From Dehalococcoidia bacterium (GTDB lineage Bacteria; Chloroflexota; Dehalococcoidia; Bin125): DNA of 64,000 nucleotides. This document shows positions 1 through 64,000 of the stretch, in pieces. The translations under genes were made by a program, and so were the position numbers. Under the pieces are notes generated by a model. That model had not been told where the DNA came from. It saw nothing but the letters and a program-made list of their open reading frames with translations, and made no database searches. The DNA lies in NCBI GenBank assembly GCA_965218115.1, contig OZ244584.1:867835-931834 (forward strand), written 5' to 3'. Numbering within the stretch: the first letter of the stretch is position 1; each line of letters begins with the position of its first letter.

Positions 1-927
1 AGCCTGGAGTTTGCGCACAAGAAGCGGAAGACCCGGCGGGAACGGTTCCTGGAGCGGCTCGAGTCGCTGGTGCCCTGGGCCGCGCTGGAGGCCCGCGTCG
101 AACCGGTCTATCCCAAGCCGGGGCGCGGACGGCGGCCCTACCGCCTGGCCGTGATGCTGCGCGTTCACTGCGTGCAGCTCTGCTACAACCTCAGCGACCC
201 AGCGATCGAGGACTTGCTCTACGAGGCCGAGTCGGTCCGCCGCTTCTGCGGACTCAACCTCAGTGGGCCGCTCCCCGACGAGTCGACGATCCTGCACTTC
301 CGCCACCTCTTGGAGCGGCATCAGCTGGGCGAGGCGCTGCTGGCGACGATCAACGCGCAGCTGGCAGGCCGGGGCCTGCGGCTGCAGGCCGGCACGATCG
401 TGGACGCCAGCATCATCGCCGCGCCGTCCTCGACCAAGAACCAGCGTCGCCAGCGCGACCCGGAGATGCATCAGACCAAGAAGGGCAACGAGTGGCACTT
501 CGGGATGAAGCTGCATATCGGGGTGGACGCCGCCACGGGAGTGACACACAGCCTGAGCACGACGGCGGCCAACCGCGCCGACGTGACCGAGGCGCATCGG
601 CTGCTGCGCGGCGGCGAACGCGAGGCCTGGGGCGACGCCGGCTACCAGGGCGCGGAGCGGCGTCCCGAACTGGCGGACTCGGAGGTCGAGTGGCGGGTCG
701 CGATGCGTCCCGGACGCCGCCGGCAACTGGCGCCGCACAGCCCACTCGCCCAGCGCGAGCGTGAGCGGGCTTCGCTGCGGGCCAAGGTCGAGCATCCCTT
801 CCTCTACATCAAACGGCGCTTCGGCTACGACAAAGTGCGCTACCGCGGTCTGGCCAAGAATCACCAGCGGCTGGCCCTGTTGCTCGGCTTCGCCAATCTG
901 TTGATCGCCGAGTCGCAACTGGCCTGA
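1..927 (+). mobile_element. IS5-family DDE transposase, 5'-truncated by window edge; reading frame is open back to position 1
   Basis: Translation from the window start (SLEFAHKKRKTRRERFLERL...) plus the IVDASIIAAPSSTKNQ ... QTKKGNEWHFGMKLHIGVD ... TAANRADV ... AGYQGAE blocks is typical of IS5-family transposases. The possible right terminus tgttcagagcgttcctagg lies at ~1082-1100. Confidence 0.85.
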
Positions 928-1137
928 ACCGGGGCGGACTGCGCCCTTCGCCCGGCTCGGCCCCACACAGGCGGCCCACCGGACCCTCAGCACCGCCCCA
1001 ACCCATCGCCCCGGTCGCCAACTCACCGCATCGACGCAACCGCCCGCGGCCAGGCAGCACGAAGTCCGACCAATAGCCTCTTGTTCAGAGCGTTCCTAGG
1101 CTAACCCCATCGAACGGCTCGAGGAGAGGAAGCGCCG

Positions 1138-2340
1138 ATGCCCGCATTGGATGGAATGCGAATCCTGGACATGACTCAACGCGAAGCGGGGACATCCTGC
1201 ACGCAGGCGCTGGCCTGGCTCGGCGCCGACGTCGTGAAGGTCGAGCCCCCGCTCCTTGGAGATCCCGGACGCCACGTGCAGCCGGGCGACGGCGACTCGC
1301 CGTACTTTCTCAACTTCAACAGCAACAAGCGCAGCATCGTCCTCGACCTGCAAGACCCGCGGGGGCGGGACATACTCCTGCGTCTCGCGCCCAACTACGA
1401 CGTGTTCGTGGAGAACTACGCGTCTGGCGTCGTTGAGAAGCTCGACATCGGGCCCGACGTCGTGCGGCGCGCCAACCCGCGCATCATCTATGGGCGGCTC
1501 AAGGGTTTTGGACTGAGTGGGCCGTACGCGCAGTTCAAGGCTTTTGACCCCATCGCGCAGGCGGCCGCCGGCGCGATCGCTCTCACAGGACCCGATGACG
1601 GGCCCCCGGTGTACCCCGCATCGATGACCGGTGATTCGGGCACCGGCCTGCAGCTCGCGCTAGCGATTACGGCGGCCTACGTTGAGTGCCAGCGGACCGG
1701 CGCGGGCCAGGTGATCGAGATCTCGATGCAGGAGGCGATGACCTTCTTCATGCGCACGCGGGTCTCGAGCACGATCTGGAACACCCGCCCAGCCCTCGGC
1801 AGAGGACACCCCAATCGCTCCGGCGCTGGCCCGGCCACGGTGCGCTTGTACCCCTGCCAGCCACAGGGCCTCAACGACTATGTCTTCATCATGTGCACCA
1901 CCCAGCGGATGTGGGACTCGCTCTGCATCGCGATCGAGCGGCCCGAGCTGGCGCTCGATCCGCGCTTCGCGACGGACACCGCGCGACGCGAGCACAGCGA
2001 GGCGCTGGCCGAGGAGATCGGCGCCTGGATGCTGCAGCGGACGAAAGCGGAGGCGATGCAGACCCTGGGCGAGGCCGGTGTCCCCTGTAGCGCGACGATG
2101 ACCACGGAGGACCTGTTTAGCGACCCGCACCTGCGCGCGCGCGGCTTCATTCAGCAGCTCGACCATCCCGAGCACGGCGCGATCGAGCTGTTGGGCTTCG
2201 CCCCGCGGCTCTCGAACGGCAACGTGCCCTTCGTCCGCGCCCCGCTGATGGGGGAGCACACGGCCGACGTGCTGCGGGCCGACCTGGCCTTGCAGCCGGC
2301 AGAGATCACCGATCTCCGCGACGCAGGCGTCGTGGCGTAG
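1138..2340 (+). CDS. CoA-transferase family III (CaiB/BaiF-like)
   Basis: N-terminal GMRILDMTQ...GADVVKVEPP signature and overall length fit family III CoA-transferases. An RBS-like gaggagagg lies upstream of the ATG. Confidence 0.8.
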   Translation: MPALDGMRILDMTQREAGTSCTQALAWLGADVVKVEPPLLGDPGRHVQPGDGDSPYFLNFNSNKRSIVLDLQDPRGRDILLRLAPNYDVFVENYASGVVEKLDIGPDVVRRANPRIIYGRLKGFGLSGPYAQFKAFDPIAQAAAGAIALTGPDDGPPVYPASMTGDSGTGLQLALAITAAYVECQRTGAGQVIEISMQEAMTFFMRTRVSSTIWNTRPALGRGHPNRSGAGPATVRLYPCQPQGLNDYVFIMCTTQRMWDSLCIAIERPELALDPRFATDTARREHSEALAEEIGAWMLQRTKAEAMQTLGEAGVPCSATMTTEDLFSDPHLRARGFIQQLDHPEHGAIELLGFAPRLSNGNVPFVRAPLMGEHTADVLRADLALQPAEITDLRDAGVVA

Positions 2341-2461
2341 TGCCGCTGCAGGGCCCGCCGCGATGACAACATCGTGCCCGTCGTGACCGCGTCGCTCCGG
2401 CCCTTCGACCCGTGCCGCAGCAGTCGTATCCCGATGCTTCCTCTCGGCCGCGTGCCTGTGT

Positions 2462-3289
2462 CTATCCCTCGACCCCGGTGCCCCAGGCAATCGCGTTCTT
2501 AATCAACTGCTCGTAGGGCTCGGTCTCCCAGGGACCGCGGAAGAGCTGTGGCATAACACCGTCGGGGGAGATCGACTCGTGGGCCGGGGGCTGGCGGGCC
2601 CCCAGCGTCAGCGGAGTGTGGCAATGGCCGGGCGCGATGTAGGCGATGGAGCCCTCGCCAACGGTGCGCGCGTAACCGAGCGCGTGCGACTTGCCGTCGG
2701 GCAAGAGTGACAGGTCGCGGCCGTAGAGCTCGTCGACAATCGCCGGGACTTCAACGTCGGTTGTGGTGAGCAGGATCTGAGTGTCGGGGTGGATCACTTC
2801 GATCATGTAGGGCTCGTCCTTGACGAAGAACGAGTCGGGCAGGTTGTACGTCAGCGGATGGTTGTGATCGGCCACGGTGACGTTCATCTCGCGGATCGGC
2901 GGATGGGTCATGAAGTAGCCGCCCAGCGTCTCGTGGTACGGCAGCTTGAGCATGCGGCGGCGGCCGTCTGCGCGATCGCTGGTCCGCTCTGGCATGCCGC
3001 CGGTACTACCGTGCAAGGCGAGCCAGCGGCCTCCGTCGTCGAGCCAGTCCATGATCACGCCGCACTGGTGCTCGTCGGCGAACGGGCCCGCGACGTAGCA
3101 GACCAGCAGCTGACAGTCGGCGATCCACTTGTGGCAGTCGGTGAAATCGCCGCTTACGGTGGCGTGCACGTTCGCGTTGGACTGCAACGCCTGGAGGATG
3201 CGCAGGCGCGCATAGTCCATGTCGTGTCCGGCGTGCTTGCCCGGCGGGAACCCTCCGGCGACGACGTGCACCCGAATTGGCTGGGACAT
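2462..3289 (-). CDS. ThuA-like / class-I glutamine amidotransferase-like domain protein
   Basis: 275-aa ORF with good codon usage. Weak recalled similarity to ThuA (trehalose utilisation) family; function uncertain. Confidence 0.45.
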   Translation of the reverse strand: MSQPIRVHVVAGGFPPGKHAGHDMDYARLRILQALQSNANVHATVSGDFTDCHKWIADCQLLVCYVAGPFADEHQCGVIMDWLDDGGRWLALHGSTGGMPERTSDRADGRRRMLKLPYHETLGGYFMTHPPIREMNVTVADHNHPLTYNLPDSFFVKDEPYMIEVIHPDTQILLTTTDVEVPAIVDELYGRDLSLLPDGKSHALGYARTVGEGSIAYIAPGHCHTPLTLGARQPPAHESISPDGVMPQLFRGPWETEPYEQLIKNAIAWGTGVEG

Positions 3290-3385
3290 GTGAGGCTCCG
3301 TTCAGCGGTGATCTGCCCGTTAAAGCTACAGCCTTTGGGCCGAGCTGACCACGACCGGCTGGGCCGTCCGCGTGAAGAGGTGTGC

Positions 3386-3461
3386 TGGTGGGCCGGGCTG
3401 GATTCGAACCAGCGACCGAGCGGTTATGAGCCGCCTGCTCTGACCCCTGAGCTACCGGCCC
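3386..3461 (-). tRNA. tRNA-Met (anticodon CAT) with encoded CCA
   Basis: Reverse complement GGGCCGGTAGCTCAGGGGTCAGAGCAGGCGGCTCATAACCGCTCGGTCGCTGGTTCGAATCCAGCCCGGCCCACCA folds as a cloverleaf: 7-bp acceptor stem, GCTC/GAGC D-stem, CTCATAA anticodon loop, GCTGG-TTCGAATC-CCAGC T-arm, discriminator A, CCA. Confidence 0.9.
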
Positions 3462-3674
3462 CTGCCTGCCCGCGAGTCTAACCGCGCGGCCCCGGCGGCG
3501 TGGCCTGCCTGGCGCCGGAGCGTCCCCGCGCTTAGATGGAGGCAGACAATGAAGCTCGGCGCACCCCCCGAGTTGGCCCGGCGACCGCTGGGCCGGCGGC
3601 GAATGACTGGGGGCAAGGCCTGGTCGCACGGCCGCGGCCGGGCTGATCCGGGATACCTCGCCTAACCTCGACGC

Positions 3675-4217
3675 ATGACCACGCTTCGAGCCATCGCCCT
3701 CATCGCGATCGCCGCGTTTGCGACGCTTGCGTGCGCCCCGGCGCCCACGCCCAGACCGCAGCTGGACCCTGGCGCGCCCGACCTCTCGGCGTTCCTCGAT
3801 CTCCCCGACGAGGTGGAGGCGGTGTCGTTTGACTGGACCTCGATGACGATGGTCACCGACGAAGCGGAGCTCGAACTCGGCGTCTTCATCGCCGACACCC
3901 CCGAGCGCCGAGGTCGCGGCTTGATGTACGCCAGCGGGCTGCCCCCCGCCAACGCGATGCTCTTCGTGTTCGAGGACCCACCCGTGCACTCGGGCTTCTG
4001 GAACGACAACGTGCCGATCGACCTGCACGTCGCGTTCCTCGACGCCGAGGGACGGATCATCGAGATACTCACGCTCGAGGCCCGGTCACGGGAGATCAGG
4101 CAGCCGCAGCAGCCGTACTCCTACGCCCTCGAGGTGCCCGCCGGACGCTTCGACGCACTCGGAATTGGGCTGGGAGATCGACTGATCGTCACACTCGAAA
4201 CCACGCAACAAAACTGA
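3675..4217 (+). CDS. DUF192-family secreted lipoprotein
   Basis: Signal peptide with lipobox (ATLAC). Central region resembles the DUF192/COG1430 pattern (FIADTPERRGRGLMYASGLPPANAMLFVFEDPPVHSGFWNDNVPIDLHVAFLDAEGRI). Confidence 0.6.
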   Translation: MTTLRAIALIAIAAFATLACAPAPTPRPQLDPGAPDLSAFLDLPDEVEAVSFDWTSMTMVTDEAELELGVFIADTPERRGRGLMYASGLPPANAMLFVFEDPPVHSGFWNDNVPIDLHVAFLDAEGRIIEILTLEARSREIRQPQQPYSYALEVPAGRFDALGIGLGDRLIVTLETTQQN

Positions 4218-4305
4218 CCCACGCAGCACTTGGCCCGTGCTAACCTGCTAGCAATTCTCACGTGCGCGCCGCTCGTGGCGGCGCCGTCAAGGAATGGACA
4301 GCCAG

Positions 4306-4404
4306 ATGAAGCGTATCGTTGGCATCGGAGCAATCTTGGCTCTCCTCGCGGCCGTCGCGCGCGTCGTCATGGGGCGCCGACGCGACGCCGAAGACGAGGC
4401 CTAG
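4306..4404 (+). CDS. possible small single-TM peptide (32 aa, MKRIVGIGAILALLAAVARVVMGRRRDAEDEA)
   Basis: ATG preceded by aaggaa RBS at -10; hydrophobic core then a basic/acidic tail. Below the ORF-track length cutoff, found by reading the intergenic region. Confidence 0.3.
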   Translation: MKRIVGIGAILALLAAVARVVMGRRRDAEDEA

Positions 4405-4530
4405 CCAGCGCCGACCGGGCTCCATCCCGGTTCCGAACTCTCCCCGACGCGGTGAGCGGCTCGCCACGAGCGGGTCACGTCGGGCCGTCCGCGGCCTAAT
4501 CGTACGACCGGCCGCCCGATCAACTGCGAC

Positions 4531-6000
4531 ATGAGCCGCGATCTCTATCTGGCCCTGGACTCGGGCACATCAAGCGTCCGTGCCCTCGCCTTCGACGCTC
4601 ACGGCCGGCTGCGCGGCCTCGCACAACGTGTGCTCGAGACGCGTCATCCCGAACCCGGTTGGGCCGAGCAGGACGCTGAACAACTCTGGTCGTCGCAGCT
4701 GCTCGCGGCCCGCGAAGTGGTCGCGACGGTTGGCGGTGCGGAACGCATCCGCGCGATTGCGATCGCCAATCAGCGCGAGACAGCGGTCATCTGGAATCGG
4801 CACACCCTGACCCCGATCGCACCCGCGATCGTCTGGCACTGCCGTCGCACGGCAGCGGCCGCTGCGGCGCTCGGACGTGCGCACGGCGACGAGATCCGAC
4901 GCCGCACCGGGCTGACGCCCGACGCCTACTTCTCGGGACCGAAGCTGGCCTGGATGCTCGATCACGGGTCCGGCGCGCGCGACCTCGCGTCGCAGGGCGA
5001 CCTCCTCGCCGGGACCGTCGATTCGTGGCTGATCGCTCGGCTCACCAACGGCCTGAGCCACCTGACCGATCGCACCAACGCCTCGCGCACGCTGATCTAC
5101 AACCTGTTGACCGACGCGTGGGACGCCGATCTCGCCGCGTGGAGCCGCGCGCCCCTCGCGATGCTCCCCGAGGTTCGCCCCAGCACCGGCGAATTCGCCA
5201 CCACCGCAGCCGAGCATCTCGGCGAGCCGCTGCCGATCCTCGCGGTCGCGGGCGACCAGCAGGCCGCGCTGTTCGGCCAGCACTGTGACGCGCCGGGGCC
5301 CGCCAAAGCGACCTACGGGACGGGCGCGTTCGTGCTCACGCGGGCGAGCGCCGGGCAGACGCCGCCCGCCGGCCTGCTGCTGACGGCGGCGGCGGACTCT
5401 CCCGCGGCGCTCGCGCTCGAGGGCGGCGTCTTCACCGCCGGGGCGCTGATCGACTGGCTGGTGTCGGAGCTGGGGCTCGCCGCCGACGGCGCGGAGCTCT
5501 CACGGCTGGCGAGCTCGGCCGCCGACAGCGGCGGAGTCGCCGTGCTGCCGGCGCTGGCCGGGATCGGGGCGCCGCATTGGGATTCGCAGCCACGCGGGAT
5601 GATCGCCGGGCTCTCCACCGGAACCACGCGGGCGCAGATCGCACGCGCCGCCCTCGAAGCGATCGCCTTCCGCGTGCGCGAGATCATCGAGGCGATGCCA
5701 ACCCCGATCGACGAGCTGCGGGTCGACGGCGGCCTGGCACACAGCGGCGCGCTCTTGCAGATTCAGGCGGATGCGCTCCAGCGACCCGTGCTGCGTCCGG
5801 GCAACCTCGAAACAACCGCCCTCGGCGCCGCGCGACTGGCGATCCGTGCGGACCTCGGCGATCCGCCCACGCACGAGCCCGACTACACGCGGATCGAGCC
5901 GCGCGCCGATCTCGACGCGGCCTATGAGCGCTGGCAAACGCTGCGCGCTGCCGCAGCGCAGATCCCGACATACACTGCCTCCGAGCGAGCAGGCGCATGA
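4531..6000 (+). CDS. glpK: glycerol kinase (FGGY family)
   Basis: LDSGTSSVRALAFD, HPEPGWAEQDAEQLW and AIANQRETAVIWNR...AIVWHCRRTA motifs. 3' end overlaps the glpD start by 4 nt. Confidence 0.85.
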   Translation: MSRDLYLALDSGTSSVRALAFDAHGRLRGLAQRVLETRHPEPGWAEQDAEQLWSSQLLAAREVVATVGGAERIRAIAIANQRETAVIWNRHTLTPIAPAIVWHCRRTAAAAAALGRAHGDEIRRRTGLTPDAYFSGPKLAWMLDHGSGARDLASQGDLLAGTVDSWLIARLTNGLSHLTDRTNASRTLIYNLLTDAWDADLAAWSRAPLAMLPEVRPSTGEFATTAAEHLGEPLPILAVAGDQQAALFGQHCDAPGPAKATYGTGAFVLTRASAGQTPPAGLLLTAAADSPAALALEGGVFTAGALIDWLVSELGLAADGAELSRLASSAADSGGVAVLPALAGIGAPHWDSQPRGMIAGLSTGTTRAQIARAALEAIAFRVREIIEAMPTPIDELRVDGGLAHSGALLQIQADALQRPVLRPGNLETTALGAARLAIRADLGDPPTHEPDYTRIEPRADLDAAYERWQTLRAAAAQIPTYTASERAGA

Positions 6001-7628
6001 CCCCTCAGTACGACGTGATCATCATCGGCGGCGGGATCAACGGGGCGGCGATCGCGTCCGCCGTGGGCGCGCGCGGCTATCGCACGCTCGTCCTCGAGCA
6101 GGGCGACTTCGCCTCCGGCACCACATCCGCCTCGACCAAGCTGATTCACGGCGGACTGCGCTACCTCGAGACGGGCGACGCCGGCCTGGTCCACGAGTCG
6201 CTGCAATCGCGCGAACGACTGCTGCGCGAGCGTCCCCACCTCGTGCAGCCACTGGGCTTTCTGCTCCCGGTCTACCGCGGCGACCCACGCCCGGCAGCGG
6301 TGATTCGCTCCGGACTGCTGCTCTACGACCTGCTCTCCCCGCGCAAGGTCACGCCCTGGCACCGCTCGTTCTCGACCCGCCAGCTGCAGCGCCGCGAGCC
6401 GTCGCTCTCGACCGACGGGCTCGACGCGGCGTACCTCTTCTACGACGCCCAGGTCACGATGCCCGAGCGCCTGACCCTGGAATATCTGGCCGAGGCACGA
6501 AGCTCGGGCGCCGACCTGCGCAACTACTCGGCGGTCGACTTCATCATCGTCGACCGCGGCCGCGCGCGCGGCGTCGACTTCCACGACGTGCTGACCGGGC
6601 GACGCTCCTCGGCCGCCGCGCGGCTGGTCATCAACGCCGCCGGACCGTGGGTCGACGCGGTGCTCGAAGCGACCGGCAAGACGCTCGAGCGACGCGTCGG
6701 GGGCACGCGCGGATCACATCTGGTGCTCAACCTGGAGCGTCGCGGACCGCGCAACGCGGTGCTGCTCTCGGCTCGCTCCGATGGGCGCCCGGTCTTCGTG
6801 GTGCCCTGGCTCGAGCACCACATCATCGGCACCACCGATGTGCATGATCCCGGTGACCCGACGAACACCCGCACGCATTCCTGGGAGATCGATTACCTGA
6901 TCGCCGAGGCGTCGCGAGCGCTCCCGGGCATCGGCATCGAGCGGCGCAACGTGCTCTACGCATACTCAGGCGTTCGCCCGCTTCCACTCGTCTCGGGCCA
7001 CGCCTCGGAGGCTGCGATTACGCGTCGCTCGTTTGTGATCGATCATCAGGCCGAAGGCGTGGGACGGATGGTCTCGATCGTTGGCGGCAAGCTCACCACC
7101 GCGCGCAACCTCGCCGATCACGTCGCCCGGCACGTCGGGGCGGTGATCGGAAGGCCCCGCGCCCGCGGCATCCGGGCGTTGCCGGCTGTGCCGCAGGCAC
7201 GCACCACCTTCCTGCCCGCGCACACCCAGGAGCACCTGCGCGCAACCTACGGTCCGCGCGCGCCCGAGGTGGCGGCGTATACGGCGACGGACCCCGCGCT
7301 GGCCCAACCACTCTCGCCGCACCACACCGACATCGGCGCACAGGTCGCGTTCGCCGTCGATCGCGAAGGCGCGCGAACCGTCGCCGATGTGCTGCTGCGC
7401 CGCACGGCGGTCGGCCTGACGCGTGATCTCGGGCGCGCGGCCGCGCCGCGGACCGCACACATCATGCAACCGCGGATGGGCTGGTCGGACGATCAGACCC
7501 GCCAGGCCGGGCGCGACTATCTCGTCGAACTGCATCGGCGCTTCACCATCTTCGACCCGCAGACCGGCGCGCCCGCCCCCGAGCCGGCCGTCGCCCCGCG
7601 CGACCCAGCCCGCCGGGACGCCTTCTAG
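5997..7628 (+). CDS. glpD: FAD-dependent glycerol-3-phosphate dehydrogenase
   Basis: N-terminal YDVIIIGGGINGAAIA FAD fold; length 543 aa; operonic with glpK. Confidence 0.85.
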   Translation: MTPQYDVIIIGGGINGAAIASAVGARGYRTLVLEQGDFASGTTSASTKLIHGGLRYLETGDAGLVHESLQSRERLLRERPHLVQPLGFLLPVYRGDPRPAAVIRSGLLLYDLLSPRKVTPWHRSFSTRQLQRREPSLSTDGLDAAYLFYDAQVTMPERLTLEYLAEARSSGADLRNYSAVDFIIVDRGRARGVDFHDVLTGRRSSAAARLVINAAGPWVDAVLEATGKTLERRVGGTRGSHLVLNLERRGPRNAVLLSARSDGRPVFVVPWLEHHIIGTTDVHDPGDPTNTRTHSWEIDYLIAEASRALPGIGIERRNVLYAYSGVRPLPLVSGHASEAAITRRSFVIDHQAEGVGRMVSIVGGKLTTARNLADHVARHVGAVIGRPRARGIRALPAVPQARTTFLPAHTQEHLRATYGPRAPEVAAYTATDPALAQPLSPHHTDIGAQVAFAVDREGARTVADVLLRRTAVGLTRDLGRAAAPRTAHIMQPRMGWSDDQTRQAGRDYLVELHRRFTIFDPQTGAPAPEPAVAPRDPARRDAF

Positions 7629-7650
7629 GGAAGCTCTGAATCACTCTCGC

Positions 7651-7770
7651 CCCCGCTGACCACATTGAGTGGTCAGCGGAATCTGGATCCGGATCGGATT
7701 CCGTCGAGCACTCAATGTGCTCAACGGGGGGGAGATGTCACGGAGTGACAGAGGGGGGCTCCCCACGCCC
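7651..7770. repeat. cluster of hairpin repeat modules (two copies of module D in opposite orientation, plus module C)
   Basis: CCGCTGACCACATTGAGTGGTCAGCGG and CCGTCGAGCACTCAATGTGCTCAACGG are each perfect 11-bp-stem/5-nt-loop palindromes; GGGGGGAGATGTCACGGAGTGACAGAGGGGGGCTCC recurs elsewhere. Sits between convergent glpD and copA. Confidence 0.85.
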
Positions 7771-7791
7771 GCCCGGGCGTCCCCAGTCGGA

Positions 7792-10062
7792 TCAGGCCTG
7801 TCGCGCGTCGGGCCGCCAGCGTTGCAGCCGAAGGGCATTGGTCAGGACGCTGAGGCTGGAGAGCATCATCGCCCCCGCCGCCACGATCGGCTCGAACGTG
7901 CCTTGCTCGCCGAACACCCACTCGAGGCCGCCCGGCACTCCGCCGACGGCGCTGAAGATCGGCCAGCCGATGCCCGCCGCCAGCGGGATCAGCAGGATGT
8001 TGTAGCCGAAGGCGAAGCCAAGATTCTGGCCGATCGTCCGCCGCGTCGCGCGCGCCAGCGCGAGCGCCGCCGCCACGATCCGCGGGTCGTCGCGCATCAG
8101 CGTCGCGTCGGCCGCATCGACGGCGATGTCGGCGCCGCTGCGGAGCGCCATGCCGAGGTCGGCCTGGGCAAGCGCCGGCGCGTCGTTGACACCATCCCCC
8201 ACCATCGCCACGATCTCCCCCTGGGCCTGAAGACCGGCCACGATTCCGGCCTTCTCCTCGGGCAGCGCCTCCGAAACGATCTCGCTGACCCCGACTCGGT
8301 CACCGACCGACCACGCGACCGCGTCGGAGTCGCCCGTGACGAGCAGCACGCGTAGGCCCGCGCGACGCAGCTGCGAGACGGCTTCCGCCGCCCCCGGCTT
8401 CAGCTCATCCGCCGTCCAAATCACACCCGCCGGCGTCCCGTCGACGGCGACCAACACGCCGGTCGCCGCCTCGCCCTGACCCGTCGGCTGGTCCGCTTCG
8501 ATGCCAAGCTCGCGCATCAGGCGATGGTTGCCCACCGCGACCTCGCGCGAGCCGACGCGGCCCACTGCCCCACGGCCGGGCATCGCGCGAAACTCCTCGA
8601 TCCGCGCGATTTCTACCCCGAGTTCGCGCGCGTGATCGAGGACGGCGGCCGCCAACGGATGTTCCGAGGCCGCCTCGACCGCCGCAGCCAGCGCGAGCAG
8701 TTCGCGCTCGTTCCCGCTCTGCGCCTCAACCGAGACCACGCGGTGACGGCCCGTGGTCAGCGTCCCCGTCTTGTCGAAGACCACCACGCTGACCCGTGCG
8801 GCTCGCTCAAGCGCCTCGGCGTCGCGGAAGAGCACGCCCGTCGATGCGGCGCGCCCTGCGCCGGCGGCGATCGCCGCGGGCGTGGCGAGCCCGAGTGCGC
8901 AGGGACAGGCGACGACAAGCACCGCCACCGCTGTCAGTAATCCGAGCGTCCAGGCGGGCTCGGGGCCGAGCGCCGCCCACAGCGCGAAGGCCAGGACCGC
9001 CAACCCGATCACGGCTGGAACGAACACCGACGCGATCCGGTCCGCCAGCCGCTGGATCGGCGCCTTCGACGCCTGGGCCCGTTCAACCGCCGCCGCGACC
9101 CGCGCGAGGGCCGTGCCGGCGCCGACCTGGCGCGCCTCGTAACGCAGCAGCCCGTCGCGATTGATCGCGCCCGCGAACACCAGGTCGCCGACATCCTTTG
9201 TGACCACCGCGCTCTCCCCGGTCAGCAGCGCTTCGTCGACCGACGAGACGCCGGCGACGACCACTCCATCGACGGCGAATTGTTCGCCCGGCCGCACCAC
9301 GAGTTCGTCGCCGACGATCACGTCGTCGACATCGAGCTCCAGTTCCTCCCCGCCGCGAATGACGCGAGCTGTCGGTGGCCGCAGGCCAAGCAGGTTGGCG
9401 ACGGCGGATGCGGTGCGCCGCTTGACGCGTGTCTCCAGCCAGCGCCCCAGGGTCACGAATCCGACGATGATCAGCGCGGTATCGAAGAACACGTCGCGCG
9501 ACGCGCCGGCCGCCTCGAACGCGCCACCGGCGAACGTCGCGGCTGCGCTGTAGGCCCAGGCGGCGGTCACCCCGAGCACGATCAGGGTGTCCATGTTTGC
9601 CCCGTCGCGCAGCCGCAGGCCCTGCATCGCGATTGGCCCTGCGACCACGATCAGCGCCGGCGTGGCCACGATGAACAGCGCGATGAAGAGCACGTCGCGA
9701 TCCCAGCCCAGCTCCGCCCAGCGATTGACCTGCATCGCCACGAACATGCCCCAGCCGAGCGCCAACGCGCCGCCCGACCGCCAGGCCTGGGCGAGGTCGC
9801 CGCCCTCGGCCGCTGACCGCTCGCCGGCGCCGAGCTGGTAGCCCGCGGACTCGATCGCGGCGGCGAACTCTTCACGGTCCGGCGATTCGCCGTCGATGTC
9901 GAGGATCGCCCGGCCGGTCAGGAAGTCCGCGCTGGCCGCGCTGACGCCGTCGACGCGCACGAGCGCGCGCTCGACGCGCCGCACACAGGCGGCGCAGTGC
10001 ATCCCTTCGACGGCCAGCACCGTCTGGGCCGCGCCCTGAGTCGGTGATTTCGAGACGCTCAT
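7792..10062 (-). CDS. copA: heavy-metal (Cu+) translocating P-type ATPase
   Basis: N-terminal HMA domain GMHCAACVRRVE, CPC ion-transduction motif (VVACPCALGLATP), DKTGTLT phosphorylation site, GDGVNDAPAL hinge. Confidence 0.9.
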   Translation of the reverse strand: MSVSKSPTQGAAQTVLAVEGMHCAACVRRVERALVRVDGVSAASADFLTGRAILDIDGESPDREEFAAAIESAGYQLGAGERSAAEGGDLAQAWRSGGALALGWGMFVAMQVNRWAELGWDRDVLFIALFIVATPALIVVAGPIAMQGLRLRDGANMDTLIVLGVTAAWAYSAAATFAGGAFEAAGASRDVFFDTALIIVGFVTLGRWLETRVKRRTASAVANLLGLRPPTARVIRGGEELELDVDDVIVGDELVVRPGEQFAVDGVVVAGVSSVDEALLTGESAVVTKDVGDLVFAGAINRDGLLRYEARQVGAGTALARVAAAVERAQASKAPIQRLADRIASVFVPAVIGLAVLAFALWAALGPEPAWTLGLLTAVAVLVVACPCALGLATPAAIAAGAGRAASTGVLFRDAEALERAARVSVVVFDKTGTLTTGRHRVVSVEAQSGNERELLALAAAVEAASEHPLAAAVLDHARELGVEIARIEEFRAMPGRGAVGRVGSREVAVGNHRLMRELGIEADQPTGQGEAATGVLVAVDGTPAGVIWTADELKPGAAEAVSQLRRAGLRVLLVTGDSDAVAWSVGDRVGVSEIVSEALPEEKAGIVAGLQAQGEIVAMVGDGVNDAPALAQADLGMALRSGADIAVDAADATLMRDDPRIVAAALALARATRRTIGQNLGFAFGYNILLIPLAAGIGWPIFSAVGGVPGGLEWVFGEQGTFEPIVAAGAMMLSSLSVLTNALRLQRWRPDARQA

Positions 10063-10138
10063 CGCTGCTCAAGTGTACGGACGCCGCACACCGCTGCGGG
10101 ATAGACTCGCGGCGACGAGTGAGCGGGATGGAGCGCCT

Positions 10139-11383
10139 GTGACGCGTGTGATGCTGTTGATTCCCACGGCCTCGTGGCGCGCACCCGACTTCATGGCCGC
10201 CGCCGACCGAATGGGACTCGACGTCGTGGTCGCGTCGGATCTCGATCAGCCGCTGGCCGACATGTACCCGGGCCGCTGGTTCACAGTGCCGTATCACGAT
10301 CCGCAGCTCGGAGCACAGGCCGTCGCTCGCTATGCCGACCGCTTCCCGCTCGACGCGGTGGTCGCGGTCGATGATCCCGGCATCCATCTCGCGGCGCTGG
10401 CCAGCGAGACGCTGGACCTGCCCACCAATGGCGCGGAGGCCGTGCTCGCGACTCGTGACAAGTCGGTGCTGCGGCGGCGCCTCGCCGAGGGCGGCGTTCC
10501 CTCGCCTCGCTGGCATCTCGCTCGATTCGAGGCTGAAGCGAGCGCGACAGCCGCCCTCGTCGAAGCGCAGATCGGCTGGCCGGTGGTGATCAAGCCGCTC
10601 GAGCTCAACGGCAGCCGCGGCGTGATCCGCGCCAACGATCCGGCCGCGTTCGCCCAGGCGGTCGAGCGGCTGCGTCTCCTCCTCTCGGTGCCGGACGTAC
10701 GCAACGAATGCACGGAGAGCCCCGATTCATACCTGATCGAGCAGTACATCCACGGCGACGAGGTCGCGCTCGAGGGACTGCTACGCGACGGTCGGCTGCA
10801 CACGCTTGCGCTCTTCGACAAGCCGGATCCGCTCCACGGTCCGTTCTTCGAGGAGACGCTTTATGTCACGCCCTCGCGTCACTCCCAGGCCAAACAGGAC
10901 CTGATCGCCGAGACCACACAGCGCTCGGCGGACGCCCTCGGCCTACGCGATGGTCCGCTGCACGCCGAGCTGCGGCTCAACGACGACGGGGCCTGGCCCG
11001 TCGACGTCGCGGCGCGCACCATCGGCGGCCTCTGCGCCCGCACGCTCAACTTCGGCGCCGGCATGTCGCTCGAGGAGATCGTGCTGCGGCACGCGGTCGG
11101 CGCGCCTCTGGAGTCGCTCAACCGCGAGACGCGCGCCGCCGGCGTGATGATGATTCCGGTCCCGCGCCGTGGCAGGTTGCGGGCGGTTGACGGTCTCGAC
11201 GAAGCGCGCGCGCTGCCGCGCATCGACAGCATCGAGATCGAGGCGCGCATCGGCGACCGCCTGGTCCCGCTCCCGGAGAGCTCGAACTACCCCGGCTTCA
11301 TCTTCGCCCGCGCCGACACCCCCGCCGAGGTCGAGCAAGCCCTCCGCAACGCCCACGCCCGCCTCACCTTCGTGATCGCCTGA
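10139..11383 (+). CDS. ATP-grasp domain protein (amino-acid/peptide ligase-like)
   Basis: ATP-grasp architecture (GWPVVIKPLELNGSRGV ... EQYIHGDEVALEGL ... HAELRL). Start assigned to GTG at 10139 with a ggag RBS 9 nt upstream; the ORF-track start at 10073 is also possible. Confidence 0.6.
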   Translation: MTRVMLLIPTASWRAPDFMAAADRMGLDVVVASDLDQPLADMYPGRWFTVPYHDPQLGAQAVARYADRFPLDAVVAVDDPGIHLAALASETLDLPTNGAEAVLATRDKSVLRRRLAEGGVPSPRWHLARFEAEASATAALVEAQIGWPVVIKPLELNGSRGVIRANDPAAFAQAVERLRLLLSVPDVRNECTESPDSYLIEQYIHGDEVALEGLLRDGRLHTLALFDKPDPLHGPFFEETLYVTPSRHSQAKQDLIAETTQRSADALGLRDGPLHAELRLNDDGAWPVDVAARTIGGLCARTLNFGAGMSLEEIVLRHAVGAPLESLNRETRAAGVMMIPVPRRGRLRAVDGLDEARALPRIDSIEIEARIGDRLVPLPESSNYPGFIFARADTPAEVEQALRNAHARLTFVIA

Positions 11384-11394
11384 CCCCACGAGCG

Positions 11395-11973
11395 ATGCGT
11401 AGCATGCCCAAACTTCGAGCGCTGCTCGCACTCATGTCCAACAGTGAACATCAATCTGATGTCGACGAGTCGCTCAGTATGGGATGGGCGGAGGCCCTTG
11501 ATCTGGACACGCTCGACTATCTGTACGCCGAGAGCCGCGCTCGCCTACTCGAGCAACTCCAGGCCATCGATGCATTAGCTGCGAAGGCGCGGGCAGTTGC
11601 CGGATTCGTAGCTCTCGTGATCATCGCGACCGGGGTCCTTGGAGATCTCCGCATCTCGTTCACCGAGGACAGCGTCGCCAGCAGCCTCTCCATGATCGCG
11701 GTGATTGCGTTCGTAGGCGTCCTCGCCGGCGCGGCAGTCATCATGTGGCCGCATCCGATCAGAACGGGGGTGCTCCCAACATGGTTGGCCCGCTATTCGA
11801 TCGACGAGTCGAATGCGACGGCACTGAGAGCCGCCACGACTGAGATTCAGGTCGATGCGTTCGCTTGGAACGTGCGAACGATGGCACGCAACGACGCCAT
11901 CATCCGAGGCATCATGGCGCTCGCGGCTGTTGAGGTTTCGGCTGTCGTCGCGCTATTCATCTCACGGGCATGA
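11395..11973 (+). CDS. hypothetical small membrane protein (about 3 TM helices), lower GC than surroundings
   Basis: 192-aa ORF with a helical N-terminal region, hydrophobic helices (VAGFVALVIIATGVLG; MIAVIAFVGVLAGAAVIM; IMALAAVEVSAVVALFI), and ~58% GC against ~70% background. Confidence 0.45.
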   Translation: MRSMPKLRALLALMSNSEHQSDVDESLSMGWAEALDLDTLDYLYAESRARLLEQLQAIDALAAKARAVAGFVALVIIATGVLGDLRISFTEDSVASSLSMIAVIAFVGVLAGAAVIMWPHPIRTGVLPTWLARYSIDESNATALRAATTEIQVDAFAWNVRTMARNDAIIRGIMALAAVEVSAVVALFISRA

Positions 11974-12417
11974 CGAGCTGTGATCTAGATGCTGCGCTTC
12001 TGTATCTCGACCGCAGGGCCGGGCGGGCGCTTTGGTGCGCGGCGCGGCGGCGGCGGTCTGATCGGTGCGGGGCTCGCGCCCCGACGAGGCTCTCTCGATC
12101 CAGCGGGTTTCTTCTCAGCCATGTCTGCATTCTACAGACCTGCGCCGCCGACTTGCTGCTCGGCAGGGCGAGCGATGATCGAGGGAGGCGAAGTGCGCGG
12201 AGGTCGGGCGCTGACGAACCAGACGCGCAGGGCGGCGCAGGCGAAGACGATCGTCCAGCCCAGTATCAACGCCTCGGAAGCACGTGCACCGCCAACACAC
12301 GCCGCCGCGCCGCCTACAAATGCGATTCCGTGTCAGCCAATCGCGCCCGTGCCACTGCACCGCCGCAACCCGCGGAGTCTACCCTTCGACCGACCATTTT
12401 CCCGAAGGGAGTTCGTC

Positions 12418-13557
12418 ATGACCACAGGCACGACGCGCCGCACCGGCTGGGTCTATCACGAGGCCTATATGTGGCACGACCCCGGCCGCATGCGCGCATT
12501 CGATCCCTCGATGCGGCGCTGGCTGCAGGCCTGGGAGCACTATGAGAACCCCGAGACCAAGCGCCGGCTCAACAACCTGCTGGAGTACGTGGACTTCAGC
12601 GAGGAGCTGGTCCCGCTGAAGCCGCGGGCAGCCAACTTCGAGCAGGTCACGCGCTTCCACACGCCCGAGTATTTCGAGAAGATCCGCGAGATGAGCGAGG
12701 CCGATGGCGGCGAGAGCGGCGAAGGCGCCACCTTCAGCCACGGCGGCTTCGAGATCGCCCTGCTCGCCGCCGGCGGCACGATCACCGCGGTCGACGCGGT
12801 GCTTGACCGCGAGATCGACAACGCCTACGCGCTCGTGCGACCGCCCGGGCACCACGCCGAGCGCGACCGCGGGCGTGGCTTCTGCATCTTCGGCAACGTG
12901 GCGATCGCCGGGATGCACGCGCTCGCCGATCGCGGTCTCGCCCGGATCGCGACGCTGGACTGGGACGTGCACCACGGCAACGGCACCCAACAGGCGTTCT
13001 ACGACCGCAACGACGCGCTGACCATGTCGATCCACCAGGACCAGTGGTACCCGCGCGACTCCGGCGCGATGCACGAGACCGGTGAGGACGACGGCGACGG
13101 CTACAACATCAACATCCCGCTGCCGCCGGGCTCGGGACACGGCGCGTATGTCGCGACGATCGAGCAGGTGGTCGTGCCGGCACTGCGGGCGTTCAAGCCG
13201 GACCTGATCCTGGTGCCCTCGGGCTTCGACGGCGGCATGTACGACCCGCTGGGGCGGATGATGGCCTACAGCGAGACGTTCCGCGAGATGACGGGGCTGC
13301 TGATGGAGGCGGCCGACGAGCTCTGCGAAGGGCGACTCGTGCTCTCGCACGAGGGCGGCTACTCGCCGACCTATGTGCCGTTCTGCGGACTCGCAGTCGT
13401 CGAGGAGCTAAGCGGCAAGACCTCCGGCGCGGCCGACCCAATGGGCGACAACGCCGCAGGCGCCGGCGGTCAGGATCTACAGCCGCACCAGCAAGCGCGA
13501 ATCTCCGAGGCCGCCACGATGGTCGCCCGCCTGCGGTCAATGGAGGGCCTCAGCTAG
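12418..13557 (+). CDS. histone deacetylase-family amidohydrolase (acetylpolyamine/acetoin-utilisation type)
   Basis: RPPGHHAE, GFCIFGNVAIA, DWDVHHGNGTQ motifs of the arginase/deacetylase superfamily. Start at 12418 preceded by gaagggag RBS; the ORF-track start at 11989 is rejected. Confidence 0.8.
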   Translation: MTTGTTRRTGWVYHEAYMWHDPGRMRAFDPSMRRWLQAWEHYENPETKRRLNNLLEYVDFSEELVPLKPRAANFEQVTRFHTPEYFEKIREMSEADGGESGEGATFSHGGFEIALLAAGGTITAVDAVLDREIDNAYALVRPPGHHAERDRGRGFCIFGNVAIAGMHALADRGLARIATLDWDVHHGNGTQQAFYDRNDALTMSIHQDQWYPRDSGAMHETGEDDGDGYNINIPLPPGSGHGAYVATIEQVVVPALRAFKPDLILVPSGFDGGMYDPLGRMMAYSETFREMTGLLMEAADELCEGRLVLSHEGGYSPTYVPFCGLAVVEELSGKTSGAADPMGDNAAGAGGQDLQPHQQARISEAATMVARLRSMEGLS

Positions 13558-13579
13558 CGCACCCCCGCCAGCGTCCGCC

Positions 13580-14215
13580 CCAAAATCGCTCCCCCCGAGG
13601 GGGAGCTGTCGCGCAGCGACTGAGGGGGAGGCTCCCAAGCCCGTGAGCTCGCAACCCGCCAAACACTCCCCGCTCTGCCTTCAACAGCTCCCCCCGAAGA
13701 GACCTGCGCGTAATCCCCATTTCCCCTCTCCCCCCGCTCCGCGGGGGAGATGCCGCAGCCTGCCCCAGCGCAGGCACGGGGCAGACGGGAAGAGCGCCGC
13801 GGTCAGCGGTGGTCATCGCGGGCCTCTCCCGCCGTCATTCCTGCGCCTCCCCCGCCGTCATTCCTGCGCAGGCAGGAATCCATGCGACCGCCCAACAACC
13901 CTTGACGCCTCGGCGCTCTCGACGTTCCACCGACGGATCGAACGCGCGCGTTGGGCGATCAAGCGCCGTCGGACGATCGACGCCCCTGCGATGCCCTCAG
14001 ATCGCCTGGATTCCTGCCTGCGCAGGAATGACGGAGGGTTGCGAGTGGCGCGAGTCATTGAGCTGGTCGGGCATGCGGACTTCGGAGTCGATGGTGACCG
14101 TTCGCCCCCACCAGCGCCCTGTGCGTTGATCCTCAACACAGTCGCTCAGTCGCTGTGCAACAGCTCCCCCGCCGGGGGAGCGATTCCGTCTGATCGTTCG
14201 GCCGCCACGACTCCG
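13580..14215. repeat. composite repeat cluster (modules B, E/C, two half-copies of the A terminus, a full MITE-like element A, module F)
   Basis: CGCTCCCCCCGAGGGGGAGCTGTCGCGCAGCGACTGAGGGGGAGGC (B). Element A spans 13838-14037 with termini CCCTCCGTCATTCCTGCGCAGGCAGGAATCCATGCGA / TCGCCTGGATTCCTGCCTGCGCAGGAATGACGGAGGG. Convergent junction HDAC(+)/rSAM(-). Confidence 0.85.
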
Positions 14216-14377
14216 CGAGCCCCGGGTCAGGCTGGCTGGGACAGCGGTCGGCCCGGTCAGACCCGGTCAGGAATGGTCAGAAACGGTCAGCGTCGGTCCG
14301 CTTCCGGCGCAGGTGGAAGGCGGCGAGGGTGATCGGTGGAGTTAGAGCGAGGCGAACTGCCCCGTGGTGGGTTCCGC

Positions 14378-15676
14378 TCAACAGAACCAGGCCTCCGTCA
14401 GGCCGGGAACATGCTGCGGGCCCGGTGGCGCGTCGGGCCACGGCGCGGCATTCAGCCGCTCGCACGCGATCTGCTTGACGGCGGCGAAGACCTGCGCGCT
14501 CGTCGCACCTTCGGCCCGTTCGACCAGCGCCGCGAGCTCCGCTTGCAGCGCGTCCATGCGCGGATCGGGGTGACGCCACTGCCAGATCAGGCCGTCCTCG
14601 TCGAACTCTCGAAGCCAGCCGGCCGCGCGAATCGGGGACACCAACGGCGAGGCGGGCGGCACCAGCAGTCGCAGGCCAAGCTGCACGGGCGGTACCGCAG
14701 CGATGATCGCGTGCTGCTCAATGAAGCGAAGCAGCGCGAGGTAGTCGTCACTTGACGTCCAGGGAGTGAAGGGCAGCCAGGTGGGACGGAGCGCGATTCC
14801 CGCGTCGGCGACCAGGCCGAGCGCCGAACCGACATCGGCCGCGCTGTGGCCTTTGTCGAGCACGGTCAGCAGCTGATCCTCAACGGACTCGAACGCCGAG
14901 GTGATGAACGTGACGCCGAGATCGGACAGCGTGGGCAGCAGTTCGCGGTGATCGAGCAGGTGCTCGACCTTGATCGTGACGTCGAATGTCAGCTCCGCGT
15001 GGCGTCCCCGCGCTGCTTCGAGCAGTTCCAGCCCGTATCCGGGCGCGTTGAAGAAATCGGGATCGCCCAAGGTGATATGGCGAGCGCCCATCGCGGCCTG
15101 TTGGTCGATGTCGCCGAGCACCGATTCGGCGCCGTTGAGCCGCAGGCGGCCGGCGTAGACCGGCGTGATCGGGCAGTGGGTACAGCGATGAGCGCAGCCG
15201 CGCGAGGCCTCGGCGTAGCCGGACAACTCGAACTCGCCTTCGCGGCCGTGATAACGCGCGTAGGCGTCAAGCGGCGGTAGGCCGGAGCGATCGGGGACGC
15301 CGCGCGGATCACGGTCGAACGCGATTCCCGCGGGAGCGTCGCCGCGGGCCAGCGCCAACAGCTGGCCGTCGGTGTCGCCGGTCAGGGTGCGTCCGGGGAT
15401 GCCCATCGCACCGAGGCCGTAGAGCACGACCTTGTCCCCGAGGCCGCGCTGCCGGAGTTGCCGCGAGAGCGCCAGCCCGAGTCGTGCGGCGGTGTGCATC
15501 GGGGTCGAGACGGCGATCAGGCCGGCCCACTCGTAGGCGGATTCGTCGGCCGGTTCGACGGAGAGGTCGAGCGTCCGCACATCGTGGCCGTCGGCGCGCA
15601 GCACTACAGCAGGCGCCGCCAGCCCAAGCGGCTGGTGGCCCTGTTCGTAGGTGTTGATCAGCAGAACGCGGCTCAC
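14378..15676 (-). CDS. B12-binding-domain radical SAM protein
   Basis: CAHRCTHC (CxxxCxxC) cluster after an N-terminal B12-binding-like region. GTG start with aggatga RBS. Confidence 0.7.
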   Translation of the reverse strand: MSRVLLINTYEQGHQPLGLAAPAVVLRADGHDVRTLDLSVEPADESAYEWAGLIAVSTPMHTAARLGLALSRQLRQRGLGDKVVLYGLGAMGIPGRTLTGDTDGQLLALARGDAPAGIAFDRDPRGVPDRSGLPPLDAYARYHGREGEFELSGYAEASRGCAHRCTHCPITPVYAGRLRLNGAESVLGDIDQQAAMGARHITLGDPDFFNAPGYGLELLEAARGRHAELTFDVTIKVEHLLDHRELLPTLSDLGVTFITSAFESVEDQLLTVLDKGHSAADVGSALGLVADAGIALRPTWLPFTPWTSSDDYLALLRFIEQHAIIAAVPPVQLGLRLLVPPASPLVSPIRAAGWLREFDEDGLIWQWRHPDPRMDALQAELAALVERAEGATSAQVFAAVKQIACERLNAAPWPDAPPGPQHVPGLTEAWFC

Positions 15677-15800
15677 GCGGTCATCCTAACCGGCCGCCAA
15701 CGGGAGGACTCCCGCCTATACTTCGCGGGCTGCGCTAACGCTGGCGCCACGGACCGACCGCCGCCCGCAACCATGCGGGCGACGAACGATCGGCTGCGGA

Positions 15801-17012
15801 ATGTCTGACCGCGCTGATATCGACCGGCTCGTCGATGTGATTCGCCGCATCGGAGCCATTGACGGCGAGCTGCTCGAGCTCCGGGAAACCAAGCACCTTT
15901 TGACTCTGCTCGAGCCCGGTGAGATGCCGGCGCGAATTGCGGCCAGCCCGAACGGCGTTGTTGTAGCAACCGATCGTCGCCTGATCGTTGTGAGCGGTGG
16001 CGGGGCAGGAGAGCCCAGCGCATTGGTTCACTCGTTTCGCTTCGGCAGCGTCAGGGAGGTACGGCTCGTTGGCTCCGACGTTGTGGAGGTCGACGCGGAA
16101 AGGGCGCGGATCTCGTTCACCATGCCCCGAAGCCATCGGACCGCGATAACCGAATACCTCCAGAGTCAACATGGTGTCGAGGTCGACCCATCACCCGTCG
16201 CAAGAGAAGACATCGAGCCCTTGACAGACGCAGCTAGGGGCGAACCTGCTGACGACACGAGTCCCCTGAGCCTCGAGCAGCGCACCGCTCGACTCAGGAA
16301 GTTGGGCGTCAAGCCGAACCCCGAGTCCAACGGCGTTGCGACTGCTCTGTTCGTCGTCGGGTTCATCGTGGGTGCGGTGTTGACTTGGGTGGTGGATGTC
16401 GGCCCGTGGGCGTTTGGGATCGCTTGGGTGCTTGCAGGTGCATCTTTCATCGTGGTCCTCGCGGGGATGGAAGATACCGAATCCGCGGTCCGCAGAGAAG
16501 AACTAGCTCACGGCCTTGAAACAGCCCCGCGCCAGAACGAGAGACCGCGTCAGTCGGGCTTGGGGCTAGGGCTGGTGTCAGGCGTCGTGGGCATCATCAT
16601 CCTCAGCCTCGTGATAGGGCTCGCTGGAACCGACGACGATCGAGGTGCGCCAGCCCGTTCGAGTGGCGGCTCGCTGGCGTCGTCGGCCACCCCATCAGGC
16701 TGGTCGCTGAGCAGATGCATCGAATATGGCGAGGAGATACAAGCGCGGATCTTGCATGTCGGCGTCAATAGTGGGTTGGTGACGGAAGCAGCCGATCGGG
16801 GAGACGGTGCGTCGGCCGTCCACCTCTGGGATAGACAAATCGAGCCGAGCTGGCGCTGGCTTGACACCGGAATCCCGCGATTCGAGCAAAACTGCCAAGT
16901 TCACGCGCCGTCGGCCGTCGACGTAGCCAGCAGTGGTTGGCGCGACGAGCTCCGGCCCGCTCTCCGCAACGCTGAGAAGCGCGTCGATGAGCTGCGAGCG
17001 GCTCTGCGCTGA
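15801..17012 (+). CDS. membrane protein with N-terminal bacterial PH (bPH_2-like) domain, paralog 1
   Basis: N-terminus LLEPGEMPARIAASPNGVVVATDRRLIVV...FRFGSVREV fits the bPH fold; 3 predicted TM helices; C-terminal extracytoplasmic region. Lower GC (about 60%). Confidence 0.6.
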   Translation: MSDRADIDRLVDVIRRIGAIDGELLELRETKHLLTLLEPGEMPARIAASPNGVVVATDRRLIVVSGGGAGEPSALVHSFRFGSVREVRLVGSDVVEVDAERARISFTMPRSHRTAITEYLQSQHGVEVDPSPVAREDIEPLTDAARGEPADDTSPLSLEQRTARLRKLGVKPNPESNGVATALFVVGFIVGAVLTWVVDVGPWAFGIAWVLAGASFIVVLAGMEDTESAVRREELAHGLETAPRQNERPRQSGLGLGLVSGVVGIIILSLVIGLAGTDDDRGAPARSSGGSLASSATPSGWSLSRCIEYGEEIQARILHVGVNSGLVTEAADRGDGASAVHLWDRQIEPSWRWLDTGIPRFEQNCQVHAPSAVDVASSGWRDELRPALRNAEKRVDELRAALR

Positions 17013-17447
17013 ACGCACACTTGGCCCCTCGCGACCCCACACCGCTGCGCCAGGTACGATCGCGGGTGGAGCCCGATTGCCCGGATCGAACGAGGTGCGC
17101 CGAGCTGTGCATAGCAGCGCGGATCGTGAGCTGGTGATCCGGTCCGATCTACCATCGGATAGTCACCCCTCCATGCTCGGCGGCCCTCGCGGGGCCGCCG
17201 CGAGATGACAGACCAGCTTGCCCGCATCCTTCTCCTCGTGTGTTCAACAGACAGACAATCCGCGCAGATGGCGCTATATTGCGCCACGGCTTGCTGCGAT
17301 CTGGCAACGCGGATCGGTATCCATTGATGATACGGGTTAGGGGATACGGGTCGCGTCCATCCGTCGCACAGCCGGGTGGCCAGAAGGCCTGAGCCGCTGC
17401 CTAGCTGGCACACACGCGAGTGCTGTCGACGAAGAACGAGGCGCGAT

Positions 17448-18533
17448 ATGCGCGACGAGATCGGCACCGACCAACTCATCGCTGCCGTGCGGCGAATCGA
17501 GGAGATCGACCAGGGTCTGCTCGATCTGCCAGAAACCAAGCATCTTCTGACAGTGCTAGAGCCCGGCGAGCTTCCGGAGGAGATCGCCAGCGGCTCACAT
17601 GTCGTCGCCACCGCAACCGGTCGCCGGCTGATTGTCGTGCGGCGGAGCCGAACAGGTAGTTCTATTGCGAGTGTCCAGTCGTTGTCGTTCGACGGCATCG
17701 AGAGAGTCCGATCCGTCGGAACGTTGGGGATCGAGATCCGCATCGAAGGCCGACGCACATCGTTCATCTTGCTCGAACAGCGCCGCAATCGCCTACTGGC
17801 ATACCTCAGGCGCAGACTCGGCGATTCCGCGGCCGATCCGTCACGCGCTGTGGCGCACGCCAACCCACGACCCGAAGCGAGAGGCGACAAGCCCATCGCT
17901 GGGGTGGGATCTCTGAGCCTGGATGAGCGAACCAAGCGATTGATGGACGCGGGCGTTCAGCCGAGTCCCAACGCCAACGGCCGCGCATTCGCTCTGTTTG
18001 TCATTGGGTTCGTTGTGAGCGCGGTGTTGAATTGGGTGGTGGATGTCGGCCCATGGCTGTACGGAATCGCTTGGACCCTCACAGGCGCATCGATGATCGC
18101 GTTCGTCGCGTCGCAGGAAGATATGGAGACAGCGGTGCGCAGGGAGGAAGTGGCTCTCGGGCTTGAATCGGCCTCGCGGACGGACGAGCGACCGGGCAAG
18201 CCGGGCTTGAGGGCGGGTGCGGTAGCGGTCGCCGTCGGAATCATCGTTCTTGGCATTGTCGTCGTCGCTGGCGGCTCAGACGGGTCGCCGGCCGACAGTT
18301 CCGGCTCGCGCCCCGTGAGCAGTGGCAACCTGCCTGGAACCATCGTGACCATTCGCAACTGCGCTGACGTCGATCGACTAATTGACAGGTACAGCCGGAG
18401 TGATGGGGGCGACGCGTTTGTGTACCGCGCGGGCGGACGGAGCTATCTGGTCAAAAACACCGGAGACATCCCGGACTTGGTGAACACGCCCTGGAAGAGC
18501 CTGTACTGGTACGCCTACGACATGTCGTGCTGA
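17448..18533 (+). CDS. membrane protein with N-terminal bacterial PH (bPH_2-like) domain, paralog 2
   Basis: Same architecture and clear similarity to 15801-17012 (LLDLPETKHLLTVLEPGELPEEIASGSHVVATATGRRLIVV; matching TM region LFVIGFVVSAVLNWVVDVGPW). Start moved to ATG 17448. Confidence 0.6.
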   Translation: MRDEIGTDQLIAAVRRIEEIDQGLLDLPETKHLLTVLEPGELPEEIASGSHVVATATGRRLIVVRRSRTGSSIASVQSLSFDGIERVRSVGTLGIEIRIEGRRTSFILLEQRRNRLLAYLRRRLGDSAADPSRAVAHANPRPEARGDKPIAGVGSLSLDERTKRLMDAGVQPSPNANGRAFALFVIGFVVSAVLNWVVDVGPWLYGIAWTLTGASMIAFVASQEDMETAVRREEVALGLESASRTDERPGKPGLRAGAVAVAVGIIVLGIVVVAGGSDGSPADSSGSRPVSSGNLPGTIVTIRNCADVDRLIDRYSRSDGGDAFVYRAGGRSYLVKNTGDIPDLVNTPWKSLYWYAYDMSC

Positions 18534-18534
18534 T

Positions 18535-19143
18535 CTACTTCTTGGAGGGCTGGTAGTAGGGGTTGTCGCCGGAGGCGTGATCGGTGACGTCGACCAGCTC
18601 TTCGATCTCGGGGATCTGCTCCTTGACCGCGACCTCGACGCCCTGCTTGAGGGTGACACTGGCCATGCCGCAGCCCTGGCACCCGCCGCCCATCTCGATG
18701 TAGGCGCGACTGCCCTGCACATCGAGCAGCTGCACGTAGCCGCCGTGCGCCGCGATCTGCGGGTTGATCTGTTCGTCGAAGATGCGCTGGATCTGCAGCG
18801 CGAGCGGGTCGCTCCAGACCGGATTGGGATTGTCGAACTCGAGGCCCGAGACGTTGGGACCCTTGAACTGATAGTTGACCGCGGTGCCGCGCAGGTCCTC
18901 GAGCCGCTCGCCTTCAACGAAGAGACGGAAGTCGGGGTAGTCGGCCACGGCGTCGCCCGCCGGCTCCATGCCCTTCTCGACGATCGTCAGCACGTGTTCG
19001 AAGCCGTCCGAGCTGCGCCCGATGATCTTTAGGCGCAGACCCGCCACCTCCTCGGGATAGCCCTGAAGGACCTCAACCAGCTTGCTCCGAGCTGCCTCGC
19101 TGAAGCGAATGCCCGGCTCGCCTGTGTCAACACTGCTCGTCAT
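18535..19143 (-). CDS. NfuA-like Fe-S cluster biogenesis protein (A-type-carrier-like N-domain plus Nfu C-domain)
   Basis: C-terminal GGGCQGCGMASVTLKQGVE Nfu CxxC motif; N-terminal HesB/IscA-like fold. Confidence 0.7.
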   Translation of the reverse strand: MTSSVDTGEPGIRFSEAARSKLVEVLQGYPEEVAGLRLKIIGRSSDGFEHVLTIVEKGMEPAGDAVADYPDFRLFVEGERLEDLRGTAVNYQFKGPNVSGLEFDNPNPVWSDPLALQIQRIFDEQINPQIAAHGGYVQLLDVQGSRAYIEMGGGCQGCGMASVTLKQGVEVAVKEQIPEIEELVDVTDHASGDNPYYQPSKK

Positions 19144-19210
19144 CCCGTCCTCCTTCGACCGTTCGGCGCGCCTAGCATACTCCAGTCACGCAACACTCTG
19201 GAGTTCAATC

Positions 19211-20947
19211 ATGCCCTCGAACAATGTGATCGTCGAGAAAGATGTCCGCGTGCCGATGCGCGACGGCGCCATCCTGCGCGGCGATGTCTACCGCCCGGTT
19301 GACAGCCTCGAAGCGGGCGCCGCCGTGCCCGGCGTCGTGACGCGCACGCCCTACGACAAAGAGCTGTCGGGCGCCGGCCTCGTGGCGGTGATGCCCAACG
19401 CGCTGAAGATGGCCGAGCGCGGCTACGCGGTGCTCGTCTGCGACACTCGCGGCCGCTACGCCTCCGAGGGGGACTTCAACCCCTTCCATCAGGAGGGTCC
19501 CGACGGCTACGACACCATCGAGTGGCTCGCAGCGCAGCCCTGGTGCAACGGGACCACCGCCATCTACGGGCCGTCCTACGTCGGTGCGACGACGATGCTG
19601 GGCGCGCGCGAGGCGCCGCCTTCGCTGCGCTGCGCGATTCCGATCATCACCGCCGACGACTACTACGACGGCTGGACCTATCAGGGCGGCGCGTTCCAGC
19701 TGGGCTTCGTCGGGCTGTGGGGCGCGGGACTGGCGGCGACGGGCTACCTGCAGCATGAGCACGAACATCCGCCGGATGCGATGCCGGCGCTGCAGGACGG
19801 ACTGCTGGGCGACGGGTTCCGCTACCTCGGCAACCGCCCGCTGACCGACCTGCCGGGCCTCTCGGCGCCCGGCGTCGCCGACTGGTGGGCCGATTGGACC
19901 GGCCACGACACGCGCGATGACTTCTGGGAGGGCGTGCGGCACTCGGCGGACTACTCGCGGTTCAGCGTGCCGATGCTGCATATCGGCGGCTGGTTCGACA
20001 TCTTCGGGATCGGCACGGTCCGAAACTTCCAGGGGCTCACGGCAGCGGGCGTGGGGCCGCAGCACATGATTATCGGTCCCTGGGCGCACACGAACTACGA
20101 CCGCTGGCTGGGCGAGCTGGACTTCGGCGCGACCGGCGCGGCGGCGGCAGCCAACGTGGTCGGCGACATCAATCACTTCCTCGACCGCCACCTCAAGGGC
20201 CGCGACACGGAGCTGCCCGAGGTGCGCTGGTTCCTGATGGGCGCCAACGAGTGGCGTTCCTCAACGTCATGGCCACCGCCCGAGGCCGAGCCTCGCAGCT
20301 TCTACCTCGGCTCAAACGGCGGTGCGACGCTGCACTACGGCGACGGGCGGCTGGATGACGAGTGCCCGGCCGAGGACGACCGCTGGGACAGCTACCTCTA
20401 CATCGCCCACAAGCCGGTCATCACCAACGGCGGCTCGATCCTCCAGATCGCAATCGGCACGCCCGGCCCGCGCGACCAGTCGCGAGCCGAGAGCCGCGAC
20501 GATGTGCTCTGCTACAGCACCGAGCCGCTGCAGCGCCCACTCGATGTCGCCGGCCCGGTCACCGTTGACCTCTTCGTCTCGTCGGACCGGCCCGACACCG
20601 ACTTCACGGCCAAGCTGGTCGATGTGCATCCCGACGGAAAGCCGATCTCGCTGACGGACAGCATCATCCGTGCGCGCTTCCGCGAGGGCTTCGACCACGA
20701 GGTGTTGCTGGAGCCGGGCAAGGTCGCGGAGGTCACGATCGACCTGGCGTCGATCGCACACCGATTCGATGCGGGCCATCGGATCCGGCTGGAGGTATCG
20801 AGCAGCAACTACCCGCGCTTCATGCCGAATCCGAACACAGGGGAGCCCGCGAACACGTCCACGGAGGCGCAGCCGGCGATCAACAACATCCACCGCGGCG
20901 GGCCGACGCCCTCAGCGCTGCACCTGCACGTGCTGCCGGACGCCTGA
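19211..20947 (+). CDS. CocE/NonD-family hydrolase (X-Pro dipeptidyl-peptidase S15-like)
   Basis: VRVPMRDGAILRGDVYRP N-terminus typical of the family; length ~578 aa. Start at ATG 19211, not the ORF-track 19082. Confidence 0.7.
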   Translation: MPSNNVIVEKDVRVPMRDGAILRGDVYRPVDSLEAGAAVPGVVTRTPYDKELSGAGLVAVMPNALKMAERGYAVLVCDTRGRYASEGDFNPFHQEGPDGYDTIEWLAAQPWCNGTTAIYGPSYVGATTMLGAREAPPSLRCAIPIITADDYYDGWTYQGGAFQLGFVGLWGAGLAATGYLQHEHEHPPDAMPALQDGLLGDGFRYLGNRPLTDLPGLSAPGVADWWADWTGHDTRDDFWEGVRHSADYSRFSVPMLHIGGWFDIFGIGTVRNFQGLTAAGVGPQHMIIGPWAHTNYDRWLGELDFGATGAAAAANVVGDINHFLDRHLKGRDTELPEVRWFLMGANEWRSSTSWPPPEAEPRSFYLGSNGGATLHYGDGRLDDECPAEDDRWDSYLYIAHKPVITNGGSILQIAIGTPGPRDQSRAESRDDVLCYSTEPLQRPLDVAGPVTVDLFVSSDRPDTDFTAKLVDVHPDGKPISLTDSIIRARFREGFDHEVLLEPGKVAEVTIDLASIAHRFDAGHRIRLEVSSSNYPRFMPNPNTGEPANTSTEAQPAINNIHRGGPTPSALHLHVLPDA

Positions 20948-20955
20948 CGCAGCGC

Positions 20956-21459
20956 TCAGAACGCGAGGCGAATCAAGACCGCAACGAGCGCAGCGAAGTT
21001 CGCCAGCCCGAGGCCCATGGCGATGCGGACGAGCGACATCGTTTGATTTCGCATCGCGCTGATCTGCTCGTCGGCGCGATCGGCTGTCCGCTCCGCCGTG
21101 CGGGCGTTGTCTTCAATCAACTCTGCGCGCATCATGGCCATCTGCGCCAGCAACGCCGCGTGCATCTCGCGCATCATCCCCCGCGTTTCGGCGTGCTGCT
21201 CGCGAGATTCAGCTCGAAGTTCGGCGAATTCGGCGCGCAGGCCCGCGAACAGCTCACGCATCTCCGCCAGCTGTTCGCGCGTCTCGCCGCGATGCTGGGC
21301 CATTTGGCCGCGCTGGTCAGAGATCGCAGTAGTGAACTCGGCCGCGGTCAACAGCTCCGCGCGATCCTCGTTCAATGCGTCAACGAAGCTCCGTGCGTCG
21401 TCTGCATCCATGCCGACGCCCGTGAGCCATTCGATGAACTGTTGCGTGTCCAGAACCAT
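20956..21459 (-). CDS. hypothetical coiled-coil protein with C-terminal TM anchor
   Basis: Heptad-rich E/R/A-rich sequence ending in the hydrophobic LGLANFAALVAVLIRLAF. Confidence 0.4.
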   Translation of the reverse strand: MVLDTQQFIEWLTGVGMDADDARSFVDALNEDRAELLTAAEFTTAISDQRGQMAQHRGETREQLAEMRELFAGLRAEFAELRAESREQHAETRGMMREMHAALLAQMAMMRAELIEDNARTAERTADRADEQISAMRNQTMSLVRIAMGLGLANFAALVAVLIRLAF

Positions 21460-21491
21460 GTAGCCATATTACGGCTTGCTTTCCGTTTACG

Positions 21492-21818
21492 CTAGGGCAA
21501 CGGCGACCACTCCGTGGGGTTGAGGATGCGGTTCTCGATGTGGTGGACGAGCGGACCATCGGCCTCGGAGGCCGCGCGGGCGGCCTGCCAGTCGGGGTCC
21601 GCGCCGAACTCGGCCCAGGCGCGCTCGCGCTGGCCGTGGTCCTCGAACGAGACCATGTACCAGAGTTCGTCGCTGCGCCCGCCGACTGCGTTCAGCCAAT
21701 AGCCGACGTTCGTGACGCCGTGCTTCTCGAAGAGCCCCATCGTGTGGTCCCGGAAGCGCTTCATCAAATGGCCCATCTTGCCCGGGTGCGCCGTGTAAAT
21801 CCGCAGCTCGTAGATCAT
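21492..21818 (-). CDS. NIPSNAP-family protein
   Basis: MIYELRIYTAHPGKMGHLMKRF...GYWLNAVGGRSDELWYMVSFED pattern. Start at ATG 21818 with agaggga RBS; the ORF-track N-terminal extension is rejected. Confidence 0.7.
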   Translation of the reverse strand: MIYELRIYTAHPGKMGHLMKRFRDHTMGLFEKHGVTNVGYWLNAVGGRSDELWYMVSFEDHGQRERAWAEFGADPDWQAARAASEADGPLVHHIENRILNPTEWSPLP

Positions 21819-21841
21819 CTCGTCCCTCTTTCGTTGTCCGC

Positions 21842-22705
21842 TCAGGATATGTGACGCAGCCGCGCGATGAGCACCGGCGGAATCTCGGGCAGCTCCGACC
21901 AACGGAGTCGGCCGTCCGTAGCGTCGTCGGGTCGGTACAGCACCGGCTCGCGCAGCCCGTCCAACGCCCATCCGCACTCGAACGCCGCCCCCAGCAGCGC
22001 CTCCAGTGGGCGGTGGAAGTACGGTTGCAGCACCGGCTGTCCCACCACCGCGGCGCCGTCCTCACGCCGGACGCTGAGATAGCGCGAGATGCGCACGCCC
22101 CGGACCGTCCGAAAACTGCCGTTGGGCCGTTCGTAGCGCTCGATGAACAGCGCGGTCTCGGCGCCCTGATTGAACGCCGGATGGAGCACCGAGAACACGA
22201 ACGGCGCTCCAGCCGCAAGCAGACCCGGCAGCGTCCGGAACAGCGGCCCCAGCTCCGAGATGTCCATCAGCGCCATGTTGCACACCGCCGCGCCGAACGG
22301 CCCGCCCGCGATCTCTGCGAGCTGCCTGGCAACGGTCACGTCGACCTGCCGCCAGTCGATCGGCGTGGCGAGTCCGATCGACCGCTCGCGGGCAAGCGCG
22401 AGCATCTCCGTGGAAGCATCCGTGGCGGTGACCGCAACGCCGCGTCGTGCCAGCGCTCGCGCGAAATTCCCATTGCCGCAAGCGATTTCGAGTACTCGTT
22501 CCGGGAGTGGTTCGAGTAGTTCGAGCGTCGGCGGAAAGATCAGCTCGCGCTGCCAGAAGTTGCCCTCATCGCCCTGGGCCGCGTCCCAGAACTCGGCGTT
22601 GATCCTCCACGCGTCGATCGATGCCGCATTCGATTCGGGAAACTCGCCCGCGTCGGGCATTGCTGCGCCTCCCTCTCGCACTGTGTCGCACACCGCGTCG
22701 CGCAC
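21842..22705 (-). CDS. class I SAM-dependent methyltransferase
   Basis: Motif I VLEIACGNGNFARALARRG followed by a post-I acidic residue (TATDASTEM). Confidence 0.75.
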   Translation of the reverse strand: MRDAVCDTVREGGAAMPDAGEFPESNAASIDAWRINAEFWDAAQGDEGNFWQRELIFPPTLELLEPLPERVLEIACGNGNFARALARRGVAVTATDASTEMLALARERSIGLATPIDWRQVDVTVARQLAEIAGGPFGAAVCNMALMDISELGPLFRTLPGLLAAGAPFVFSVLHPAFNQGAETALFIERYERPNGSFRTVRGVRISRYLSVRREDGAAVVGQPVLQPYFHRPLEALLGAAFECGWALDGLREPVLYRPDDATDGRLRWSELPEIPPVLIARLRHIS

Positions 22706-22746
22706 GCGAATAGGCTCACGCTACGTGGAAGCCGTGGAAGGGACCA

Positions 22747-23712
22747 ATGATGTCCGCACCCCTGCCCGTGATTATTCAGGGCCTCGGCCCGATCGGACTG
22801 CGCCTCGCCACCGCTGCCGCGACCGATCCGTTTCTCGAATTGGTCGGCGCGGTCGAGATTCGGTCGGAGATGCTGGATCAGCCGCTGGCATCGTTCGCAC
22901 CGGGCGTGCACCCGGACCTGGTGATCCGCCAGTCGCTCGCGCAGGCGCGGGTTGACGCGCTGGCTGAGGGCGGGATTCTGCTGCACTGCACCGGCTCGTA
23001 CCTCGAGCAGGTCAGCCCGCAGATCGAGGAGGCGCTGCGACAGGACCTGCATGTCGTCTCGACCTGTGAAGAGCTGTCTTTCGCGCAGCACAGCCATCCG
23101 GAGATCGCCGCGGGGCTCGACCTGTTGGCGCGCCGCGCCGATCGCACGGTGGTCGGAGCGGGCGTCAACCCGGGCTTCCTGATGGACGCGCTGCCCGCCT
23201 CACTGTCGTCGATCTCGCACAGCATTCGGCGCGTGCGGGTTGAGCGCGTGCAGAACCCTCGGCGGCGGCGCGAGCCGTTTCAGCAGAAGGTGGGGCTCGA
23301 TTTCACCCGCCAACAGTGGGAGGCGCGCCGAGACGCAGGCGGCTTCGGGCACGTGGGGCTGCATGAAAGTGCGCGGCTGCTGGCCTACGCGCTGGGCTGG
23401 AAGCTGATCGACTGGCAGCACGCGATGGAGCCGATCCAGCCCGACGCCGACGGCCTGGTGCAGGGCACGCTGGAGACGCTGCGCGGGGCGACCTACGACG
23501 GGCACGTCGTGGAGCTGCACTTCGAGGCGAACGGGGCGACGCCCGAGGAGTACGACCAGATCGAGGTCGACGGCACCCCGCCCCTGAAGCTGCGCTTTGA
23601 GGGCGGCGTATTCGGCGACGACGCGACGATCGCGTCGGTGCTGCGTGCCGCGCGGGTGATCCCCCACACCCGCCGCGGGCTGGCGACGGTTCTGGACCTG
23701 CCGCTGCGCTAA
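22747..23712 (+). CDS. DapB-like NAD(P)-dependent oxidoreductase (amine-dehydrogenase family candidate)
   Basis: N-terminal Rossmann VIIQGLGPIGL and a DapB-like C-terminal domain; good RBS ggaaggga. Confidence 0.45.
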   Translation: MMSAPLPVIIQGLGPIGLRLATAAATDPFLELVGAVEIRSEMLDQPLASFAPGVHPDLVIRQSLAQARVDALAEGGILLHCTGSYLEQVSPQIEEALRQDLHVVSTCEELSFAQHSHPEIAAGLDLLARRADRTVVGAGVNPGFLMDALPASLSSISHSIRRVRVERVQNPRRRREPFQQKVGLDFTRQQWEARRDAGGFGHVGLHESARLLAYALGWKLIDWQHAMEPIQPDADGLVQGTLETLRGATYDGHVVELHFEANGATPEEYDQIEVDGTPPLKLRFEGGVFGDDATIASVLRAARVIPHTRRGLATVLDLPLR

Positions 23713-23764
23713 GAACGCTCTGAACAAGCCCGATCCGCTCCTCCCCCGCAGAGCAGGGCGAGGT

Positions 23765-24050
23765 CAGAAATCGCTCCCCCCGAGGGGGAGCTGTCGCGCA
23801 GCGACTGAGGGGGAGGCCCGCACTGAGTTCCGCTGACCGTGGCGCTCTCCCCCTCTGCCCCCTGCCTGCGCAGGGGCAGGCTGCGGCATCTCCCCCGCAG
23901 GAGACGTGCGCGTAATCTCCATTTCCCCTCTCCCCCCGCGGAGCGGGGGGAGATGCCGCAGGCAGAGGGGGGCTCCGCGCGCGCGCGCACCACATAGCAG
24001 AAGCTCCCCACCGTCACTCCGTGACATCGCCCCCGCCCCGCGGGGGGAGA
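23765..24050. repeat. composite repeat cluster (modules B, inverted C', E, C', H)
   Basis: Same module series as 60185-60560 in related order. Convergent junction. Confidence 0.85.
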
Positions 24051-24076
24051 GCCGATCCGATTCGTTCCGAGGATGC

Positions 24077-26113
24077 CTAGCCGCCGAGGTAGAGCAGGTC
24101 GCCGGATTCGATCTGGAAGTCGACCGAGCCTGGGGTTGGCGTGCCCTCGCGCTCGCTGTAGATGAACCAGTAGTGGCCGCTCCAGAGCATCAACGACGCA
24201 ACGCCGCGGCTGGCGAGTCCGGCGAACAGCTCAGACGCGCGGCCACGACGGGGCGAGCGCCAGTTCGCGAAGTCGCCGGGACTCTGTTGACTGAGGGCTT
24301 CGATGCCCGGTCCGGCCGGCGGCGCGGATGTCGTGCTGATTTCGACGCCCGCAGTGACCGCGTCTGCGCGCGCGCTGATCAGCGCTCGGCCGCGGCCGAT
24401 CGCGAAGAAGCTCGCTTCGAAGCGACCGTCCTCGGTGACGATCCGGCTGCCTCCCTGGGGGAAGAACAGCACGGCGGCGGCTGAGGCGGGGATGCTGTCG
24501 ATACTCAGCTGCAGGGACGTGCCGTCGGCCACGTCGGCGCCCTGTTGATCCACGACACGACCCTGCACGCGAACACGGTCACCGGGATCGAGGCGGCCGG
24601 TCTGCTCCAGGGTGAGCGCGATCAGGGCGGGGCGCCCACTGACGACGAAGGCGCGCTGCGCAGTGATTTCGCCGTCGCGAGCGTGGACGATGTAGGCGCC
24701 GAGGTTTAGCTCCTCGAAGACCTCAAGCTCGATCCGGTCGCCGTCCTGTTCGGCCGCGAGCCGCCAGGATGGCACCAGCCGACCTGCGGCGTCGGTGACG
24801 GAGAGCTGAACGGTGGGCACGCCGACGTCGCGGCCCGTCGGGTCGACGCCGCGCAGCGTCAGGCTGAGGATGTCGCGCCCGTCGCCGCTGCCGTCGTAGT
24901 AGAGCGTGGAAGTGGGCGGATCGATCTCCAGGCGCGAGACATCCCCGCTGAACGTGACCCGAACCGGATCTGAGTCCAGCGAGCTGCCCCCCAGACGGTC
25001 GATCGTGGCGATCACGCTCGACTCGACGGCCTGCGACCCGGAGTAGAGGCGCAGGCCATCGATCTCGCCGGTGGCGCCGCCGGCGAAGCCGGCGATCGCC
25101 GCTTGAGTCATGGTGCAGGTCGAGCTGCGCGGCCTGCGGCCGAACTCCTCGCAGCCGCGATATTCGAGCGTGCCTTCGGTCGCGGTGATCCGGATCCCGG
25201 CGATGTCTGAGGCTTCGGCGGAACCGCCGCCCTCGCCGAGGACGCTGAGCGTGAGCTCGGTGAATGCGCTGCCGCCGGCGCGAATCGCCGCCGGGAACGT
25301 GGTCGCGTCGTTGTCGTCGGTGGGCTCGCGGTCGCTGAGCGCCAGGCCGACGCTCTGAACGCCGCTTGTCTCCCCGACGCGGAACGTCGCGACGGCGACG
25401 TAGCTGTTGTCGCCGACCTCGCCGCAGCGGTCGACGTTGGCCAGACACTCCGCGGCGAGAAAGCGGCCGAGGAAGCGATGCGACGTTTGGGCGGCCGTGA
25501 GCTGCGCCGAGACCGTGTACGTGCCCGGCGCTGTACCGGCGGGGATGCGGATGCGAGGCAGTGAGTGACCCTCGAACTCGCCGAGCGAGCCAATCTCGGC
25601 GAGGTCGTTCGTACTGGTGATCACGCACTCGGCGATGGCCGGGTCGGGTCCTTCGGAGGCGACGCCGCGCGGACAGGTGAGCTGCCCGCCGGTCGCGCTC
25701 GAGCCGGCGCCGACGAAGCGAAAGACGGTTGAGGACTCAGCCCCCTCGAGCTGATAGCTCAGCCCGCCCGAGAGGCGCAGCCAGGAAGAACCGGGGTTGA
25801 TCCGACTGTCGGTGATGCTCACCGCGTTGATCAACGGATTGGATGCGTCTGTGGTGAGCTGCAGCGTCGGCGCGATCACACCTTCCCAGTCATCGTCGAG
25901 GAACGACGGGTGGACGCGCAGCGTCAGCGCGACCTTGACGACGAGCGTGGAGCCGGGCTGAACGACGCCGTCAGCGTCGTTCGGGAAGCTGATTTCAAGC
26001 GCGAGCGGGTCGGCGTTGGCGCCCTTCGCCGGAGCGATCGCGAAGCCGGCGACCAAGAGGGCGCAGAGCACGAGCAGGATGGCGATCGCGACGCGACGGC
26101 TTCGCTGGTGCAC
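24077..26113 (-). CDS. large secreted/cell-surface protein, function unknown
   Basis: GTG start at 26113 with a GGAGG RBS 6 nt upstream, then RSRR n-region and hydrophobic h-region (VAIAILLVLCALLVAGFAIAPA). G/S/T/D-rich beta-type composition. Confidence 0.6.
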   Translation of the reverse strand: MHQRSRRVAIAILLVLCALLVAGFAIAPAKGANADPLALEISFPNDADGVVQPGSTLVVKVALTLRVHPSFLDDDWEGVIAPTLQLTTDASNPLINAVSITDSRINPGSSWLRLSGGLSYQLEGAESSTVFRFVGAGSSATGGQLTCPRGVASEGPDPAIAECVITSTNDLAEIGSLGEFEGHSLPRIRIPAGTAPGTYTVSAQLTAAQTSHRFLGRFLAAECLANVDRCGEVGDNSYVAVATFRVGETSGVQSVGLALSDREPTDDNDATTFPAAIRAGGSAFTELTLSVLGEGGGSAEASDIAGIRITATEGTLEYRGCEEFGRRPRSSTCTMTQAAIAGFAGGATGEIDGLRLYSGSQAVESSVIATIDRLGGSSLDSDPVRVTFSGDVSRLEIDPPTSTLYYDGSGDGRDILSLTLRGVDPTGRDVGVPTVQLSVTDAAGRLVPSWRLAAEQDGDRIELEVFEELNLGAYIVHARDGEITAQRAFVVSGRPALIALTLEQTGRLDPGDRVRVQGRVVDQQGADVADGTSLQLSIDSIPASAAAVLFFPQGGSRIVTEDGRFEASFFAIGRGRALISARADAVTAGVEISTTSAPPAGPGIEALSQQSPGDFANWRSPRRGRASELFAGLASRGVASLMLWSGHYWFIYSEREGTPTPGSVDFQIESGDLLYLGG

Positions 26114-26340
26114 CGCTGCCTCCGTTGACCGAAAGGATCGTGCACCGCCGCACCACAACGCCTCGCGGCGTTACGTCCACTATGGCGCTCTCGCGAGCTC
26201 CAGCGGGGCGTGCATTCGCCGTCCGATTTACCTGTGGGCAACAGAGCGGCGGAGCTGCGGCGCGACGGGATGGCAGCGGGCGGGCGGGGGCGAGCCTGTA
26301 TCATCGGCGTGCCGCGCGAGCCGTGCGTTTGGAGGCGAAT

Positions 26341-26835
26341 ATGGCGTTCGACAGCCGCGAGTTCCGTGACACGCTGGGCCGCTTCGCGTCCGGGGTGACG
26401 GTGGTCACGACCGGCGACGCGCCGAACTTCGTGGGGATGACCGCGCAGTCATTCTCATCGCTGTCGCTCGATCCGCCGCTGGTCCTGGTCTGTGTCGACA
26501 AGGGCGCGAGCGTGCTGCCGCTGCTCAAGGAGTCCGCCGCGTTCACCGTCAACGTGCTGGCCGACACCGACATGGATCTGTCGAACTTCTTCGCCTCCAG
26601 TTCGCGACCCGCGCCGCCGCACCAGTTCGACGACGCGCCGTATACGGTCGGCGCCACCGGCCGGCCACGGCTGGCCTGCGCGACGACCGTGTTCGATTGC
26701 CACGTCCACGAGGTGCTGGATGGCGGCGACCACGAGATCATCGTGGGGCTGGTCGAGGCGATCGACCGGCAGAGTGAAGCTTCCCCGATCATCTTCTTCG
26801 GCGGCGCCTATCGCTCGCTCGCGCCGACCGACTAA
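26341..26835 (+). CDS. flavin reductase-family protein (HpaC-like)
   Basis: FRDTLGRFASGVTVVTT...MTAQSFSSLSLDPPLVLVCV signature. Confidence 0.8.
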   Translation: MAFDSREFRDTLGRFASGVTVVTTGDAPNFVGMTAQSFSSLSLDPPLVLVCVDKGASVLPLLKESAAFTVNVLADTDMDLSNFFASSSRPAPPHQFDDAPYTVGATGRPRLACATTVFDCHVHEVLDGGDHEIIVGLVEAIDRQSEASPIIFFGGAYRSLAPTD

Positions 26836-26874
26836 TGCTCGGTCGCGGCGCGGCCGGAGCTCGATGGCGCCTCG

Positions 26875-27426
26875 ATGGCCGAAGCTGACGACCGACCGCT
26901 GCTGAGTCTCGATCCCCCGCTCTACGCGGACGACTTTCTGCCGGCGCTGTGGGTGCCGCTGACCCGGGCGGTGCGCGCGCGCCGGCGCCTCCTGACGCTC
27001 GGCGAACGCCTGCCGGCCCGCAGCTGGCTGGAGCCGAGCGCCGCGCCCGGCTGGAACCGCCGCGACCAGCTGGCCCATGTCGCCGCGTCGGACGGGCGCT
27101 ATCACGACGCGCTGATCGCCGCGTTGAACGACCGGCCGCTGACGGAGTTCGAACCGCATCCCGACCAGCCGGGGCCCAAGCTCGCGCTGGCGAACCGTCT
27201 GGCGCTCCAGGCCCTCGCAGATCTCAGCCTGGCCGATCTGGTCGAGCGCCTGCGCGCCGGCAGCAAGCGGACGCTCGAGCTACTCGCCGCGCTCGACGAG
27301 CACCACGCGCTGATGTCGATGGGCTTCCGCCCCAACGCCCTGTCGCTGGCCGAGGCGCTGTCCAACCACGACAACGATCACGCCGACGCCATCGTCAACG
27401 GCCCGATGATGATGTCATCGCGCTAA
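26875..27426 (+). CDS. hypothetical DinB/MDMPI-like protein
   Basis: Weak pattern only (W...RDQLAHVAASDGRYHDAL); low confidence. Confidence 0.35.
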   Translation: MAEADDRPLLSLDPPLYADDFLPALWVPLTRAVRARRRLLTLGERLPARSWLEPSAAPGWNRRDQLAHVAASDGRYHDALIAALNDRPLTEFEPHPDQPGPKLALANRLALQALADLSLADLVERLRAGSKRTLELLAALDEHHALMSMGFRPNALSLAEALSNHDNDHADAIVNGPMMMSSR

Positions 27427-27735
27427 GAATCCGATTCCCAACCGCTCCCCCCGCGGGGGAGCTGTCGCGCAGCGACTGAGGGGGAGGCCCGCGCCCGCAT
27501 CGGCTGACCGCGACCCACCCCCGCTTGTACGTTCGCGCCGGCTCGGGAGCTCTCCGTTCGGCATCTCCTCCCGCTGACCACATTGAGTGGTCAGCGGAAT
27601 CCGATTCCCAATCGCTCCCCCCGAGGGGGAGCTGTCGCGCAGCGACTGAGGGGGAGGCCCGCGCCCGCATCGGCTGACCGCGACGCACTCCCGCCTGCAT
27701 GTTCGCGCTGGCTCGGGAGCTCCCCCCGCCCCCCG
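27427..27735. repeat. tandem duplication (~170-bp period) of a module-B-containing unit with a module-D hairpin between the two units
   Basis: GAATCCGATTCCCAA(C/T)CGCTCCCCCCG...GCTCGGGAGCTC occurs twice (27427-27587 and 27596-27722), separated by CCGCTGACCACATTGAGTGGTCAGCGG. Convergent junction with sppA. Confidence 0.85.
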
Positions 27736-27766
27736 CAAAGCCGGGCGAGAGCTACTCAGCGCCTCC

Positions 27767-28597
27767 CTAGCGACCGAGCCGCGCCTGCAACAACCGCTCA
27801 GCGGGCTCGGCGGCCACCCGCGCCACGACGGCGTCGATCAGAGCCTCGGCCATCCCATCGGCGCTGCGCTGCATCAACATCTGCAGCAGCGGGCGACGCG
27901 GGCGCAGCACCTGGGTGCGCTTCGGGATGCCGGCCGCCTTGGCCGCCCAGCCGACCGCGTCGTCGAGGTCACCGAGCTGGTCAACGAGGCCGAGTTCGCG
28001 GGCGCGAGCCCCGGTGTGCATCTCGCCCGAAGCGAGCCTGGCGATCTCGTCGCGGGCGAGGTCCGGGCGGCCCTGATCGACGATCTCGATGAAGCGTTCG
28101 TAGATCGAGTCGATGATCGCGCGGAGCTTTGCTTCCTCCTCGGGGGTGGCGTCGCGGAACAGCGAGCCGATGTCCTTGTATTCGCCGGAGGTGTGCGTGC
28201 GCATCTTGACGCCGAGCCGTTCGAGCGCTTCGGCGACCATCGGCAGGACCATGATCACCCCGATCGAGCCGACGATCGAGGTGGGTAGGGCGAAGATCGG
28301 GTTGGCGGCGCAGGCGACCATGTAGCCGCCCGAGGCTCCGACACCGCGAATCGCGGCGGCGACAGGCTTGCGCGCGGCGAGTCGCTGGGCGGCGAGGTAG
28401 ATCGACTCCGAGGCGGCCGCTCCGCCGCCGGGCGAATCGATGTCGAGCACGACGGCCGGAAAGCGCGCATTGCCCCGCAGACCATCAAGCATCCGCGAAA
28501 CCTCGCGCGCGTTCAGCCGGCTGCCAATCTGCCCCGAGATCTCAACCACCGCGACGCTCGGCGGAAAGAGCATTTCCTGCAGGTCGATGCGCTCCAT
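27767..28597 (-). CDS. sppA: signal peptide peptidase SppA (S49 family, 36K type)
   Basis: VVLDIDSPGG...GASGGYMVACAAN motifs. Confidence 0.8.
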   Translation of the reverse strand: MERIDLQEMLFPPSVAVVEISGQIGSRLNAREVSRMLDGLRGNARFPAVVLDIDSPGGGAAASESIYLAAQRLAARKPVAAAIRGVGASGGYMVACAANPIFALPTSIVGSIGVIMVLPMVAEALERLGVKMRTHTSGEYKDIGSLFRDATPEEEAKLRAIIDSIYERFIEIVDQGRPDLARDEIARLASGEMHTGARARELGLVDQLGDLDDAVGWAAKAAGIPKRTQVLRPRRPLLQMLMQRSADGMAEALIDAVVARVAAEPAERLLQARLGR

Positions 28598-28704
28598 GTG
28601 CTGGGCCTCCTGTTCAATCTGAGTGTATGCCCGCGTTGACCGCAGACTTGTAGCGGGCGATGCTGTGCGCGCGGGATGTTGTCACGTGACGAGGGGAGCC
28701 GCAG

Positions 28705-29082
28705 GTGGCCGAAGTTGCAGTGTGTGCGCTGAGCGAGCTGCCGCCCGGATCGGTCACGGCGGCCGAGATCGAGGGCCAGCGGGTCTGCGTCGCGAACGTG
28801 CACGGCGAGGTGTTCGCAGTGCAGGACAAGTGCCCACACCTGTTCGCGCCGCTTTCAGTCGGCGCGCTCAAGGGCTCGCACATCGTCTGCCCCTGGCACG
28901 ACTCCGAGTTCGACATGCGATCGGGCCAGACGAAGAAGTGGCTGCCGACCGGGATGTGGAACACGATCCACAAGCTGATGCCGCCGCCGCCAGGCTTCAT
29001 CAAGCGAAAAATCGAGCCGGACGAGATCCGCACCTTCCGGACCCGAGTCTCAAACGAAACCGTCTACATCTCCGACGACTGA
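28705..29082 (+). CDS. Rieske [2Fe-2S] domain ferredoxin
   Basis: CPHLF...CPWH Rieske ligand motifs. Confidence 0.85.
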   Translation: MAEVAVCALSELPPGSVTAAEIEGQRVCVANVHGEVFAVQDKCPHLFAPLSVGALKGSHIVCPWHDSEFDMRSGQTKKWLPTGMWNTIHKLMPPPPGFIKRKIEPDEIRTFRTRVSNETVYISDD

Positions 29083-29174
29083 CCCCGCCCCGCCGGACGC
29101 CCTAACTCCCGCGGGCCAAGTGTCCCTGTACGGGCAGCCACCAGCAGCGTGGTGAAAAAGTCATCGCGCCCGCT

Positions 29175-29560
29175 CATTCTCTCCCCCCGCCTCGCGGGGG
29201 GAGATGAGTGACAGAGCAACTGTGTTGAGGATCAACTCAGTCGACGCGGTTGGGGCCCTGTCCGTCATTCCTGCGCAGGCAGGAATCCATGCGGCCGCCC
29301 CACCGTGCGACGAGCCTCCATCCGCCCGACGGCCCACCGAAGCCCGCGCGGACCGCGCGTGATCGGGCGCCGTCGTACATTGGGAGTGCCCTCGACCCCC
29401 ACAGATCGCCTGGATTCCTGCCTGCGCAGGAATGACGGAGGGGTGCACGAATGACGCACGGGTGCAGGAATGACGCAGGGGGCGCCGGTCTGCCGCACCC
29501 AGGTTCGACTCAGAAACCAGCAGCTTCCGAGCCAGCGCGAACATACAAGGGGAGCCGCGT
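29175..29560. repeat. composite repeat cluster (module C variant, inverted module F, MITE-like element A at ~29259-29445, module G)
   Basis: Element A termini present on both sides; its internal sequence is nearly identical to the copies at 42105-42295 and 59205-59400. Confidence 0.85.
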
Positions 29561-29605
29561 CCCAGACTCAATAATGTGCTGGTATCTGGTCAGACGGACC
29601 AGGGG

Positions 29606-30415
29606 TCAGAACCCCTTGAACACAGGCTCACGCTTCTCCGAGAAGGCCTTCGGCCCCTCGATCGCGTCCTGCGTGGACCTCGCGATCACCATCGCGTGGT
29701 CGGCCATCTCGAGCGCCTCATGGAGGCCCGTGACGGCTGACCGATAAGCGAGCCGCTTGATCAGCTGCACCGAGACGGCGGGCATCTTGCAGATGTCGTT
29801 GGCGAAATCGAGGGTCTGTTCCATCAGCTCCTCGCCGGGCACGACCCGCGTCACGTAGCCCATCGCGAGCGCTTCCTCGGCGTTGAAGATCCGGCCGGTC
29901 CACATCAGTTCGAGCGCCTTGGACATGCCGACGATGCGCGGCAGGTAGTAGGCGCCGCCGTCGCCCGGGATCAGCGCCATCCGGACGTAGGCCATGCCGT
30001 ACTTGGCGCGCTCGGAACTGAAGCGCAGGTCGGCCATCGAGGCCATGTCCATGCCGGCCCCGACAGCCGCGCCGTTGACCGCCGCGATGTACGGCTTCTC
30101 CATGTTGAACAGCGCGCGCGGGACGCGCTGGACGGAGTTGCGCAGGCTGTTGCGATTGGCGGCGGGGGCGTTCGGGTCGCCGCCCAGCACGTCGGCGCCG
30201 GCGCGTTCACGCGAGACGTCCGCGCCGGAGCAGAAGCCTCGGCCGGCGCCGGTGACGATCACCACGCGCACGCCCTGGTCCTGGCTGGCGTTGGTGATGT
30301 AGCCCTGCCAGAGCTCGAGCATCTCATTGCTGAACGCGTTCAGCTTCTCTGGGCGGTTGAGGGTGATGATCCCGACATGCCCCTGCACGTCGTACAGAAC
30401 TGCGTCGTCGCTCAT
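29606..30415 (-). CDS. enoyl-CoA hydratase/isomerase family protein
   Basis: Crotonase fold motifs (VVIVTGAGRGFCSGADV; AAVNGAAVGAGMDMA). Confidence 0.85.
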   Translation of the reverse strand: MSDDAVLYDVQGHVGIITLNRPEKLNAFSNEMLELWQGYITNASQDQGVRVVIVTGAGRGFCSGADVSRERAGADVLGGDPNAPAANRNSLRNSVQRVPRALFNMEKPYIAAVNGAAVGAGMDMASMADLRFSSERAKYGMAYVRMALIPGDGGAYYLPRIVGMSKALELMWTGRIFNAEEALAMGYVTRVVPGEELMEQTLDFANDICKMPAVSVQLIKRLAYRSAVTGLHEALEMADHAMVIARSTQDAIEGPKAFSEKREPVFKGF

Positions 30416-30430
30416 GGGTGGGGCCTTTCT

Positions 30431-30478
30431 GGTGGCTCGCGTTGCTGGTGGCTCGCGTTGCTGGTGGCTCGCGTTGCT
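30431..30478. repeat. perfect 3 x 16-bp tandem repeat (GGTGGCTCGCGTTGCT) in the 5' leader, 16 nt upstream of the enoyl-CoA hydratase start
   Basis: Read directly from the sequence; a partial fourth unit (GGTGG) follows. Confidence 0.95.
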
Positions 30479-30487
30479 GGTGGTTGG

Positions 30488-31279
30488 TCAGTTCATCCGC
30501 ATCCCGCCGTCGACGTTGAGCGATTGTCCCGTGATGTTCCGCGCGTCGTCGGAGGCGAGGAAGACGGCGGCCTTGCCGATGTCTTCGGGGGTTTGTTCAC
30601 GCCCGAGCGGGCACCGGGCTGCCAACGTCGATTCGAAGGTGCGCCGTTGTTCAACGACCTCCTCGGCCGTGTCGCCGCGATTCAGGCCCTCAATCTTGCG
30701 CCAGAGGTCCGTCCAGAGCAGGCCGGGGCAGATCGCGTTGACGTTGATGTTGTGCGGGCCAAGCTCGGTCGCCTGCGACTGCGTGATGCTGATCGCGCCG
30801 GCCTTGGAGGTGCTATACGCGGCAGCGCCGCCGCCCTGACGTCCTGCGATCGAGGCGATGTTGACGATCTTGCCGCCGCCCTGTGCGCGCAGCGTCGGGA
30901 TCACCGCGGCGGAGACCTTCCAGATGCCCTTGAGATTCACGTTGAAGCAGGCGTCCCAGTCGGACTCCTGCTCATCTTCTCCCCTGTGGTCCGGAAACAC
31001 GCCGGCGTTGTTGACCAGGATGTCGATCCTGCCGAAGCGGGCCAGAGCGTTCTCGATGGCCTCTTCGATCGACGCTTCGTCAGTGACATTGAGTGGTAGA
31101 GCGAGGGTGTGGTTCCCGGACTGCCCGTGAATCTCAGCAGCAGTCTGCTCGGCCATGGCGAACAGGAGGTCCGCGATGATCACGCTGGCGCCCTCAGCGG
31201 CCAGCTGTTCGGCGATCCCGCGCCCGATCCCGCGCGCCGAGCCGGTAACCAGTGCAACCTTGCCGTCTAGACGTCCCAT
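30488..31279 (-). CDS. SDR-family oxidoreductase (FabG-like)
   Basis: TGSARGIGRGIA glycine motif, NNAG, and a YxxxK region. Confidence 0.85.
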   Translation of the reverse strand: MGRLDGKVALVTGSARGIGRGIAEQLAAEGASVIIADLLFAMAEQTAAEIHGQSGNHTLALPLNVTDEASIEEAIENALARFGRIDILVNNAGVFPDHRGEDEQESDWDACFNVNLKGIWKVSAAVIPTLRAQGGGKIVNIASIAGRQGGGAAAYSTSKAGAISITQSQATELGPHNINVNAICPGLLWTDLWRKIEGLNRGDTAEEVVEQRRTFESTLAARCPLGREQTPEDIGKAAVFLASDDARNITGQSLNVDGGMRMN

Positions 31280-31355
31280 TGAATCTCCTCACAGCCCTCG
31301 CCGCTGTTGTGCCAGCTGTTGTGGCAGCCATCGCCGCAGCCGCAGTGATTGATGC

Positions 31356-32612
31356 TCAGGGTAACGGCTGGCTGCCTGTAGACCTGCGGTGAACACCGAT
31401 CAGCGCGATCAGCAACAGCAGCGTGACGAAGTTGACCGCGGCGATCGCCATCAGCGCAGGCCCATAGTTCTCCGTCGCGTCGCGCAGCAGACCGGCGGCG
31501 AACGGCCCGATCGCCAGCGCCACGTTGCCGATCGCCGTCTGCACCGCCATCAGCGTGCCGAGTCGGCGCAGCCCGAACGTGTCGGACGCGATCAGACCCT
31601 GCAGCGGCATGGTCTGTCCCCAGACCAGCCCGGCGATGATCGCTGAGACGTAGATCCAGTACAGCGGCCCGGCCGCGAGCAGGGCGATCGTGCCGAACAG
31701 CATCACCGCGTAGCCGACGCCGAGCGCGGGCCGCAGTCCGAGGAAGGCAGCCATCGGTCCGATCAGGGCGCGGCCGGGGATCGACAAGAAGCTGCGCAGG
31801 CCGGTCAGGTAGCCACCCGCCGTCAGCGAGAGGCCTGCGGCGGTCGCTGCGGGCACAAAGTGGTTGAGCAGCGCGCCCAGGCCGAACGAGGAGACCGCCA
31901 CCACCGCCAGCATCAACAGCACTTCGGGGGAACGCAGCGCCTCTCGGACCGTGCCGTAGCCCGCGCGAGGCGCGTTCCGCGACGGTCCCGGCGCCGCCGC
32001 GTCGCTGGAGGCCGGTATCGGGGGCAGCCGCCGCACCGTCAAGAGGGCCGGGATCACGAGCGCCGCCGAAAGCGCCAGCAGAATTCGAACAGCCCAGCGC
32101 CAGCCCAACTCGTCCGTCAGCAGTCCGGTCAGGGGCATGAACAGCACCGCCGAGAAGCCGCCGGTGGTGACGAGCACGGACATCGCGGCGATCTGGCGGC
32201 GCGGGTAGAGCCTCGCGGTGATCGGCATCGTGACGTTGTAGAAGAGGCCGGCGATGGTGATCGCGCCGCCGGCGCCCCAGAGCGGGATGAAGAGCCAGAC
32301 GCTGCCGGCGAACGAGGCGGCGACCAGCAGGCCGGTGCCGCCGATCAGGCCGACAGCGAGCACAGGCCGCGGTCCGATCGAATCGAGCACGCGCCCCGAG
32401 ACGATGCTCGCGGCTGCGCCGAGCAGGTACGAGGCCATAAAGGCGGCGTTGGTCGCGCCCGAGGACCAGCCCTCCTCCTCCTGAATCGGCCCCGCGATGA
32501 TCCCGAAGCCATAGAGCACGAGTCCGTAAGCGCCGATCGTCAAGACGCCGAGGAGCACCGCGGGCCACCAGGTACCCAGCCAGTCGCTCACTCGGGCTTG
32601 CAGCAGGGGCAT
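31356..32612 (-). CDS. MFS transporter
   Basis: 12 predicted TM helices with an MFS-like loop pattern; 418 aa. Confidence 0.75.
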   Translation of the reverse strand: MPLLQARVSDWLGTWWPAVLLGVLTIGAYGLVLYGFGIIAGPIQEEEGWSSGATNAAFMASYLLGAAASIVSGRVLDSIGPRPVLAVGLIGGTGLLVAASFAGSVWLFIPLWGAGGAITIAGLFYNVTMPITARLYPRRQIAAMSVLVTTGGFSAVLFMPLTGLLTDELGWRWAVRILLALSAALVIPALLTVRRLPPIPASSDAAAPGPSRNAPRAGYGTVREALRSPEVLLMLAVVAVSSFGLGALLNHFVPAATAAGLSLTAGGYLTGLRSFLSIPGRALIGPMAAFLGLRPALGVGYAVMLFGTIALLAAGPLYWIYVSAIIAGLVWGQTMPLQGLIASDTFGLRRLGTLMAVQTAIGNVALAIGPFAAGLLRDATENYGPALMAIAAVNFVTLLLLIALIGVHRRSTGSQPLP

Positions 32613-32639
32613 CGCAGCAGGCTACGCGGCCCCCGTGTC

Positions 32640-33980
32640 CATCCACGCGAGATCGGCTCCACACACCCCGGAGTTGCGCGCCTCCGCCCCCTCCGTTATC
32701 CCTCCGCCCTCTCCGTCACTCCCGCGCCCCCTCCGTCATCCCTCCGCCTCCTCCGTCATTCCTCCGCGCCCGCCTCCGTCATTCCCGCCCGCTCTCGGTC
32801 ATTTCCTCCCGGTTTCCGTCCTTCCTGCTCCCCCTCGGCCCTTCCTACGCCCGCTCTCCGCCATTCCTGCTACCCCTCCGCCCTTCCTGCGCCCCCCCCC
32901 CGCCATTCCCGAGTCCCCCTCCCTCATTCCCGCGCCCCTCCCTCATTTCCGCACCCTCTCCGTCATCCCCGCGCCCGCTCCGTCATTCCTGCACCCCTTC
33001 CCGTCACTCCTGCACCCCCTCCGTCATTCCTGCGCAGGCAGGAATCCATGCGAGCTGCGTGGGTTCGAGAACAGCGCCGATGCTGGACGGCCTCCCGTAC
33101 GTCCGAGCCCCCCCCCTCCGGCGGCTTCGTGGCCCGCTGGCGGGATCGAGGCGTCAGGCAGCCTGCAGCAGGGGCATCGGAGCAGGCCAGGTGCAGCCGG
33201 TGTCCATGCAGGCGGGATCCGTTCGACACACCTCGGCGTTGCGCGCATGCCCCCCTCCGTCATTCCCGCGCCGCTCTCCGTCATTCCCGCGCCCCCCCCC
33301 CGCCATCCCTGCGCCCCCTCCGTCATTCCCGCGCCCCCTCGCCATCCCTCCGCCCCCTCCGTCATCCCTCCGCCCTCTCCGTCATCCCTCCGCCCTCTCC
33401 GTCATTCCTGCACCCCCCCCGTCGTTCCTGCGCCCCCCCCTCCGTCATTCCTGCGCAGGCAGGAATCCATGCGAGCTGCGTGGGTTCAAGAACAGCGCCG
33501 ATGCTGGACGGCCTCGCGTACGTCCGAGCACCCCCTCCGGCGGCTTCGTGGTCCGCTGGCGGGACGCAGGCGTCAGGCAGCCTGCAGCAGGGGCATCGGA
33601 GCAGACCAGGTGGAGCCCATGACCATGCAACAGGCGAGATCGGTTCGACCCACTTCCGGGTTGCGCGCATCCGCCCCCCCTCCGTCACTCCTGCGCCCCT
33701 TCCCGTCATTCCTGCGCAGGCAGGAATCCATGCGAGCTGCGTCGATTCGAGAACAGCGCCGATGCTGGACGGCCTCCCGTAGGTCCGAGCGCCCCCTCCG
33801 GCGGCTTCGTGGCCCGCCGGCGGGATGGAGGCGTCGGAGGGACCTGGGTCGTCGGTTGGATTCCTGCCTGCGCGGGAACGGCGGAGTGGGGCGGACGGGA
33901 TGACGAAGTGATGGACGGAGGAGCGATGTTGGACGAGGGCGCGCCTACGACTCAATCCGAGAGATGCGCGATACGCTGCG
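32640..33980. repeat. 1.3-kb repeat-dense region: degenerate ~21-bp tandem array (CCCTCCGTCATTCCTGCGCCC, about 15 or more units) followed by three ~250-430-bp higher-order units each carrying a module-A hairpin terminus
   Basis: GTCATTCCTGCGCAGGCAGGAATCCATGCGAGCTGCGTGGGTTCGAGAACAGCGCCGATGCTGGACGGCCTCCCGTACGTCCGAGC appears at ~33027, ~33457 and ~33707. Lies between the divergent MFS and PTPS-like genes. Confidence 0.8.
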
Positions 33981-33983
33981 CGC

Positions 33984-34466
33984 ATGTCGCACTCAGTCAC
34001 CGTTGAACGCCAGCGGCTCCGCTTCGCCGCAGGACACTTCGCAACCTTCGCCGACGAACTCGAGCCGATCCACGGCCACAACTACGACGTGATGGTGGAG
34101 GTCGGCGGCGCGCTGACCGACGAGTCGTGGGTGATCGACTTCTCGTTGCTCAAACGGCTGACGCGGGCCGTCTGCGAGGAGCTCGACCACAAGTTCCTCC
34201 TACAGATGGAGTCGCGCGTGCTCTCGATCCGGGACGAGGGGACGCACTTCGAGGTGCAGTACAAGTCGGAGCTGCCGTATCGGCTGCCGAAGCATGACGT
34301 GGCCGCGCTGCCGATCGACAACACCACCGCGGAGCGATTGGCGGAGTACATCGCGGGTCGGCTGACCGAACAGCTGGCGTCAGACGGGCCGAGCGGTCTG
34401 GTGACGCTGCGCGTCGGCGTCGAGGAGATGCCGGGCCAGGCCGGATGGTTCGAGGGGACGCTATGA
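33984..34466 (+). CDS. 6-pyruvoyl-tetrahydropterin synthase family protein (QueD-like)
   Basis: HGHNY catalytic motif and ~160 aa length. Confidence 0.75.
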   Translation: MSHSVTVERQRLRFAAGHFATFADELEPIHGHNYDVMVEVGGALTDESWVIDFSLLKRLTRAVCEELDHKFLLQMESRVLSIRDEGTHFEVQYKSELPYRLPKHDVAALPIDNTTAERLAEYIAGRLTEQLASDGPSGLVTLRVGVEEMPGQAGWFEGTL

Positions 34467-34975
34467 CCACGCGGGTGATGGTGCTGTACGACTCGCGCGG
34501 CGTCGTGGCCGAGCTCGTCGCGTCGGTGATCGAGGGCGCGGCGTCGGCGGAAGGGGTCGAGGTCTGGGACCGGCCGGTCGATGAGGCGAAGAAGGAGGAG
34601 CTGCTGGAGTGCGACGCCCTGATTCTCGGCTCGCCGAACTGGACCGGGATCACGGGCAAGCTGAAGCACTGGATGGACTACACCGGCGACCTCTGGGAGA
34701 CCGGCGAGCTGGAGGGCAAGGTGGGCGCCTGCTTCACCGCCGGCTGGTCACGCTCCGGCGGCACCGAGGCCACGCTCTTGCAGATGTTCCACCTGCTGAT
34801 CGGACACGGGATGGTCTTCGTGGGGTTGCCGTGGACGGAGGCGATGCGCCAGTCGGGCTCCTACTATGGCGCCACCGCGCACGGCGAGGCAACGGACCTG
34901 GACCGCGCGCAGGCGCGAGCGCTGGGCCTCCGCGCGGCCCAGTTCGCCGTGCGCCTGAAGCAGACCGCTGACTAG
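34463..34975 (+). CDS. flavodoxin-like fold protein (WrbA/NAD(P)H-dependent FMN reductase-like)
   Basis: VMVLYDSRGV...LILGSPNWTG flavodoxin-like motifs. ATGA overlap with the upstream gene. Confidence 0.65.
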   Translation: MTTRVMVLYDSRGVVAELVASVIEGAASAEGVEVWDRPVDEAKKEELLECDALILGSPNWTGITGKLKHWMDYTGDLWETGELEGKVGACFTAGWSRSGGTEATLLQMFHLLIGHGMVFVGLPWTEAMRQSGSYYGATAHGEATDLDRAQARALGLRAAQFAVRLKQTAD

Positions 34976-34992
34976 TCGAGGAGAGAACAGGC

Positions 34993-35877
34993 ATGACCGA
35001 CTACGAGAACGTGCTGGTTGACGTTGATGGGCCGGTGGCGACGATCACGCTGAATCGCCCGGAGAAGCTGAACGCGATCTCCGGCGCGCTGCGCGATGAC
35101 CTGGAGGCGGCGCTGCGCGAACTCAATCCGGGCGATGCGGTGCGGGTGATCCGGCTCAAGGGCGCCGGCCGGGCGTTCTGCGCCGGATACGACCTCACGC
35201 CGGAACGCGGGGCGCTCAACTGGCGCCCGAATCAGCGCACCGGCGACCAGGCCTGGGAGCTGGGCGAATCCCGCATCTCGCTCGACCGCGAGGGGCTGCG
35301 GGTCAGCGTCGACCGCTGGCTCTGGATGTGGTCCTATCGCAAGCCGATCATCGCCCAGGTCCACAGTTGGTGCCTGGCCGGCGGCGGCGAAATGATCGGC
35401 GCCTGCGACATCGTGTTTGCATCCGAGACGGCTCGCTTCGGCCACCCCGCCGGTCGGGCGATCGGGATTCCGCCCACGCTCGGCATGTGGCCGATCAAGA
35501 TCGGCATGCTGAAGACCAAAGAGCTGCTGTTCAGCGGCGACACGGTCGACGGGATCGAGGCGGAGCGGATCGGGATGATCAATCGGGCGATCCCAGAGGA
35601 TCAGCTCGACGCCGAAACAATGGACTACTGCCAGCGCATCGCGCAGCTGCCGCTGGACGGCTTGACCGTCCACAAGCACAACACCAACCGCTGGTTCGAG
35701 CTGATGGGCGCACGGGTCGCGGCGATGGAGGGCGCAGACTTCGACGCCATCTGGCACGAATCCCCGACCATCCCCGAGTTCGCGCGCATCTCACGCGAGA
35801 AGGGCCTCAAGGTCGCGCTGGAATGGCGCGACGATCCCTTCGGCGACGGTCGCGGCGCAATCCGCCGCCGCACCTAG
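34993..35877 (+). CDS. enoyl-CoA hydratase/isomerase family protein
   Basis: Crotonase motifs (VIRLKGAGRAFCAGYDL; AQVHSWCLAGGGEM). Confidence 0.8.
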   Translation: MTDYENVLVDVDGPVATITLNRPEKLNAISGALRDDLEAALRELNPGDAVRVIRLKGAGRAFCAGYDLTPERGALNWRPNQRTGDQAWELGESRISLDREGLRVSVDRWLWMWSYRKPIIAQVHSWCLAGGGEMIGACDIVFASETARFGHPAGRAIGIPPTLGMWPIKIGMLKTKELLFSGDTVDGIEAERIGMINRAIPEDQLDAETMDYCQRIAQLPLDGLTVHKHNTNRWFELMGARVAAMEGADFDAIWHESPTIPEFARISREKGLKVALEWRDDPFGDGRGAIRRRT

Positions 35878-35883
35878 GCGGCA

Positions 35884-36765
35884 ATGCGACCGCTACCGAC
35901 GGCTTCGACCGCGCAGGTTCGCGGCTACGCGCTGCGGGTCTGGGAGTGGCCTGCATCGGGCGAGCCCGCGCGGACGGCCGCGCTGGTCCACGCAACCGGC
36001 TTCCATGCGCGGACCTGGGACGCGGTGGCACGGCTCTTGCCCGAGGACTGGCGAGTGTTCGCTCTCGATATGCGCGGGCACGGAGCTTCGCAAGCGCCGC
36101 CCGACAAAGCGGGCGCCGACTGGCGCGAGCTGGCCGCCGACCTGAACGAATTGCTGGCGCAGCGCGATCTGACCGATATCGTCGCCGCGGGACACTCGAT
36201 GGGCGGCTGCATCTGCACGATTGCTGCAGCCACGGGCGATCGGATTGAAGCGCTGGCGCTGGTTGACCCCGTGCTCTTCAATCCTCGCGGCCCGATGCCG
36301 CCGATGCCGCCCGACGGACTGGCTGTGGCCGCTCGCAAGCGGCGGCGGATCTGGAGCAGCCCGACGGAGATGGCGGAGTCGTTGACGGGCCGCGGCGCGT
36401 TCACGCACTGGCCTAAGCAGCTCGTCGAGAGTTATGTCCGCTATGGACTGACTCCGATCGGTCGGTTGGGCCAATGGGAACTCGCCTGCGACCCAGAGGT
36501 CGAAGCGTGGTGCTTCGAGCACGCTGCGACGGTCGATCCGTGGCCGGAGATGGCTCAAGCTTCCCAGCCGACGCTGATTCTCAGGGCGGGCGAGAAACTG
36601 GGCCACGGCTCTCCGACCGGTCAGAACGCGGTCGAAGTGTTTCCCAACGCGTTTGAGACCGTGGTCGCGGATTCGGACCACTTCATCCCAATGCGCCGTC
36701 CCGATGCCGTGGCAGACGCGATGATCACCGTGGCGAGGGACTGCTCAGCAGAAAGTCCGGCCTGA
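35884..36765 (+). CDS. alpha/beta hydrolase
   Basis: GHSMGG nucleophile elbow. Confidence 0.8.
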   Translation: MRPLPTASTAQVRGYALRVWEWPASGEPARTAALVHATGFHARTWDAVARLLPEDWRVFALDMRGHGASQAPPDKAGADWRELAADLNELLAQRDLTDIVAAGHSMGGCICTIAAATGDRIEALALVDPVLFNPRGPMPPMPPDGLAVAARKRRRIWSSPTEMAESLTGRGAFTHWPKQLVESYVRYGLTPIGRLGQWELACDPEVEAWCFEHAATVDPWPEMAQASQPTLILRAGEKLGHGSPTGQNAVEVFPNAFETVVADSDHFIPMRRPDAVADAMITVARDCSAESPA

Positions 36766-36944
36766 AGGCCGACTCGCCCTCGCGAACGTTGGAGGTAAGT
36801 TCGCAGTGCAACACGTCGCCGGCAGCGGCGTCGCGTGGGCAGCGGAATTCGACCGAACAGCCGGCGACGCCGCAGCGCATGCATGAGCTGAGCATCGATG
36901 AGTTCGGGGGCGACCAACTCGGCCTCACCGAGCATTGGGGAGGC

Positions 36945-37070
36945 TCTGAATATCTCTCCCCCCGCGGGGGGGAGATGTCACGGAGTGACAGAGGGGGGCC
37001 GCTCCGCAACGGGTCGCCGCCCCCCTCCGCCTTCGCCATCTCCCCCCGCCTTGCGGGGGGAGATGGGATC
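36945..37070. repeat. repeat cluster: module C plus the perfect palindrome CCATCTCCCCCCGCCTTGCGGGGGGAGATGG
   Basis: Convergent junction between the hydrolase (+) and the RHH gene (-). Confidence 0.85.
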
Positions 37071-37164
37071 TGATTTGTTCAGAGCGCTCGTAGCGCGGCT
37101 CTCCGACCGAGCGGTGTACGGAGGAGGTGCTCAACTGCTGCCGATGCGTCGATGACGTATCGCC

Positions 37165-37404
37165 TCACTCGTAGCCGAGCTCTCGGTCGCGCTCCGCTCG
37201 TCCGTCCTCGATCAGCTGCGCGCCTGAGACGCCGATATCAATGCTCGGCAGTTCGCGCAGCCGGCGGTCGAACTCTCGCCGCGTGAGTTCTCGCTCGATG
37301 GCTTCGAGGACGATCGAGCGGATGGTCTTGCCCGTGCGCGCGGCTTCTGCGCGCAGCTCCTCGTGGAACTGCTCCGGAACGTTCCTGACCTGAAGATTGC
37401 TCAT
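37165..37404 (-). CDS. ribbon-helix-helix DNA-binding protein (FitA/VapB-type antitoxin-like)
   Basis: MSNLQVRNVPEQFHEELRAEAARTGKTIRSIVLEAIEREL is a classic RHH N-terminus. Its ATG overlaps the stop of the upstream radical SAM gene (TAATG). Confidence 0.65.
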   Translation of the reverse strand: MSNLQVRNVPEQFHEELRAEAARTGKTIRSIVLEAIERELTRREFDRRLRELPSIDIGVSGAQLIEDGRAERDRELGYE

Positions 37405-38240
37405 TACATCAGAATAGCATCGGCGCTCGGAGTCCGCAGCCTCGAGCCGAACAGCCAGTCGGGGTCGAAACCGCTGCGGCCTTCGCGGAGGTTGGGGAGC
37501 ATCCGGGCGAGGATCTCGCGCGAGGATTCGTACGCGGCGTCGTCCCAGCCGAGCTCGGCGGCCTGGCCGAGCGCTTCGGGGCGGGTGCCGCCGCTGAAGT
37601 GTCCGCGCGGCGGTTGGAAGCGTTCGACGACGAAGCGCTGCGCGCCCGTGCCGATGACCTGCTCCGCGAAGCCGGCGGGGTCGTCAAGCGGGAGCAGTGG
37701 GGTCATCGTCACGGCGCTGGGAATGCCGGCAGCGGCGATCTCGCTAATCGCCGCGAGCCGGGCCGGAATCGGTGGACAGGTCGGCTCCCAGATGCGCCGG
37801 GTCGCTTCCGAGTCGGTCGTGACGGTCATGTTCACGCAGACGGCCTCGAACCGCCGGAGCAGCTCAATGTCGCGGGTGACGAGCGGGCTGCGCGTCTGGA
37901 CCGTGAGATGGGCGCCGCGCTCGGCCAGGATCGCGAGGATCTCGCGGACGAGGCCGAGGCGGCGCTCAATTGGCAGGTACGGGTCGGTGGCGCTGCTGAG
38001 GTAGATGCGCTTGCCGCGGAGGTCGCGCCGCAGGCGGCGGACTTTGTCAACGGCGTTCTGCTTGACGAGCAGCCATTCGCCCCAGGCCTGCCGGCGCTCG
38101 GGGGTGTGGAAGGCGGCGGCGTAGCAGTAGGAGCAGCCGAAGCTGCAACCCCGCCACGGGTTGAGCGAGTAGTCATAGGCCGCGAGGTAGCCGCCGGCGG
38201 GGGTGAGGATGTGGCGGGCGTCGTAGAACTCGGTGCGCAT
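37404..38240 (-). CDS. radical SAM protein, spore-photoproduct-lyase-like (COG1533 DNA repair photolyase family)
   Basis: CSFGCSYC CxxxCxxC motif near the N-terminus; 278 aa. Confidence 0.65.
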   Translation of the reverse strand: MRTEFYDARHILTPAGGYLAAYDYSLNPWRGCSFGCSYCYAAAFHTPERRQAWGEWLLVKQNAVDKVRRLRRDLRGKRIYLSSATDPYLPIERRLGLVREILAILAERGAHLTVQTRSPLVTRDIELLRRFEAVCVNMTVTTDSEATRRIWEPTCPPIPARLAAISEIAAAGIPSAVTMTPLLPLDDPAGFAEQVIGTGAQRFVVERFQPPRGHFSGGTRPEALGQAAELGWDDAAYESSREILARMLPNLREGRSGFDPDWLFGSRLRTPSADAILM

Positions 38241-38287
38241 CGCGGCCTGCAGGGAACTCTTGGCGAACCGGACCCGCGCGACGCGAA

Positions 38288-39535
38288 CTACTCGAACGCC
38301 CCGCTGATCAGCAGTTCGACGTAGTCATCCTCGTCGATCCCCACGATCTCCTTCCAGACGTATTCGTTGTCCTCGCCGAGCAGCGGCGCGGCCTTGCGCA
38401 GGTTGGCAGGGGTCTCCGAGAGGCGGAACGAAGGGCCATCGTAGGCGCGGCGGCCCATCGTCGGATGCTCGAGCATCCAGAAGTGGCCGCGATGCTCGAG
38501 CTGCGGGTCATTGCGGAGGTCTTCGGGGGTCTGCACCACTCCGGCGGGGACGCCTGCTGCCTGGAGCTCGCGCATCAGTTGCTCGGCGGGCTGCGTGCGG
38601 GTCCACGCGGCGATCATCCGGTCCAGCCGGTCCTGGTTGCTGAGGCGGTCGAAGCGCGTCGCGAAGCGCGAGTCGCTCGCCCACTCGGGGTGACCGGCAG
38701 CGCCGGCAAGCGCCTGCCATTCCTCGTCGCTGCTACAGGCGATGGCGATCCAGCGGTCGTCGTCATCCTCACCGCGCGCGGCGCACTGGTATGTGCCGTG
38801 CGGGGCGTGCTCGAGATGGCGCGCGCCGAGCGCGACCTGCTCCCGACCGTTGACCGTGTAGTCGAGGATCATCGACTCAGTGGCGTGGATCGCCGCTTCC
38901 ATCTGGCCGAAGTCGATGTTCTGGCCCTCGCCGGTGCGCTCACGATGGTCGAGTGCGGCGATCACCGCGATCGCCGCGAAGTGCGGAACGAGGAAGTCGG
39001 TGTAGGCGACGCCCGTGCCGATCGGCTCCTCACCGGGGTAGTGCGTCAGGTGTGAGATGCCCGCGGCGGCCTGCAGCACGTGCCCGTAGCCCTGCCACAT
39101 CGACCACGGGCCGGTAGAGCCATACATCGGCATCGAGATCATGATCACGTCCGGCCGGACCTCCCGAAGATCGTCATACGTGAGGCCCCACGCGCGCATC
39201 GCTTTGGGGGTGAACGACTCGGTCACGATGTCGCACTGGGCGACGATCCGCTTGGCCAGCTCAATCCCCTGCGGGTGCTGCATGTTGAGCGAGCAGCACA
39301 GCTTCGAGGAGTTGAAGTCGGCGTAGTAGCCGCTGTTGTCGAGGCCCGGCTGGTCGTCGACAAACGGCGGAGCGCGGCGCAGCGGCTCGGGGCGCACGCT
39401 GCTCTCGATCCGGATCACTTCGGCGCCGTGGTCCGCGAGGTACTTCGAGACGAGCGGTCCGACCCCGACCCAGGCGAAGTCGGCGACCCGGATGCCCTCG
39501 AAGACGTCGTTCGGCAGATCGGCGGAGTCGGTCAT
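38288..39535 (-). CDS. CoA-transferase family III (CaiB/BaiF-like)
   Basis: GIRVADFAWVGVGPLVSKYLADHGAEVIRIE N-terminus. Confidence 0.8.
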   Translation of the reverse strand: MTDSADLPNDVFEGIRVADFAWVGVGPLVSKYLADHGAEVIRIESSVRPEPLRRAPPFVDDQPGLDNSGYYADFNSSKLCCSLNMQHPQGIELAKRIVAQCDIVTESFTPKAMRAWGLTYDDLREVRPDVIMISMPMYGSTGPWSMWQGYGHVLQAAAGISHLTHYPGEEPIGTGVAYTDFLVPHFAAIAVIAALDHRERTGEGQNIDFGQMEAAIHATESMILDYTVNGREQVALGARHLEHAPHGTYQCAARGEDDDDRWIAIACSSDEEWQALAGAAGHPEWASDSRFATRFDRLSNQDRLDRMIAAWTRTQPAEQLMRELQAAGVPAGVVQTPEDLRNDPQLEHRGHFWMLEHPTMGRRAYDGPSFRLSETPANLRKAAPLLGEDNEYVWKEIVGIDEDDYVELLISGAFE

Positions 39536-39556
39536 CGTCGCAGCCTCTGGTTCTTG

Positions 39557-40825
39557 TTAGATCACGCCATCCGAAGCGAGTTGGTCGATTTCGTCGTCGG
39601 AGAGGCCCAGCAGGTCGCCGTAGACCTCGTGATTATGTTCACCGAGGTGCGGTGCGCGGCCCCTCACGGCCAGCGGCGTCGCGGAGAGCTTGGCCCACGG
39701 TCCGGGATAGGTGACGCGCTCGTCGATGTCTTCGTGTTCGACCTCGACCCAGTAGTCGCGGGCGGCGAGGTGTTCGTTTTCCAGCAGGTCGGCCGGCGTG
39801 TGGACGATCCCCCAGCCGTTGCGGATCTGCTGCGCCTCCGAGACGAGCTGGGCGCGCGTGAAGCGCTTGCAGAAGCGCACGAGCACGTCGTTGAGATGGT
39901 CGCCGTCGGGGCCGCCGGGTGGCAGCAGCACGCCCTGCGTGGCATCGAGCTTGGCCAGCCATTCCTCGGAAGTGAGATCTTCGGCCATCCCGTGGTGGTC
40001 AAGCCACTCAACCGTCTGGCGGGCGGTCAGGCCGAACAGCCCGCCGTAGGAGAGCGCGGCGACGTGCCCGTCGGCGGCTTCGTAGACGTACTGCCCGCTC
40101 TGGTAGCCGCCGATATTGCGTCCGTTGCCGGGCCGCCCGATGTTGATCCCCCGGATGTCCCAGGTCGGCATCGCATTGTCGTGCGTAAACGTGACGGCCT
40201 CCTGCATCGACTGGTCGACGCGCTGGCCGCGGCCCGTGCGCGTGCGGTGGAAGTGCGCGATCATCGTGCCGACCACGGCCTGCGCACAAGCCTGCGTGTA
40301 GCCCTGCGCGGCCGAGGGCCGGATCGGCGGCCGGCCGGGCGAGCCGCACAGCGAGGCGAGGCCGCCCATCGCGACGCCGATCAGGTCGGTGGCTCGCCAG
40401 TCGGCGTATGGCCCGTCCTGTCCGAACGGCGTGATCGAGGTCATCACCAGGCGCGGGTTGCGCTCGTGAATCAGATCCCAGCCGAGACCGACGGATTCCA
40501 TCGCGCCGGGCGGAGTCGATTCGACGATGAAATCGGATCGATCGACGAGCTGCAGGAAGAGTTCGGCGCCGTGCGGTTTGCTGAGGTCGATCGTGATGCT
40601 GCGCTTGGAGTGATTGAGGGTCCACCAGAGCAACGACCGTTCGGGGTGCGGCTCGTCGTGGTAGAACGGCGGCGCGAGCCGCGCGCCGCCGGCGTACGGC
40701 GGCTCCAGCTTGATCACATCCGCGCCGAGCTCGGCGAGCATCCGTCCGGCCAGGTGGCCGAGTTCGTCAGTCAGGTCGAGGACGCGGAAGGGCGCGAGCG
40801 GTCCGCGGGCGGCTGCGATGGGCAT
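39557..40825 (-). CDS. CoA-transferase family III (CaiB/BaiF-like)
   Basis: FRVLDLTDELGHLAGRMLAELGADVIKLEPP. Start trimmed to ATG 40825 with gagggga RBS. Confidence 0.8.
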   Translation of the reverse strand: MPIAAARGPLAPFRVLDLTDELGHLAGRMLAELGADVIKLEPPYAGGARLAPPFYHDEPHPERSLLWWTLNHSKRSITIDLSKPHGAELFLQLVDRSDFIVESTPPGAMESVGLGWDLIHERNPRLVMTSITPFGQDGPYADWRATDLIGVAMGGLASLCGSPGRPPIRPSAAQGYTQACAQAVVGTMIAHFHRTRTGRGQRVDQSMQEAVTFTHDNAMPTWDIRGINIGRPGNGRNIGGYQSGQYVYEAADGHVAALSYGGLFGLTARQTVEWLDHHGMAEDLTSEEWLAKLDATQGVLLPPGGPDGDHLNDVLVRFCKRFTRAQLVSEAQQIRNGWGIVHTPADLLENEHLAARDYWVEVEHEDIDERVTYPGPWAKLSATPLAVRGRAPHLGEHNHEVYGDLLGLSDDEIDQLASDGVI

Positions 40826-40894
40826 GGCCAATCCCCTCGTTTGCGGGCGCATGCTACTGGAGGCCCAATGGCGCAAGGCCGATAGCTTCGGGGT

Positions 40895-41869
40895 ATGCGA
40901 CGTTTCGCGGCGCAGACGATCGATGCGGTCTTCTTCCGCTGGCAGGTGCACGCGGCGCAGCTGCGTCGGCGCACGACCTGGCCGCTGCCCGAAGACATCG
41001 ACCGGCTGCGGACGCGATCGTGGCGCGTTCCCTGGATGGGCGACCCGGGGCCGCCGGACGTGTCGCTGCTGGAGGTGGAGGACGTCCGGCGGTTCGAGTT
41101 CGCGTCATCGGAGCCGTTCGCGCAGCGCCATGACCAGGTCGCGGGCGGGCGGCTCTATGAGCCGCAGGGGACGCCGCGCGGCGCGGTCGTGCTGGTGCCC
41201 GGCGCGCTGACCGGCGCGCCATGGAACGGCGCCGAGCGGCTCTACCCCCGCGTGGCGGAGGCGTTCACGGCTCTGGGGCTGGTCGCGGCCCGGATCGAGC
41301 TGCCGCTGCACGAGAGTCGCGCCCCGGCGGGCGAGATCTCGGGCCACGAGATGTTTCAGGGCGACCTGTTCACCTACGTGCGTGCGGTGGCGCAGGCGGT
41401 GCGCGATGTGCGCTCGCTGGCGGTCTGGCTGCGCAACGAGTACGGATCGGTCGGCGTCTGGGGCCTGAGCATCGGCGCACTGATCGCGGCGCTGGCGGCC
41501 GAGCGCGACGCGCGGCTGGCATGGGCGGTACTGGCGCAGCCCACGATCCGCGCGGGCTCGGCGTGGGGATCGCCGATAACAGCGCCGATGCGCGAGCACA
41601 TGCAGGCGAGCGGCGTGACGCGCGAGGAGGTGGAGATGGTCCTGCACGGCCTCGCGCCCGTCGGCCCGCCGGCGCTCGGCGCATCGCGCGTGTTGCTACA
41701 GGGCGGCCGCTGGGATCGTCTCGCGACCGCGGAGAGTCTGGCCGAGCTCGGACGCCGCTGGCCAGGCGCCGAAGTAAGGCTCTATGACGGCGGCCACATC
41801 TCGATGGCGATCAGGAATCAGTGGTTAGAGGACGGCTCCGAGTTCATCGCCCGCTTGCCCGGAGCGTAG
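40895..41869 (+). CDS. alpha/beta hydrolase-fold protein
   Basis: GLSIGA nucleophile elbow and overall pattern; start uncertain. Confidence 0.55.
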   Translation: MRRFAAQTIDAVFFRWQVHAAQLRRRTTWPLPEDIDRLRTRSWRVPWMGDPGPPDVSLLEVEDVRRFEFASSEPFAQRHDQVAGGRLYEPQGTPRGAVVLVPGALTGAPWNGAERLYPRVAEAFTALGLVAARIELPLHESRAPAGEISGHEMFQGDLFTYVRAVAQAVRDVRSLAVWLRNEYGSVGVWGLSIGALIAALAAERDARLAWAVLAQPTIRAGSAWGSPITAPMREHMQASGVTREEVEMVLHGLAPVGPPALGASRVLLQGGRWDRLATAESLAELGRRWPGAEVRLYDGGHISMAIRNQWLEDGSEFIARLPGA

Positions 41870-41894
41870 GCGCGCCTAGGGACGCTCCAAGACA

Positions 41895-42548
41895 CTCTCC
41901 CCGCTCCGCGGGGGGGTCGGAAATCGCTCCCCCCGAGGGGGAGCTGTCGCGCAGCGACTGAGGGGGAGGCCCGCGCTGACCTCCGCTGACCGCGCCCCTC
42001 TCCCCCCGCAAAGCGGGGGGAGATGTCACGAAGTGACAGAGGGGGGCCCGCCCCGGACCAAATACGCCACGCCGCTGCGTCCGGTCTGCAGACCCCGTCC
42101 GTCACACCCGCCCCTTCCGTCATTCCTGCGCAGGCAGGAATCCATGCGACCGCCCAACCGTGCGACGAGCCTCCAACCGCCCGACGGACCACCAGAGCCC
42201 CAGCGCACCGCGCGTGACCGAACGCCGTCGAACATTGGGAGTGCCCTTGACCCCCACAGACCGCATGGATTCCTGCCTGCGCAGGAATGACGGAGGCGGC
42301 GCAAAAGTGACGCGGGGATCGGTCTGCCGCACCCCGGTTCGACTCAGCCACCAACGGCTCCCGATCCAGCGCGAACATACAAAGGGGGGCCCGCCCGCGC
42401 CGCACCAGATACGCCACGCCGCTGCGTCGGCGCTGCAGACCCCCTCCTCTGCCTCCGGCATCTCCCCCCGCAGGAGACCTGCGGGTGATCCTACGAATCC
42501 CCTCTCCCCCCGCAAAGCGGGGGGAGATGTCACGGAGTGACAGAGGGG
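41895..42548. repeat. composite repeat cluster (modules B, C, MITE-like element A at ~42105-42295, G, E, C)
   Basis: Convergent junction between the hydrolase (+) and hflX (-). Confidence 0.85.
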
Positions 42549-42554
42549 GGCCGC

Positions 42555-43751
42555 CTAGCTGGACGCCCCGTTGAGCACCCGCCCATGAACGACCTGGATG
42601 CTGGGCAGAGTCGGGATGATCTGCGAGATCGAGGCTCTCAAGCCATCGAGATTTTCGCCGGTTTCAGCGGACACCGGGATACCCACGCCGGTGGTGGGAG
42701 CCGCGCCCTCAAGTAGGTCGATCTTGTTGAGCACGGTGATCGTCGGTCTCGTGTCGACACCGAGCTCGGCGAGCGTGGCATGGACCGCCTCGGCCTGTTC
42801 GACGGCGTCCGGGTGGGTGGCGTCAACGACGTGCAGCAGCAGGTCGGCCTCGAGCAGCTCTTCGAGCGTCGCGCGGAATGCGGCCACGAGCTGGGTCGGC
42901 AGCTTCTGGATGAAACCCACGGTGTCGGACAGCAGCACCGTGTGGACATCGTCGAGCCGGCAGCGCCGCGTGGTCGGGTCGAGCGTTTCGAAGAGTCGGT
43001 TCCGAGCGGGAACCTTGGCCGCAGTCAGCGCGTTCATCAGCGTGCTCTTGCCGGCGTTCGTGTAGCCGACCAGGGCGACGAGCGGAATCCCCGCGCGGTC
43101 GCGCTGCTGGCGCTGCTCGTGGCGATGCGTGCGGACACGCTCGAGGTCCCTCTTGAGCCGCTTGATCTGATTGCGGATCAGCCGCCGGTCGGTTTCCAGC
43201 TGGGTCTCGCCCGGACCGCGCGAGCCGATCGCGCCCTCCATGCGCTCGAGGTGCTCCCACTGGCCGGCCAGCCGCGGCAGCAGGTATTCGTGCTGCGCGA
43301 GCGCGACCTGGACCGCGCCTTCGCGGGTTCTCGCGCGCTGGGCGAAGATGTCGAGAATCAGCGCGGTGCGGTCGATGATCTTGCAGTCGAGGCGCTTTTC
43401 GAGGTTGCGCTGCTGCGAGGGCGTGAGCTCGTCATCGCAGATCACGACGGTGGCCCGGAGGTCGTCGCGCATGGCCGCGATCTCGTCCAGCTTGCCCTTG
43501 CCGATCCAGGAGCGCGGGTCGGGCTGCGGGCGTCGTTGGATCACGCGGGCAAGCGGCACCGCGCCGGCGGTCTCGGCAAGCTGCGCGAGCTCGTCGACCG
43601 AGGCTTCAGCGTTCCAGTGGTTGGCGCGGCGGGAATCGACGCAGAGCAGGATCGCGCGTTCGCGCGGCGGGCGGGTCGGGTGATGGTTGCGGCGTCCGCC
43701 GCGGTTGCGAATGCGTGGAATTGCAGTCTCCGTCGCTACGCCCGCCCGCAT
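42555..43751 (-). CDS. hflX: GTPase HflX
   Basis: G1 GYTNAGKST, DTVGF, NKID motifs and an HflX N-terminal domain. Confidence 0.85.
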   Translation of the reverse strand: MRAGVATETAIPRIRNRGGRRNHHPTRPPRERAILLCVDSRRANHWNAEASVDELAQLAETAGAVPLARVIQRRPQPDPRSWIGKGKLDEIAAMRDDLRATVVICDDELTPSQQRNLEKRLDCKIIDRTALILDIFAQRARTREGAVQVALAQHEYLLPRLAGQWEHLERMEGAIGSRGPGETQLETDRRLIRNQIKRLKRDLERVRTHRHEQRQQRDRAGIPLVALVGYTNAGKSTLMNALTAAKVPARNRLFETLDPTTRRCRLDDVHTVLLSDTVGFIQKLPTQLVAAFRATLEELLEADLLLHVVDATHPDAVEQAEAVHATLAELGVDTRPTITVLNKIDLLEGAAPTTGVGIPVSAETGENLDGLRASISQIIPTLPSIQVVHGRVLNGASS

Positions 43752-43927
43752 CGGAGCACGCAGCCGGGCGCGATTCAGTCTAGCCAGTGGGGCGTGACGG
43801 AAACTAAATGCGCATGTCCCAGCTCAACTCCTTCGGCAGAGGCGCAGCGGTGCGTCCAGATTCGGCTACCCAGTGTAGCCGCACCCGCGACGGATCTGCC
43901 GGGGAGCCTACCGGGCCTACCGGCGCG

Positions 43928-45091
43928 TTAGTCCCGGGTGAACGCCGCGATGCGCTCGACGCCCTCGTCGACCTCCGCGTCCGGCAGCGTCAGCGACAGC
44001 CGGATGTAACCCTCACCCGAGGGTCCGTAGCCGTTGCCCGGGGTGACGACCACGCCTTGCTCTTCAATCAAGCGGCTGGCGAAGCCCGCGGAGCTGTCGC
44101 CCTCGGGAATTCTGGCCCAGATGTACAGCGATGCCTTCGGGTTGGTCACTTCCAGACCAATCGCGCGGAGCGCCGCCACGACCTTGTCGCGACGCCGCTC
44201 GATGATCGCGTTGTTCGCCTCGATCACCGACTGATCGCCGAGCAGCGCCGCGATCGCCATCTGCTGGATCGCCTGCGGGATGCCGCTGTCGATGTTCGAC
44301 TTGACGCGCAGCAGAGCGTCAACCATCTCCGCGTTGCCGCAGGCCCAGCCGACCCGCCAGCCGGTCATGTTGAAGGACTTCGAGAGCGAGAAGTACTCCA
44401 TCCCGGCCTCCCGGGCGCCGGCTGCCTGCAGGTAGGCGGGCGCGTCGTAGCCGTCGAACGTGACATCGCAGTAGGCGTTGTCGTGCAGCACGGCGATATC
44501 GTTGTCCAGGCCGAACCGCGCGGCGCGCTCGAAGAAGTCGATCTCGGCGGTCGCGCCGGTGGGGTTGTTGGGATAGTTGATCCAGAGCACCCGCGCCTGC
44601 TCCCGAACGTCGGCCGGGATCGCATCGAGGTCGGGCAGCCAGTCGTTCTCGGCCGTCAACGCGAGCTGGTGCGCCTTGCCCCCGGCGAACATCGTGCCGA
44701 TCGCGTAGACGGGGTAGGCCGGATCCGGGACGAGCGCGATGTCGCCGGGGTCGATGAAGCAGAGCGCGGTGTTGGCGATGCCCTCTTTCGCGCCGATCAG
44801 CGGCACAATCTCGTTGGCCGGATCGAGCGCGACCTCGAAGCGCTGCTGCATCCAGGTCGCGATCGCCTGGCGCAGCTCGGGCAGGCCCTCGGTCTCGGGG
44901 TAGCGATGGTTGGCGGCCACGTCGATGTGGTCGTGCAGCGCTTCGAGGATGTGCGGATGCGTCGGCAGGTCGGGGTCGCCGATCCCGAACGAGATGACGC
45001 GCACCCCCTTCTCACGCTGCTCGGCGATCCGGCGGCTGATTTCGACAAAGAGGTAGGGGGGCAGTGACTGGACGCGTTGCGCGCTGCGCAT
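43928..45091 (-). CDS. dapL: class I/II aminotransferase, LL-diaminopimelate aminotransferase-like
   Basis: LPPYLF N-terminus, PLP-lysine region (SLSKSFNMTGWRVG); same gene run as dapF. Confidence 0.65.
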   Translation of the reverse strand: MRSAQRVQSLPPYLFVEISRRIAEQREKGVRVISFGIGDPDLPTHPHILEALHDHIDVAANHRYPETEGLPELRQAIATWMQQRFEVALDPANEIVPLIGAKEGIANTALCFIDPGDIALVPDPAYPVYAIGTMFAGGKAHQLALTAENDWLPDLDAIPADVREQARVLWINYPNNPTGATAEIDFFERAARFGLDNDIAVLHDNAYCDVTFDGYDAPAYLQAAGAREAGMEYFSLSKSFNMTGWRVGWACGNAEMVDALLRVKSNIDSGIPQAIQQMAIAALLGDQSVIEANNAIIERRRDKVVAALRAIGLEVTNPKASLYIWARIPEGDSSAGFASRLIEEQGVVVTPGNGYGPSGEGYIRLSLTLPDAEVDEGVERIAAFTRD

Positions 45092-45092
45092 C

Positions 45093-46025
45093 CTAGAAGC
45101 GTCCCCAGATCTTGCCGACCTTCACCCGCGTGACCACCTGTTCGTCCCGCTGGCGCTGAATCACGGCGGGATCGGCGGGCCGCTGGTAAAAGAGCTCGTT
45201 GGTGACGTGGCGGAAGCCGAAGGCGCTGAGCATCGGGTCGCCGACCGCGTCGCCGGCGACGCGCAGCGTCAGCCCGCGGCGGTTCTGTTCCGCGCCCCAC
45301 GACATCGCGGCCGCGAGCAGCGCACCGGAGATCTCCGAGAATGGCTGGTCGGCGCCGATCACCAGCTCTTCGGCGGCGAGGCCGCGCTTTTCCGCCTCGG
45401 AGAGGTGGATGTAGCCGGCCGGCTGGCCATCCAGCTCGGCGATCCCGACCCACGCCGCGCTGCCGAAGAACTCGGGGCTGAGCGGCGGCGCGTGAGCGGC
45501 CTCGCCGGCCGCGCTCTGCTCCAGCTCGGCGATGATCGCGGCGTCGTCCTCGCTCGCCTGACGGACGCTCACGTCCGCGTTGGTCTCGGGCAGCGACTGC
45601 TCGCGGACGTCGCGGCAGCGCATCACCGAGACCTCATCAGGGCTGGGGAAGGCTGCCCCGATCAGCATCGGCTCGACGTAGTGCCGGTGCGGGAAGTCGT
45701 TGTAGTCCAGCGTCATCAGCTCGCACTCGGAGTGCTGCAGCGCGAGCTCGCCGATGTCGTTGAGCAGGTTGGTCAGATGCAGCCGGATGTGGTTGATCGT
45801 GTCGAACTCGTAGAAGAGCCGCAGGTGGCGGCCGTAGGGCAGGCCGATCACGTAGCCGTCGTCGCACTGGACGGAGAGCAGACGGGTCGCTTTGACCAGC
45901 TGGCCGTAGTCGCGCAGCGGTTGGTTGCGGAAGGTGATCTGCCCGGTGGTGAGGTTCTCATGCAGCTCCCGGATGAGTCCCGGGGTGCGGTCCTGGTCGT
46001 ATGCGGTGTAGTCAGGCGTAACCAT
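45093..46025 (-). CDS. hypothetical protein with GNAT-like C-terminal half
   Basis: C-terminal pattern weakly resembles acetyltransferase folds. Overlaps the dapL start by ~1 nt. Confidence 0.35.
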   Translation of the reverse strand: MVTPDYTAYDQDRTPGLIRELHENLTTGQITFRNQPLRDYGQLVKATRLLSVQCDDGYVIGLPYGRHLRLFYEFDTINHIRLHLTNLLNDIGELALQHSECELMTLDYNDFPHRHYVEPMLIGAAFPSPDEVSVMRCRDVREQSLPETNADVSVRQASEDDAAIIAELEQSAAGEAAHAPPLSPEFFGSAAWVGIAELDGQPAGYIHLSEAEKRGLAAEELVIGADQPFSEISGALLAAAMSWGAEQNRRGLTLRVAGDAVGDPMLSAFGFRHVTNELFYQRPADPAVIQRQRDEQVVTRVKVGKIWGRF

Positions 46026-46034
46026 TCGGCATCC

Positions 46035-46931
46035 TCATGATCCAGTCGTTCGTATCCAGTTGCTCGGAATCGCGCCTTCAAAGGCGAACTCGGCGGGTCC
46101 GGTCATTTCGACCGATGCGGTCGGGTCGTCAGGACCGTCCCAGGCGATCTGAAGGTCGCCGCCGGGCAACGACACGGTCGCGCTGCGACCGGCGAAGCCG
46201 CGCAGCTGCGCCGCGACGAGCACGGCGCAGGCGCCCGTGCCGCAGGCCATCGTCTCGCCGACGCCGCGCTCCCAGACGCGCATCTTGAGCCGGTCGGCGG
46301 CAAGCACGTTGACGATCTCGAAGTTGGTGCGGTTGGGGAAGTCGGGGTGACGCCCGACGAGCGGGCCGATCTCGTTGAGCCGGACCGTATCGATGTCCTC
46401 GTCGGTGAACCAGACGGCGTGCGGGTTGCCCATGCCGACGCAGGTCAAAGAAAAGCTCTGGTCGGCCACGCGCAACTCGTGGTGCAGCACCGGTCCGGGG
46501 CCCGCCGCGCGGACCGGGATCTCGTCCGGGTGCAGATACGCGGGGCCGATCGCCACGCGCACCTCGTCGATCGTGGCGGCCGCGTCGCCGAGCTCTGCAT
46601 GGAGGACGCCGGCGCCAGTCTCGATCGCGAGCCGACCATCGGTGGGTGCGATCCCCGCGCGCTCGACGAGGTACTTGGTGAAGCAGCGAAAGCCGTTGCC
46701 GCACATCTGGCCGTCCGAGCCGTCGGCATTGACGATCGTCATCCGCGCCGCGGCGGCCTCGGTGTCCTCGACCAGCAGGATGCCGTCCGCGCCGATCCCG
46801 AAGTGCCGGTCGCAGATTCGCGGGGCCGCGGCCGCCCAGTCGAGTCGCAGGCGCTCGGCGAGCGGGCCGCGCGCGTCGACCAGCACGAAGTCATTGCCTG
46901 CGCCCTGGACTTTGAGAAATGGAATCGACAT
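46035..46931 (-). CDS. dapF: diaminopimelate epimerase
   Basis: FLKVQGAGNDFVLVD start and a second catalytic Cys region (ACGTGACA). Confidence 0.85.
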   Translation of the reverse strand: MSIPFLKVQGAGNDFVLVDARGPLAERLRLDWAAAAPRICDRHFGIGADGILLVEDTEAAAARMTIVNADGSDGQMCGNGFRCFTKYLVERAGIAPTDGRLAIETGAGVLHAELGDAAATIDEVRVAIGPAYLHPDEIPVRAAGPGPVLHHELRVADQSFSLTCVGMGNPHAVWFTDEDIDTVRLNEIGPLVGRHPDFPNRTNFEIVNVLAADRLKMRVWERGVGETMACGTGACAVLVAAQLRGFAGRSATVSLPGGDLQIAWDGPDDPTASVEMTGPAEFAFEGAIPSNWIRTTGS

Positions 46932-46978
46932 GTGTGATCGCTCAGTGTCCGCGGCGAGCGGCACGCGGTGAACTCATC

Positions 46979-47980
46979 TTACCCAAGCGACTGGATTTGC
47001 GCGTTGACCTCCTGTGCTGTGGGTGGCTCGGGCGACCAACGGATGCGCGGATCGGTGACGCGGAACCAGGCGTGTTGCCGGCGGCTGAACCGTTTCGTGG
47101 CGCTCGCGACCGCGACGATCGCGTCAAGCAGCGAGAGTTCGCCGCGGATCTGCGCGAGCACCTCGCGGTAGCCGATCGCGTCGAAGCCGGGCGCGTCGTG
47201 GGGCACGCCGTCCGCGAGCAGGCTGAGCACTTCGTCACGCAAGCCGGCGCCAAACATGGCGACCGTGCGCTCGTTGATCCGCCGGTCGAGCGCCTGCCGT
47301 TCATGGGCGGGGGCGATCGCCGCGAAGCGGATCGGCTGGCGCTCGCGCTGCCAATCGGAGATCCGCCGGCCGGTCGCCTCGTAGACCTCGAGCGCGCGGA
47401 TGATCCGCCGGACGTTGTGGTGGTCGATCTTGGCCGCGGCCTGCGGGTCGATCCGGCTGAGCTCCTGATGCAGCGCGTCGGCCCCGCGTGCTTCGGCCTC
47501 GAGCGTCATGTGCTCGCGGAAAGCCTGGTCGGGCGGGGCCGGCGGAACCTGCCAGCCTTCAAGCAGCGCCCAGACATATTGGCCGGAGCCGCCGACCACG
47601 ACCGGGAGGCGACCGCGGGCCTGAATGTCGGCGATCGCGGCGCGTGCATGCGCCAGGTATTCGGCGAGTGAGATCGGCTCAGTAGGATCGCGCAGATCAA
47701 GGCAGTGATGCGGGACGCGTTCGCGGTCGGCATCGGTCGGTTTGGCCGCGCCGATGTTCAGGCGGCGGTAGAGCTGACGCGAGTCGGCGCTGACGATCTC
47801 ACCGTCGAGCTGCTCGGCGAGCTGCAGCGCCCAGCCCGACTTGCCGGACGCGGTCGGTCCCACGACGGCAAGGACGGCCAACTGGTCAGCCGGCTGGTCA
47901 GGCGCCGGCGATGCGCCGGCTGATTTCGAGGAAGGCATGGGGGTCGAGCGCGGCCCCGCCGACGAGCGCGCCATCGACAT
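46979..47980 (-). CDS. miaA: tRNA dimethylallyltransferase
   Basis: P-loop GPTASGKS and SADSRQLYRRLNIGAAKPT. The true start is probably downstream of the ORF-track start, since it overlaps the tpiA 3' end. Confidence 0.8.
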   Translation of the reverse strand: MSMARSSAGPRSTPMPSSKSAGASPAPDQPADQLAVLAVVGPTASGKSGWALQLAEQLDGEIVSADSRQLYRRLNIGAAKPTDADRERVPHHCLDLRDPTEPISLAEYLAHARAAIADIQARGRLPVVVGGSGQYVWALLEGWQVPPAPPDQAFREHMTLEAEARGADALHQELSRIDPQAAAKIDHHNVRRIIRALEVYEATGRRISDWQRERQPIRFAAIAPAHERQALDRRINERTVAMFGAGLRDEVLSLLADGVPHDAPGFDAIGYREVLAQIRGELSLLDAIVAVASATKRFSRRQHAWFRVTDPRIRWSPEPPTAQEVNAQIQSLG

Positions 47981-48656
47981 CGTCCTCGCGGACGAAGTCG
48001 GCGACGTTGTCGGGCTTCACCGAGCCACCGTAGAGGACGCGTGTCTGAGCGGCGATCTCCTCACCGAGCACCTGCTCGAGCAACGCGCGAATGTGGCCGG
48101 CGGCCTCCTGCGCCTGCTCGGGGCTGGCGGGCTGGCCGGCGCCGATCGCCCAGACCGGCTCGTAGGCCACGACGAGTCCCGGCGGCGCGGGGTTGTCACC
48201 GAGCGCGATGCTGATCTGGCGGGTCAGGACCGTGCGGGTGCGCTTGTTCTCGCGCTCCGCCTCGGTTTCGCCAACGCAGAGGATCGGCTTGAGCTTGTGG
48301 CCCGCTGCGGCAACGAGCTTGGCCTGCAGCGCGAGGTCGTCTTCGCAGAAGAACTGCCGCCGCTCGGAGTGGCCGAGAATCACCCAATCGGCGAGCTCGG
48401 CGAGCTGCGCCGGCGAGACCTCGCCGGTGTACGCGCCGCTGGGCTGAGTGTGCATGTTCTGGCCGGCCACGCCGACGCTGCTCGCGCCGAAGGCGTCGGC
48501 CACGATCGCGAGCTGCAGGAACCCGGGGCCGAGCACGACATCAACGCCGTCGATCTGCTCGATCCCGCTGAGACCGTCGCAGAGTTCGCGCGCCTCCGCG
48601 GCGCTGGCGTTCATCTTCCAGTTGCCGGCGCTGACCGGCGTGCGGGTGGGCGTCAT
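47898..48656 (-). CDS. tpiA: triosephosphate isomerase
   Basis: AGNWKMN start, active-site region GHSERR, and YGGS. Confidence 0.9.
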   Translation of the reverse strand: MTPTRTPVSAGNWKMNASAAEARELCDGLSGIEQIDGVDVVLGPGFLQLAIVADAFGASSVGVAGQNMHTQPSGAYTGEVSPAQLAELADWVILGHSERRQFFCEDDLALQAKLVAAAGHKLKPILCVGETEAERENKRTRTVLTRQISIALGDNPAPPGLVVAYEPVWAIGAGQPASPEQAQEAAGHIRALLEQVLGEEIAAQTRVLYGGSVKPDNVADFVREDDVDGALVGGAALDPHAFLEISRRIAGA

Positions 48657-48672
48657 GGCGGGGACTCTCGAT

Positions 48673-49866
48673 TCAGTGGTCGGATTCCGGCAGGGCGCGA
48701 ATCCCGGGCAGCTCGATGCCCTGCAGGAACTCGAGCGCGGCGCCGCCGCCGGTGCTGATGTGGTTCATCTTGCGCGCAACGCGATTGCGCGCCACCGCCG
48801 CGACGGTCTCGCCGCCGCAGATGATCGTGTTCGCTTCGAGCGGGGCGATCGCCTCGGCCATCGCCAGCGTGCCGCCGCTGAAGGCTTCGCGCTCGAACAG
48901 TCCGAGCGGGCCGTTCCACACGATCGTGTCGCAATCCGCCACGGCCTTGCTAAACAGCTGGACGGTCGCCGGCCCCACGTCGAGCACCTGCCAGCGCGGC
49001 GGGACCTCCTCGTCAGCGAAGATCAATGGGCGCGCGCGCGGCGGTTGGTCTGCCCCGCCCGCGATCACCGCGTCGACCGGAAGCAGCAGCTCGCACTTGT
49101 GCTCCGCGGCGCTGACGACGATCCGGCGGGCCTGCTCGGCCATATCCGCCTCGAGCAGGGAGTTTCCGAGCTGCTCGCCCCGCGCATGCAGGAAGGTATT
49201 GGCCATCGCGCCGCCGATGCAGAGCACGCTCGCCTTCTCAACCAGGCTGTCGAGCAGACCGAGCTTGTCCGAGACCTTCGCGCCACCGGTGATCACCGCC
49301 AGGCGCCCCGCCTTGGCGCTGGCGACCGGTGAGAGCACGTCGATTTCGCGCTGCAGCAGCAGGCCCGCCGCGGAGGGCAGGCACTTGGTGATGGCGTCGG
49401 TCGAGGCGTGGGCGCGATGCGCCGCCCCGAAGGCGTCGTTGACGTAGTAGTCCGCGAGCGAGGCGAGCTGGCGAGCGAAGCCGGCGTCGTTGGCCTCCTC
49501 CTCGGGGTGGAAGCGGAGGTTCTGCAACACCATCACCTCACCGGGCACGAGCGCGGTCGCCATCTCGGAGGTGAGTTCGCCAATGCAGTCGGGCGCCATC
49601 TTGACGCTCTGCTGCAGCAGCCGGGCGAGGCGCACGGCCGCGGGCGTGAGATCGAAGCGGGGATCCCGGACGCCGTTGGGGCGGCCGAGGTGCGAGCAGC
49701 AGATCACCGCAGCGCCCGACTTGAGCAGGTAGCGAATCGTGGCGATCGCGGCCGCAATCCGGGTGTCGTCGGTGATCCGGGCGTGGTCGAGCGGGACGTT
49801 GAAATCGACCCGAAGCAGGACGCGCTGACCTGCAAGTGTGAGGTCGCGCACGGAGCGCTTGGTCAT
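48673..49866 (-). CDS. pgk: phosphoglycerate kinase
   Basis: RVDFNVPL start and GGGA...TGGGA hinge motifs. Confidence 0.9.
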   Translation of the reverse strand: MTKRSVRDLTLAGQRVLLRVDFNVPLDHARITDDTRIAAAIATIRYLLKSGAAVICCSHLGRPNGVRDPRFDLTPAAVRLARLLQQSVKMAPDCIGELTSEMATALVPGEVMVLQNLRFHPEEEANDAGFARQLASLADYYVNDAFGAAHRAHASTDAITKCLPSAAGLLLQREIDVLSPVASAKAGRLAVITGGAKVSDKLGLLDSLVEKASVLCIGGAMANTFLHARGEQLGNSLLEADMAEQARRIVVSAAEHKCELLLPVDAVIAGGADQPPRARPLIFADEEVPPRWQVLDVGPATVQLFSKAVADCDTIVWNGPLGLFEREAFSGGTLAMAEAIAPLEANTIICGGETVAAVARNRVARKMNHISTGGGAALEFLQGIELPGIRALPESDH

Positions 49867-49887
49867 GGCTCGGGTCCTTGCGGCGGT

Positions 49888-50409
49888 CTAGCGAGCGGGT
49901 CCGGCCGGAGAGGCTTCAGCGTCGCTGGCTGCGGGCTGTTCGATCGTTGGCTCAGCCGCTGGCTCCGATTGCTCGTTCTCAATCGCCGCGAGCTTGGCCA
50001 GGCGCCGCACGTGGCGTCCGCCCTCAAACGAAGCATTGACGAAATTGTCGACGATCTCCTGAGCGAGCGCCCTGCCGGTCACCCAGGCTCCGATCGCAAG
50101 GATGTTGGCGTCGGTGTGCTGGCGGGCTCGACGGGCGGTCCAGGGGTCGGCGCACAGCGCGGCCCGCACGCCGTTGACCTTGTTCGCCGCGATGCTGACC
50201 CCCACGCCGTTCGAGCAGAGCACGATCCCGAGCTGATCGCGACCGTTCACGACTGCGCCGGCGAGGGGCGCGACGATGTCGGGATAGTCGACCGACTCGT
50301 CGGAATGCGTGCCGAAGTCGTGAATCTCGTGGCCGGCGTCGCGCAGTCGCTGGCTGAGCATTCGTTTGAGATCGACGCCGGTGTGGTCGCTACCGATCGC
50401 GATGCGCAC
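49888..50409 (-). CDS. rpiB: ribose-5-phosphate isomerase B
   Basis: VRIAIGSDHTGVDLK start and LCSNGVGVSIAANK. GTG start at 50409; the ORF-track N-terminal extension is rejected. Confidence 0.8.
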   Translation of the reverse strand: MRIAIGSDHTGVDLKRMLSQRLRDAGHEIHDFGTHSDESVDYPDIVAPLAGAVVNGRDQLGIVLCSNGVGVSIAANKVNGVRAALCADPWTARRARQHTDANILAIGAWVTGRALAQEIVDNFVNASFEGGRHVRRLAKLAAIENEQSEPAAEPTIEQPAASDAEASPAGPAR

Positions 50410-50440
50410 GTGATGGTCCCAGCGTGGTGGCGCGTGCGGC

Positions 50441-51094
50441 TCAGGCGCCGGCCGCGTCAGGCTCAGGGATGCCCCAGTGCTCGACGAGCCAATCGCCAAT
50501 TCGGGGATCGAGCGCGGGTCCCTGGCGGAGGACGCGCGGGATCGGCCCGGCAAGATCGAGAATAGTAGAGGCGGCGCCCGCAGGCAGCCGCGGGCCGGGC
50601 GCCACTATGTGAACTGAGTCACGGAGCTGCGCGCGAACATCGTCCGGCGTTAGCGCCGCCGGCTGCCCGTGCAGGTTCGCGCTGGTGCCGGTCAGCGGTT
50701 GATCGAGCTCGCGCAGGATCTGCAGCGCGACGGGATGGTCGGGAATCCGCACGGCGATCGTCTCGCCCTGGACCGCGATTGTGTAAAACGACGGGTGTCT
50801 CGGCAGGATCAGGGTCACAGCGCCGGGCCAGACCCGTTCGGCGAGGCCGCGCACGCGCTCCGGCGGCTCGCCGGCGACGCGCTCCAGCCAGTCGAGCGAC
50901 GGGATCAGGATCGGCAGATTCTCGAAGGCCGGGCGCTGCTTGATCTCGAACACGGCGGCCACGGCGTCGCGATCGGTCGCGACCGCGCTCAGCGCATACT
51001 GCGTGTCGGTCGGCATCGCCACGACCGCGCCGCGCGAAAGCAGGTCAACGGCTCGGTGCAGGGGCTCAGGACTCACGGGTGCGCCTTGAGAAAC
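50441..51094 (-). CDS. tsaC: L-threonylcarbamoyladenylate synthase (YrdC/TsaC type)
   Basis: AVVAMPTDTQYALSA and the YrdC fold. The start is uncertain (51076-51094); the ORF-track extension to 51394 would run over the guaA start. Confidence 0.7.
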   Translation of the reverse strand, partial: VSQGAPVSPEPLHRAVDLLSRGAVVAMPTDTQYALSAVATDRDAVAAVFEIKQRPAFENLPILIPSLDWLERVAGEPPERVRGLAERVWPGAVTLILPRHPSFYTIAVQGETIAVRIPDHPVALQILRELDQPLTGTSANLHGQPAALTPDDVRAQLRDSVHIVAPGPRLPAGAASTILDLAGPIPRVLRQGPALDPRIGDWLVEHWGIPEPDAAGA

Positions 51095-51175
51095 CGGGGG
51101 CGCGTCTGCTCCCTGTCGCTGGGGAACATAGCGGTAGGCGGGACCTTGAGCGTACACCGCATAATCTGAGGGCCA

Positions 51176-52771
51176 GTGGATCGCGCAGGGTTGCAGGACG
51201 AGATGTCGCGAGAACATCCGCACGAATCGATCGTGATCGTGGACCTGGGTTCGCAAACGGCGATGCTGATCGCGCGTCGGGTCCGCGAGCTGAACGTCTA
51301 CTGCGAGCTCGTGCCCGCCACGGCTACCCGCGCGGACATCCAACCTCTGCGGGCCCGTGGCGTGATCCTCTCCGGTGGGCCGTCGTCGGTACACGATGAA
51401 GGCGCTCCGCGAGCCCCTCAGTGGTCACTGGACGGCAGTCTGCCGACCCTCGGCATCTGCTACGGCATGCAGACCATGGCGCAACAGCTCGGCGGCCGCG
51501 TCGCGCCGGGCCGCGAGCGCGAGTTCGGCTCGGCGTCCGTCACCGCGCGGGCCGATGGCTCGGCGCTGCTGCGCGGACTGCCCGAGCCGCTGCCGGTCTG
51601 GATGAGCCACGGTGATCGCGTCGAGGCGCTGCCCGCCGGGTTCGAGGCGCTGGCCTCGACGGCCACGATTCCGATCGCGGCGATGACCAACGGCGCCGGG
51701 CTCTACGGGATTCAGTTCCACCCCGAGGTCGTGCACACCCCCGACGGTCCGGAGCTGCTGCGCAACTTCGTGCACGACATCTGCGGATGCTCGGGCGATT
51801 GGACCGCGGAGCACTTCGTCACCGAGACGATCGAGGAGATCCGCGCTCAGGTCGGCCGGCGCCGCGTGATCTGCGGGCTCAGCGGCGGCGTCGACTCCGC
51901 CGTCGCGGCGACGCTGGTGCATCGCGCGATCGGCGACCAGCTGACCTGCGTCTTCGTCGACAACGGGCTGCTCCGTCGCGGCGAGCGCAAGCAGGTCGAG
52001 CAGACCTTCTCGCAGCAGCTCCACATCAATCTGCGCACCGTCGAGGCGGGCGACCGCTTCCTCGAGGAGCTGGCCGGCGTGACCGACCCAGAGACCAAGC
52101 GCAAGCGCGTCGGTGAGACGTTCATCTCGGTCTTCGAGGAGTCGGCGCGCGAGCTGGGCGCGGCCGGCGCCGCCGTTGACTTCCTGGTCCAGGGCACGAC
52201 CTACCCCGATGTCGTCGAGAGCGCCGGCACCGGCGCCGGCGGCGCGACGGCGACGATCAAGTCGCACCACAACGTCGGCGGGCTGCCCGACGACCTGCGT
52301 TTCGAGCTGGTCGAGCCGCTCCGCTATCTGTTCAAGGACGAAGTGCGCACGGTCGGCCGCGAGCTGGGCCTGCCCGACGAGATCGTGCAGCGTCAGCCCT
52401 TCCCGGGGCCCGGGCTCTCAATCCGCATCATCGGCGCGGTCACCCACGAGAAGGTGCGGGTCCTACAGGCCGCCGACGCCGTGGTCGTGGAGGAGGTGCG
52501 CGAGGCCGGCCTGGAACGCGAGCTCTGGCAGTCGTTCGCGATTCTGACCGATACACGCACCGTGGGCGTGCAGGGCGACGCGCGGACCTACGGTTGGGTC
52601 GTCGCCCTCCGCGCAGTCACCGCCGACGACGCGATGACCGCCGACTGGGCGCGCCTGCCCGGCGACCTGCTCGGCCGGATCGCGAATCGGATCGTGAACG
52701 AAATCCCAGAGGTGAACCGCGTGGTCTACGACATCACCTCGAAGCCGCCCGGCACGATCGAGTGGGAGTAG
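51176..52771 (+). CDS. guaA: GMP synthase (glutamine-hydrolysing)
   Basis: GATase GICYGMQ, PP-loop SGGVDS, C-terminal dimerisation domain. Start may be ATG 51203. Confidence 0.9.
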
Positions 52772-52775
52772 CGCC

Positions 52776-53216
52776 GTGAACATCACGATCTGCATGAGCA
52801 TGCTGCTAAGCGACCGGCTGCCCGCGCTGACGGACGAACTGGAGACGGCCGGCCACGTCGTCTTCACACCAGTCGACACCGAAGGCTTCGATTACGTCGG
52901 CGCGTCAACGCTCGAGCGGGCTGAGCAGAAGCGCTCCTACGACCTGATCCGCGAGCACTGGCGCAAGATCCAGCGCTCGGACGCGATTCTGGTGGTCAAC
53001 GAGGACCTGCCGGGCCGCCCCGCGCACATCGGCGGCAACACGTTCCTCGAGATGGGCTTCGCCCACGTCCTCGAGCTGCCGATCTACATGATGCAGCCCG
53101 TCCCCGACACGACCTATGCGAGCGAGATGCTCGCAATGGACCCGATCATCCTGCACGGCGACCTGACCCAAATCGGGCCACGCATCGAACCGGCGCTCGC
53201 GCCGGCGGGGGACTGA
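52776..53216 (+). CDS. nucleoside 2-deoxyribosyltransferase-like protein
   Basis: GGNTFLEMGFAHVLELPIY matches the G-x-x-F-E-x-G-(Y/F)-A...P motif of the NDT family. Sits between guaA and purD. Confidence 0.5.
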   Translation: MNITICMSMLLSDRLPALTDELETAGHVVFTPVDTEGFDYVGASTLERAEQKRSYDLIREHWRKIQRSDAILVVNEDLPGRPAHIGGNTFLEMGFAHVLELPIYMMQPVPDTTYASEMLAMDPIILHGDLTQIGPRIEPALAPAGD

Positions 53217-53220
53217 GCGC

Positions 53221-54504
53221 ATGCGCGTGATGGTGGTCGGCGGCGGCGGTCGCGAACACGCCCTGGCCTGGGCGATCTCGCGCAGCCCGCGCTGCGACGA
53301 GCTGATCTGCGCGCCCGGCAACGCGGGCACTGCGGCGCTCGGCGAAAACCTCTCGATCCCCGACTCCGACATCGCCGGCCTCGTCGACGCAGGGCTGGCC
53401 CGGCGGATCGATCTGCTCGTCGTCGGCCCCGAGGCGCCGCTGGCTGCAGGACTGGTGGACGCGCTCGACGCGCGCGGCGTGCTCGCCTTCGGTCCACGAC
53501 GCGACGCCGCCGAGCTGGAATCGTCGAAGTGGTTCGCCAAATCCGTGATGCAGCAGGCCGGCGTCGCCCACGCGGCCGGCGAGCTGTTCGAGAGCGCGGC
53601 CGCCGCGCACAAGTGGGTCGAGTACCTCGGTGATCACCCCGCCTACCTGCCCGTGCTCAAGGCCGACGGCCTGGCCGCCGGCAAGGGCGTGATCGTCCCC
53701 GCCGACCTCGACGAAGCGCATCAGGCGGTGGACGAGCTGATGGGCGGCAAGTTCGGCGCCGCCGGCGAGCGGATCGTGATTGAGGATCGGCTCTCGGGCC
53801 GAGAAGCGTCAGCGATGGCGATCGTCTCAGGCACGTCGGTCATCCCGCTCCCCCTCTCCTGCGACTACAAGCGCGTCGGCGACGGCGACACCGGCCCCAA
53901 CACGGGCGGAATGGGCGTCTATTCGCCGCCTGGCTTCCTCAGCGATGAACCTCACGTCTTCACCCGCGTGCACGAGCCCGTCGCGCAGGCGCTGACTTCG
54001 ATCGGCCGCGAGTTCCGAGGCCTGATGTACGCCGGCCTGATGGTCGACGGCGCCGCCGTCAACGTGCTCGAGTTCAACTGCCGCTTCGGCGACCCCGAGT
54101 CGCAGGCGGTGCTCCCGAGGATCGAGGGCGATCTGCTCACCGCCCTCACCTCCGCCGCGAGCGGCGAGCCGCTCGCCGAGCGCGCGATCACCTGGCGCGA
54201 AGAGGCCACCGTCGCCGTCGCGATGGCAAGCGGCGGATACCCGGGGCCGTATGCCACGGGCGCACCGATCACGGGCCTGGACGCCGTCGACGATGCTGTC
54301 GAGGTCTTCCACGCCGGCACCGCGCTGGATGACGAGGGCCGCATCGTGACGGCCGGCGGGCGCGTGCTCTCGGTAGTCGCCCGCGGGAGCGATCTGGCCG
54401 AAGCGCGTGCGATCGCATACGACAATGTCGCCCGGATCAGCTTCGAGGGCGGCTTCTTCCGCAGCGACATCGCGCTGCGCGAACTGGACGCTTCGCGCCG
54501 GTAA
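53221..54504 (+). CDS. purD: phosphoribosylamine--glycine ligase
   Basis: MRVMVVGGGGREHALAW start and ATP-grasp core. Confidence 0.9.
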   Translation: MRVMVVGGGGREHALAWAISRSPRCDELICAPGNAGTAALGENLSIPDSDIAGLVDAGLARRIDLLVVGPEAPLAAGLVDALDARGVLAFGPRRDAAELESSKWFAKSVMQQAGVAHAAGELFESAAAAHKWVEYLGDHPAYLPVLKADGLAAGKGVIVPADLDEAHQAVDELMGGKFGAAGERIVIEDRLSGREASAMAIVSGTSVIPLPLSCDYKRVGDGDTGPNTGGMGVYSPPGFLSDEPHVFTRVHEPVAQALTSIGREFRGLMYAGLMVDGAAVNVLEFNCRFGDPESQAVLPRIEGDLLTALTSAASGEPLAERAITWREEATVAVAMASGGYPGPYATGAPITGLDAVDDAVEVFHAGTALDDEGRIVTAGGRVLSVVARGSDLAEARAIAYDNVARISFEGGFFRSDIALRELDASRR

Positions 54505-54539
54505 GCTGGTGGCGTTCGAGCGCGAACGAGAGGCGAAGC

Positions 54540-54878
54540 ATGGCTGACGCGAATCTGCAGGACCACGACGAGACGAAGCGGGTCGAGATGTTCGAGGGCG
54601 TGACGATGCGCACGCTGAACCACGGCGAGCACACCTCGATCCACGAAATCGAGATCGCGCAAGGCGGCGTGGTGCCGATGCACACCCATCCGCACGAACA
54701 GATCGGCTACCTGGTCAGCGGCCGGGTGCTGTTCGAGCTCGGTGAGCTGAAGCGCGAAATCTCGGCCGGCGACTCCTGGATCATCCCCTCCGAGGTCCCC
54801 CACGAGGTCACCGCGCTCGAGGATTCGGTCGCGCTCGATATCTTCTCGCCCAAGCGCGACGAGTACATCAACCGATGA
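54540..54878 (+). CDS. cupin domain protein
   Basis: Two His-containing cupin motifs (HTHPHEQ ... PHEV). 3' end overlaps the purB start. Confidence 0.7.
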   Translation: MADANLQDHDETKRVEMFEGVTMRTLNHGEHTSIHEIEIAQGGVVPMHTHPHEQIGYLVSGRVLFELGELKREISAGDSWIIPSEVPHEVTALEDSVALDIFSPKRDEYINR

Positions 54879-56539
54879 TCCCCCGCTACCAACGCCCCGA
54901 GATGGCGGCGCTCTGGACCGACGACGCCAAGTGGCGCCGCTGGCTCAATGTGGAGATCGCGGTCGTGCAGGCCTGGGCCGACGAGGGCGTCGTGCCCCGC
55001 GAGGACGCCGAAAAGATCGCCGCGAACGCCAGCTTCGTGACGGCCGACATCGACCGCTACCAGATCAAGGTGCACCACGACACGCACGCGTTCCTGCAGT
55101 CGGTCGGCGACAGCCTCGGCCCGGAGTCGCGCTGGGTGCATCACGGCCTGACCACCAACGACGTCTGGGACACGGCCTCGGCGCTACAGATTCGCGATGC
55201 GGCCGAGCTGCTGGAGCAGAATCTCGAGCGTCTCGAAGGGGTGCTGACGCGCCGGGCCAACGAACACCGCCACACGGTCTGCGCCGGGCGGACGCACGGA
55301 ATCCACGCGGAGCCGACGACGTTCGGTCTCAAACTGCTGTCCTGGGTCGACGAAGTCCGGCGCAACCGCGTCCGCCTGGCCGACGCCAAGTGCGGCATCG
55401 CAGTGGGCAAGATCTCCGGCGCGGTGGGGACGCACGCGACCGTACCGCCGTGGGTCGAAGACCGCGTCTGCGCCGAACTCGGCCTCGGCGTTGAAGCGGT
55501 GTCCACGCAGGTGGTGCAGCGCGACCGTCACGCGCATTTCGTCTCGACGCTGGCGCTGGTCGCAGCATCGCTGGAGCGCTTCGCCACGGAGATTCGCCAC
55601 CTCCAGCGCACCGAGGTGCGCGAGGTGCAGGAGCCGTTCGTGGAGGGCCAGGCCGGCTCGTCGGCGATGCCGCACAAGCGCAACCCCGAGAAGTGCGAGC
55701 GGGTCTGCGGGCTCGCCCGCACGATCCGCGCAAACGCGATGACGGCGCTCGAAAACGTGGCGCTATGGCACGAGCGCGATATCTCGCACTCGAGCGCCGA
55801 GCGCATCCTGATCCCCGACGCCTGCCAGGCGCTCGACTACATCCTCGACCTCTTCACCTGGGTCATGGACGGCCTGATCGTGGACGCCGACCGGATGCTG
55901 CAAAATCTCGGCGGCTCCCACGGCCTGGTCTTCTCCCAGCGCGTCCTGCTGGCGCTGACCGAGGCGGGCATGGGTCGCGACGAAGCCTTCCGCCGCGTGC
56001 AAACCCACGCCCTCGCCGCGTGGGACGAACAATCCGACTTCCGCGCCCGCCTCGAGGCCGATGAGACGATCACCTCCGTGCTGGATAGGTCGGCGCTGGA
56101 TGGACTGTTCGACCCGGCGGCGTTCCTGATACACGTCGACGTATCCTTCAGGCGAATCATCGAGCATGAAATAGTCTCGCTAGTACGCGCCTTCCTGGCC
56201 GAGCGAGGAGTTTCAGCGGAATCCGAGCACCTTGAACGGGGCGTCGGACCGGACTTCTTCGTGCAGCATGACGGAGTATCGGTAGCACTCCAGATCAAGG
56301 GCAGTTCCCCCCCTGATGAACGCGCGATTCAGCAGATGGACGCGATCATCCGACGCGACCCCGCCACCATCGTCTTTGCCGTCTCCTACGAGACTCCACC
56401 AAGCGGAACCTGGCGCGACTCAGAGACGCTCCGCTGGACAACGCGGATGTCGAGCGGCGATCCCGCCGCCGCGTGGTCGCGCGGAACGGCGGCGCAACTG
56501 GCTGACGCCGTGTTTCGTGCGGTGACCGACGGCGTCTAA
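54875..56539 (+). CDS. purB: adenylosuccinate lyase with a ~130-aa C-terminal extension of unknown function
   Basis: MIPRYQRPEMAALW start and the fumarase/ASL signature GSSAMPHKRNP. The ORF continues ~130 codons beyond where PurB normally ends (~430 aa). Confidence 0.8.
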   Translation: MIPRYQRPEMAALWTDDAKWRRWLNVEIAVVQAWADEGVVPREDAEKIAANASFVTADIDRYQIKVHHDTHAFLQSVGDSLGPESRWVHHGLTTNDVWDTASALQIRDAAELLEQNLERLEGVLTRRANEHRHTVCAGRTHGIHAEPTTFGLKLLSWVDEVRRNRVRLADAKCGIAVGKISGAVGTHATVPPWVEDRVCAELGLGVEAVSTQVVQRDRHAHFVSTLALVAASLERFATEIRHLQRTEVREVQEPFVEGQAGSSAMPHKRNPEKCERVCGLARTIRANAMTALENVALWHERDISHSSAERILIPDACQALDYILDLFTWVMDGLIVDADRMLQNLGGSHGLVFSQRVLLALTEAGMGRDEAFRRVQTHALAAWDEQSDFRARLEADETITSVLDRSALDGLFDPAAFLIHVDVSFRRIIEHEIVSLVRAFLAERGVSAESEHLERGVGPDFFVQHDGVSVALQIKGSSPPDERAIQQMDAIIRRDPATIVFAVSYETPPSGTWRDSETLRWTTRMSSGDPAAAWSRGTAAQLADAVFRAVTDGV

Positions 56540-56867
56540 GACACCAGCGATGCGTTGACGAGGCCTGCACGCGCACCATGTGACCCCACGCTCTCTAGCG
56601 CGCAGCCAACGGGACGATCACTTCGGCCACGCGAACTGGCCATCGCCCAGCCCTGCGCAGCGCAACAAGTGTCGACGGCCGCCGTGCTGGACACAGCTGA
56701 AAGACCCGCCCCTCAACCTCGCGTACAGGGGCAGCACGAGACTTGGGAAGCTCCCAAAAACTCTCCCCCCGCTTCGCGTTGGCAGAGTCATTCAGAGCCG
56801 TCCTGAGAGTGCCGCGCACTGAGCGCCCGTGCGACGCATGGGACTTGACGTCCTGGGCGGATCAGCC

Positions 56868-57792
56868 TCTAATCAGAACATGCATGCACACGCGGCAATC
56901 GGCAGGTCCGATCAGCCCACTCGTCAAAGCCCTGAACTGCCCGTCGCGGAGCTCCAGACCCACGATCATGACCGATCAAACCGATCAGGGCTGAACGAAA
57001 CCGATCGATTCCGATCACCCCTACCAGATAGGACAGGCGCTCGAATCGAGTCAGAATCGAAAAATCCCCCAAAAACCGATCACTCCCATGCAGCCAGCTC
57101 CAACCGCCCTCTTCACGCCCTCCATCCAGCAGGGAGTCGAGACCTTCCGACTCCCCGATATTGCTGAGCACCCTGAGGTGACGGAACGAGTTCGCCGAGC
57201 TGCATTCACGCTGGCTGCGAGCCGTTGTAATTTTGCCTGGCATGAAACGAGGGACCGCGATGCGCGTGATGCTGGAGTCTGACCTCGCGGCGCCGCTGCA
57301 ACGCGGCAACCTCACCAGGCAGCCGACTTGACATCCCGAGCGATCCCGTCTCTAATCAGAACATGCATGCGCATGCCGCGATCCCCAGATCCGATCACCC
57401 CACTCGTCGCAGCCCTGAACTGCCTGTCGCCGAACTCCTGACCCACAATCAGGACCGATCAAACCGATCAGGGCTGAACGAAACCGATCGATTCCGATCA
57501 CCTGACCAGATAGGACAGGCGCTCAAAATCGAAGCGAAATCGAAAAATCCCCAAAAACCGATCACTCCCATGCAGCCAGCCCCAACCACCCTCTTCCCGC
57601 CCGCCATCCGGCAGGCAGTCGAGACCTGCCGACTCCCCGACACGGCTGAGCACGCTGAGCTAACGGAACGAGTTCGCGGAGCTGCATTCACGCTGCCTGC
57701 GAGCCGTTGTAATTTTGATTGGCGTGAAACGAGGGACCGAGATGACCGTGATGCTGGAATCTGACCTCGCGGCGCCGCTGCGGCGCGGCAAG
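56868..57792. repeat. tandem duplication (period 482 bp) of the purC leader plus the first ~17 codons of purC
   Basis: Copy 1 is 56868-57310, copy 2 is 57351-57792. Both begin TCTAATCAGAACATGCATGC and end in ATG(C/A)(G/C)CGTGATGCTGGA(G/A)TCTGACCTCGCGGCGCCGCTGC. Confidence 0.9.
57260..57331 (+). pseudogene. purC 5' fragment (MRVMLESDLAAPLQRGNLTRQPT*) created by the leader duplication
   Basis: Aligns codon-for-codon with the purC start at 57742, then diverges into a stop. Confidence 0.8.
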
Positions 57793-58650
57793 GTGCGGGA
57801 TATCTATGACCTTGGCGAACAACTGCTGATCGTGACCACCGACCGCGTGTCGGCGTTCGACGTGGTGCTGCCGACCGGCATCCCTCAGAAGGGCTGCGTG
57901 CTCACCCAGATGTCGGCCTACTGGTTCGAGGCGACCTCCTCGGTCGTGCCCAACCACATGATCCGGGTGATCGACTCGACCGACAATCCCGACCTGCCGC
58001 TGCAGTTGGGCCCCGAATACGTGGGCCGCTCGATGCTGGTGCGCAAGGCCGAGCCGGTCAAGCTCGAGGCGGTCGTGCGCGGCTACCTGGCCGGCAGCGG
58101 TTGGGCCGAGTACCAGCAGAACTCGCGGGTCTGCGGGATTCCCCTGCCCCCCGGGTTGCGCGAGTCCGACGCGCTGCCCCAGGCCATCTTCACACCCTCG
58201 ACCAAGGCCGATGTCGGCCACGACGAGAACATCACCTACCAGCAGGCCGTCGAAATCGTCGGCGAAGACGTGGCCAACACGGTCAAGGTGCGCTCGATGG
58301 CGCTCTATCTGTTCGGGCTCGAGCGCGCGCGCCAGGCCGGCTTCATGCTCGCCGACACCAAGTTCGAGTTCGGCGTGACCAAGAACGAGCAGGGCGAGGA
58401 CGAGGTGATCCTGATCGACGAGGCGCTCACGCCCGACTCGTCGCGCTACTGGGATGCGAGCGTCTACAAGCCGGGCCAGTCGCAGCCCTCCTTCGACAAG
58501 CAACCGCTGCGCGACTGGCTGACATCCACCGGCTGGAACAAGGAGCCGCCCGGCCCGCCGATCTCCGACGAGGTCGCGGCCGTGCTCACCGAGCGCTACC
58601 GCGCCGCGTTCGAGCGCGTCACAGGCCGCGAGCTGTTGGTCGGCGCTTAG
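57742..58650 (+). CDS. purC: phosphoribosylaminoimidazole-succinocarboxamide synthase (SAICAR synthetase)
   Basis: GKVRDIYDL, LLIVTTDRVSAFDV and LADTKFEFG motifs. Start at ATG 57742. Confidence 0.9.
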   Translation: MTVMLESDLAAPLRRGKVRDIYDLGEQLLIVTTDRVSAFDVVLPTGIPQKGCVLTQMSAYWFEATSSVVPNHMIRVIDSTDNPDLPLQLGPEYVGRSMLVRKAEPVKLEAVVRGYLAGSGWAEYQQNSRVCGIPLPPGLRESDALPQAIFTPSTKADVGHDENITYQQAVEIVGEDVANTVKVRSMALYLFGLERARQAGFMLADTKFEFGVTKNEQGEDEVILIDEALTPDSSRYWDASVYKPGQSQPSFDKQPLRDWLTSTGWNKEPPGPPISDEVAAVLTERYRAAFERVTGRELLVGA

Positions 58651-58940
58651 TGGCCGAGAGCAGGTCCTTCAAGGCGGACATCTACGTCACCCTCAAGCGG
58701 ACGGTCAACGATCCGCAAGGCCTGACGATCCGCGGCGGCCTCCACGCCCTCGGCTTCGAGGCAGTCTCGGCGGTCCGCGCCGGCAAGTTCATCGAGGTCT
58801 GGCTCGAAGCCGCCGACGACGCCGAAGCCCAGCGCCAGGTCGAGCAGATGAGCGATCAGCTCCTGGCCAATCCCGTCATCGAGGATTTCCGCGTCGAACT
58901 CACCTCCGGCGGCGAGCCGGCGCCAGGAGTCGAGGACTGA
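58650..58940 (+). CDS. purS: phosphoribosylformylglycinamidine synthase subunit PurS
   Basis: KADIYVTLKRTVNDPQG...LLANPVIEDFRVEL. GTG start overlapping the purC stop (TAGTG). Confidence 0.8.
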   Translation: MAESRSFKADIYVTLKRTVNDPQGLTIRGGLHALGFEAVSAVRAGKFIEVWLEAADDAEAQRQVEQMSDQLLANPVIEDFRVELTSGGEPAPGVED

Positions 58941-59440
58941 GCGCTTCCATCTCTCCCCCCGCGGGGGGGAGATGTCACGGAGTGACAGAGGGGGGCCTCC
59001 CGCCAGCCTCGTGCCACCAGCGCTTCCATTTCTCCCCCCGCGGGGGGGAGATGTCACGGAGTGACAAAGGGGGGCCTCCCGCTCGGCGGCGAGCCGGCGT
59101 CGGGGGTCGCGGACTCAGCGCTTCCATTTCTCCCCCCGCGGGGGGGAGATGCCGCAGGCAGAGGGGGGCCTCCCACCCGCCTCGTGCGACCTGCGCCCCC
59201 TCCGTCATTCCTGCGCCCCCTCCGTCATTCCTGCGCAGGCAGGAATCCATGCGACCGACCAACCCTGCGACGAGCCTCCATCCGCCCGACGGCCCACCAA
59301 AGCCCCCAGCGCACCGCGCGTGATCGAACCCCGTCGAACATTGGGAGTGCCCTTGACCCCACAGACCGCCTGGATTCCTGCCTCCGCAGGAATGACGAAA
59401 CCAGCAGCTCCCGAGCTAACGCGAACGTCTGCGCGGAGCT
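58941..59440. repeat. repeat cluster: three direct ~62-bp module-C units (one carrying a duplicated purS 3' end) followed by MITE-like element A (~59205-59400)
   Basis: AGCGCTTCCAT(C/T)TCTCCCCCCGCGGGGGGGAGATG... occurs at 58941, 59029 and 59117. The 59082-59148 stretch repeats the last ~12 purS codons. Convergent junction with hisB. Confidence 0.85.
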
Positions 59441-59453
59441 CCCCGCTCCCCCC

Positions 59454-60041
59454 TCACCCACCCAACGTTCCCTTGGTACTCGGAGCCCCCGCCCCATCAA
59501 CGACCCGCACCGCATCCCTCAGACACCTCGCTAACGCCTTGAACGTAGCCTCCAGAATGTGATGATCGTTCTCCCCCGCGAGCTGCCGGACGTGCAGCGC
59601 GAAGCGGCCCTCCTGCGCCACCGTCTCGAGGAAGTGGATCGCCATGTGCGACGGCAGCTGGCCGATCATCGGGCTCGGGAACTCCAGCCCGATCGCGCTG
59701 TAGGGGCGGCCGCTGAGGTCGATTGAGACATGGATCAGCGATTCGTCGAGTGGCACAGTGCGGTCGGCAAAGCGGGCGATCCCCGCGCGCTCGCCGAGCG
59801 CCTCGTTGATCGCGCGGCCGAGCGAGATCGCGATGTCCTCCACCGTGTGGTGCGCGTCCACGTGCAGATCGCCGCTGGCCTTGACCGTCAGGTCGAGCCC
59901 GCCATGCCGGGCGAGCTGGTTGAGCATGTGATCGAGCATCCCCACGCCGGTCTCGATCTCAGCCGCGCCCGAGCCGTCGAGCTCCAGCTCAAGCTTGATC
60001 TCAGTCTCTTTGGTGACCCGTTCAACACGTGCGCTGCGCAT
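59454..60041 (-). CDS. hisB: imidazoleglycerol-phosphate dehydratase
   Basis: RVTKETEIKLELELDG start, DxHHxxE metal motifs (DAHHTVEDIAISLG; DHHILEATFKALAR). Start at ATG 60041. Confidence 0.9.
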   Translation of the reverse strand: MRSARVERVTKETEIKLELELDGSGAAEIETGVGMLDHMLNQLARHGGLDLTVKASGDLHVDAHHTVEDIAISLGRAINEALGERAGIARFADRTVPLDESLIHVSIDLSGRPYSAIGLEFPSPMIGQLPSHMAIHFLETVAQEGRFALHVRQLAGENDHHILEATFKALARCLRDAVRVVDGAGAPSTKGTLGG

Positions 60042-60184
60042 ACATGCACATTGCCTCAGCCCGCGCCGACTGTCCACCGATTCGCGCGAACTAAACTGGA
60101 ATCGTCGAATAGACGTGACGGAACAGTCGAAGCGCTCCTCCACGGATCCTCTGAACAAGTCGGATCCCCCTGACCACCCAATGT

Positions 60185-60560
60185 GTTCAGGGGCATCCGC
60201 TCCCTTCCCAATGTCGCCCCCTGAGGGGGAGATGCCCCGCAGGGGCAGAGGGGGAGGCCGCGCGCATCGCCACCGCTCACGCAGTTGGGAGCCTCCCCCT
60301 CAGTCGCTGCGCGACAGCTCTCCCCCGTTGAGCACATTGAGTGCTCAACGGAATCCGGATCCCTTCACCCCTGAGGAGACCTGCGCGTAATCTCCATTTC
60401 CCCTCTCCCCCCGCGGAGCGGGGGGAGATGCCGCAGGCAGAGGGGGGCTCCGGGCGCGCCCTCACCAGATAGCGGAAGCTCCCCACTGTCACTTCGTGAC
60501 ACCGCCACCGGGAGGGAAGGTCGGAGCAGTGGGACTTACGCGCAGGTCTCCTCAGGGGGA
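60185..60560. repeat. composite repeat cluster (inverted modules B and D, then E, C', H); same module series as 23765-24050
   Basis: CCGTTGAGCACATTGAGTGCTCAACGG perfect palindrome; CTCTCCCCCCGCGGAGCGGGGGGAGATGCCGCAGGCAGAGGGGGGCTCC. Between the same-strand PEPM-like gene and hisB. Confidence 0.85.
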
Positions 60561-60580
60561 GCCATTGAGAGCGGGTCTAC

Positions 60581-61441
60581 TCAGCCGTCGGGACGCACGG
60601 TAGTCCGCGCCTCGATCTCGTAGAGCTCGTCCATCCCCGCGGCGTCCTGCACGTCGCGGTAGAGCCGCATCAGGTCGCCGATCTCGTGGCCGCTCGCGCC
60701 GCTCTCGCGGATCGCGCGGTAGGCCTCGCGCATCGCGCCGAACGCGACGACCTGCCCGGTGAAGGGATCGATCTGCAGATTGAATCCGTGTGAGGTGAGC
60801 ATCTCGGGGTCCTGGCGCCCCGCCGCGCCCATGATCGCGAGCGGGCCGCCGAGCAGCTCGCCGGCCTGCGCGATCTGCGCGTCGTCGGTCGGGAAGATCA
60901 TCAGCACATCGGCGCCAGCCTCGCGATAGGCCAGCGAGCGCTCGATCGCGCGCTCGAACGACTCGTTCCGCACCGCGCCGGTCCGCGCGATGATCAGGAA
61001 GTCGGGATCGCTGCGCGCTCCGACCGCCTCGCGCACCTTGTCGACCATCACCTCCAGCGGCTCCAGGAACTCGACGCCCTTGTGGTGATGCGCCCGCTTG
61101 GGCGAGACCTGGTCCTCAATCTCAATCGCCGCTCCGCCCGCCGACTCGATCTCACGAATCGCGCGGGTCAGGTGCACCGCGTCGCCAAAGCCCACGCCGC
61201 CGTCCACAATCAGCGGCACGCTGGAGCGGGCCGTGATCTGCCGCGTCAGCGTCGCGATCTCCGTGGTCGTCAACAGCGCCTCGGAGACGGCCAGCTGGAA
61301 TCCAAAGCCGCCGCCGGAGAGGTAGGCGGCATCGAACCCCAGCGATTCAATCAGCCGCCCGCTCAGCGGATCGAGGCAGACCGGCGCAAACGTCGTCTGC
61401 CCCGAACGGATCCGTTCAGCAAAGTCATGTCGGTTGGTCAT
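60581..61441 (-). CDS. isocitrate lyase/PEP mutase family protein (methylisocitrate lyase / oxaloacetate decarboxylase-like)
   Basis: ICL/PEPM family pattern (LIVDGGVGFGDA ... EIEDQVSPKRAHHHKG). Confidence 0.7.
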   Translation of the reverse strand: MTNRHDFAERIRSGQTTFAPVCLDPLSGRLIESLGFDAAYLSGGGFGFQLAVSEALLTTTEIATLTRQITARSSVPLIVDGGVGFGDAVHLTRAIREIESAGGAAIEIEDQVSPKRAHHHKGVEFLEPLEVMVDKVREAVGARSDPDFLIIARTGAVRNESFERAIERSLAYREAGADVLMIFPTDDAQIAQAGELLGGPLAIMGAAGRQDPEMLTSHGFNLQIDPFTGQVVAFGAMREAYRAIRESGASGHEIGDLMRLYRDVQDAAGMDELYEIEARTTVRPDG

Positions 61442-61463
61442 GCGCGGATGCTAGTGGCGTCGC

Positions 61464-64000
61464 TCACGGGGCGCACGGATAGCCGTCAACCACCCATTCG
61501 ACATAGTTGTCATCGGCCGCTCGAACCACGTAGCTGCGACGTTCGGTCGGAAACGTTTGCTTCCCGCAGTCGCCAAAGCGCGGCCGCAGACTCATCTCGC
61601 CTGTGTTCGTCGCCGCGAAGACGAATTCGCCCGAGGCGCCGGTGGCCACATTCTGGCACAAGCCGCTGTCCGGGCACGCGACGAAGCCCCAGCTCGCAAC
61701 CGGCATCCCCTCCGAGTCGATCACGCGTCCCTCAACGGCGTAGCGACAGGCGCCAGAGTGGATCTCCCACCGCAAGGAAGTGGGGCCGTCGCCGGTGACG
61801 CGAATGCCCCTAACGCTCAGCGCCCGCGTCGTCGCACGTGACGCCCATTGTTGCGGGTTGTAGCTGACGATCTCGCACCCAAGTGTGATGCCGTCATGGA
61901 GCACTGGAGCGCTGATCGTGAATCGATAGGGCCCGGCCTCCGAGACGGCGAGCCTGAAGGACCCGTCAGCCTGCAGCTGCGTCGTGACGTGCCGCCCTCC
62001 CCCCTCCAAGTACGCACCGATGCGACGGTTACGCGCCCACGCCTCGTCGCGGCCCAGCAGCTGGCCACTGATCACCAGCTCGCAGAGTTGCGAGAGCGGC
62101 TCGAACCGGATCTGGGTTGTCCTTGCGCGCACCGCGGACCGCACGATCAGCGCCTCGCTTGGGTCGCGCGTGAAGCCGTCAGCAGCGGCGTAGGACGTGC
62201 AGCGGTTTTGCGGAGTCGAGAACGCGATCACGTGGTCGCCGGGAATCGGCACGGTCGCGGTGTAGGTGCGGCTCCCGCGCCTCTGTTCGGCCTCGGTGCA
62301 GCCCGTGCCGTCTGGACGGCACACCGAGATCTCGAGATCCTTGGGCACATCTCTGATGCTTCCGGTCGTACGCACCCGGACCTGTTCGCGGCAGAATGAC
62401 GCGGGTGCGACGATGTTGAAGTCGCTCACCGATGGCTCGCTCGTCGAGAACGGCCGGGGCGCTCGCGAATCGCCCGATGTGGGCCACGTGAGCATCTGAT
62501 CGAGGTCAACCTCGCCACGGCACGTTGTATCCCGCCGGACCACCGCGATGCCGTAGTTGAGCGTCCCCGCCCCGGCGCTGTCGAACCGTGGCAGCGTGAC
62601 TTCGAACGACCCGTTGGGCTCAACGTCGACGGATTCCCGTCGGCCCCGATCAGTTTCGGCCTCCACTGAGAGCCGCGGCAGGGCAGCGGCGCCTGATCGT
62701 TTGATCGCGCCGCTGATGACGGTGAAGTTCGGCCGTCGGACTTCATAGAACAGCTCGTAGAACTCCTGAGACGAGAGCCCGAACGTCTCACGGAAGGCGG
62801 TCTGCCAGCTCCGCGTGACGCCGTTGCGCGGCGCCAGGTTGCGCCAGAAGTCGATGACGGTATCGGCGCCCGACCGCTCGATCAGGATCGTCAGCGCTGC
62901 GAGCCCGACAAAGTGCGCGTAGTCGAACGGCCGGTAGCGGTTGGCGAGGTTGAGTTCGGTGGTCCAGAACTGCGCCTCGCTCACGCTCGTCGGCTGCCCA
63001 TCGAGACTCCAGCCGAACCACGTCGCGGTGCCTTCCGTCAGCCAGCCGGGCGTACGGTGGCGGGCAGGCCCGGCGATCTCGAACTGCGCGATGTGGAAGT
63101 ACTCGTGCGCCAGGACCGCGCGGGCGTAGCTGACCCCGCCGGCCGACCTGTAGCCACCGGTCCAGAAGCTGGCCGACATCACGATCTCGTTCACCCCCGC
63201 CCGCGTCACGGGTGATCGCGCCCACGCGCTCGTGGTTGCACCCCGTCGCGACTGTAGGCGGGCGAGCGCCTCAGGCGTGGTGGCGATCCGGACCGTCAGA
63301 CGCCGCGTTTCCATCTCCCACGCGAAGCGCGACGCGAACAGCTCCACGACCCACGCCACATCGGCTTCGACGGTCTCGCGAAAGTCGTCGGGTAGTTGAA
63401 GCTGGAGGCCGCCCGCGAACGCGACCCGGTGATACACCCCCGATGGTTGCAGCCACTCCACTGCCTCGGTCAGTGTGACCTCGATCGCTTCGCCGCGGCG
63501 GAGCGCTGGGATGTCGACGGGTTCGAGCGAAGGATCAGGCGGCCACGGCACCGATCGCTGCTCGGCGGCGATCCAGCGCTGGGCGCTGGTCAGCTGCTCC
63601 GCCAGACCGGCCAGCGCGTCGGCCAACCCGATATCCGAACGGCCCGCCCAGGCGACCAACTGGCGTCCCGGCTCGAGCTGGAAGCGTCGGCCGGCGGGCG
63701 TCGCCGGTCGGACCCAGTCAACCGCATCCCCGTCTCTGATCCGGAACCAATAGCCGCGACCCGGCTGTAGCTGCTGAACCGCGTCCGAGTCGTCAGGCGC
63801 CTCGCCGTCAACCAACGCACCGTCGTGGATCGATTCCAGCTCAGGCAGCTGCTCGAAGACCTCGCTGGCAGCCGTCTCCGCGTGAATCCAGCCAATCAGG
63901 TTCCAACCGGAGTAAAGCGTGGTGGTGATCGTCTCATCGTCCGCGGCCGCCGAAGCGGGACGGATCACCGCGAGGAGCAGCACGGAGGCGACGGTGGCCA
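61464..64000 (-). CDS. large secreted zinc-metallopeptidase-like protein (HExxH), 5' end beyond the window
   Basis: AHEYFHIAQFE carries an HExxH motif. Signal-peptide-like LLLAVIRPASAAADD at the window edge; the reading frame is open to position 64000. C-terminal region predicted beta-rich. Confidence 0.55.
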   Translation of the reverse strand, partial: ATVASVLLLAVIRPASAAADDETITTTLYSGWNLIGWIHAETAASEVFEQLPELESIHDGALVDGEAPDDSDAVQQLQPGRGYWFRIRDGDAVDWVRPATPAGRRFQLEPGRQLVAWAGRSDIGLADALAGLAEQLTSAQRWIAAEQRSVPWPPDPSLEPVDIPALRRGEAIEVTLTEAVEWLQPSGVYHRVAFAGGLQLQLPDDFRETVEADVAWVVELFASRFAWEMETRRLTVRIATTPEALARLQSRRGATTSAWARSPVTRAGVNEIVMSASFWTGGYRSAGGVSYARAVLAHEYFHIAQFEIAGPARHRTPGWLTEGTATWFGWSLDGQPTSVSEAQFWTTELNLANRYRPFDYAHFVGLAALTILIERSGADTVIDFWRNLAPRNGVTRSWQTAFRETFGLSSQEFYELFYEVRRPNFTVISGAIKRSGAAALPRLSVEAETDRGRRESVDVEPNGSFEVTLPRFDSAGAGTLNYGIAVVRRDTTCRGEVDLDQMLTWPTSGDSRAPRPFSTSEPSVSDFNIVAPASFCREQVRVRTTGSIRDVPKDLEISVCRPDGTGCTEAEQRRGSRTYTATVPIPGDHVIAFSTPQNRCTSYAAADGFTRDPSEALIVRSAVRARTTQIRFEPLSQLCELVISGQLLGRDEAWARNRRIGAYLEGGGRHVTTQLQADGSFRLAVSEAGPYRFTISAPVLHDGITLGCEIVSYNPQQWASRATTRALSVRGIRVTGDGPTSLRWEIHSGACRYAVEGRVIDSEGMPVASWGFVACPDSGLCQNVATGASGEFVFAATNTGEMSLRPRFGDCGKQTFPTERRSYVVRAADDNYVEWVVDGYPCAP

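Follow-up and report, generated by a model that had tools for sequence, protein, structure and literature searches.

The window, a stretch of 64,000 nucleotides from a Dehalococcoidia bacterium, carries a fused purB gene on its forward strand. The open reading frame (54875..56539, + strand) encodes 554 residues. Residues 1-427 (54875..56155) form a complete adenylosuccinate lyase, as supported by Pfam, TIGR00928 and dN/dS, while residues 428-554 (56156..56536) form a C-terminal tail of 127 residues, as supported by HMMER, tblastn, AF2 and Foldseek; the tail stop codon occupies 56537-56539. An earlier, sequence-only reading had noted that the frame runs through all 554 residues with neither stop nor frameshift, and both the ORF list and the translation of the interval agree. 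Its estimate of about 130-135 residues for the extension was slightly too long: the in-frame extension is real, but the Pfam and TIGR00928 matches end at residue 427, so that the extension has 127 residues. The gene belongs to a purine operon with the order guaA-purD-cupin-purB-...-purC-purS, which is found in the window and in loci L001-L004, L007-L009 and L090 of its relatives. The next operon gene, purC (57715..58650, + strand), encodes SAICAR synthase, as identified from the ORF list and Pfam SAICAR_synt.

The PurB part and the fusion junction

The PurB part is of the Bacillus/Thermotoga type (about 430 residues; TIGR00928), which it resembles in its conserved residues over the full length of 1-427 and in its place in a purine operon. 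In the fusion protein, Pfam Lyase_1 covers residues 7-284 and ADSL_C residues 350-427, and NCBIfam TIGR00928 (purB) scores 490 bits against a cut-off of 326.2, with residues 1-427 on model positions 1-434 of 436. The fumarate-lyase signature loop, GSSAMPHKRNP, is intact. Its residues S262, S263, M265, P266, H267 and N270, together with H68 and H141, are invariant in an alignment of 56 PurB sequences, and K268 of the same loop is nearly so. The window protein differs from the canonical type in that it adds a separate C-terminal domain and in that the canonical G-L-stop is replaced.

The fusion junction, R426-R427-I428-I429 (56150..56161, + strand), is defined by DNA and protein alignments. When the tail-bearing DNA of the window, L003, L004 and L001 is aligned with that of L002, which has no tail, homology to the tail-less allele stops just after F425, at nucleotide 56149. 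The start of the extension had been placed at 56160, which is nearly right; since homology ends after F425, the true junction lies 5-10 nucleotides upstream. At the junction, the ancestral PurB end, F-A-R-L-G-L-stop, has been replaced, with the last two to three codons and the stop gone. A single unbroken helix, residues 421-443, crosses from PurB into the tail.

The extension had also been described as lower in GC, and this holds. In 150-nucleotide windows, GC is 0.57-0.59 at 56075-56300 and about 0.69 within purB. The tail as a whole has a GC of 0.638 and a GC3 of 0.709, compared with 0.685 and 0.897 for the PurB part; the median GC3 of the ORFs in the window is 0.85, and GC3 across tails is 0.65-0.71.

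Fold and source of the tail

The AF2 model of the tail, built from an alignment of 15 sequences only, has a pLDDT of 83.9 and a pTM of 0.82. Its topology is α-β-β-β-α-β, with helices at model residues 3-21 and 58-72 and strands at 39-43, 46-54 and 76-83 among its elements. All of the top 35 PDB matches found by Foldseek are PD-(D/E)xK nucleases; among the top 35 viral matches most are unnamed, and the named ones are again PD-(D/E)xK nucleases. The matches include Hjc, RecU/PrfA, the SPARDA nuclease and the R2 endonuclease, with the Holliday-junction resolvases Hjc and RecU the best (Foldseek E 2e-4, probability 1.0). The tail is thus predicted, with good confidence, to adopt the PD-(D/E)xK restriction-endonuclease-like fold. 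The tail has no significant match to any curated family in Pfam at E<=10, NCBIfam or PADLOC, and a PDB sequence-profile search gave nothing below E=0.3, where AF1548 at E=1.2 is suggestive at most. A match to NRBF2 at E=0.057 was dismissed as noise.

The motif of the tail is E430...D460...Q473-x-K475. E430 (56162..56164, + strand) is located in helix 1 and is invariant throughout the alignment, in its three tails and in every family member (the family is described below). D460 (56252..56254, + strand), the "PD" aspartate with which strand 2 begins, is invariant in both the tails and the family, while Q473-I-K475 (56291..56299, + strand) takes the "(D/E)xK" position on strand 3. In hhalign, D460 and Q473-x-K475 fall on D42 and E55-M-K57 of Hjc. 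The arrangement GPDFF-x11-ALQIK picked out in the sequence-only reading is therefore present, as D460, Q473 and K475, and its speculative assignment to a PD-(D/E)xK core with Q at the acidic position is supported by the fold, by hhalign and by two orthologues that have E at 473. At residue 473, the window and L004 have Q, while L003 (E-F-K) and L001 (E-L-K) have E. E430, D460 and K475 are invariant among the tails, two of which retain the full E-D-ExK set.

The tail and the known nucleases have common features, but each comparison also reveals differences. Hjc (PDB 1hh1, 4tkd, 1ob8, 2eo0) and RecU/PrfA have the same α-β-β-β-α-β core, and in Hjc the D and (E/Q)xK residues lie on the same strands, 2 and 3, with the 13-residue spacing of D42 and E55. 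However, the TM-score to Hjc and RecU is only 0.45-0.50 at 12-16% sequence identity, the tail has no Pfam match, and the catalytic E of Hjc is a Q in the window tail. Hjc is also free-standing and very basic (pI 10; 9.99 for Sso Hjc), whereas the tail is found solely fused to PurB and is acidic (pI 4.94 in the window, with 12 K+R against 18 D+E; 4.9-5.8 across tails). The Mrr-type D-(Q/E)xK nucleases resemble the window tail in having Q at the second acidic position. Since natural D-QxK nucleases such as Mrr have been reported, Q473 alone is no proof of inactivity. In the tail lineage, however, residue 473 switches between E and Q from one close allele to another, a pattern that resembles drift and not a family signature, and the Mrr_cat Pfam profile does not match the tail even at E<=10.

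The only sequence relatives of the tail are the N-terminal 125 or so residues of one family, found by exhaustive HMMER searching of 1.84 billion representative proteins; in a word-indexed protein search the tail by itself returned nothing. The exhaustive search gave 13 matches, with E from 3e-9 to 6e-4. The best phmmer match in this library (E=3.3e-9) places tail residues 12-121 on family residues 15-124, and tblastn gives E=8e-13. Homology begins at about family residue 5 and ends at the domain boundary of the family, about residue 125; 56192-56521 is the only part of the window that matches. Identity is 28-39% over the whole domain, and the core residues common to tail and family are E, D, G, A-x4-DA, FAxxY, LxWxxR and WxxGxxxLA. 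The family N-domain has a GC3 of 0.76 +/- 0.09, and the tail is nearer to this value than to that of the host genes (0.85-0.90).

A census of GTDB species-representative genomes of Dehalococcoidia/Chloroflexota confirmed 85 matches to the family, of which 80 loci were kept. An intact member has 919 residues, with PADLOC matches to MTase_II and REase_MTase_IIG and the methyltransferase motifs DPACGTG and NPPF; in the intact member at L010, N6_Mtase scores 30.5 bits against a gathering score of 20.4. Judged by these profiles and motifs, this uncharacterised family, which is restricted to Dehalococcoidia/Chloroflexota, is a putative type IIG-like restriction-methyltransferase. It has the layout of the MmeI-size enzymes of type IIG/IIL: an N-domain, then a helical region, a gamma-type N6-adenine methyltransferase and a C-terminal region, the N-terminal endonuclease domain being the counterpart of the tail. 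It is not a member of Pfam MmeI_N. In the window only the nuclease-type domain is kept, without the methyltransferase or recognition parts, and the family has E-A-E (ExE) where the tails have ExK or QxK. Many members are split in protein catalogues, and two relics are cut short, L011 directly after the QLAxAV helix, where it adjoins an IS transposase, and L046 at about residue 185. A 357-residue NucS-like neighbour in L010 was considered as a conserved partner; it is present in one of the 80 loci and therefore is not one.

Distribution and evolution of the tail

The in-frame fusion is also present in three other independent metagenome assemblies, P0001/L003, P0002/L001 and P0007/L004, the only ones with the tail among the best 120 PurB relatives listed. 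Tail identity to the window is 72% in L003, 69% in L004 and about 48-50% in L001. In P0007/L004, a contig of 9x coverage, there is a frameshift inside purB and the tail stop has been lost. PurBs 93-96% identical to that of the window end at 430 residues with the ancestral ...SFARLGL stop and have no tail; all of the more distant PurBs have the same ...SFARLGL end. Both PurB sub-clades contain the tail, and both likewise contain tail-less alleles. The tail is a presence/absence polymorphism among close relatives. On whether orthologues share the architecture with a recognisable known domain, a point raised in the sequence-only reading, the answer is divided. Three relatives share the full 554-residue architecture, which is therefore neither a one-off nor a sequencing error, but the added part matches no curated family, and other relatives, 93-96% identical in PurB, are without it. 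Nothing relevant on a C-terminal extension of PurB, or on its fusion to a nuclease, came up in a search of the literature.

The tail is under weak purifying selection that is relaxed relative to PurB, with dN/dS of 0.46-0.66 compared with 0.09-0.15 for the PurB part. Between the tails of the window and L003, substitutions fall at 19, 21 and 22 sites in the three codon positions, a pattern indistinguishable from neutral (p=0.2). Tails separated by deeper splits have a modest deficit of amino-acid changes, 66 against 76.6 expected (p=0.003) and 62 against 76.2 (p=0.0002), and the odds of remaining stop-free under neutrality are 0.05-0.07 in these deep comparisons. The tails of the window, L001 and L003 are of equal length and have no indels, despite a nucleotide divergence of 35% between L001 and either the window or L003. 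Positions conserved in the family are preferentially kept among the tails (odds ratio 2.3, p=0.028). The tail dS, 0.64-0.86, is similar to that of purB, and the tail is older than the divergence of two PurB clades whose proteins share 88% identity.

Between purB and purC lies a hypervariable spacer, a hot spot for insertions in this lineage. It is empty in L009, where purC starts 57 nucleotides after purB, and it holds different ORFan cargo in L002, L007, L008 and L090. The cargo ORFs of L002, L007, L090 and L003 are unrelated to the tail or to known families; Pfam domains occur in one cargo protein only, the M9-peptidase-like protein of L008. The neighbourhood 3' of the tail differs in every tail-bearing locus, and no conserved partner gene was found. 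In the window, a non-coding 3' flank (56540..56790, + strand; blastn, MAFFT) has been inherited with the tail: L003 and L004 match it at 84-85% identity, and L001 can be aligned to it only in part. An "AAQQ..LDTA" resemblance seen by eye in this flank was not supported by tblastn, which also gave no credible remnant of the rest of the methyltransferase gene, either 3' of the tail or elsewhere in the 64 kb. Farther downstream lies the upstream copy (56842..57324, + strand) of a tandem duplication, detected by blastn of the region against itself. Its unit of about 483 nucleotides consists of the purC leader and the first 77 or so nucleotides of purC and is 87.6% identical to 57325-57791. The purC leader/promoter region itself (57325..57714, + strand; about 390 nucleotides), which borders the variable spacer, is conserved at 89-93% identity in L001, L002, L003, L004, L007, L008 and L090, with no Rfam family and no covariation support in RNAalifold.

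Origin and meaning of the fusion

The fusion of PurB and tail is a new domain architecture. The profile match and the conservation of the PurB part favour a gene that encodes a functional adenylosuccinate lyase. The donor of its tail would be the N-terminal PD-(D/E)xK domain of the roughly 919-residue type IIG-like family that is widespread in Dehalococcoidia. In the order of events proposed here, the donor gene, or a fragment of it, would have landed in the purB-purC spacer. A small deletion would then have joined purB in frame to about codon 3-5 of the incoming gene, so that the last two to three codons of PurB and its stop were replaced by the first 125 or so donor codons, and everything past the nuclease-domain boundary would have been lost. 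As it stands now, the final PurB helix continues without a break into helix 1 of the tail. The outline offered by the sequence-only reading, a fusion with foreign DNA or loss of the purB stop, stands in that the tail corresponds to family residues ~5-125 and the PurB stop is replaced; its suggestion of a small downstream gene as the source does not, the source probably being the 5' portion of a gene with about 919 codons.

Once captured, the tail would have stayed on as a folded appendage, with weak purifying selection acting on it, probably because an essential tetrameric enzyme would suffer from a tail that misfolds. In the window, Q in place of the metal-binding E, the acidity of the domain and the missing methyltransferase and target-recognition modules point away from an active targeted nuclease. 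Direct evidence supports the fusion, the fold, the homology, the polymorphism and the relaxed selection, while the order of events and the absence of function are inferred. The reading preferred here, with reasonable though not high confidence, is that of a captured relic nuclease domain, kept foldable on a functional PurB, and the tail is probably a catalytically dead passenger. The lack of indels, the stop-free frame and the conserved motif amount to more order than a relic needs, so that the tail may have some function, either in binding or, in the alleles bearing E, as a nuclease.

A stronger form of this idea, in which the PurB homotetramer is a scaffold that pairs Hjc-like domains and couples nuclease activity or nucleic-acid binding to purine synthesis, is possible but unlikely; its roles could lie in defence, in repair or in feedback on the conserved leader of purC. 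Nucleases of the Hjc type work as dimers, and the rigid helix at the junction would suit such an arrangement. The persistence of the tail since before the split of the two PurB clades, with a dS close to that of purB, the intact length, the low chance of a stop-free frame and the significant deficit of amino-acid changes all argue in its favour, as do the invariant E430, D460 and K475 and the full ExK of L001 and L003, which bring the tails closer to the canonical ExK than the ExE of their source family. However, a functional domain would be expected to have a lower dN/dS than the tail, and the pair formed by the window and L003 looks neutral. Two of the four alleles have E473Q, basic residues are very few at a pI of 4.9-5.8, and no PADLOC or Pfam family matches the domain. 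The tail is also dispensable, because PurBs 93-96% identical to that of the window are without it, and the downstream genes, which differ at each locus, include no conserved partner. It is more doubtful still that the tail is a domesticated nuclease or nucleic-acid-binding module on the PurB scaffold, working as a purine-coupled defence or repair nuclease or as an autoregulator through the purC leader, with E or Q at 473 an old polymorphism between cutting and binding-only forms.

Two other explanations concern the origin of the architecture rather than its use. If the tail were an ancestral regulatory or oligomerisation domain of PurB, lost repeatedly and borrowed by the type IIG-like family, its presence in both sub-clades and a divergence similar to the synonymous divergence of purB would be expected. 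This is very improbable. Tail-less alleles have the same ...SFARLGL stop as distant PurBs, which simple deletion of a tail cannot regenerate; the N-domain occurs in 80 family loci of GTDB species representatives against four assemblies with the PurB fusion; and the tail GC3 fits the family N-domain and not the host genes. An artefact of assembly or sequencing, in which a missed stop or an indel merges purB with a small downstream gene, is essentially refuted. The related contigs are long-read metagenome assemblies that do contain frameshifts, as in the purB of L004 and in the frame-shifted PurBs P0004 and P0012, and the splitting of many family members in catalogues tells a similar story. Nevertheless, the same frame stays open across the junction in all four independent assemblies, although their sequences there clearly differ, and the junction has no homopolymer. 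None of the frames of the window junction contains the ancestral ARLGL-stop end, family homology starts in the purB frame immediately past it, and the translation of the window has no in-frame start codon at the start of the tail domain that could serve a separate gene.

Should capture of a relic domain be the correct reading, the locus would be a dated, well-documented case of the welding of a decaying restriction-modification gene fragment onto an essential housekeeping enzyme. The fragment would have long persisted as a passenger that is still able to fold, present in some alleles and absent from others at a hot spot of recombination and insertion, and it would help in thinking about how new domain architectures begin. 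Annotation pipelines would label the fusion protein a plain adenylosuccinate lyase, which is a warning. The work also reveals an uncharacterised, MmeI-sized restriction-methyltransferase family, with 80 loci, for whose nuclease-type domain, at the N-terminus, Pfam has no model. A functional tail would, unexpectedly, tie purine synthesis physically to the cleavage or binding of nucleic acids.

The C-terminal extension of PurB and its relatives

The purB reading frame (54875..56539, + strand) runs for 554 codons without interruption. Lyase_1 and ADSL_C of Pfam cover residues 7-284 and 350-427, and residues 1-427 match the purB equivalog TIGR00928 of NCBIfam end to end (490 bits, against a cut-off of 326); by sequence, this part is an ordinary member of that family. 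The remaining 127 residues, the tail (aa 428-554, nt 56156-56536, + strand), have no match in Pfam, NCBIfam or PADLOC. The in-frame extension described in the sequence-only reading is thus real, since the frame is open to its end and TIGR00928 stops at residue 427, but it begins a few bases 5′ of position 56160, where that reading had placed it. Its lower GC is also borne out. In 150-nt windows, GC dips to 0.57-0.59 at 56075-56300, compared to about 0.69 inside purB, and the tail has a GC3 of 0.71, against 0.90 for the PurB part and a median of 0.85 over the window ORFs.

When the whole 554-aa protein was used as query, the same tail turned up in three further proteins, each in a different assembly: P0001 (locus L003; 554 aa, 90% identical overall), P0002 (L001; 554 aa, 79% identical, on a 3.2-Mb contig labelled circular) and P0007 (L004; N-terminally cut by a frameshift, on a 9x contig). 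These are the only tail-bearers among the 120 best PurB relatives listed. In NCBI/ENA the exact window protein itself is found on a 3.15-Mb contig. The same in-frame read-through occurs in four assemblies even though their junction DNA sequences differ at many positions, and all four continue across the junction in the purB frame, which all but rules out an assembly artefact. No in-frame ATG, GTG or TTG is found at the start of the tail in the window sequence, so the domain can be produced only as a fusion. A literature search found no published report of a PurB-nuclease fusion, and the protein is a new domain architecture built from known kinds.

Several related contigs have frameshifts inside purB (L004 at about 5970-6000; 3′ parts in P0004/L007 and P0012/L008). 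These contigs have 7-9x coverage where stated, and the frameshifts are probably assembly errors. Protein lengths from such catalogues should be checked against the DNA before they are interpreted biologically.

Family and fold of the tail

Searched exhaustively with HMMER, a library of 1.84 billion representative proteins gave 13 matches to the tail, with E from 3e-9 to 6e-4. In 12 of them the tail aligns to the first 125 or so residues of the protein, or to a copy of that domain shortened at its N-terminus; in the other, P0131 (1513 aa), only a short internal stretch matches (tail residues 72-106 on 731-765). A profile search widened the set to 175 proteins without any Pfam N-terminal domain. 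The longest members listed in catalogues have 440-490 residues and end near an NPPF motif; around a DPACGTG motif they weakly resemble N6_Mtase, MmeI_Mtase and BREX-PglX. Genomes assembled to chromosome level have the gene as a single ORF of 919 codons (L010, 3959-6715) with N6_Mtase above the Pfam gathering threshold and MTase_II and REase_MTase_IIG matches in PADLOC. The full-length ORF and the methyltransferase matches give this family the size and layout of type IIG/IIL (MmeI-like) restriction-modification enzymes: an N-terminal nuclease-type domain with a D...ExE motif and no Pfam model, a helical region, a gamma-type N6-adenine methyltransferase and a C-terminal region. By this likeness it is an uncharacterised, putative restriction-modification enzyme.

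A scan of GTDB species representatives found 80 family loci, all in Dehalococcoidia/Chloroflexota, about three quarters of them intact in a single frame; some genomes have two copies. Many catalogue entries are split near NPPF, just past a proline-rich PPPP(M/I)DL stretch, either by assembly frameshifts or by real decay; L005 (8001-10766) and L006 (8001-10710) have split members. Although the tail is homologous to the N-terminal domain of this family, it lacks the methyltransferase that defines it: in the whole 64-kb window only 56192-56521 matches the family, and no remnant of the methyltransferase part is present. Next to the intact gene of L010 lies a 357-aa protein (7044-8117) with a match to PDC-S11, a candidate defence family of PADLOC (E=4e-15), and with a NucS/PD-(D/E)xK-like motif (ADILAV...IIEVK). 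As a conserved neighbour of the family it was rejected, being found in one of the 80 loci.

The AlphaFold2 model of the tail, built from an alignment of 15 sequences (three tails and 12 family N-domains), has a pLDDT of 83.9 and a pTM of 0.82, with its elements in the order helix, three strands, helix, three strands, helix. The best Foldseek matches in the PDB (E from 2e-4, TM 0.45-0.50) are Sulfolobus Hjc (4tkd, 1ob8, 1hh1) and ST1444, RecU/PrfA, the SPARDA nuclease domain and the R2 restriction-like endonuclease, and the named matches in a viral library are Holliday-junction resolvases, RecU, VRR-NUC and restriction endonucleases; every one of these has the PD-(D/E)xK fold. When the tail profile is aligned to Sso Hjc with hhalign, D460 falls on D42 and Q473-I-K475 on E55-M-K57. 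The Q473 tripeptide is E-F-K in L003, E-L-K in L001, Q-F-K in L004 and E-A-E in the restriction-methyltransferase family; E430 in helix 1, D460 and K475 are invariant among the tails. The fold matches, the Hjc alignment and the E-x-K of two orthologous tails support the earlier, speculative suggestion of a PD-(D/E)xK core with glutamine at the acidic position. The tail is predicted to have this fold, yet no curated sequence family includes it. Unlike Hjc (pI 10), the tails are acidic (pI 4.9-5.8, 12-13 K+R) and are not free-standing, and for this reason the domain is not classed as Hjc or RecU.

The purB-purC spacer and the inferred origin of the fusion

The gene order guaA-ORF146-purD-cupin-purB-[X]-purC-purS is conserved, and X differs in almost every genome; the spacer is a hypervariable site for insertions. 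In L009 it is empty (6294-6350, 57 nt); it holds a 262-aa ORFan in L090 (6294-7402), three ORFans in L002 (7294-9866), two minus-strand ORFs in L007 (6363-8958) and an M9-peptidase-like (M9-collagenase-like) gene with a CarboxypepD_reg domain in L008 (6411-8842). The tail lies at this site in the window (spacer 56540-57714), L003, L004 and L001.

A non-coding element, some 390 nt long, lies directly 5′ of purC (57325-57714), with a second copy at 56842-57232; it is 89-93% identical at the same place in L001, L002, L003, L004, L007, L008 and L090 and absent from L009. The purB coding DNA of L001 matches the window at only 85% identity, so conservation is higher in the element than in coding sequence. 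It starts with a promoter-like TTGACA-N17-TCTAAT motif, followed by a leader of about 340 nt with five CCGATCA repeats. It has no Rfam match, and its 10 near-identical copies give no covariation support; it is a candidate for an uncharacterised leader or regulator of purC. Together with the first 77 nt or so of purC it forms a unit of about 483 nt, tandemly duplicated at 56842-57324 and 57325-57807 (87.6% identity) and in L004, and single in the other relatives. Further downstream, 3′ of the purS-like ORF, three tandem copies of an 80-98-nt repeat (58907-59181), each containing the palindrome TCTCCCCCCGCGGGGGGGAGA, are followed by more repeats to 59400, including a perfect 20-nt tandem repeat (59190-59229) and a 31-nt inverted repeat (59223-59253 / 59367-59397). 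The array resembles a REP/MITE-like element.

In both sub-clades of the PurB tree, alleles with the tail are interspersed with alleles that lack it, and 430-aa tail-less members occur within the window protein's own 90%-identity cluster. In all pairs, the last 140 nt or so of the PurB part are 79-85% identical, against 95-97% just 5′. The L001 purB is a mosaic relative to the window, with 97% identity in the first 300 nt, 75-89% in nt 300-1140 and 68% in the last 138 nt of the PurB part; its cupin (5666-6004) and purB start (6000-6300) are 96-97% identical to window 54540-55174. This mosaic indicates recombination between otherwise diverged lineages. The pattern points to old, distinct 3′-end haplotypes that would have been moved among related genomes by homologous recombination. 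Between the window and L001, the tail has diverged at synonymous sites (0.64-0.86) about as far as purB, so the fusion is older than the split of the two sub-clades.

Tail-less PurBs, including P0003, P0005, P0244 and P0245 (PurB part 93-96% identical) and all more distant ones, end in ...D-A-S-F-A-R-L-G-L-stop, where tail-bearing PurBs read ...S-F-R-R-(I/L)-(I/T)-E-H-E.... DNA similarity to the tail-less allele ends past F425, and homology to the family runs from about family residue 5 to the first domain boundary, past the QLAxAV helix. In the simplest history, a family member or fragment would have come to lie directly 3′ of purB, a short deletion would have taken the last codons and stop of purB with the first few codons of the newcomer, and the remainder of that gene would have been lost. 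A very small deletion could suffice, since genes of this operon overlap by 4 nt (cupin stop and purB start, ATGA at 54875). Some family copies are truncated beside IS elements; that of L011 (about 3959-4330) ends right past the same QLAxAV helix with an IS transposase nearby, and that of L046 (3959-4675) is cut at about aa 185. The composition of the tails (GC 0.61-0.64, GC3 0.65-0.71) is nearer to that of the family N-domain in its usual hosts (GC 0.65 +/- 0.04, GC3 0.76 +/- 0.09) than to that of the window genes.

Selection on the tail and its role

NG86 estimates of dN/dS are 0.09-0.15 for PurB and 0.46-0.66 for the tail. In a permutation test, in which the observed substitutions are reassigned among sites with the same base, the tail shows fewer amino-acid changes than the neutral expectation between the window and L001 (66 vs 76.6, p=0.003) and between L003 and L001 (62 vs 76.2, p=0.0002), and no significant deficit between the window and L003 (37 vs 40.2, p=0.2), a pair whose differences split 19/21/22 by codon position. 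The chance of remaining stop-free is 0.19 for window-L003 and 0.05-0.07 in the two deep comparisons. The tail is free of indels in all three 554-aa proteins; its non-coding 3′ flank has them in the deep comparison only. Columns conserved in the family are preferentially kept among tails (odds ratio 2.3, p=0.028). Together these tests indicate weak purifying selection, which would hold the fold and lies far below what a demanding function would be expected to impose.

The tail could be a functional nuclease or binding module that uses the PurB tetramer as a scaffold, as the invariance of E, D and K, an ExK that is intact in two alleles, the lack of indels and the age of the fusion might suggest; this main alternative is considered unlikely. 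In the full-length AF2 model (pLDDT 86.4) one continuous helix, 421-443, crosses the junction and attaches the tail rigidly to the C-terminal domain of PurB. The tail is acidic and comes without the methyltransferase and recognition modules by which DNA is normally brought to a nuclease domain of this kind, and in the window its second acidic residue is a glutamine. These features argue for a passenger. It is rather likely that the gene encodes a normal adenylosuccinate lyase to which a folded passenger domain, probably dead as a nuclease, is attached, and that the residual selection on the tail acts mainly against misfolding of an essential tetrameric enzyme.

Follow-up and report, generated by a model that had tools for sequence, protein, structure and literature searches.

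A tandemly duplicated, genus-restricted non-coding module directly upstream of purC in a Dehalococcoidia genome

Gene context and extent of the duplication

The DNA analysed here, referred to as the window, is a whole stretch of 64,000 nt from a metagenome-assembled genome of an uncultured Dehalococcoidia bacterium. It contains a purine gene cluster in the order guaA, orf146, purD, a cupin gene, purB, two copies of the unit described below, purC, purS and, on the minus strand, hisB. This is the gene context in which a preliminary description of the sequence had placed the repeat, that is, between purB and purC inside a pur cluster. The features of the locus are collected in Table 1.

Table 1. 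Features of the purB-purC region, in window coordinates
Feature	Position	Strand	Description
purB	54875..56539	+	Adenylosuccinate lyase; 430-aa core to ~56164, then a 125-aa read-through extension
Copy 1 of the unit	56842..57310	+	Promoter-like site, ~385-nt non-coding region, purC codons 1-17; decaying
Distal promoter-like site, copy 1	56845..56873	+	TTGACG-N17-TCTAAT
38-nt invariant block, copy 1	56970..57007	+	GACCGATCAAACCGATCAGGGCTGAACGAAACCGATCG; inner 19-20-nt period
Copy 1 equivalent of the C-rich stretch	57051-57128	+	
Copy 1 equivalent of the hairpin and tail	57179-57235	+	
Dead purC start, copy 1	57260..57331	+	23-codon ORF; translates to MRVMLESDLAAPLQRGNLTRQPT, then stop
Linker at the new joint	57311..57324	+	14 nt; remnant of the ancestral flank, from alignments
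Copy 2 of the unit	57325..57792	+	Orthologue-like, working, contiguous with purC
Distal promoter-like site, copy 2	57328..57356	+	TTGACA-N17-TCTAAT, then invariant AATCAGAACATG
Full six-site array, copy 2	57390-57564	+	
38-nt invariant block, copy 2	57453..57490	+	Same as GACCGATCAAACCGATCAGGGCTGAACGAAACCGATCG
C-rich, G-poor stretch, copy 2	57532..57609	+	36 C, 9 G, 24 A, 9 T in 78 nt
Hairpin and tail, copy 2	57661..57717	+	Imperfect hairpin 57661-57709 and invariant GTTGTAATTTTG 57706-57717; terminator-like T-tract or proximal -10-like box
Shine-Dalgarno-like site and purC ATG	57732..57744	+	GAGGGA and the ATG at 57742; TGAAACGAGGGAC invariant in 18/18 copies
purC	57742..58650	+	SAICAR synthetase; intact, 302 aa, SAICAR_synt E=5e-70

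A repeat search of the window returned a head-to-tail repeat in two segments, one matching 57061-57309 with 57543-57791 at 90% identity and the other matching 56842-57019 with 57325-57502 at 87%, with a spacing of 482/483. BLASTN with copy 2 as the query against the window recovered copy 1 at 87.6% identity over 469 nt (E=3e-166), and TRF reported a repeat at 56867-57791 with a period of 482, 1.9 copies, 88% matches and a score of 1498. These searches bear out the tandem duplication that had been claimed. Its start had been put at 56868 and 57351, and this part of the claim did not stand; pairwise alignment places the left edge of the unit at GACTTGAC (56842 and 57325) and the right edge at the end of CGCGGCAA, in purC codon 17 (57310 and 57792). 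Because the repeat begins 26 nt further left, the unit also takes in the TTGAC(G/A) -35-like hexamer. Each copy runs from a TTGAC(A/G)-N17-TCTAAT site through ~375 nt of non-coding DNA to purC codon 17. The conserved non-coding region is ~420 bp in each copy, and the whole unit is 482/483 bp and ~88% identical between the copies. The run of CCGATC and the blocks GAGCCGTTGTAATTTTG and GAAACGAGGGAC, which had been described for both copies, are present in both, and the dead purC start of copy 1 and the functional start of copy 2 were likewise found as described. The TGA stop of the 23-codon purC stub falls inside the -35 hexamer TTGACA of copy 2.

The new joint lies at a 3-nt CAA microhomology between GGCAA/GG in purC codons 16-17 (GGC AAG) and CCCAA/CC in the flank, with the slash marking the junction. 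The end of copy 1 together with the linker reads GGCAA/CCTCACCAGGCAGCC. The corresponding sequence before the -35 hexamer is CCCAA/CCCCGACCAGGCAGCC in most relatives, so copy 2 bears ~21 nt of ancestral flank. Two direct copies lie side by side with one new joint between them, and each of the 17 relatives has a single copy, as in a tandem segmental duplication. A 483-bp segment, from ~21 nt upstream of TTGACA-N17-TCTAAT to purC codon 17, has been duplicated in this lineage only. Head-to-tail copies, a joint with 3 nt of microhomology and one gene-less, decaying copy are features shared with other tandem segmental duplications that arise through illegitimate recombination at microhomology. The present duplication differs from the usual case in that it has persisted to ~12% divergence without recombinational collapse, and in that its two copies have different flank types.

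Distribution in relatives and fate of the two copies

A scan of representative genomes for PurC placed the window among uncultured Dehalococcoidia (Chloroflexota) and identified L001 and L002 as the closest (PurC 97% identical), and 15 further loci with PurC at least 95% identical were added from a protein search, for a total of 17 relatives, one of whose loci sits on a truncated contig. With a profile of the unit, a single copy was recovered immediately before purC in 17/17 relatives, and the window alone had two, which makes the duplication private to its genome. The unit was not found in L003-L018 (PurC at most 87% identical), in which the region upstream of purC is short or unrelated. In L003 and L006, purB ends ~60-130 nt before purC, and in L004, L007 and L010 a peptidase-like gene ends ~70 nt before it. 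The sequences that these relatives share with the window are limited to a TA(A/G)(G/A)AT box ~20-30 nt before the ATG and a GGAGG-type ribosome-binding site. Since the relatives outside the genus lack its blocks, the unit is a young, genus-restricted element, and on this comparison the ~350 bp of purC upstream region beyond the proximal box is a gain of one genus. The preliminary description had looked to the purC leaders of relatives as a check on its reading, and the result is divided: within one genus the blocks are conserved, and outside it the upstream region is short or unrelated and carries none of them.

The two copies have had different fates. Identity to the single copies of the relatives is 88-93% for copy 2 and 85-87% for copy 1. 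Private substitutions in the alignment of 18 sequences number 26 in copy 1 and at most 12 in any other copy; copy 1 has diverged the fastest of all and is decaying. When it is set against eight orthologous copies, 25 of its 30 private states hit sites that are invariant in all eight, as would a copy freed from constraint. In every reading considered here, copy 2 is the working control region and copy 1 a partly decayed duplicate. The divergence of ~12% agrees with the earlier statement that this is an old duplication with copies ~85-90% identical. The placement of copy 1 in the tree had a bootstrap of less than 50%, too low to say whether the duplication came before or after the divergence from L002. 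Copy 1 has the group-specific variants GCGCA(T/C)G..GGC in common with copy 2, L002 and L226/L227.

The upstream flanks of the two copies are of different types, that of copy 1 being like L002 and that of copy 2 being the common type. Either of two orders of events would account for the arrangement, namely a duplication followed by replacement of the flank, or the joining of two alleles by illegitimate recombination. The differing flanks and the metagenomic origin of the assembly also raise the question of an artefact, such as the end-to-end joining of haplotypes from two strains during assembly. An artefact is very improbable on our reading. Copies that are ~12% apart are not a collapsed or expanded identical repeat, and the 25 of 30 private changes at invariant sites make copy 1 look like a pseudo-copy, not like the working locus of another strain. 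The relatives are at the same distance (~92%) from the purB flank as from the purC flank, and a PurC identical to that of the window (P0121) is recorded from a 3.15-Mb contig.

Beyond the left edge of the unit the genes differ between genomes, and the edge of conservation lies ~20 nt upstream of the -35 hexamer. The neighbourhood upstream of purC is a hotspot of gene turnover. Some indels in the leader are common to copy 2, L082, L219 and L226 in a mosaic pattern. The spacer was also considered as a remnant of the peptidase-like gene, which lies between purB and purC in some relatives, and this was rejected because tblastn gave no match in 56150-57740.

Constraint, coding potential and RNA structure

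The rate of change in the unit was compared with that of the adjacent gene. Variable sites make up 36% of the four-fold degenerate sites of purC in eight genomes and 23% of the columns of the unit (107/471) in eight orthologous copies, and in the unit they are very unevenly spread, so that invariant blocks adjoin stretches with up to ~40% variable columns within the same 420 nt. The segments invariant in 18/18 copies are AATCAGAACATG, the 38-nt block GACCGATCAAACCGATCAGGGCTGAACGAAACCGATCG, AAAACCGATCACTCCC, GTTGTAATTTTG and TGAAACGAGGGAC. The chance that the 38-nt block would be invariant is 0.64^38, or ~4e-8, which is conservative as the variability was taken from only 8 genomes. All of the compared copies come from one genus, so the comparative power is low.

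Copy 1 has kept part of the same pattern. It has no private changes in the central 130 columns (158-287), against ~7 expected (P ~2e-4), and it also retains TTGACG-N17-TCTAAT, the 3' block, the ribosome-binding site and the ATG. The earlier view that the leader was retained in both copies therefore holds for the promoter hexamers, the central repeat block and the 3' block, and fails for the rest of copy 1, which is decaying. These alignments give good support for purifying selection on the nucleotide sequence, which extends to part of the copy 1 that had been called dead, and because the region is selectively constrained, some cis-acting role is likely. The duplicated module is genus-restricted, non-coding, directly upstream of purC and slower-evolving than the four-fold sites. 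As judged from the sequence comparisons, the element is a real, constrained, genus-specific non-coding module.

It was also considered whether the unit could be a protein-coding region. The variable sites are distributed as 23/25/30 by codon position, that is, without 3-periodicity, a six-frame count of stops left no frame open in all four of the copies compared, and the copies differ by 1-nt indels; a coding region was rejected. An ORF from an invariant ATG is open for 95-133 codons in 9/9 copies checked, and the invariant block shows no synonymous variation. Such a long ORF is expected from the T/G-poor composition, and ORFs of 133 aa and 148 aa had no match in Pfam. A mobile or dispersed element of the MITE or REP kind was rejected as well, as nhmmer found copies only upstream of purC in the window and the purC-related loci. 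BLAST of the unit against phage and plasmid sequences gave no match, and the inverted match near the edges of the unit, determined by eye, is 8 nt only.

The module could instead have no function and be what is left of a decayed gene or of a captured insertion, with a conservation that reflects recent common ancestry or interspecies recombination. Its youth, its restriction to one genus, its mosaic leader and its place in a hotspot of gene turnover would all suit such an origin. A functionless module is nevertheless improbable, since the conservation is patchy and the blocks are far more conserved than the four-fold sites of the adjacent purC. Moreover, no other copy was found in the window or the purC-related loci, no phage or plasmid sequence matched, and neither an ORF nor codon periodicity is conserved.

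Each copy begins with a candidate promoter. TTGACN-N16-19-TNTAAT has two matches in the 64 kb, one at the start of each copy, against 0.02 expected, and in 16/18 copies the hexamers are kept while the spacer varies, which resembles a genuine promoter. In copy 2 the -35 hexamer TTGACA matches at 6/6 positions, the spacer is 17 nt, and the -10 hexamer TCTAAT matches at 5/6 positions, without the A at position 2. A consensus promoter scanner made no call because TCTAAT lacks this near-universal A. L083/L086 carry TCCAAT as the -10-like hexamer. In L226/L227 everything upstream of CCAATCAGAAC has been replaced, with loss of the -35 hexamer and the spacer, and the rest of the unit has been kept.

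At the other end of the non-coding region, a hairpin of -14 to -27 kcal/mol followed by the invariant UUGUAAUUUUG precedes the ribosome-binding site in 9/9 copies folded. The single structure flagged by a terminator scanner was a small stem in copy 1. Most substitutions within the hairpin disrupt base pairs and none is compensatory, and no antiterminator was identified in the 18-sequence alignment. The invariant GCCGTTGTAATTTTG of the window aligns with GCCGTAGAATCTG of L004/L005, which have no leader, and on account of this alignment the most suitable reading of the block GAGCCGTTGTAATTTTG is that of an ancestral -10-like box (TGTAAT) proximal to purC.

Several searches were performed for a known RNA element. 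With Rfam 15 the whole window gave tRNA as the only match at the gathering score, and a search of 56500-57900 at E up to 10 gave only two noise matches to miRNA models, both on the minus strand. The finding of no relevant family in this covariance-model scan is in line with the earlier remark that the leader fits no known riboswitch class. The covariation terms of RNAalifold were unfavourable at +3.62, +2.56 and +1.03 with 4, 9 and 18 sequences, respectively, all from one genus and thus of limited power. The corresponding numbers of compensatory pairs were 2/96, 1/89 and 2/101, and most changes break pairs. When folding energies were compared with those of shuffled sequence, copy 2 was modestly low (z=-3.1) and copy 1 ordinary (z=-1.25).

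A new structured riboswitch that senses a metabolite and controls purC by termination was weighed against these data. It would fit the position upstream of a purine gene, the hairpin and T-tract before the ribosome-binding site, the somewhat better folding of copy 2 than of shuffled sequence, and the mutual complementarity of the invariant segments CAGCCCUG and CAGGGCUG. We consider it very unlikely in view of the lack of any relevant Rfam match at E up to 10, the one or two compensatory pairs in each of the three alignments, the C/A-rich, G/U-poor composition that disfavours folding, and the restriction to one genus. The unit resembles the purine/guanine, ZTP and PRPP riboswitches and the PurR/PurBox system in being a cis element directly upstream of a de novo purine gene, and differs from the riboswitches in having neither an Rfam match nor covariation. 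The PurBox and the E. coli PurR consensus were compared by eye, and no convincing match was seen in the unit. A literature search on Chloroflexi purC riboswitches and PurR regulons found nothing relevant. The preliminary description had proposed a cis-regulatory RNA or a protein-binding array. A cis-acting role remains likely, and a structured ligand-binding RNA is not supported, the covariation terms being unfavourable. Minus-strand G-quadruplexes and anti-Shine-Dalgarno pairing were inspected by eye and rejected, since the motifs are either not conserved or invariant and hence uninformative.

The repeat array and possible modes of purC control

The central part of the unit is occupied by a repeat array. 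Six (A/T)CCGATC(A/G) sites are present in each copy, all on the + strand, with start-to-start distances of 64, 9, 20, 10 and 64 nt. Pairs of CCGATC 2-6 nt apart have 4 matches in the window, all in the unit, against 0.46 expected, and among 86 loci such pairs occur almost only in the unit. The inner period of the 38-nt block was assigned by TRF. Clustering of GATC was rejected as a signal: the tetramer is in excess throughout the genome (10 per kb), and there are other 200-nt windows with as many. What sets the unit apart is therefore the longer motif in its fixed orientation. A metagenome scan with a 22-mer taken from the invariant block gave no match, and scans of metagenome and viral sequences for the architecture of the array, made with a poorly chosen pattern, returned only unrelated simple tandem repeats.

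The composition of the unit is specific to one strand. Over ~300 nt the sense strand has more C than G and more A than T, with GC skew to -0.5 and AT skew to +0.5. The highest C+A fraction over 78 nt is 0.77, which ranks within the top 0.01% for windows of that length, whichever strand is taken. The C/G ratio of 3.7-4.0 in 78-nt windows is in the top 0.3% of the whole stretch and is of the kind used as a composition criterion for rut sites.

We propose, with a probability of about one half, that the unit is a genus-specific cis-acting control region of purC, which would combine a promoter with an operator array or a leader of little structure. Transcription from the distal promoter-like site would yield a leader of ~375 nt. 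Its first ~300 nt are C/A-rich and G/U-poor and, from this composition, should be largely unstructured. Five invariant ACCGAUC(A/G) repeats on the same strand, phased at ~10 or 20 nt, could then serve as a binding platform for a trans-acting factor. This factor, which we take to be Rho or an RNA-binding protein, would control the share of transcripts that extend beyond the hairpin and T-tract to the purC ribosome-binding site. The proximal -10-like box (TGTAAT), presumably inherited from a short ancestral upstream region, may provide basal expression of purC, and copy 1 would add a second upstream promoter and binding array.

The same repeats could act in the DNA alone. If the ACCGATC(A/G) direct repeats bind a transcription factor of the ribbon-helix-helix or response-regulator type at one or both of the tandem promoters, the RNA would have no role. 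Repeat starts that are 9, 20 and 10 nt apart are near multiples of the helical turn, and this ~10-bp phasing suits a DNA-binding factor as well as it suits the leader model. In addition, the repeat block is invariant without visible RNA covariation, the block has been kept in copy 1, which leads into no gene, and L226/L227 still have the leader although their distal -35 hexamer is gone. The operators of MetJ (met-boxes) and the boxes of the OmpR/PhoB type consist of tandem direct repeats, and the unit is similar to these in having direct repeats of 8-10 bp head to tail with a period of ~10 bp. However, its sites are 85-200 nt downstream of the distal and ~150-270 nt upstream of the proximal promoter-like site, positions that are unusual for an operator and atypical of the known systems. 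The C>G and A>T asymmetry of the sense strand over ~300 nt would also be left unexplained by binding to double-stranded DNA, and no similar array was found in the rest of the window or at the other purC loci analysed. Control at the DNA level is in our view less likely than not, but nearly as likely as the leader platform to which we turn next.

Within the proposed control region, a long unstructured leader that acts as a platform for an RNA-binding protein or Rho, and thereby modulates read-through, is our tentative preference, which we hold at somewhat less than even odds. A role in the transcript is favoured because the strand-specific composition and the one-strand repeats are more easily explained by selection on the transcript than on duplex DNA. 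Rho-dependent leaders with C-rich, G-poor rut regions include those of Salmonella mgtA and corA and of E. coli rho. The unit is similar to these leaders in having a C-rich, G-poor, weakly structured stretch of ~80 nt with a C/G ratio of ~4, whereas its repeat array has no counterpart there. In the Bacillus subtilis trp leader, TRAP binds at 11 (G/U)AG repeats. TRAP-like attenuation leaders and the unit have in common short direct repeats on the same strand upstream of a hairpin and U-rich tract before a biosynthetic gene. The motif of the unit is by contrast an 8-mer, ACCGAUC(A/G), in 5-6 copies with spacings of 9-20 and 64 nt, and membership in this class is not claimed. By analogy with these systems it can be speculated, as an unlikely scheme, that the unit is an undescribed attenuator of a Chloroflexota purine gene, in which an unstructured C/A-rich leader with phased ACCGAUC(A/G) repeats would be read by an oligomeric RNA-binding protein, as with TRAP, or by Rho, and in which copy 1 would retune purC.

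To our knowledge, almost nothing is known of promoters, leaders or purine regulation in uncultured Dehalococcoidia. If the module is regulatory, it would give a rare look at gene control in these bacteria, and it would show that young, lineage-specific control regions can be gained in one genus beside a hotspot of gene turnover. The tandem duplication of a 5' region is in itself an ordinary evolutionary event, private here to one metagenome-assembled genome. It also amounts to a natural experiment, since the rest of copy 1 decayed after the loss of its gene, and the parts that were spared (the promoter hexamers, the repeat block and the 3' block) are thereby marked as the functional ones. With its promoter hexamers and repeat block intact, copy 1 probably still fires or binds.

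The interval between purB and the purC module

In nearly every relative, different genes occupy the slot between purB and the conserved non-coding module upstream of purC. These genes encode products of 417-708 aa, one of which contains Peptidase_M9 and CarboxypepD_reg domains, and the mutual identity among some of the products is just 27%. None of these genes are present in the window or in the relative's locus L002. The slot has the appearance of a hotspot of gene turnover, bounded on its right side approximately 20 nt upstream of the distal -35 hexamer at the left end of the module. Immediately upstream of its single module, L002 has approximately 100 nt that are extra compared to the window, and this stretch includes a reversed copy of the short palindromic repeat that is dispersed in the window. 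In the relatives' loci L226 and L227, a perfect 10-bp inverted repeat (GTGCCCACGC...GCGTGGGCAC), recognised by eye and situated 3′ of a 90-aa ORF, stands in place of the distal -35 and spacer; the remainder of the module is intact.

Features of the pur loci (L-handles are purC-related loci from other genomes; L004 and L005 lack the module)
Feature	Locus	Position
Slot gene upstream of purC	L001	1375-3501
Slot gene upstream of purC	L004	1883-3928
Slot genes upstream of purC	L081, L082, L086, L220-L227	
Extra stretch upstream of module	L002	3405-3502
10-bp inverted repeat	L226/L227	2059-2100
purB extension	window	56165-56539
purC-purS fused ORF	L085	522-1712
purC-purS fused ORF	L086	3501-4697
purC-purS fused ORF	P0124 (protein record)	
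80-98-nt repeat unit, TCTCCCCCCGCGGGGGGGAGA core, three copies directly 3′ of purS	window	58940-59400
Dispersed palindromic repeats	window	58940-59400; 32635-33900
Dispersed palindromic repeats	L001, L002, L004, L005	

Extended and fused reading frames

The usual purB stop, which gives 430 aa in L001, L004 and L086, is gone in the window, and 125 further residues result in a 554-aa ORF; purB of L083 is also called in the 554-aa form. The extension had no match in Pfam, NCBIfam or PDB sequences and, as judged by eye, could be a small gene, either fused or separate. A single fused ORF of 396-398 aa covers both purC and purS in the gene calls of some relatives, and the PurC C-terminus is altered in it. 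Either the two genes are truly fused there, or the assemblies concerned contain a frameshift error.

Dispersed palindromic repeats

Palindromic repeats of the REP/dRS3 type are dispersed in the window, where CCTGCGCCCCCTCCGTCATT is present twice among them and palindromes of the ATTCCTGCGCAGGCAGGAAT type also occur. The relatives' loci contain several occurrences of the same short elements. These elements also appear to fill a C-rich stretch of approximately 1.2 kb at 32.6-33.9 kb of the window.
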